A DNA stretch of 10,307 bases from Candidatus Pacearchaeota archaeon. Its GTDB lineage: Archaea; Nanobdellota; Nanobdellia; Pacearchaeales; GW2011-AR1. Made by a program: the position numbers and the translations under genes. Location: positions 222,207 through 232,513 of the forward strand of contig JBNLCO010000010.1 of the NCBI GenBank assembly GCA_050303855.1. Reading direction: 5' to 3'. Below are positions 1-10,307 of this stretch, piece by piece. Below the pieces are notes generated by a model. That model searched no databases and had not been told where the DNA came from. It saw nothing but the letters and a program-made list of their open reading frames with translations. Numbering within the stretch: position 1 is the stretch's first letter; every line of letters begins with the position of its first letter.

Positions 1-170
1 ACCATGCAGGACATTCTATTCTTAATCATGTCATCTGTAACGCTTTCGTTCCTTAAATCTGCAAAAGGCACCCTAACTAAGAAAGGCGTATTGTGTCTTT
101 CTGAAAGCTTTACTATTGCAGTTCCTACTGGTAATTTAGAGAAAAATTCTTTCTTATCGTTTAACTGCAT

Positions 171-1370
171 CAAATTGCTTATATCCATTATATCTTGAGG
201 TAGTTGCTGTTGGAATGCTATCTGACATGCAGAATTACCCTTAACTGTATCTGAAAGCTTTGAAATATGCTGATCAAGACAGATTAAACTTATACCGTAT
301 TCTCTCATTTCCCTATAAACCATGTCTGTAACTGATTCTGAAAGGAAATTAGTCTTATTCTTAAGGAAGATATTATGAGCTTCATCTACAAGTATAGCGT
401 AATTGAAACCTTCATCTATTTTGTTTTGCTGTGATTTCTTTAGTTTGTATATATAAGTTAAGATATATTCTGCAAAGAATTTCTTTTCAATATTACCTAA
501 GGAATTCAACTCGAATATTACTTTCTTATCAAATAGATCTTCTACTGAAAGAGATTTCTTTCCATCGTAGTTAATTGCTTTTCCAAATTCTCCAAAAGTA
601 AGTACTGAGGCTATTCTTAATGCACTTTCATACCAAGTAGATTCTCTTCCAGAGGCCTCTCTAGCTTTCATTTCTAACATTCTTTTTACATGTTGCCAGT
701 TAGGATAGTGTTTAGAACCTTTGTAAACACCCCATCCTTCAAAAATTTCATCTAAAGTTTCCAATAATATCTTATGAACACCAAAAGAAACTGCGAAACT
801 CTCTGTTAAAAGATCACACAATACATTAATCCATTCTTTTGGGGCAACTCCTTTTGGAGGCTTATTTATATTCATTTTGAATAGATTGCTTACTGCATCG
901 TTTCCTACTGTGAAAGCCATAACAGAGGGATCAGCTCCAACTAAAGGTCTGAAAGATTTCTTCCAATCAAATACCAAGAAAGGTTTTTCCTTCTTTATGA
1001 AATTGTTAAGAACATTAAAAGCTAAAGTAGTCTTACCAGAACCGGACATACCAGATATACAAACGTGTCTTGGCCAGTCTTTTTCTTGTAATGAGAAGTC
1101 GTAAAGTTCTTTTTCTCCATAAATTACCTTGGATAGAGGGTATTCTCCTGAAACTAAAGCTTCTTTTGGAGGTTCAAGTAAAACTTTTTGATCCAAGAAT
1201 TTTCCTAAGTGTTTTTGGTATAAAGCTGCAAGAACATGAAGTATTTCGTTTTTTTCTTCTAGAGATTCTGAAAGAGTGTATCTAAAGTATAATTCGTCTA
1301 TCTTACTTCCAAGTATAGGTTTAAGCTTGTTGCTTATGTCTTCAATTGTTAGTTTTTGTGTTTGTGTCAT
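171..1370 (-). CDS. HerA/FtsK-superfamily (DUF87/AAA_10-like) P-loop ATPase, 399 aa
   Basis: Not in the supplied ORF track. Hand translation of the minus strand gives ATG at 1370-1368 and TGA at 173-171, with no in-frame stop between (checked triplet by triplet). Walker A GMSGSGKTT at aa107-115 (nt about 1026-1052). Walker B ILVDEAHNIF at aa326-335 (nt about 366-395). C-terminal REMREYGISLICLDQHISKLSD resembles the HerA 'GvgLvliTQrPsel' motif. The roughly 215-aa Walker A-to-B spacing and the DEAH Walker B are typical of the HerA/VirB4 clade rather than classical AAA+. Last gene of a co-directional three-gene cluster. Confidence 0.7.
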
Positions 1371-1415
1371 TTTCTTGTTTGTGTTTGAAGTTTAAGTTAA
1401 AAAAATAAAAAATGT

Positions 1416-1976
1416 TTAACTAAAGATATCCTCCTCAAACCTGATTTTTGCATCTTCGACAGCAGACTCCAATGCTTTTGCTTTGTTATTATATTTCTCT
1501 GCAAAATTTGTATGATAAGAATCGACTTTGTTATGAGTGAATTCTTTTGTAACGTCTTGTGCAACATTTAAACTAAAATCTGCATCCAAATAATCATCTT
1601 GCATTAATGCAATTTCTGTTTTCTTCAGATGCCTTTCAACTATTTTTTCCTTTAAATTTCTAACCTGTAACTTATAGAGATCTTTGTTATCTACTTCGTT
1701 AAAAATTAAGAAACTTTCTGCATCCCAAATTGAATCATTCCAATAAGAGGAGAAATCGTCTCCGTGTTTTACTTTGTCCAAAAAACCTTCAATAATTTGT
1801 TTTTTGTAAAAGTTTGGAGTTTCTTTCTGAGACTCCATTTCCCAATCTTGGAATGACTGTTCTGCACGAGAGTAATCGCCTTTTTCTAAATAAGAAATTC
1901 CTTGATAAAATGCATCTCTTGCTTCAGATGATTCTTTCTCAACAAAACCATATTTTGCTAATTTTGTGTTTTCCAT
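1416..1976 (-). CDS. hypothetical acidic protein (186 aa), operon partner of the HerA-like ATPase
   Basis: ORF in track. Only a 17-nt gap to the upstream gene and a 45-nt gap to the downstream ATPase gene on the same strand. D/E-rich with W/Y-rich segments (YWNDSIWDAESF). No recognisable catalytic motif. Confidence 0.5.
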   Translation of the reverse strand: MENTKLAKYGFVEKESSEARDAFYQGISYLEKGDYSRAEQSFQDWEMESQKETPNFYKKQIIEGFLDKVKHGDDFSSYWNDSIWDAESFLIFNEVDNKDLYKLQVRNLKEKIVERHLKKTEIALMQDDYLDADFSLNVAQDVTKEFTHNKVDSYHTNFAEKYNNKAKALESAVEDAKIRFEEDIFS

Positions 1977-1993
1977 ATTAATTTAACTTCCTT

Positions 1994-2440
1994 TCAATTC
2001 TCCATTAGGATATTGTTTAATTCTATGAATCTAGCTTCTTTTTCAGCGAGTTCTTTCTCGTTTTCTCTAAGTTCTTTCTTAAGTAATGCTATATCTTTCC
2101 AACAATTGATCTTTTCATTAAGCTGGTGTTCTGAGATTTCTACCTTTTTGTTCCTTAGAGAATTCTTTTCTATAATTGGGTCTTTGTCTCCTAAAACTGC
2201 AGGAGAGTTCTCAATATCCAAAAGGAAGTTACTTATCTCTAGCTTTATTTCATCTCCTTCTCTTAGGAAGTTCTGACTAAGAATATTTCTTTCTTGAATC
2301 AACTTCTGGATTTCAGAAATTGTTCTTTTTAGGGAATTAACCTTATCTTGACCTATTGATCCAATAGAGTTGCCACTTGTGAGACTTGATATTTCGGGTC
2401 TTACCGCCTCTTCCGCATGGTATTTCATATTTTCCATCAT
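1994..2440 (-). CDS. hypothetical coiled-coil protein (148 aa), first gene of the minus-strand operon
   Basis: ORF in track. K/E-rich heptad-like sequence (ELRENEKELAEKEARFIELNNILMEN). Palindromic TTTATAAA box at 2459-2466, 19-26 nt upstream of its ATG at 2440, consistent with a leaderless archaeal promoter. Confidence 0.5.
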   Translation of the reverse strand: MMENMKYHAEEAVRPEISSLTSGNSIGSIGQDKVNSLKRTISEIQKLIQERNILSQNFLREGDEIKLEISNFLLDIENSPAVLGDKDPIIEKNSLRNKKVEISEHQLNEKINCWKDIALLKKELRENEKELAEKEARFIELNNILMEN

Positions 2441-2458
2441 TTCATAGTGATAACATAC

Positions 2459-2466
2459 TTTATAAA
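2459..2466 (-). promoter_or_regulatory. palindromic TATA box TTTATAAA for the minus-strand three-gene operon (leaderless)
   Basis: TTTATAAA lies 19-26 nt upstream of the ATG at 2440. The same octamer recurs at 4639-4646 and 4893-4900, at the same distance from other start codons. Confidence 0.4.
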
Positions 2467-2534
2467 TGTTTCTATTTAGTAGTTACTCTATAGTTAGTAC
2501 ATTATCTTAAATAAAACAGGTCTCCTAGTTTAGA

Positions 2535-3296
2535 ATGGGTGAGATTCAAGACAAAGAGATAATTTCAGAGTTATGTGGGGCAATAATTGGCGATGGGTGG
2601 ATCCAATCAAATGAGAGGTGTTTCTTTCTTGCAGGAGATCCTACAGAAGATAGAGATTACTATGATTCCCACATTCCAGAAATATTTAGAAAGGTTTTGA
2701 TAACTGTGACTCCAAAAGAATTCCCCTACTGGAGTGTCTATGGCATTTCAATATATAAGAAAGACATAATTCAGAAATTACTTTCTTGGAATATCCCCAA
2801 GGGCAAAAAAGTTGACACTGCAAGAATTCCAAACTGGATAAAGAAATCAGAGGATAAAGTTAAGAAAGCGTTCCTTAGAGGATTCTTTGATGCTGATGGA
2901 AGCATCTTCTGTCAAAAAGATTATACCAAATACGCGAAGGAATTTAATTCAAAACATCATGTTAAGGCTAGATTGAGAATAACAAGTATCTCAAGTAATC
3001 TTGTAGATGAAATGAAGGGAATGTGTGAGGAAGTAGGGTTTAAAGTAATAAGAAGGACAATTAAAAGAGGGAGAATAAGTGAACGTAATTGTAAAGATAT
3101 TCACATAATTGAGATAAATCATTTGGAGAGTATAAGGAAATGGTTTGAAGAATTGAAGCCCTCTAACCCCAAACACACTACAAAATATCGGATATGGAAG
3201 AAATTTGGCTTTTGTCCTCCAAAAACGACGCTAATTCAGAGGAAAGAAATACTTAAAAATGAATTAAGCCCTTATTCATTCTATATGCAGGAGTAG
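2535..3296 (+). CDS. double-motif LAGLIDADG homing endonuclease (I-DmoI-like architecture), free-standing
   Basis: Two LAGLIDADG-type motifs about 100 aa apart: ELCGAIIGDGWIQ (aa12-24, nt about 2568-2606) and FLRGFFDADGSIF (aa113-125, nt 2871-2909). Length 253 aa fits single-chain enzymes. A/T box TTAAATAAAA at 2507-2516 lies about 24 nt before the ATG. Stop codon TAG at 3294-3296 lies inside the tRNA-Leu gene. Confidence 0.75.
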   Translation: MGEIQDKEIISELCGAIIGDGWIQSNERCFFLAGDPTEDRDYYDSHIPEIFRKVLITVTPKEFPYWSVYGISIYKKDIIQKLLSWNIPKGKKVDTARIPNWIKKSEDKVKKAFLRGFFDADGSIFCQKDYTKYAKEFNSKHHVKARLRITSISSNLVDEMKGMCEEVGFKVIRRTIKRGRISERNCKDIHIIEINHLESIRKWFEELKPSNPKHTTKYRIWKKFGFCPPKTTLIQRKEILKNELSPYSFYMQE

Positions 3297-3370
3297 CGAA
3301 GTGGTCAAACGCGCAAGACTCAAGATCTTGTCTCTTAGTGAGTTCGAAGGTTCGAATCCTTTCTCCTGCA
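3287..3370 (+). tRNA. tRNA-Leu (anticodon CAA), class II with long variable arm, CCA not encoded
   Basis: Hand-folded cloverleaf. Acceptor GCAGGAG/CTCCTGC plus discriminator A. 3-bp D-stem GCG/CGC with a GG-containing D-loop. Anticodon stem CAAGA/TCTTG with loop CTCAAGA (U33, anticodon CAA, purine 37). Variable arm CTC-TTAGT-GAG. T-arm GGTTCGAATCC. Confidence 0.85.
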
Positions 3371-3466
3371 TAAACTTTATAAAGCCAAGATAATTCGGCA
3401 TTATACGACCTGCGAGTTAATCGCGTTAGCGGGGAAACATTTTTCTCGTTAATTGGATAATATAAA

Positions 3467-3838
3467 ATGATAAAATCAAAAACAAAGATATCGAAGCAAT
3501 TAGAAAGAAAAACTAATCCAGAATTAGTCGAAACAATACTATTAGCTAAGAAGAGTGCTTCTTGGTTAGAAATTGCATCAATCTTGTCAGGATCTAGAAG
3601 AAAGAGAATTAATATTAATCTAAGTGATTTAAGTAAAAGTATTGAAAGTGAGAAAATAGTTCTTATTCCCGGAAAAGTATTGTCTGAAGGAGAAATGGAT
3701 AAAAAAGCAAAGATTGTTGCCTTAAACTTCTCTGAAAAAGCAAAAGAAAAGTTGATAAAAGCTGGATGCGAAGTTTCAAGTATACTAGAGGAAATTAAAT
3801 CAAACCCTGAAGCTAAGGGTATTAAGGTGTTAAAATGA
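3467..3838 (+). CDS. rpl18e: 50S ribosomal protein L18e
   Basis: N-terminal ...KTNPELVETILLAKK..W..IASIL..SRRKRININLSDL pattern typical of archaeal L18e. About 123 aa. Followed by L13 and S9 in the conserved archaeal order. ATGA overlap with the next gene. Confidence 0.85.
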   Translation: MIKSKTKISKQLERKTNPELVETILLAKKSASWLEIASILSGSRRKRININLSDLSKSIESEKIVLIPGKVLSEGEMDKKAKIVALNFSEKAKEKLIKAGCEVSSILEEIKSNPEAKGIKVLK

Positions 3839-4224
3839 AGGTAGTTGATGCAACAAATTATCCAATGGGAAGACTTGCAAGCTTTGTAGCAAAAGAAGCT
3901 TTGAAGGGGGAAGAAGTAAAGGTAATCAATTGTAACAAAGTCTTGATAACTGGAAGTAGAGAATATGTTGAAAAAGAGTTCCAAGTTAGAAGGGGAAGAT
4001 ATGGAAGTTCTCAAAAAGGACCAAGAATTTCAAAATCAAACGAACAAATAGTTAAAAGAACAATAAGAGGTATGCTTCCAAACTTTAGAGAAGGAAAAGG
4101 AAGAGAAGCTTACAAAAGAATAATGTGTTATAATGAAGGTTTAGGTGAAGAAGTTAAAGAGATTGTAACTCTTGGAAAAAGAAAACCAAAGAAATCAATT
4201 AAATTAGAATCAATGAGAAAATGA
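3835..4224 (+). CDS. rpl13: 50S ribosomal protein L13
   Basis: MKVVDATNYPMGRLASFVAKEALKGEEVKVINCNKVLITG matches the conserved L13 N-terminus (IDA..LGRLAS.VAK.LL.GE.V.VVN). Translationally coupled on both sides by ATGA overlaps. Confidence 0.9.
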   Translation: MKVVDATNYPMGRLASFVAKEALKGEEVKVINCNKVLITGSREYVEKEFQVRRGRYGSSQKGPRISKSNEQIVKRTIRGMLPNFREGKGREAYKRIMCYNEGLGEEVKEIVTLGKRKPKKSIKLESMRK

Positions 4225-4619
4225 AAGTAATCACATCAGGAAAAAGAAAGACAGCTATTGCAAGAGCTATACTTGAAGAAGGAACAGGAAAAGTTACAAT
4301 AAATGGTCAAGATTACAAGAAATTACAAGAATTTGATAAGTTGAAATTGGAAGAGCCATTAAGAATAACTGAGAACATATTAGGAAAATTGAATTTCAAT
4401 GTTGCAATAAAAGTTAGAGGCGGTGGAGAAAAATCACAAGTTGAAGCATCAAGACTGGCTTTAGCAAGAGCAATTGTTGAATTTACAAAATCAGAAAAAG
4501 TAGAAGATGCTTTCTGGGATTATGATAGAAATCTTCTTGTTGCTGATGTAAGAAGAAAAGAAGCTTACAAGCCTGGTGATTCCAAAGCTAGAAGTAAGAG
4601 ACAGACATCATATAGATAG
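4221..4619 (+). CDS. rps9: 30S ribosomal protein S9
   Basis: GGGEKSQVEASRLALARAIVEF and C-terminal KPGDSKARSKRQTSYR (S9 ends in ...SYR). T-rich tract follows the stop codon. Confidence 0.9.
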   Translation: MKVITSGKRKTAIARAILEEGTGKVTINGQDYKKLQEFDKLKLEEPLRITENILGKLNFNVAIKVRGGGEKSQVEASRLALARAIVEFTKSEKVEDAFWDYDRNLLVADVRRKEAYKPGDSKARSKRQTSYR

Positions 4620-4632
4620 TTTTGCTTTTAGA
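4620..4632 (+). terminator. oligo-T tract after rps9 (archaeal-type terminator candidate)
   Basis: GTTTTGCTTTTAG immediately after the rps9 stop. Archaeal RNAP terminates at T-runs. Confidence 0.3.
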
Positions 4633-4638
4633 GGTAAT

Positions 4639-4646
4639 TTTATAAA
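4639..4646 (+). promoter_or_regulatory. TATA box TTTATAAA for the TM2-domain gene
   Basis: 22-29 nt upstream of the ATG at 4668. Confidence 0.4.
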
Positions 4647-4667
4647 GATCTTTTTCATATTTATGAT

Positions 4668-4874
4668 ATGAAAGGGGTGAGAAAAGTTAATTGGATAGGT
4701 GCTTTGATTGTTTCTATCTTGGTTGGTAGTCTGGGGGTTGACCGATTTATGATGGGCAAAGTTGGCCTTGGAATTCTTAAACTTATCACTCTCGGTGGAT
4801 TTGGAGTTTGGTGGCTAATAGATGTTATCCTTATAGCTACTAAATATAACTTCAAAGGAATCGAGTGGGCATAA
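4668..4874 (+). CDS. TM2-domain small membrane protein
   Basis: ALIVSILVGSLGVDRFMMGKVGLGILKLITLGGFGVWWLIDVILI matches the TM2 domain pattern (G.lG.hRFY.G....G..qL.T.G.g.giW.liD.i). TTTATAAA at 4639-4646 lies 22-29 nt upstream of the ATG. Confidence 0.7.
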   Translation: MKGVRKVNWIGALIVSILVGSLGVDRFMMGKVGLGILKLITLGGFGVWWLIDVILIATKYNFKGIEWA

Positions 4875-4892
4875 TTAGGATTTCTGCATAAA

Positions 4893-4900
4893 TTTATAAA
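4893..4900 (+). promoter_or_regulatory. TATA box TTTATAAA for the 99-aa membrane protein gene
   Basis: 22-29 nt upstream of the ATG at 4922. Flanked by T-tracts (4905-4919) that could also terminate the upstream transcript. Confidence 0.35.
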
Positions 4901-4921
4901 TTGTTTTTAACATTTTTTTAA

Positions 4922-5221
4922 ATGGTAGTTAAGAAAAAACCAAAAAAAGAAGGTCACGAGAGATCTGAAGCTTTAATGAGAATTGTTGTTGGAATAATTT
5001 CAGGAATAATCTTTTACTTCTGGAGTTATGTAATAATTGCTTTTACAATTTTCAATTTCTTATTTACTTTAATTAAAGGTGAAAGATCTAAAGAAGTTGC
5101 AGGGTTATGTGAAGTTTACAATACTCAAATTTATACATTTTATAGGTATATGACTTTTGTATCAAATAGAAGACCTTTCCCTTTTGATAAATTGGAAAAA
5201 GACATTAGTAAGTTTGAATAA
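4922..5221 (+). CDS. hypothetical small membrane protein (99 aa, lysine-rich N-terminus, about 2 TM helices)
   Basis: ORF in track. Hydrophobic stretch IVVGIISGIIFYFWSYVIIAFTIFNFLFTLI. TTTATAAA at 4893-4900 lies 22-29 nt upstream of the ATG. Family not recognised with confidence. Confidence 0.5.
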   Translation: MVVKKKPKKEGHERSEALMRIVVGIISGIIFYFWSYVIIAFTIFNFLFTLIKGERSKEVAGLCEVYNTQIYTFYRYMTFVSNRRPFPFDKLEKDISKFE

Positions 5222-5277
5222 GATAACATATATTTACATACAATAATCCTTATATAGGATCTTCTTTATGAGTCATC

Positions 5278-5862
5278 ATGGGGTTGAGTTTAGATGATCT
5301 CTCTGAAATAAGTCGGAAATTATTTAAGGAAGCGCAAGAAACAGAAATCAAGGAAGACTATGACCTTGCTTTGAGAATTTTAGACAAAGAAATTAAAACA
5401 ACAAAAGATCTTACAAGCCGTCATTACAACCAAAGAGGCATTTGTCTTTGTGCTCTTGGAGAATATAACAATGCAATTGAGAATTATAGTAATGCTATAG
5501 ATCTTCATAAAGGAGGGTTAGAAGACTCCGCAATACTTTATGCTAATAGGGGAGATGCTCAAGTCAAAAGAAATATGTTAATGAATGCTCTATCTGATTA
5601 TAAAGAAGCAGTAATTAGGGATCCTAAAGCTAGCTATTATTTGTTTAAAATTTCAAAGATAAATAAAAAATTAAATCAAAAAGAAAAAATGAGACAAAAT
5701 TTTGAAGAAGGATTAAGAGTATTTTGTACACAAATAAAGGATAAAGGTCTTAACAAAATATCTGAGGTAAAAAATGAATATCCAAACACATTGGAGATAA
5801 TAAAAGAAATTTCGCAAGAAACAACGGATATAAATGTAGCATTGATGGGGTTATTTGAATAA
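5278..5862 (+). CDS. TPR-repeat protein
   Basis: At least two TPR-like units (YNQRGICLCALGEYNNAIENYSNAIDL; YANRGDAQVKRNMLMNALSDYKEAVIRDPK). TATA-like TTATATA at 5250-5256 lies about 25 nt upstream of the ATG. An in-frame TGA at 5269-5271 excludes the upstream ATG. Confidence 0.65.
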   Translation: MGLSLDDLSEISRKLFKEAQETEIKEDYDLALRILDKEIKTTKDLTSRHYNQRGICLCALGEYNNAIENYSNAIDLHKGGLEDSAILYANRGDAQVKRNMLMNALSDYKEAVIRDPKASYYLFKISKINKKLNQKEKMRQNFEEGLRVFCTQIKDKGLNKISEVKNEYPNTLEIIKEISQETTDINVALMGLFE

Positions 5863-6417
5863 TTATTCAGAAATTTTTCTTCTTTTAGTTAAGGTATCTA
5901 GTTTATCTTGTACTTTATTAAATAATATTGAAGATACAATTGGTTTATGATCTGCTTCATGAATTTGACCATCAAATTTTATCTTTCCTATATAAGCAAA
6001 ATTTCTAAGTATTTTCTTTAAACCATTTACGGAAAGTTGGTGTTTTTTTGATAGTGTGTTTAAGTTCATTCTTGGTTGTAAGAACTCTTCGAATATTTCT
6101 TCTACCTCTTCATAGTTTTGAGCTGGAACTAAAACTCCTGAATCATGATTTCTTTTATACCCAAATGGTGCTCTAGACATGTGTAATCCTTTAGAAGATT
6201 TCTTTATCATCCCAATTTTTTGATTTTCCCCACGGAACTTAGAATATTTTCTTAAAGGTTCAAGATTCTTTTCAAGGATTTTTTCTTCAATATATACATC
6301 TAATTCTTCGGGAGTATTGGGGGAGAAAGTATGGCAAATACTACATAATGTTAGTCCAAACTTACTCTTGTTCTTATCCGAAACATACCCGCATTTTACG
6401 CATTTACTTTCATTCAT
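5863..6417 (-). CDS. zinc-ribbon + serine-recombinase 'recombinase-domain' protein lacking a resolvase catalytic domain
   Basis: N-terminal CxxC...CxxC (CVKCGY...CSICH). Central GLHMSRAPFGYKRNHDSGVLVPAQNYEEVEEIFEEF and ILRNFAYIGKIKF resemble the recombinase domain of large serine recombinases (PPfGYk ... iLtNpaYiG). No N-terminal resolvase catalytic Ser domain. Start overlaps the xerA-like stop by 8 nt, suggesting translational coupling. Confidence 0.6.
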   Translation of the reverse strand: MNESKCVKCGYVSDKNKSKFGLTLCSICHTFSPNTPEELDVYIEEKILEKNLEPLRKYSKFRGENQKIGMIKKSSKGLHMSRAPFGYKRNHDSGVLVPAQNYEEVEEIFEEFLQPRMNLNTLSKKHQLSVNGLKKILRNFAYIGKIKFDGQIHEADHKPIVSSILFNKVQDKLDTLTKRRKISE

Positions 6418-7249
6418 TTTGCATCAATCCATCTATAGGGGATTTTATTTTTTTTAATTGTTCCGTTGAAACGTGAGCGTAAATTTCTGTGGTCGCAAGG
6501 TTACTATGGCCAAGAAGAGTTTGTATAAATCTTATGTCTGTTCCATTTTCTAATAAATGTGTTGCAAAAGAGTGTCTTAAGGTATGGCAGTGAACATCTT
6601 TGTTTATTCCTGCTTTTTTTGCTGTATTTGAAACTATTTTTTGCATATTTCTAGGAGTAAGTTTTCCCTTTGGACCTGAGAAAATGTAAACTTGGTTGAA
6701 TTCTTTTTGATTTTTAGCACGATTTTTTAGATCTTCATATAAGAATTCGGGAATATTAAACATACGATCTTTCTTTCCTTTAGCTTGTTTTACATAACCT
6801 ATCTTATTATCAAAATCTAGATCATCTATTTTAAGACTAACCAGTTCTGAAACCCGAAACCCACAAGCATACATAAGAGACATCATTAACCTTGATTTCT
6901 TATTTGAAGCGACATCAAACATCCTTTTGACTTCTTCTTTTGTTAAAACTGCAGGGATTCTTTTTTCTCGTTTTGGTCTTTTAATACCTTGAGTTATATC
7001 TTTTTTTAGAATATTTGAATAAGCATATTTAATTGCGGATAAGAAAACAATCGTTGAACTTGAACTTGAATCAGATAATCTCTCAACTAAGAAAAGTTTT
7101 AGATCGTCTTCACTCATATCATCTGGTATTTTATTTGTAAATATGAATAATTCATTGTTTGCTCTTAGATAGTTTCTTAAAGTATAATTGGAATTTTTAG
7201 AGATCTTCAGTTCTATTTCAAGTTTTTTTAGAAATTCTTCTGGAGTCAT
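6410..7249 (-). CDS. xerA: tyrosine recombinase, XerA/XerC/XerD-like
   Basis: C-terminal catalytic motifs: GFRVSEL (Arg I), HTLRHSFATHLLENG (H-x-x-R box), LLGHSNLATTEIYAHV (catalytic Tyr). N-terminal core-binding-like region. 279 aa, the size of archaeal XerA. Confidence 0.88.
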   Translation of the reverse strand: MTPEEFLKKLEIELKISKNSNYTLRNYLRANNELFIFTNKIPDDMSEDDLKLFLVERLSDSSSSSTIVFLSAIKYAYSNILKKDITQGIKRPKREKRIPAVLTKEEVKRMFDVASNKKSRLMMSLMYACGFRVSELVSLKIDDLDFDNKIGYVKQAKGKKDRMFNIPEFLYEDLKNRAKNQKEFNQVYIFSGPKGKLTPRNMQKIVSNTAKKAGINKDVHCHTLRHSFATHLLENGTDIRFIQTLLGHSNLATTEIYAHVSTEQLKKIKSPIDGLMQNE

Positions 7250-7250
7250 A

Positions 7251-7916
7251 TTATTTCTTAGGGGCTTTTAGGAAAAGATTTTTCCAAACAGGCTGTTTAA
7301 ACAGCTGTTTATTATCTTTGAAAACTATTGTATTTATTCCTAATTTAGAAGCGGGTTTTGTATTCCAAACTTGATTATCAATAAATAATATATTTTTTGG
7401 TTTTACCCCTATTTTTTTTATTAAAAGTTTGAAGATCTCAGGATTTGGTTTTCTCATTCCAGCGTCGCAAGATACAATTATATCATCAAAATTCTTGTAA
7501 AGTTTTGGAGGCATTAGTGCTTTCTTAGATAAAACCCATTGATCTGATAAAACACTTACATTATATCCTAATTTTTTTAGTTTAGATGCCTGATTAAACA
7601 GCCATTCATTTTGTTTGAAATGTTTTTTGTAAGAATTTATGTATAAACTTCTTACTTTCTTTTCTGAAATTTTGAAGTTTTTTGAAAGTGTAGAAACAAC
7701 TCTTTCTGGAGAGATTTTACCTTCTATTGCAAGTGCATAAGTCGTATCTATAGCATCAAGATATTGATCCAATGAAATCTTAAGTTTTTTTGCAATATCT
7801 GTGTGTACTCCAGATGGAATTAATTTTCCAGATTCTAATTTAGAACTTTCGCCTAGAGCAAGAACTCCGCTTACATCAAAAACAATGGATTTTATGTTGA
7901 GATCACCTTTTTTCAT
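7251..7916 (-). CDS. HAD-superfamily hydrolase, subfamily IA-like
   Basis: Motif I-like VFDVSGVLA (Ser at the second-Asp position). DAGMRKPNPEIF (motif III Lys, KPxPxxF). FIDNQVWN (motif IV). A/T box TTTAAAAA at 7938-7945 lies about 25 nt upstream of the ATG at 7916. Confidence 0.72.
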   Translation of the reverse strand: MKKGDLNIKSIVFDVSGVLALGESSKLESGKLIPSGVHTDIAKKLKISLDQYLDAIDTTYALAIEGKISPERVVSTLSKNFKISEKKVRSLYINSYKKHFKQNEWLFNQASKLKKLGYNVSVLSDQWVLSKKALMPPKLYKNFDDIIVSCDAGMRKPNPEIFKLLIKKIGVKPKNILFIDNQVWNTKPASKLGINTIVFKDNKQLFKQPVWKNLFLKAPKK

Positions 7917-8003
7917 GATATGGTTATACGAACTATGTTTAAAAATTCTTCTAAGATATCTTTTTATAGTTAATTCGTGTGATTGTTTGAGGAGAGGTTA
8001 AGT

Positions 8004-9632
8004 ATGAATTCAGCAATAATAGTTATAGTTGCAATAATCTGGATGATTCTAGGATATAAGTTTTATGGAAGATTTATCGAGAGAAGGGTAAAGATAAATG
8101 ACAAAGACAAAACACCTGCAAAAACTAGCAAGAACAAGGTGGATTTCTCTCCCGCTAAAAAGAAATTTCTTTTAGGACATCATTTTGCGTCGATTGCTGG
8201 AGCTGGACCAATAATAGGTCCAATACTTGCGGTTAGTTATTTTGGTTGGTTACCTGTTGCTATTTGGGTTTTAGTTGGATCTGTTTTGATCGGAGCTATG
8301 CATGATTATATTTCTTTAATTGCCTCTGTAAGAAATAAGGCTAAGGGCGTTGCTTCAATAACAAAACAATATTTGAATAAAAGATCTGGATGGGTTTTTG
8401 GATTGATGATTTGGGTAACATTAATCTTAGTTATAACTGTTTTTACAGTTTCTTCTGCGGAAAGTATAATAGAAAAACCAGATTTGATAATTCCGATAAT
8501 AACAATAACCGTTCTTTCAGTTTTCTTAGGTGTAGGCGTTGAGAAATACAAATTAAACCCCAATATTTGGAGTGTAATTGTTGTCGTTTTAAGTTTTGCT
8601 TCAGTGTGGTTAGGACAAAAAGGTTTAATCTCTGCTAATATAATAAATCCAGAAATAACTAGAATATTTTGGATAAGTATAATTATGTTGTATGCTTTCA
8701 TTGCTTCAGTAGTTCCAGTTTGGGTTTTGTTGAGGCCAAGAGGGTATCTTAGTTCAATACAATTAGTTGTGATTTTGCTTTTAGGGTTTGTTGGAATATT
8801 AATAGTGGGCCCTCAAATAAATGCTCCAGCATATATTCCTAATGCACCATTTCCATTATGGCCAATATTATTTATTACGGTAGCATGTGGCGCTGTATCC
8901 GGATTCCATGGAATTGTTTCTTCTGGAACAACAAGCAAACAGCTATCCAAAGAAAGTGATGGAAGACCTATTGCGTATGGTGGAATGTTGATGGAAGGTT
9001 TGTTAGCAATACTTGTTACAACGATAGTTGTTGCAGGGTTAAAATGGGGTGCGGGAGTTCAAGGAGGTTTCCAATTAACCTTAGAAAAAGGGTGGATAGT
9101 TTTGTTTTCGGAAGGGTTTGGAAATATAGTTGGAAGCCTAGGAATACCTTTGATAACTATGACAATTGCAGGATTGCTTGGAGCGTTTATGGTTAATCAA
9201 TTTATTTTAACTTCAGTAGATACTTCATCAAGGTTGGGAAGGTTTGTATTTACAGAAACACTATTTCCCAAGGTAAAGAATAGATATTTGACAACATTTA
9301 TAGTGTTAATTCCTGCTTGGCTTCTTGCAATAACAAATTCTTATCAGAGTTTATGGAGATTATTTGGAACCTCAAATCAATTAATTGCATCTATAACTCT
9401 TATTGGTCTTTCTTCTTACTTTATATCTAAGAAAATAAAGACTAAATTCATAACAATACCAGCAGTATTTGTTTTAGTTACAACAATGTCTGCTTTGTTA
9501 TACTTAACATTTAGATCTGGAGGGTATTTCACTGAAGGGAAGATTGCTTTAGGAATAATTTCACTAATAATGTTTGGTTTAGGCGCGGTAGTAGCTTATG
9601 AAGGATTTAGAACTTTGATTAAGAAGAAGTGA
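8004..9632 (+). CDS. cstA: carbon starvation protein CstA-family peptide/pyruvate transporter
   Basis: HHFASIAGAGPIIGPILAVSYFGWLPVAIWVLVGSVLIGAMHDY is the CstA signature region. Polytopic membrane protein. The track begins the ORF at 7983 with a TTG codon. ATG at 8004 is preferred as the start because GGAGAGG (7991-7997) sits 6 nt upstream as an SD-like element. TTTTTATA at 7961-7968 is a possible TATA box. Confidence 0.88.
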   Translation: MNSAIIVIVAIIWMILGYKFYGRFIERRVKINDKDKTPAKTSKNKVDFSPAKKKFLLGHHFASIAGAGPIIGPILAVSYFGWLPVAIWVLVGSVLIGAMHDYISLIASVRNKAKGVASITKQYLNKRSGWVFGLMIWVTLILVITVFTVSSAESIIEKPDLIIPIITITVLSVFLGVGVEKYKLNPNIWSVIVVVLSFASVWLGQKGLISANIINPEITRIFWISIIMLYAFIASVVPVWVLLRPRGYLSSIQLVVILLLGFVGILIVGPQINAPAYIPNAPFPLWPILFITVACGAVSGFHGIVSSGTTSKQLSKESDGRPIAYGGMLMEGLLAILVTTIVVAGLKWGAGVQGGFQLTLEKGWIVLFSEGFGNIVGSLGIPLITMTIAGLLGAFMVNQFILTSVDTSSRLGRFVFTETLFPKVKNRYLTTFIVLIPAWLLAITNSYQSLWRLFGTSNQLIASITLIGLSSYFISKKIKTKFITIPAVFVLVTTMSALLYLTFRSGGYFTEGKIALGIISLIMFGLGAVVAYEGFRTLIKKK

Positions 9633-10301
9633 TTATCCTTTGTTGTAAATAGTTCTGACTTTTTCTTCAAACTCTTTCTGAACTGCTTTTGGAACATAAT
9701 CATTTGATAATTTCAGAATCTCTAAAATATTCTGATCAACCAATATCCCCTCTTCTAAATTTTTCTTTGCGGCTCCGCCGCTAGATCCGACGAACCGATC
9801 GCTCCAGTCGCCAAGATCGCCCCTAGCGAGGGCAATAGACCTGCTCCCAAGCCTGCTGAGGTACAAGGCACGTCCCTTTTCAAAGTTACTTTTAGAATCA
9901 AAATAAATCTCCATAGCTTTTTCTATCCCAAATCTTTTCTTCATTTCAGGGAAGAATTCATCTGCATAGTCAGAAAGTAATTTATTGCCTCTTGCTAGAA
10001 AATTCCATATTTCAGAATCTTTCACACTTTCAACTGTGTAAGTTTTATTGTGAAGATTTTTCACTTCACCTTTGGACAAATATAATACTTTACTCTTGTC
10101 ATTTAAGCTTTCAAAAGTTCCATTGTCTAAAACAACTGCTCCTTCATTTAATTTTGTTGAAGGGTTAATATTTCTGATGTAATCTGCATCCAAGACAATT
10201 TTAACATCTCCTCTTGTATTGTAAACTGTTCCGTCAGAAGTGTCAAAAAAATTATCTTTCCAATCTGAGAATTCTCTTCCATAACTCAATCTATTTTGCA
10301 T
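9633..10301 (-). CDS. hypothetical protein (at least 222 aa; 5' end may extend beyond the window)
   Basis: ORF in track. The reading frame stays open upstream of the ATG at 10301 to the window edge. No recognisable family. Contains an anomalous GC-rich segment (see findings). Convergent with cstA with a 0-nt spacer. Confidence 0.5.
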   Translation of the reverse strand: MQNRLSYGREFSDWKDNFFDTSDGTVYNTRGDVKIVLDADYIRNINPSTKLNEGAVVLDNGTFESLNDKSKVLYLSKGEVKNLHNKTYTVESVKDSEIWNFLARGNKLLSDYADEFFPEMKKRFGIEKAMEIYFDSKSNFEKGRALYLSRLGSRSIALARGDLGDWSDRFVGSSGGAAKKNLEEGILVDQNILEILKLSNDYVPKAVQKEFEEKVRTIYNKG

Positions 10302-10307
10302 AACATC

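Follow-up and report, generated by a model that had tools for sequence, protein, structure and literature searches.

The gene described here is probably an active or recently active free-standing homing-endonuclease cassette that targets the flanks of tRNA genes and was inserted before a chromosomal tRNA-Leu(CAA) gene. It lies in a stretch of 10,307 nucleotides, referred to below as the window. The features that define the locus are:

2535 to 3296, forward strand: free-standing double-motif LAGLIDADG endonuclease gene, assigned from PF14528, the 2DCH profile match, the fold and dN/dS.
3287 to 3370, forward strand: tRNA-Leu(CAA), complete, with no intron and no encoded CCA, detected by ARAGORN and the Rfam tRNA model.
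3287 to 3296, forward strand: overlap of 10 nt between the ORF and the tRNA, in which the TAG at 3294-3296 coincides with tRNA U8-A9-G10.

A first-pass annotation of the same DNA had claimed a stand-alone gene for a double-motif LAGLIDADG enzyme of 253 aa with its 3' end overlapping tRNA-Leu, and such an ORF is indeed present at 2535-3296 (forward strand), with an ATG start, a TAG stop and both motifs. The Rfam tRNA model matched positions 3287-3370 over its full length with 61.7 bits; the ARAGORN boundaries (3286-3371) were dropped, given that those of Rfam produce a perfect 7-bp acceptor stem plus discriminator A. In this stem, GCAGGAG (3287-3293) pairs with CTCCTGC (3363-3369), followed by the discriminator A3370, and therefore the 5' end of the tRNA is at 3287, upstream of the TAG and not downstream of it, so that the overlap of 10 nt (3287-3296) stands. 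The stop codon had been placed 8-10 nt inside the acceptor stem; it does occupy tRNA positions 8-10, but the stem comprises positions 1-7 and the TAG lies just past it. An identical 10-nt overlap was found in loci L003, L004, L079, L082 and L083. The divergent neighbours had been described as an ATPase operon, which held for the third gene only (1 to ~1370, minus strand, truncated), a P-loop ATPase of the HerA/DUF87/Zot type, whereas the two genes nearest the ORF, at 1994-2440 and 1416-1976, both on the minus strand, have no Pfam assignment.

An intron-encoded gene was ruled out, as no group I intron or other Rfam family lies near the ORF and the tRNA of empty alleles is uninterrupted; between 2300 and 3600, Rfam detected only the tRNA, even at E<=1, and no intron ribozyme. 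The ORF begins at an ATG of its own without any extein, the tRNA is unbroken over its full length, and the insertion lies outside the mature tRNA, which is not the arrangement of a gene embedded in an intron or intein. A transposon-like insertion was also rejected for want of terminal repeats, neither direct nor inverted repeats being found at the ends of the cassette beyond chance; the only 10-nt direct repeat (at 2457 and 3374) corresponds to two TATA-like boxes.

Three features of the encoded protein were located:

2568 to 2597, forward strand: LAGLIDADG motif 1, ELCGAIIGDG, residues 12-21, with the putative catalytic D20 at 2592-2594.
2871 to 2900, forward strand: LAGLIDADG motif 2, FLRGFFDADG, residues 113-122, with D119 and D121 at 2889-2897.
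3147 to 3293, forward strand: C-terminal helical extension of ~45 aa past the LAGLIDADG core, NPKHxTKYxIWKKFGFCPPxTTxxQRKxILKNxLxPYxxY.

The protein passed the LAGLIDADG profile check that had been suggested for it with PF14528 (LAGLIDADG_3; 32.9 bits, cut-off 22.5), and scored marginally below the cut-off with PF00961 (22.2 vs. 23.1 bits). The acidic residues noted earlier in both motifs (GDG and DADG) are retained among 87 homologues, D119 in all of them and D20 and D121 in at least 90% each, and the two LAGLIDADG helices, each with a conserved acidic end residue, are those of the single-chain, pseudo-dimeric type. An AlphaFold2 model (pLDDT 93.3, pTM 0.90) contained the alpha-beta-beta-alpha-beta-beta-alpha fold twice. 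When this model was searched with Foldseek, I-Tsp061I (2DCH) was matched with E=6e-9 and a TM score of 0.76 normalised to the target, the other matches including intein endonuclease domains, I-DmoI and PI-SceI, and 2DCH was also matched in a profile search of the PDB (E=7e-9). The description of the enzyme as I-DmoI-like is thus confirmed. The C-terminal extension had no Pfam match; it is highly conserved and predicted to form helices at residues 212-224, 233-240 and 246-250, with pLDDT values of 96-98.

The distribution of the gene was examined in metagenomic tRNA-Leu(CAA) loci. In 76 informative loci the site was occupied by the endonuclease gene in 14 and empty in 62, although many of these loci are near-duplicates from related samples, so that the two figures do not count independent events. 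With 62 of the 76 lacking the gene, a universal core gene-tRNA pair, an outcome that would have spoken against an insertion, was ruled out. Conserved synteny was likewise discarded as an explanation, since at least three contexts harbour the pair (before L18e-L13-S9, before SecF/SecD and after TFB) and the empty tRNA-Leu genes are also found in several; in locus L145, the upstream genes of the window itself directly adjoin an unoccupied tRNA-Leu.

The comparison with relatives that the first-pass annotation had proposed revealed an empty tRNA-Leu upstream region in close relatives. The carrier L134 and the empty loci L130 and L167 are 91% identical in the flank on the rpoD side, 85% on the L18e side and 100% in the tRNA, and they differ by an inserted block of ~780 nt, which starts after the native TATA box and ends before tRNA +1; that TATA box persists in L134 as a relic. 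The outgroup L121 is also empty and has its native promoter sequence in common with L130. The L130-type empty site reads …TATATCGATAATTAATGTTATTTATTACAG/GCAGGAGTAGCGAAGTGG… and the L130/L121-type site TTTTTTATATCGATAATTAATGTTATTTATTACAG/GCAGGAGTAGCGAAGTGGTC. Because the spacer is AT-rich, the right-hand junction can be placed only within -17 to -1. A single homologous site is thus polymorphic for the gene and intact where the gene is absent and, of the three readings offered in the earlier annotation, this favours homing into the region upstream of tRNA-Leu. Degenerate copies, as expected of a cycle of gain, decay and loss, were also found: in L079 only the last ~46 codons remain, with an in-frame stop, together with the TATA box and the tRNA, and the copy in L008 is frameshifted and truncated.

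Between L134 and L099 the endonuclease gene is 82% identical and the flanks 86% and 78%, and by flank identity the empty L130 nests between these two carriers. As the divergence of the gene roughly tracks that of its flanks, much of the distribution can be accounted for by long vertical descent and occasional recombinational loss. There is only a weak indication of horizontal transfer, namely the 81-82% identity of the L140 gene to those of L134 and L099 compared with 75-76% in the flank.

Two putative promoter elements accompany the ORF:

2503 to 2516, forward strand: putative promoter of the endonuclease gene, TATA-like ATCTTAAATAAAA, read from the sequence, ~20-30 nt before the ATG.
3252 to 3260, forward strand: putative replacement TATA box CTTAAAAAT, at -35 to -27 of tRNA +1, in codons L240-K241-N242.

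The spacing between the first element and the ATG would give a leaderless or nearly leaderless endonuclease mRNA. In the carriers L134, L099 and L140 a conserved stretch of ~45 nt, AAAG(T/A)TTTTTATAT...TTTAGA-ATG, precedes the ORF, and upstream of it the three sequences diverge; the cassette appears to bring its own predicted promoter.

The second element bears on an alternative in which the endonuclease mRNA and the tRNA form a single transcription unit driven from the upstream promoter, with the tRNA freed by RNase P, the CTTAAAAAT sequence reflecting codon or protein constraint only, and the overlap serving as an expression or attenuation device. The 10-nt overlap without any spacer would agree with such a unit, as would the lack of a terminator-like site between the ORF and the tRNA (the scan for sigma-70 promoters and terminators being uninformative for an archaeon) and the existence of subfamilies, e.g. 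next to Thr-GGT, with no obvious TATA box in the 3' end of the ORF. In a read-through transcript, the RNase P cut at tRNA +1 would also remove the stop codon of the endonuclease mRNA, which could hold endonuclease levels low; endonuclease translation and tRNA maturation would compete in such a transcript. Nevertheless, the CTTAAAAAT DNA is invariant in all carriers: L240 is encoded by CTT in 12 of 12 genes, despite CTT being only 24% of their Leu codons, and K241 by AAA in the same 12. Moreover, the empty alleles have their own TATA box at exactly the distance from the tRNA at which CTTAAAAAT is found in carriers, the L079 remnant retains the CTTAAAAAT segment after loss of the remaining gene, and in a sister clade without an adjacent tRNA the motif is preserved in the peptide but absent from the DNA. 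On these comparisons, codons L240-K241-N242 are under synonymous-site constraint as a predicted TATA motif, and a single transcription unit with no internal promoter is quite improbable. Read-through is compatible with the homing-cassette reading as an additional layer, not as its replacement.

According to the homing-cassette reading, an element of ~0.8 kb, made up of its own promoter and the 253-codon ORF, would have entered the short stretch that separates the TATA box of tRNA-Leu(CAA) from the first base of this gene in a Pacearchaeota-like DPANN archaeon and would thereby have severed the tRNA from its native promoter. Compensation would come from the substitute TATA box, written at the correct distance in the last codons (I-L-K-N), which would now drive tRNA transcription. 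The ORF, putatively translated from a leaderless mRNA, has no stop codon of its own and runs into the tRNA to end at the near-universal U8-A9-G10 (UAG). We infer that the enzyme cuts empty alleles where promoter and tRNA meet intact, with a recognition site that would include the first bases of the tRNA gene, and that the cassette spreads through repair of the double-strand break. Judging only from the split promoter/tRNA junction, carriers would be protected by the division of the recognition site by the insertion. The tRNA of carriers is identical to that of empty alleles and, therefore, any self-immunity must rest on the disrupted upstream half-site. This half-site is poorly conserved between lineages, a fact that counts against the homing-cassette reading.

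To place the gene in a wider context, 80 genome loci of DPANN archaea and CPR bacteria were surveyed, comprising 67 family ORFs and 470 control ORFs. A tRNA or other small RNA gene was abutted by 44 of the 67 family ORFs compared with 25 of the 470 controls, and four further cases were recognised, two by eye and two in metagenome loci. The RNA neighbours include many different tRNAs, in either orientation, and also SRP RNA or 5S rRNA genes; the protein clades track the identity of the tRNA, and those beside the Leu isoacceptors (CAA, AAG and GAG) are neighbours in the tree. Intron-containing tRNAs called by ARAGORN in L013 and L020 were unconfirmed by Rfam and were regarded as doubtful. A viral vector was rejected, as IMG/VR contigs hold only distant relatives (22-33% identity), with a tRNA nearby in none of the 50 loci inspected. 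The family lying flush against tRNA genes is apparently large and undescribed: the literature searched, which is incomplete and can offer absence of evidence only, contained no account of LAGLIDADG genes positioned beside tRNA genes in DPANN or CPR genomes. Tentatively, these genes of DPANN archaea and CPR bacteria may represent a class of free-standing LAGLIDADG element that has so far gone undescribed. Its members would be specialists for the DNA immediately beside tRNA genes, or at times beside SRP RNA or 5S rRNA genes, with one tRNA per clade; they would insert between promoter and tRNA or after the tRNA 3' end, carry a substitute promoter in the coding sequence and use U8-A9-G10 as stop.

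Selection on the gene was estimated from dN/dS, which was 0.07-0.14 (about 0.1) at dS ~1.1, and this ratio indicates that the endonuclease gene is under strong purifying selection. A dN/dS of ~0.1 over saturated synonymous sites is a constraint beyond the expectation for a purely selfish gene that no longer moves. Such constraint would suit a domesticated host factor, that is, an immobile sequence-specific DNA- or RNA-binding protein acting at its own tRNA gene, be it a WhiA-like regulator, a tRNA-Leu expression factor or something similar. The fixed position of the gene, its divergence in parallel with the flanks and the conserved, confidently folded 45-aa C-terminal extension would fit the same idea, and so would the match over the whole length of the fold to WhiA (8dy9_I, TM 0.60), a transcription factor of LAGLIDADG descent that has a helical domain at its C terminus. 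Nevertheless, domestication, also proposed in the earlier annotation, is disfavoured and seems unlikely: the gene occurs sporadically, and close relatives with an identical tRNA have clean empty sites; a truncated remnant (L079) and a frameshifted copy (L008) exist; and, in contrast to WhiA, at least 90% of members still have the acidic metal-binding residues in both motifs. Target-site choice is also a better fit than a dedicated regulator for paralogues that lie beside many different tRNAs, whichever their orientation, and beside SRP RNA or 5S rRNA genes. Given the strong purifying selection, some members of the family could be on the way to acquiring a host function at the tRNA gene they adjoin.

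The same decayed copies, together with the lack of close relatives on viral contigs able to act as vectors, might instead suggest an inert relic, an ancient, vertically inherited insertion now neutral, decaying and without present activity. Intact ORFs of 250-255 aa across dozens of lineages, the low dN/dS and the conserved catalytic residues make this highly improbable, and we retain the homing cassette as the best explanation.

The usual explanation for the persistence of homing endonucleases in essential, conserved genes is that self-splicing introns or inteins house them. The present case suggests a third way to be harmless, in which the element lies immediately outside a conserved RNA gene, part of which serves as its recognition site, and supplies a replacement promoter. 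If true, this would account for many "hypothetical proteins" encoded next to the tRNA genes of ultra-small archaea and bacteria, would yield natural meganucleases with targets readable from empty alleles, and would flag those ORFs that annotation pipelines allow to extend into tRNA genes. It would also offer a clear example of dual coding and promoter constraint on one stretch of DNA, and the gating of selfish-gene expression by tRNA processing would become testable. Two points extend the first-pass annotation: the predicted replacement of the tRNA promoter by the cassette, and the position at RNA-gene flanks as a property of the whole family.

Among known systems, I-Tsp061I (PDB 2DCH) and I-DmoI are LAGLIDADG homing endonucleases of the monomeric, double-motif type, and archaeal rRNA introns encode them. 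They provide the best profile and structural matches and share with the present protein the two-domain LAGLIDADG fold and the acidic residue ending each motif. However, their genes lie inside bulge-helix-bulge rRNA introns, whereas the present gene is free-standing in the promoter spacer of a tRNA; they lack the ~45-aa C-terminal helical extension, and sequence identity is only 14-19%.

SegB, from a tRNA gene cluster of phage T4, and SegF are free-standing homing endonucleases that spread by "intronless homing". As with these, the present endonuclease gene stands alone by a tRNA gene without the buffer of an intron or intein, and its spread would be expected to proceed via co-conversion of flanking DNA. 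In contrast, the Seg enzymes belong to the GIY-YIG family and are encoded by phages in intergenic space, whereas the present gene is of the LAGLIDADG family, resides in the chromosomes of cells (DPANN archaea and CPR bacteria), and lies between promoter and tRNA, with a putative substitute promoter within its coding sequence and a stop codon taken from the tRNA.

WhiA is a bacterial transcription factor derived from a LAGLIDADG endonuclease, a conserved core gene in which the catalytic residues have been lost. Its two LAGLIDADG-like domains followed by a C-terminal helical domain parallel the present protein, in line with the whole-length fold match. The resemblance is confined to this overall architecture, as the present family has neither lost the acidic residues nor become a core gene; it is sporadic and leaves remnants.

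From CPR bacteria and DPANN archaea, LAGLIDADG genes are also reported within rRNA insertions or group I introns (PMC6125680; reference 33 of PMC13011429), and the tRNA introns of Patescibacteria are described as mostly without endonuclease genes, with no mention of flank-located ones (PMC13011429). The rRNA-intron genes share host groups and Pfam families with the present family, and both target genes for conserved structural RNAs. They differ in location: the former lie inside the RNA gene, in a self-splicing or spliced intron, whereas the members of the present family lie outside the mature RNA, flush with its 5' or 3' end.

The endonuclease gene runs into the tRNA gene that follows it, and a promoter-like motif lies within its last codons:

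2535-3296, plus strand: endonuclease ORF of 253 codons, TAG stop at 3294-3296
3252-3260: CTTAAAAA motif, in codons L240-K241-N242 of the ORF
3287-3370: complete tRNA-Leu(CAA) (Rfam tRNA model, 61.7 bits, model positions 1-71)

The Rfam boundaries of the tRNA were preferred over those given by ARAGORN (3286-3371), because GCAGGAG (3287-3293) is then perfectly paired with CTCCTGC (3363-3369), leaving A3370 as the discriminator. As claimed in the first-pass annotation, the stop codon lies within the tRNA, whose 5' end at 3287 precedes it in a 10-nt overlap, although not inside the acceptor stem: the TAG corresponds to U8-A9-G10, just beyond it. An intron-encoded gene was ruled out, as Rfam searches around the ORF returned the tRNA alone, with neither a group I intron nor any further family found even at E<=1. 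Downstream of the tRNA lies an archaeal ribosomal-protein operon (L18e, L13, S9). Upstream, in divergent orientation, two genes without Pfam family match precede a truncated P-loop ATPase of the HerA/DUF87/Zot type; the 'ATPase operon' described earlier is thus only loosely correct, because the ATPase is present but these two nearer genes match no Pfam family.

Some further features of the window were recorded. The 10-mer ACTTTATAAA, which resembles archaeal TATA boxes, is found directly after the tRNA (3374-3383), where it is probably the promoter of the L18e operon, and just upstream of a divergent 148-aa gene (2457-2466), of which it is probably the promoter. A 253-aa antisense ORF across the tRNA and the L18e gene (3253-4014, minus strand) matches no family; in DNA this rich in AT it most likely arose by chance. 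At 5863-7249 (minus strand), the gene for a 184-aa zinc-ribbon protein with a partial 'Recombinase' domain (PF07508) shares 8 nt with that of a 279-aa Phage_integrase (XerA-like) tyrosine recombinase; a Recombinase-domain gene also occupies the corresponding place in the related locus L082. These genes may be left over from a mobile element or may form the system for chromosomal dimer resolution.

The LAGLIDADG identity of the protein was confirmed with Pfam LAGLIDADG_3 (32.9 bits, curated threshold 22.5), the score for LAGLIDADG_1 being just under threshold. A profile of 87 homologues matched the solved structures of I-Tsp061I (2DCH, E=7e-9), an enzyme encoded in an archaeal rRNA intron, and of intein endonuclease domains. 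From this alignment AlphaFold2 gave a confident model (pLDDT 93.3, pTM 0.90), and the model's top Foldseek matches in the PDB were I-Tsp061I, intein endonucleases and I-DmoI, in agreement with the protein's earlier description as I-DmoI-like. The acidic residues of both motifs are retained, as had been noted, D20 (end of motif 1) and D119 and D121 (motif 2) being invariant or at least 90% conserved among the homologues. A few homologues, intact in other respects, lack one of the acidic residues of motif 2, among them P0048 with the catalytic D121 replaced (FDTGG) and P0091 with D119 replaced and D121 kept (VDCDG); they could be nickases, or proteins that bind DNA but no longer cut it. Past the LAGLIDADG core, a conserved and confidently folded helical extension of ~45 residues (NPKH..WKKFGFCPP..QRKxILKNxLxPYxxY) matched no Pfam family. 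The full-length model aligns with WhiA, a LAGLIDADG-derived transcription factor with a C-terminal helical domain. No NCBIfam model was found for the family, and public records label its members as hypothetical proteins. When 1.84 billion cluster representatives were searched exhaustively, 1252 clusters passed E<=1e-3 and 295 passed E<=1e-10; the best 150 of the 1252 were mostly of 240-280 aa, the size of a free-standing protein and not of an intein.

Close homologues (52-72% identity, 250-255 aa) stem from Pacearchaeota/Woesearchaeota-type DPANN archaea, and many terminate in ...YKQE or ...YKRG plus stop, which is the translated tRNA 5' end; therefore, the overlap between ORF and tRNA is conserved. 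A pattern that specifically recognises this tRNA-Leu(CAA) retrieved 80 loci from metagenome contigs, with the endonuclease gene directly upstream in 14 (carriers), absent in 62 (empty) and 4 too short to be scored, counts that are not independent events because many loci are near-duplicates. A core gene pair was thus ruled out. The pair is found before L18e-L13-S9, before SecF/SecD and after TFB, and empty tRNA-Leu genes occur in several of these same contexts. In many relatives (L134, L130, L121 and others) the tRNA lies between rpoD and L18e, S13-S4-S11-rpoD-L18e-L13-S9 being the classical archaeal cluster. The place of rpoD is taken by the divergent HerA-like ATPase operon in the window and by rpoN plus a deacetylase gene in L082, which makes the tRNA upstream region a rearrangement hot spot. 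In another carrier (L083:6753-7443), the endonuclease gene heads a tRNA array of Leu-CAA, Pro-CGG and Arg-CCT, then Gly-TCC, several of which may be driven by the embedded promoter.

The proposal that the gene had homed upstream of a tRNA-Leu left empty in relatives was supported by the carrier L134 and the empty loci L130 and L167, which differ by a ~780-nt block, with nucleotide identities of 91% in the upstream rpoD, 85% in the downstream L18e and 100% in the tRNA. Past the rpoD stop, the empty alleles read GATATAAGAAG-TTTTTTATAT-CGATAATTAATGTTATTTATTACAG up to the tRNA, with the TATA box at -36 to -27. L134 has the same upstream sequence up through this native TATA box, retained as a relic (TTTTTTATCT), followed by the cassette: a second TATA box (AAAAAGTTTTTATATTT), a ~22-nt spacer, the ATG, the ORF and ...ATACTTAAAAATGAGTTAGACCCATACATATTTTATAA abutting tRNA +1. 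L121, which is more distant, likewise has no insertion and has the native promoter sequence of L130, so the empty state is ancestral and not a deletion scar. Moreover, L130 is nearer to L134 in flank identity than the carrier L099 is; carriers and non-carriers are thus intermingled, a pattern that calls for recombination to have added or removed the gene. In L145, homologues of the window's upstream ATPase (71%) and 148-aa gene (61%) lie 113 nt from an unoccupied tRNA-Leu, placing the left cassette junction of the window near 2500-2520. At the ends of the window's cassette no terminal repeats were found.

In all carriers CTTAAAAA is found at -35 to -27 of the tRNA, the exact site of the native TATA box in empty alleles. 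When 12 carrier genes were compared (median amino-acid identity 60%, two pairs near-identical), L240 was CTT in 12/12, in genes where CTT makes up 24% and TTA 54% of Leu codons, and K241 was AAA in 12/12; the third position varies in other invariant Leu and Lys columns. The same motif is present in neighbouring clades at tRNA-Leu(AAG) and tRNA-Leu(GAG), in family members with an earlier ORF stop the TATA box lies in the short spacer instead, and CPR-bacterial members have -10-like TATAAT or TATAAA boxes. A sister clade of the Leu-CAA group (L005, L006, L007, L012, L015, L016, L019; 34-43% identity), in which no adjoining RNA gene was detected, keeps the peptide motif RKxIL[SK]G and lacks the DNA motif. 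In the remnant L079, just the last ~46 codons are left, with an in-frame TAG, and both motif and tRNA are still there. Together, the codon invariance, the clade pattern, the absence of the motif from the sister clade and the remnant argue, at the level of sequence, that the last part of the ORF also serves as promoter of the tRNA. Pure co-transcription of endonuclease gene and tRNA may hold for subfamilies without a TATA motif, but would leave the synonymous-site conservation and L079 unexplained.

Between carriers, dN/dS was 0.07-0.14 with synonymous divergence near saturation (dS ~1.1), so the protein is under strong constraint, which contradicts the cassette being an inert relic. Decayed copies are the L079 remnant and L008, which is frameshifted and truncated. 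Gene divergence roughly parallels flank divergence; in L140, identity to L134 and L099 is 81-82% for the gene and 75-76% for the flank, a mismatch that hints at transfer.

The association with RNA genes was surveyed in 80 loci from GTDB species genomes, with relatives at 23-62% identity from several DPANN phyla and CPR bacteria. An RNA gene was detected by ARAGORN and Rfam within 100 nt of the 3' end in 44/67 intact family ORFs, against 25/470 other ORFs of the same loci. The former is an undercount: two metagenome paralogues, both distant, stop 3-4 nt short of a tRNA, and in L033:5729-5930 and L024:5630-5830 a reverse-complement tRNA 3' end directly after the ORF stop (TGGTGGGCGAGGTGAGATTTGAACTCAC... 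and GGGCCCCGTGAGATTTGAACTCAC..., respectively) was seen by eye, picked up neither by ARAGORN nor at the Rfam gathering threshold; both resemble tRNA genes in convergent orientation that contain large introns or several of them. The 50 distant LAGLIDADG loci on viral contigs that served as control had no tRNA within 3 kb. The adjoining genes are mostly same-strand tRNAs into which the ORF runs, the remainder being convergent tRNAs, one SRP RNA gene, and tRNA or 5S rRNA genes just upstream. In L018:5001-6077 the ORF stop and the 3' end of the SRP RNA gene, which is archaeal and convergent, are 5 nt apart; in L008:4672-5601 and L002:573-1639 the ORF is preceded at 90-220 nt by a 5S rRNA gene. The CPR relatives L041, L042 and L055 (labelled Moranbacteria, Parcubacteria, Taylorbacteria), L062, L071 and L077 (24-28% identity) are flush against tRNA-Ser(CGA), tRNA-Tyr or tRNA-Ser(GGA), with the -10-like box no more than 25 nt ahead of the tRNA; such placement thus spans the divide between archaea and bacteria. 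Mis-binning may explain the host labels of some relatives (Gammaproteobacteria, Bdellovibrio, Methanosarcinales).

Neighbour-joining grouped the proteins by adjoining tRNA: Leu-CAA with Leu-AAG and Leu-GAG beside it, Arg-TCG, Ile-GAT, Thr-GGT, Ala-GGC and, in CPR bacteria, Ser-CGA. Enzymes that are related are thus found at tRNAs that are related, although the flanks upstream of these need not be alike, which suggests that the recognition site may include sequence of the tRNA gene itself. A domesticated, WhiA-like role would be consistent with a protein under strong constraint that has an additional helical domain, but is at odds with its sporadic distribution, with the remnants, with the retention of catalytic residues and with the many different RNA-gene partners.

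We propose instead that the cassette is a free-standing homing endonuclease gene whose target would be the promoter/tRNA junction of tRNA-Leu(CAA). Insertion would split the target, protecting carriers with the tRNA itself unchanged. It also parts the tRNA from its native TATA box, and transcription would be restored by the box embedded in the cassette. The cassette's own upstream TATA box would yield a leaderless or near-leaderless mRNA, and the ORF terminates on U8-A9-G10 of the tRNA. More speculatively, RNase P cutting a read-through transcript at +1 would remove the stop codon and might limit endonuclease synthesis. In the part of the literature covered, no description was found of a chromosomal DPANN/CPR LAGLIDADG family placed systematically at tRNA flanks, replacing the promoter and taking its stop from the tRNA. 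The enzyme type itself is already known, and as a free-standing homing endonuclease gene beside a tRNA gene the cassette resembles SegB of phage T4, where genes of this kind are known beside tRNA genes.

Follow-up and report, generated by a model that had tools for sequence, protein, structure and literature searches.

A predicted DNA-binding protein derived from serine recombinases and encoded beside xerA in a conserved chromosomal locus of DPANN archaea

Introduction

Large serine integrases (LSRs) contact the inner portion of every att half-site through their recombinase domain. We describe a 184-aa protein, for which we coin the name ZRD after its zinc ribbon and recombinase domain, that is encoded in a 10,307-nucleotide stretch of archaeal DNA (the window) and shares both sequence homology and fold with LSR recombinase domains, such as those of the Listeria innocua prophage integrase (4KIS/6DNW), SPbeta, Bxb1 and phiC31. 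ZRD also retains the ...PFGY linker of these enzymes and the tip of their helix alphaE. Unlike ZRD, the LSRs carry a resolvase catalytic domain together with C-terminal zinc-ribbon and coiled-coil domains, while ZRD features an N-terminal C4 ribbon and two helices instead. Furthermore, LSRs are phage-borne, whereas ZRD is chromosomal and vertically inherited.

A second group of related systems comprises the accessory and control proteins of Xer recombination, namely ArgR, PepA and ArcA at cer and psi, FtsK-gamma, and XafT (reviewed in part in PMC5357621). None of these is homologous to ZRD, but if our favoured reading is right, ZRD would resemble them in being non-catalytic and in controlling when or where Xer recombines. 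Bacterial Xer accessory sequences are located on one side of the core, and the loci studied here show a one-sided enrichment of CCTAAGT elements next to dif-like sites. ZRD may further be compared to TnsF, an inactivated tyrosine-recombinase derivative that serves as the target selector of Tn6022-like Tn7 transposons, with comM as target (PMC10293859). By analogy, a recombinase devoid of catalysis would in both cases be kept as a DNA-recognition subunit beside another machinery. However, TnsF belongs to the tyrosine family, is transposon-encoded and has a demonstrated target in comM, whereas ZRD goes back to the serine family, is encoded on the chromosome and is a putative DNA-binder.

Xer modules consisting of a single recombinase and a linked site include XerS/difSL, XerH/difH and archaeal xerA/dif (PMC2958812, PMC5357621). 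Loci related to the window likewise hold a dif-like site of the 11-6-11 type at a distance of 0.1-2.5 kb upstream of xerA, whereas a promoter half-site, an added ZRD gene and an alternation with serine recombinases are undescribed for the known modules. The XerA protein of P. abyssi recombines dif in vitro without requiring a partner; archaeal XerA acts without FtsK, and it was left open whether a partner regulates it in vivo (PMC2958812).

Results

The ZRD gene (5863..6417, minus strand) is preceded on the same strand by xerA (6410..7249), encoding a chromosomal tyrosine recombinase of 279 aa, and by a gene for a HAD-family hydrolase (7251..7916; PF00702, E 9e-11; TIGR02247-like). The HAD and xerA genes are separated by a gap of 1 nt, which points to a three-gene operon, HAD-xerA-ZRD, with HAD as its first gene. 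At the xerA-ZRD junction, caaaATGAATGAaag, the ZRD ATG (6417-6415) lies ahead of the xerA TGA (6412-6410), resulting in an 8-nt overlap of stop and start regions (6410..6417, minus strand, ATGAATGA). Together with the 1-nt gap and a single upstream promoter region (7917..7982, minus strand), which is intergenic and divergent from cstA, this overlap makes co-expression of xerA and ZRD likely, in line with the original prediction. Judging from this arrangement, the chromosomal HAD-xerA-ZRD operon closes with ZRD, which is likely translationally coupled to xerA. In related loci, the spacing between xerA and ZRD amounts to -4 (ATGA), +1, -14, -17, -20, -23 or -32 nt. A convergent TPR gene (5278..5862, plus strand) ends with a stop codon that abuts the ZRD stop codon. 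The HAD hydrolase is a frequent syntenic companion of ZRD and of xerA or a serine recombinase (SR): its cluster counts 44 members across 80 ZRD-centred loci and the window's source locus, and the gene orders seen among ZRD loci are HAD-Xer-ZRD, Xer-HAD-ZRD and SR-HAD-ZRD.

The 279-aa neighbour is indeed of the XerA type. With 222.9 bits, it passes, if marginally, the cut-off of 220 set for the NCBIfam equivalog NF040815 (recomb_XerA_Arch); PF00589 is matched with E 8e-45. As read from the sequence, its catalytic set is complete (R132, a Lys hairpin at 157-160, H222, R225, H248, Y257), the Xer catalytic motif being defined as R-K-H-R-[H/W]-Y (PMC5357621). The best 120 of its 7729 homologues at E<=1e-20 are DPANN proteins with 66-81% identity, and the 60-80% identity among XerA orthologues fits vertical inheritance.

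Structurally, ZRD consists of three parts, confirming the earlier claim of a C4 zinc ribbon and a recombinase domain lacking the catalytic Ser domain. Residues 1-33 (6319..6417, minus strand) constitute the zinc ribbon (C6-x2-C9 ... C25-x2-C28), which AlphaFold models as short beta-hairpins with pLDDT 87-92; none of C6, C9, C25 and C28 varies among 57 homologues taken from the loci and 20 from databases. Residues 34-62 (6232..6318, minus strand) form two helices, predicted by AlphaFold at 36-44 and 49-58, that join the ribbon to the recombinase-derived part. This segment lies outside the region aligning with serine recombinases, and neither a Pfam match nor a homologue beyond the family was found for it. 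Residues 63-181 (5875..6231, minus strand) comprise a remnant of the C-terminal tip of helix alphaE, the ...SRAPFGY linker and a complete recombinase domain, in which S129-V-N-G-L-K-K-I-L-R-N139 is the putative recognition helix.

The assignment of the recombinase domain is carried by profile and structure comparisons. The PF07508 model matches the 184-aa protein significantly (27.3 bits, gathering score 21.1), aligning only to residues 125-174. In phrog_95, a large-serine-integrase family, ZRD 63-181 corresponds to profile positions 223-363 of 651 (E 1.2e-16), the XisF profile yields a weak match at positions 144-284 of 465, and a profile search aligns ZRD ~50-176 with ~130-260 of serine recombinases of ~250 aa and ~500 aa. 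The AlphaFold model of ZRD (mean pLDDT 89) displays the mixed alpha/beta recombinase domain seen in LSR-DNA complexes. Its 10 best Foldseek matches in the PDB are all LSR chains (4KIS, 6DNW, 9Y66, 9DXH, 9DXF, 9DXD), with query-normalised TM-scores of ~0.5 for the top matches and, for 4KIS, an rmsd of 2.4-2.8 A over ~125 columns (E 4e-6). The ZRD profile, searched against PDB sequences, gave no match at E<=0.01. We do not class ZRD as a serine recombinase, since PF00239, the resolvase catalytic domain, gives no match at E<=1 and the alignment with serine recombinases begins at their residue ~147, past the catalytic domain. The C-terminal zinc-ribbon/coiled-coil domain of LSRs is likewise missing, the sequence ending where the recombinase domain ends, and no match was found between the N-terminal zinc ribbon of ZRD and the zinc domain of LSRs.

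A missing catalytic domain might suggest a serine-recombinase pseudogene in decay, and so might a subgroup of homologues of 134-141 aa that has lost the second half of the zinc ribbon while keeping the first CxxC. This reading, as well as that of an orphan, is refuted by the conservation of the family, and we attach practically no weight to it. Searches retrieve 977 ZRD homologues at E<=0.001, with lengths of ~175-185 aa among the matches listed, and relatives are found in 292 species-representative genomes of the Pace-, Woese- and Nanoarchaeota. These roughly 1000 homologues of constant length have intact ORFs, a confident fold and ~45 invariant positions, made up of all four Cys and about 40 others. 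By the measure of its sequence conservation, ZRD is a conserved family under purifying selection. An apparent XerA-ZRD "fusion" of 447 aa in locus L009 was rejected, its junction being a masked run of N translated as X.

The closest relative of ZRD is SR-A, a compact serine recombinase of ~250-263 aa (~255) that is widespread in ZRD's clade, shares its genomic neighbourhood and in some loci belongs to one operon with it. SR-A and a further compact serine recombinase, SR-B (~251-271 aa), are composed of PF00239 and PF07508 and carry only the public annotation 'recombinase family protein'. Judged by sequence both are catalytically intact, with R20, S22, D91, R92 and R95 invariant. In BLASTP, ZRD 63-181 aligns with SR-A residues 147-262 at 44% identity (E 1e-31); identity to SR-B amounts to 33%. 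These alignments identify ZRD as a putative non-catalytic paralogue of the native SR-A that has retained the DNA-binding half. The locus had been regarded as a chimera of unrelated systems. Different recombinase families are indeed paired, but as ZRD is paralogous to the SR-A of the same archaea, the arrangement is less chimeric than it seemed. The PADLOC models gave no match for ZRD, XerA, SR-A or HAD.

The serine recombinases differ from ZRD in their intact catalytic domain and in a conserved palindrome at their own promoter, both of which are absent from ZRD. At the SR-A promoter, where the palindrome is conserved in 81 loci, the site reads ACTTAGGG-CA-CCCTAAGT, with CCCTAAGT as its half-site, and an extra CCTAAGT half-site follows ~31 nt downstream in the control region. 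SR-A, encoded at the same locus or elsewhere in the genome, could be the true partner of ZRD. ZRD would then act as a dead subunit at SR half-sites or accessory sites, much as additional resolvase dimers sit at res sites II and III, or as a dominant-negative regulator, its adjacency to xerA being incidental. The composition of the SR-A control region fits such a role, as do SR-(HAD)-ZRD operons in 16 genome loci and several metagenome loci, the similar size of the two families (1142 matches for SR-A, 977 for ZRD) and the 44% identity of ZRD 63-181 to the alphaE tip and recombinase domain of SR-A, which implies that similar DNA is probably recognised. However, neither an SR gene nor the SR palindrome was found in the window or in 53 XerA-type loci, many SR loci have no ZRD nearby, and the putative recognition helix consistently opens with S-V-N in ZRD and with T-T-S/A in SR-A. 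We consider SR-A as the true partner rather improbable.

The genomic setting of ZRD was surveyed in 80 ZRD-centred loci from ~80 species, 75 of them informative in offering at least 1.5 kb of upstream flank. A tyrosine recombinase proved to be conserved next to ZRD, as anticipated: xerA is on the locus in 53/75 cases, immediately adjacent in 28, upstream on the same strand (<=5 kb) in 24 more and on the opposite strand in one. A serine recombinase is situated upstream of ZRD in 16/75 loci, both types together in 0/75 and neither in 6/75, such that 69/75 loci hold a recombinase of either family <=5 kb upstream. The six loci devoid of a recombinase gene within 6 kb count against reading the locus as a recombination module, as do some SR loci (L114, L156-L158 and L161) from which ZRD is altogether absent. 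In XerA-centred look-ups, ZRD was found downstream of xerA in 3/3 cases. XerA-type and SR-type loci have identical flanks, consisting of PRC-c24-c20-c14-c11-c18 at one end and S9-L13-L18e... at the opposite end, and the place of ZRD, convergent with the L18e-L13-S9 operon, is fixed. SR-type loci are dispersed over the ribosomal-protein tree, the sister pairs L055/L056, L061/L066 and L025/L039 being among them. As XerA and SR coexist in L113 and L140, strict exclusivity at the genome level is rejected, and the two types exclude each other per locus. In several lineages, the xerA/dif module is only 6-7 kb from cdc6/orc1.

It had been proposed that the pair marks a small integrative element with 'Xer' as its integrase, a claim that these flanks contradict. 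Both products belong to families common in mobile elements (the phrog_1 and phrog_95 integrases), and the pair is 2.5 kb distant from a tRNA-Leu gene and a LAGLIDADG ORF. Yet the same ribosomal-protein and housekeeping genes flank the pair in ~80 species, GC content is uniform, and att-like direct repeats are absent around the pair in the window, where only imperfect matches at chance level occur. Moreover, defence and phage neighbours are absent, XerA passes its equivalog cut-off, and the 60-80% identity of its orthologues is consistent with vertical descent. The proposal is thus effectively refuted and retains only a very slight probability.

The same conserved flanks bear on how closely ZRD is tied to XerA. 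The most constant neighbour of ZRD is the convergent S9 operon (~78/80 loci), a serine recombinase takes the place of xerA in 16 loci, and we found no ZRD residues differing between XerA-type and SR-type loci, which we had sought as a partner-specific interface; all three observations speak against a XerA-specific partnership. Both types of loci share the same conserved ZRD residues, those of the putative recognition helix among them. A fourth observation against such a partnership is that ~24 loci have xerA and ZRD separated by unrelated genes, part of which are on the opposite strand. From these gene orders, much of the ZRD-xerA adjacency can be inherited collinearity. ZRD could accordingly be an exapted stand-alone transcription factor or nucleoid protein unrelated to recombination, its adjacency to xerA being mere conserved gene order. 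This would agree with a HAD-xerA-ZRD/S9-L13-L18e region that is collinear in ~80 species and tighter between ZRD and S9 than between ZRD and xerA, with residues that are independent of the adjoining recombinase, and with the many loci in which an opposite-strand gene (c17, c31, CstA) precedes ZRD, which must there have a promoter of its own. Nevertheless, gene order rarely survives without selection at 50-76% protein identity, and tight overlaps are kept in several geometries. In addition, a recombinase is present <=5 kb upstream in 69/75 loci, and ZRD stayed in place while the slot switched between two unrelated recombinase families. We judge a role unrelated to recombination to be possible, although somewhat unlikely.

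Within the promoter region of the operon, a TATA-like element, TTTTTAAAC (7945-7937, minus strand), can be read from the sequence, followed by a dif-type half-site box, GTTCGTATAA (7933-7924, minus strand), which is ~8 nt upstream of the start of HAD. The window holds a single copy of the box, with 0.03 expected, and 821 kb hold 73, where ~6 are expected; of 41 ORF-proximal boxes, 33 precede HAD or xerA, and the box is specific to the promoter of the xerA operon. Nearly all of 51 XerA-type operons follow the layout TATTTAAA-N2-3-AGTTCGYAYAAT-ATG. In related loci, full dif-like sites of the 11-6-11 type have this half-site 10-mer as their arms, and the position of the box at the promoter suggests autoregulation by XerA. 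Full dif-like sites (GTTCGYAYAA-N6-TTRTRCGAAC) were called at a cut-off of 17/20, since a scan at 15/20 is too noisy (74 observed, 41 in shuffles). At least 17/20 positions match in 18/54 XerA-type loci, all of these sites lying upstream of the operon in the same orientation. In the 10.3-kb window itself there is no full site of the 28-bp kind (11-6-11) expected once per chromosome for XerA, only the promoter half-site at 7924-7933. GTTCGCATAA resembles the arm bound by XerC in E. coli, GGTGCGCATAA.

CCTAAGT elements, identical to the SR-A half-site CCCTAAGT in 7/8 positions, are found <=250 nt to the left of 12 of the 25 stringent dif-like sites, with 1.2 expected. No accessory element lies at a generally fixed distance from dif, a -46 spacing being confined to a few related lineages. 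CCTAAGT is missing from the 200 nt around several dif-like sites that are perfect, the elements also occur upstream of unrelated small genes, and none of this type was found in the window. Multi-copy ACCTAAGTG elements are located ~20 nt upstream of the A/T-rich promoter boxes of several small genes, where activator or repressor sites would be expected if ZRD were a stand-alone transcription factor, but their link to ZRD is putative. As a promoter element of xerA or ZRD itself, ACCTAAGTG was rejected, for it mostly precedes small or unidentified units and c18; Rfam gave no family match in the ACCTAAGTG region. Upstream of xerA, the window holds one copy of the AAACAGCTGTTT palindrome, which was likewise dismissed as a specific site: a single copy is not significant (0.07 expected; 14/200 shuffles reach 1), and the motif is pervasive and present in coding regions too.

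Discussion

We tentatively favour, with a confidence slightly short of even, the reading of ZRD as an exapted, non-catalytic protein that binds DNA sequence-specifically and serves a chromosomal recombination module as an accessory factor or regulator. We postulate that in an SR-A-like ancestor the catalytic domain was replaced by an N-terminal C4 zinc ribbon and two helices, while the C-terminal tip of alphaE, the minor-groove linker and the recombinase domain would have been kept from the enzyme. With the catalytic domain missing, ZRD cannot cut DNA. It should, however, bind a specific short DNA site, probably with one subunit per half-site. Its gene would be a fixed part of a module that holds either xerA or a serine recombinase, often accompanied by a dif-like site, and the protein may serve as an accessory, architectural or regulatory site-binder for the recombination of that module, here XerA at dif. 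What ZRD is, how it is predicted to fold, that it lacks the catalytic domain, that it is conserved and how its gene is placed in the chromosome, the operon and relative to recombinase genes are shown here; that it binds DNA, or affects recombination at all, is inferred. Since its residues are independent of the neighbouring recombinase and CCTAAGT is enriched on one side of dif-like sites, ZRD would act at the DNA level. Such a role would exclude an enzyme, a XerA-specific protein-protein cofactor and a part of a mobile element; the cofactor for XerA site selection or directionality suggested by the original prediction is plausible.

A more specific version of this accessory role, which we regard as unlikely, would make ZRD the control element of FtsK-less archaeal dimer resolution, binding CCTAAGT half-sites on one side of dif. 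The resulting nucleoprotein structure, comparable to ArgR/PepA at cer or to res sites II/III, would limit XerA to resolution. SR-A and its promoter-proximal palindrome would then represent an alternative cassette, repeatedly swapped with xerA at the same origin-proximal locus and on the same ZRD-organised DNA.

Were ZRD merely a transcription factor, it would constitute a modest example of exaptation. Besides ZRD, the analysis brought to light an uncharacterised, highly conserved family of compact DPANN serine recombinases and, for this family, a candidate site of crossover or operator function, as well as a locus with alternating tyrosine and serine recombinases, candidate DPANN dif sites, and a dif half-site in the xerA promoter. 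Irrespective of its role, ZRD itself is a serine-recombinase DNA-binding module domesticated into a stand-alone chromosomal protein, and our literature search found no description of such a domestication. To our knowledge, the control of XerA in the absence of FtsK has been an open question since 2010, with no archaeal partner protein known. Being widespread, only 184 aa long, confidently folded by prediction, encoded in the same operon and easily purified, ZRD is a candidate for such a XerA partner.

The xerA-ZRD pair and its surroundings

The window is AT-rich (~31% GC), forms part of a DPANN archaeal chromosome, and contains the archaeal L18e-L13-S9 operon, a tRNA-Leu gene, and genes for small membrane proteins. 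Three genes run head to tail on its minus strand: a HAD hydrolase gene (7251..7916), the tyrosine recombinase gene xerA (6410..7249), and the gene of the zinc ribbon and recombinase domain protein (ZRD, 5863..6417), with gaps of +1 nt and -8 nt, respectively. The recombinase consists of 279 amino acids, scores 222.9 bits against the NCBIfam XerA equivalog (cut-off 220), and retains the complete XerA catalytic set (R132, K157-160, H222, R225, H248, and Y257). In the related locus L067 (2039-4138, +), the xerA orthologue is a single 699-amino-acid ORF with a canonical intein (Pfam Intein_splicing E 2e-16, LAGLIDADG_3 E 4e-16), inserted within the tyrosine recombinase catalytic H-x-x-R-H motif (HTLRH/C...SHN/SFATHLL).

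Elsewhere in the window, a free-standing LAGLIDADG-type ORF of 253 amino acids (2535-3296, +; PF14528, E 8e-8), with homologues in L071 and L163, overlaps at its 3' end the first 11 nt of the tRNA-Leu(CAA) gene (3286-3371, +). Between a TATA box and the start of the L18e-L13-S9 operon lies a conserved leader (~3372-3466; antisense-strand motif ...CGAGAA...CCCGC...AACTCGCAGGT), which recurs in about 40 loci, including L001:2869 and L003:8854, and could represent a regulatory RNA or a ribosomal-protein leader not yet characterised.

Domain architecture and relatives of ZRD

ZRD comprises 184 amino acids. It scores 27.3 bits against Pfam PF07508 (gathering score 21.1), and its residues 63-181 match the large-serine-integrase family phrog_95 (E 1.2e-16), while a Pfam search detected no resolvase catalytic domain. 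Residues C6, C9, C25, and C28 of the C4 zinc ribbon are invariant across the homologues examined; a subgroup of 134-141 amino acids keeps the first CxxC and has no second. The AlphaFold model is confident (mean pLDDT 89), and its ten best matches among solved structures are, without exception, large serine recombinases, headed by the LI integrase-DNA complex 4KIS (rmsd 2.4-2.8 Å over about 125 columns). The original prediction, read from the sequence alone, had described an 8-nt overlap between a XerA-like gene and a protein with a zinc ribbon and a recombinase domain, lacking a catalytic domain; this description is correct in every respect.

A homology search (E<=0.001) returned 977 proteins, those among the matches listed being about 175-185 amino acids each, and relatives turned up in 292 species when GTDB was scanned with a single genome for each. 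The few named homologues originate from Nanoarchaeia or Pacearchaeota and are labelled only "recombinase family protein"; we found no description of the family in the literature searched.

In an exhaustive profile search, ZRD positions ~50-176 align with residues ~130-260 of serine recombinases of the ~250-270 and ~500 amino acid kinds. Since residues 63-181 are 44% identical to residues 147-262 of SR-A (E 1e-31; 33% to SR-B), two subtypes of compact serine recombinase (SR) of the same archaeal clade, ZRD corresponds, by sequence comparison, to the DNA-binding half of the lineage's own serine recombinase. This half takes in the helix alphaE tip, the ...PFGY linker, and the recombinase domain; where the enzyme has its catalytic domain, ZRD has a zinc ribbon with two helices instead. 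Additional paralogues occur at L027:861-1541, L080:149-601, L131:11335-11727, and similar places; that of L027, a 226-amino-acid zinc-ribbon-plus-recombinase-domain protein, lies between SR-B and ZRD, resulting in three consecutive recombinase-domain genes. Other ZRD-like genes downstream of SR-A have divergent N-termini.

Compact serine recombinases and their palindrome

SR-A (250-263 amino acids) and SR-B (251-271 amino acids) are encoded in the same archaeal loci. In both, an intact catalytic domain, in which R20, D91, R92, R95, and the nucleophilic S22 are invariant, precedes the recombinase domain; the C-terminal zinc/coiled-coil domain is absent. SR-A is highly conserved, its best 120 matches being at least 73% identical. 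The literature searched yielded no description of compact serine recombinases of DPANN archaea.

A conserved-word search in the non-coding DNA of all loci revealed that the SR-A gene or operon is preceded in every case (81 loci) by TTTATATA-ACTTAGGG-CA-CCCTAAGT, for instance at L025:2332-2349, L054:4439-4456, and L113:7895-7912. This 8-2-8 palindrome abuts the TATA box, has CA or TG at its centre, and is accompanied by an extra CCTAAGT about 31 nt downstream. By its architecture, it is a candidate serine-recombinase crossover site doubling as an operator. The palindrome was absent from the window and all XerA-type loci, those with xerA near ZRD. We consider it improbable that the role of ZRD is tied to SR-A alone, its closest relative in sequence.

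Recombinase genes beside ZRD

We compared 80 genome loci centred on ZRD, 75 of which had sufficient upstream sequence. ZRD is the last gene ahead of the convergent S9-L13-L18e operon in about 78 of the 80. Adjacency to xerA in related archaea was borne out: xerA lies immediately upstream in 28/75 loci (gaps -32 to +58 nt, most commonly -4 and +1), and 0.3-4.7 kb upstream on the same strand in a further 24, with one locus carrying it on the opposite strand. A compact serine recombinase occupies the equivalent position, with no xerA, in 16/75 (SR-HAD-ZRD or SR-x-ZRD), six have neither, and none of the 75 has both. What looked like a fusion of XerA and ZRD in L009 had arisen from masked bases. 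In XerA-centred look-ups on long contigs, a gene matching only PF07508 lay between xerA and the S9 operon in 3/3; it shares 4 nt with xerA in L163 as well as in L164, whereas in L162 it is found 2.4 kb downstream.

XerA-type and SR-type loci share the same flanks, namely a PRC-barrel gene and the protein clusters c24, c20, c14, c11, and c18 on one side, and S9, L13, L18e, and more ribosomal and RNA-polymerase genes on the other. In a neighbour-joining tree of S9, L13, and L18e, SR-type loci are scattered amid XerA-type loci, including the sister pairs L055/L056, which have a derived downstream rearrangement in common, L061/L066, and L025/L039. The recombinase slot beside a constant ZRD therefore changed at least twice between two unrelated enzyme families, unless xerA and SR were both ancestral and underwent differential loss.

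Around SR-A (80 metagenome loci), a ZRD or ZRD-like gene lies downstream in many cases, the SR directly adjoins the S9 operon without ZRD in L114, L156-L158, and L161, and about 14 loci show other contexts. Because SR-A coexists with a XerA-type gene in two of them, within about 1 kb in L113 and alongside a xerA with typical promoter 10 kb away in L140, exclusivity is a property of the slot beside ZRD and does not extend to the whole genome in every lineage. In both, a conserved gene of 186-189 amino acids directly follows SR-A, with ZRD not adjacent (L113:8727-9296; L140:10771-11331, 4-nt overlap).

The original prediction had also offered a small integrative element with the Xer enzyme as its integrase. 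This is refuted by the conserved housekeeping flanks, together with the lack of att repeats and of any compositional anomaly around the pair in the window.

Candidate dif sites and other repeated elements

Nearly all XerA-type operons begin with TATTTAAA-N2-3-AGTTCG[C/T]A[C/T]AAT, followed by ATG 8-12 nt on (window copy, 7924-7933). We counted 73 copies of the 10-mer in 821 kb (about 6 expected), and 33 of the 41 ORF-proximal ones precede HAD or xerA; we read this element as a putative XerA operator, which would imply autoregulation. The same 10-mer builds full inverted repeats, aGTTCGYAYAA-N6-TTRTRCGAACc (11-6-11), which have the layout of dif (PMC2958812, PMC5357621) and which we read as a candidate DPANN dif. 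Sites with at least 17/20 matching arm positions occur in 18/54 XerA-type loci, in a single orientation, 0.1-2.5 kb upstream of the operon (L008:2857-2882, L048:432-457, L049:687-712, L051:29-54, L063:1096-1121, L164:7156-7181, and others), and many SR-type loci have an asymmetric version about 50 nt ahead of the SR-A palindrome. The arm of the repeats resembles the XerC arm, GGTGCGCATAA, of the dif site in E. coli. The 10.3-kb window has no full site.

In L163-L165, cdc6/orc1 and PolD subunit genes (L163:80-1291, L164:1081-2292, L165:4528-5823) lie only 6-7 kb from the module of dif-like site, xerA (or SR), and ZRD, which would place the putative resolution locus near a presumed replication origin in these lineages, an uncommon position for dif. 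In the window, the upstream flank differs from theirs and carries cstA.

A 12-bp palindrome, AAACAGCTGTTT (also AAACA[G/C][C/G]TGTTT), is pervasive (window copy, 7299-7310) and clusters in many loci (e.g. L009:2036-2619, L164:5342-5919). It forms tandem arrays in the coding region of c11, a coiled-coil/wHTH protein with repeated TAVE peptides, and clusters in neighbouring intergenic DNA; single copies, sometimes encoding KQLFKQ, precede the start codons of xerA, SR, and ZRD by 20-60 nt. It is possibly an origin, centromere, or uptake-type sequence. A further multi-copy element, TAAC[T/C]AAG[C/T]-TAACCTAAGTGCAC, was found in 76 loci and not in the window. Its two 10-bp direct repeats hold an SR-A-like half-site, and each locus has 2-4 copies between c11 and the dif-like site, at intervals of about 450 nt and about 20 nt upstream of A/T-rich boxes (L060 near 3011, 3407, and 3823; L164:6021, 6524, and 7015). 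The region matched no Rfam family.

Possible role of ZRD

We tentatively favour, at somewhat less than even probability, a role of ZRD as a DNA-level accessory or regulator of the recombination that XerA, or in other lineages SR, carries out. Consistent with this are the single operon and translational coupling, a recombinase gene of either family upstream of ZRD in 69/75 loci, the derivation of ZRD from a recombinase DNA-binding module, the candidate recombination sites in the module, and the enrichment of CCTAAGT (7/8 match to the SR-A half-site), which lies within 250 nt to the left of 12/25 stringent dif-like sites (1.2 expected). Adjacency of xerA and ZRD alone is weak evidence, as the whole region is collinear; the HAD hydrolase has the same synteny, and unrelated genes often separate the two. 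Also speaking against cooperation, no accessory element keeps a constant distance from dif across the compared loci, unrelated small transcription units likewise have CCTAAGT-type elements in front of them, and P. abyssi XerA requires no partner in vitro (PMC2958812). No XerA partner is described in the literature searched.

The conserved residues of ZRD do not differ between the two kinds of upstream recombinase, and those of the putative recognition helix S129-x-N-G-x-K-K-I-L-x-N139 are among them. This speaks for a role set by ZRD's own, putatively invariant DNA target rather than for a protein interface specific to XerA. The more probable of the two rival readings, a transcription factor unrelated to recombination, we rate below the accessory or regulatory role.

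The closest parallel in concept is TnsF, a tyrosine recombinase that has lost its activity and acts as target selector. As a whole, ZRD is best seen as a paralogue of the native compact serine recombinase that has been exapted, is catalytically inert, and is predicted to bind DNA sequence-specifically; it holds a constant place in a chromosomal recombination module.
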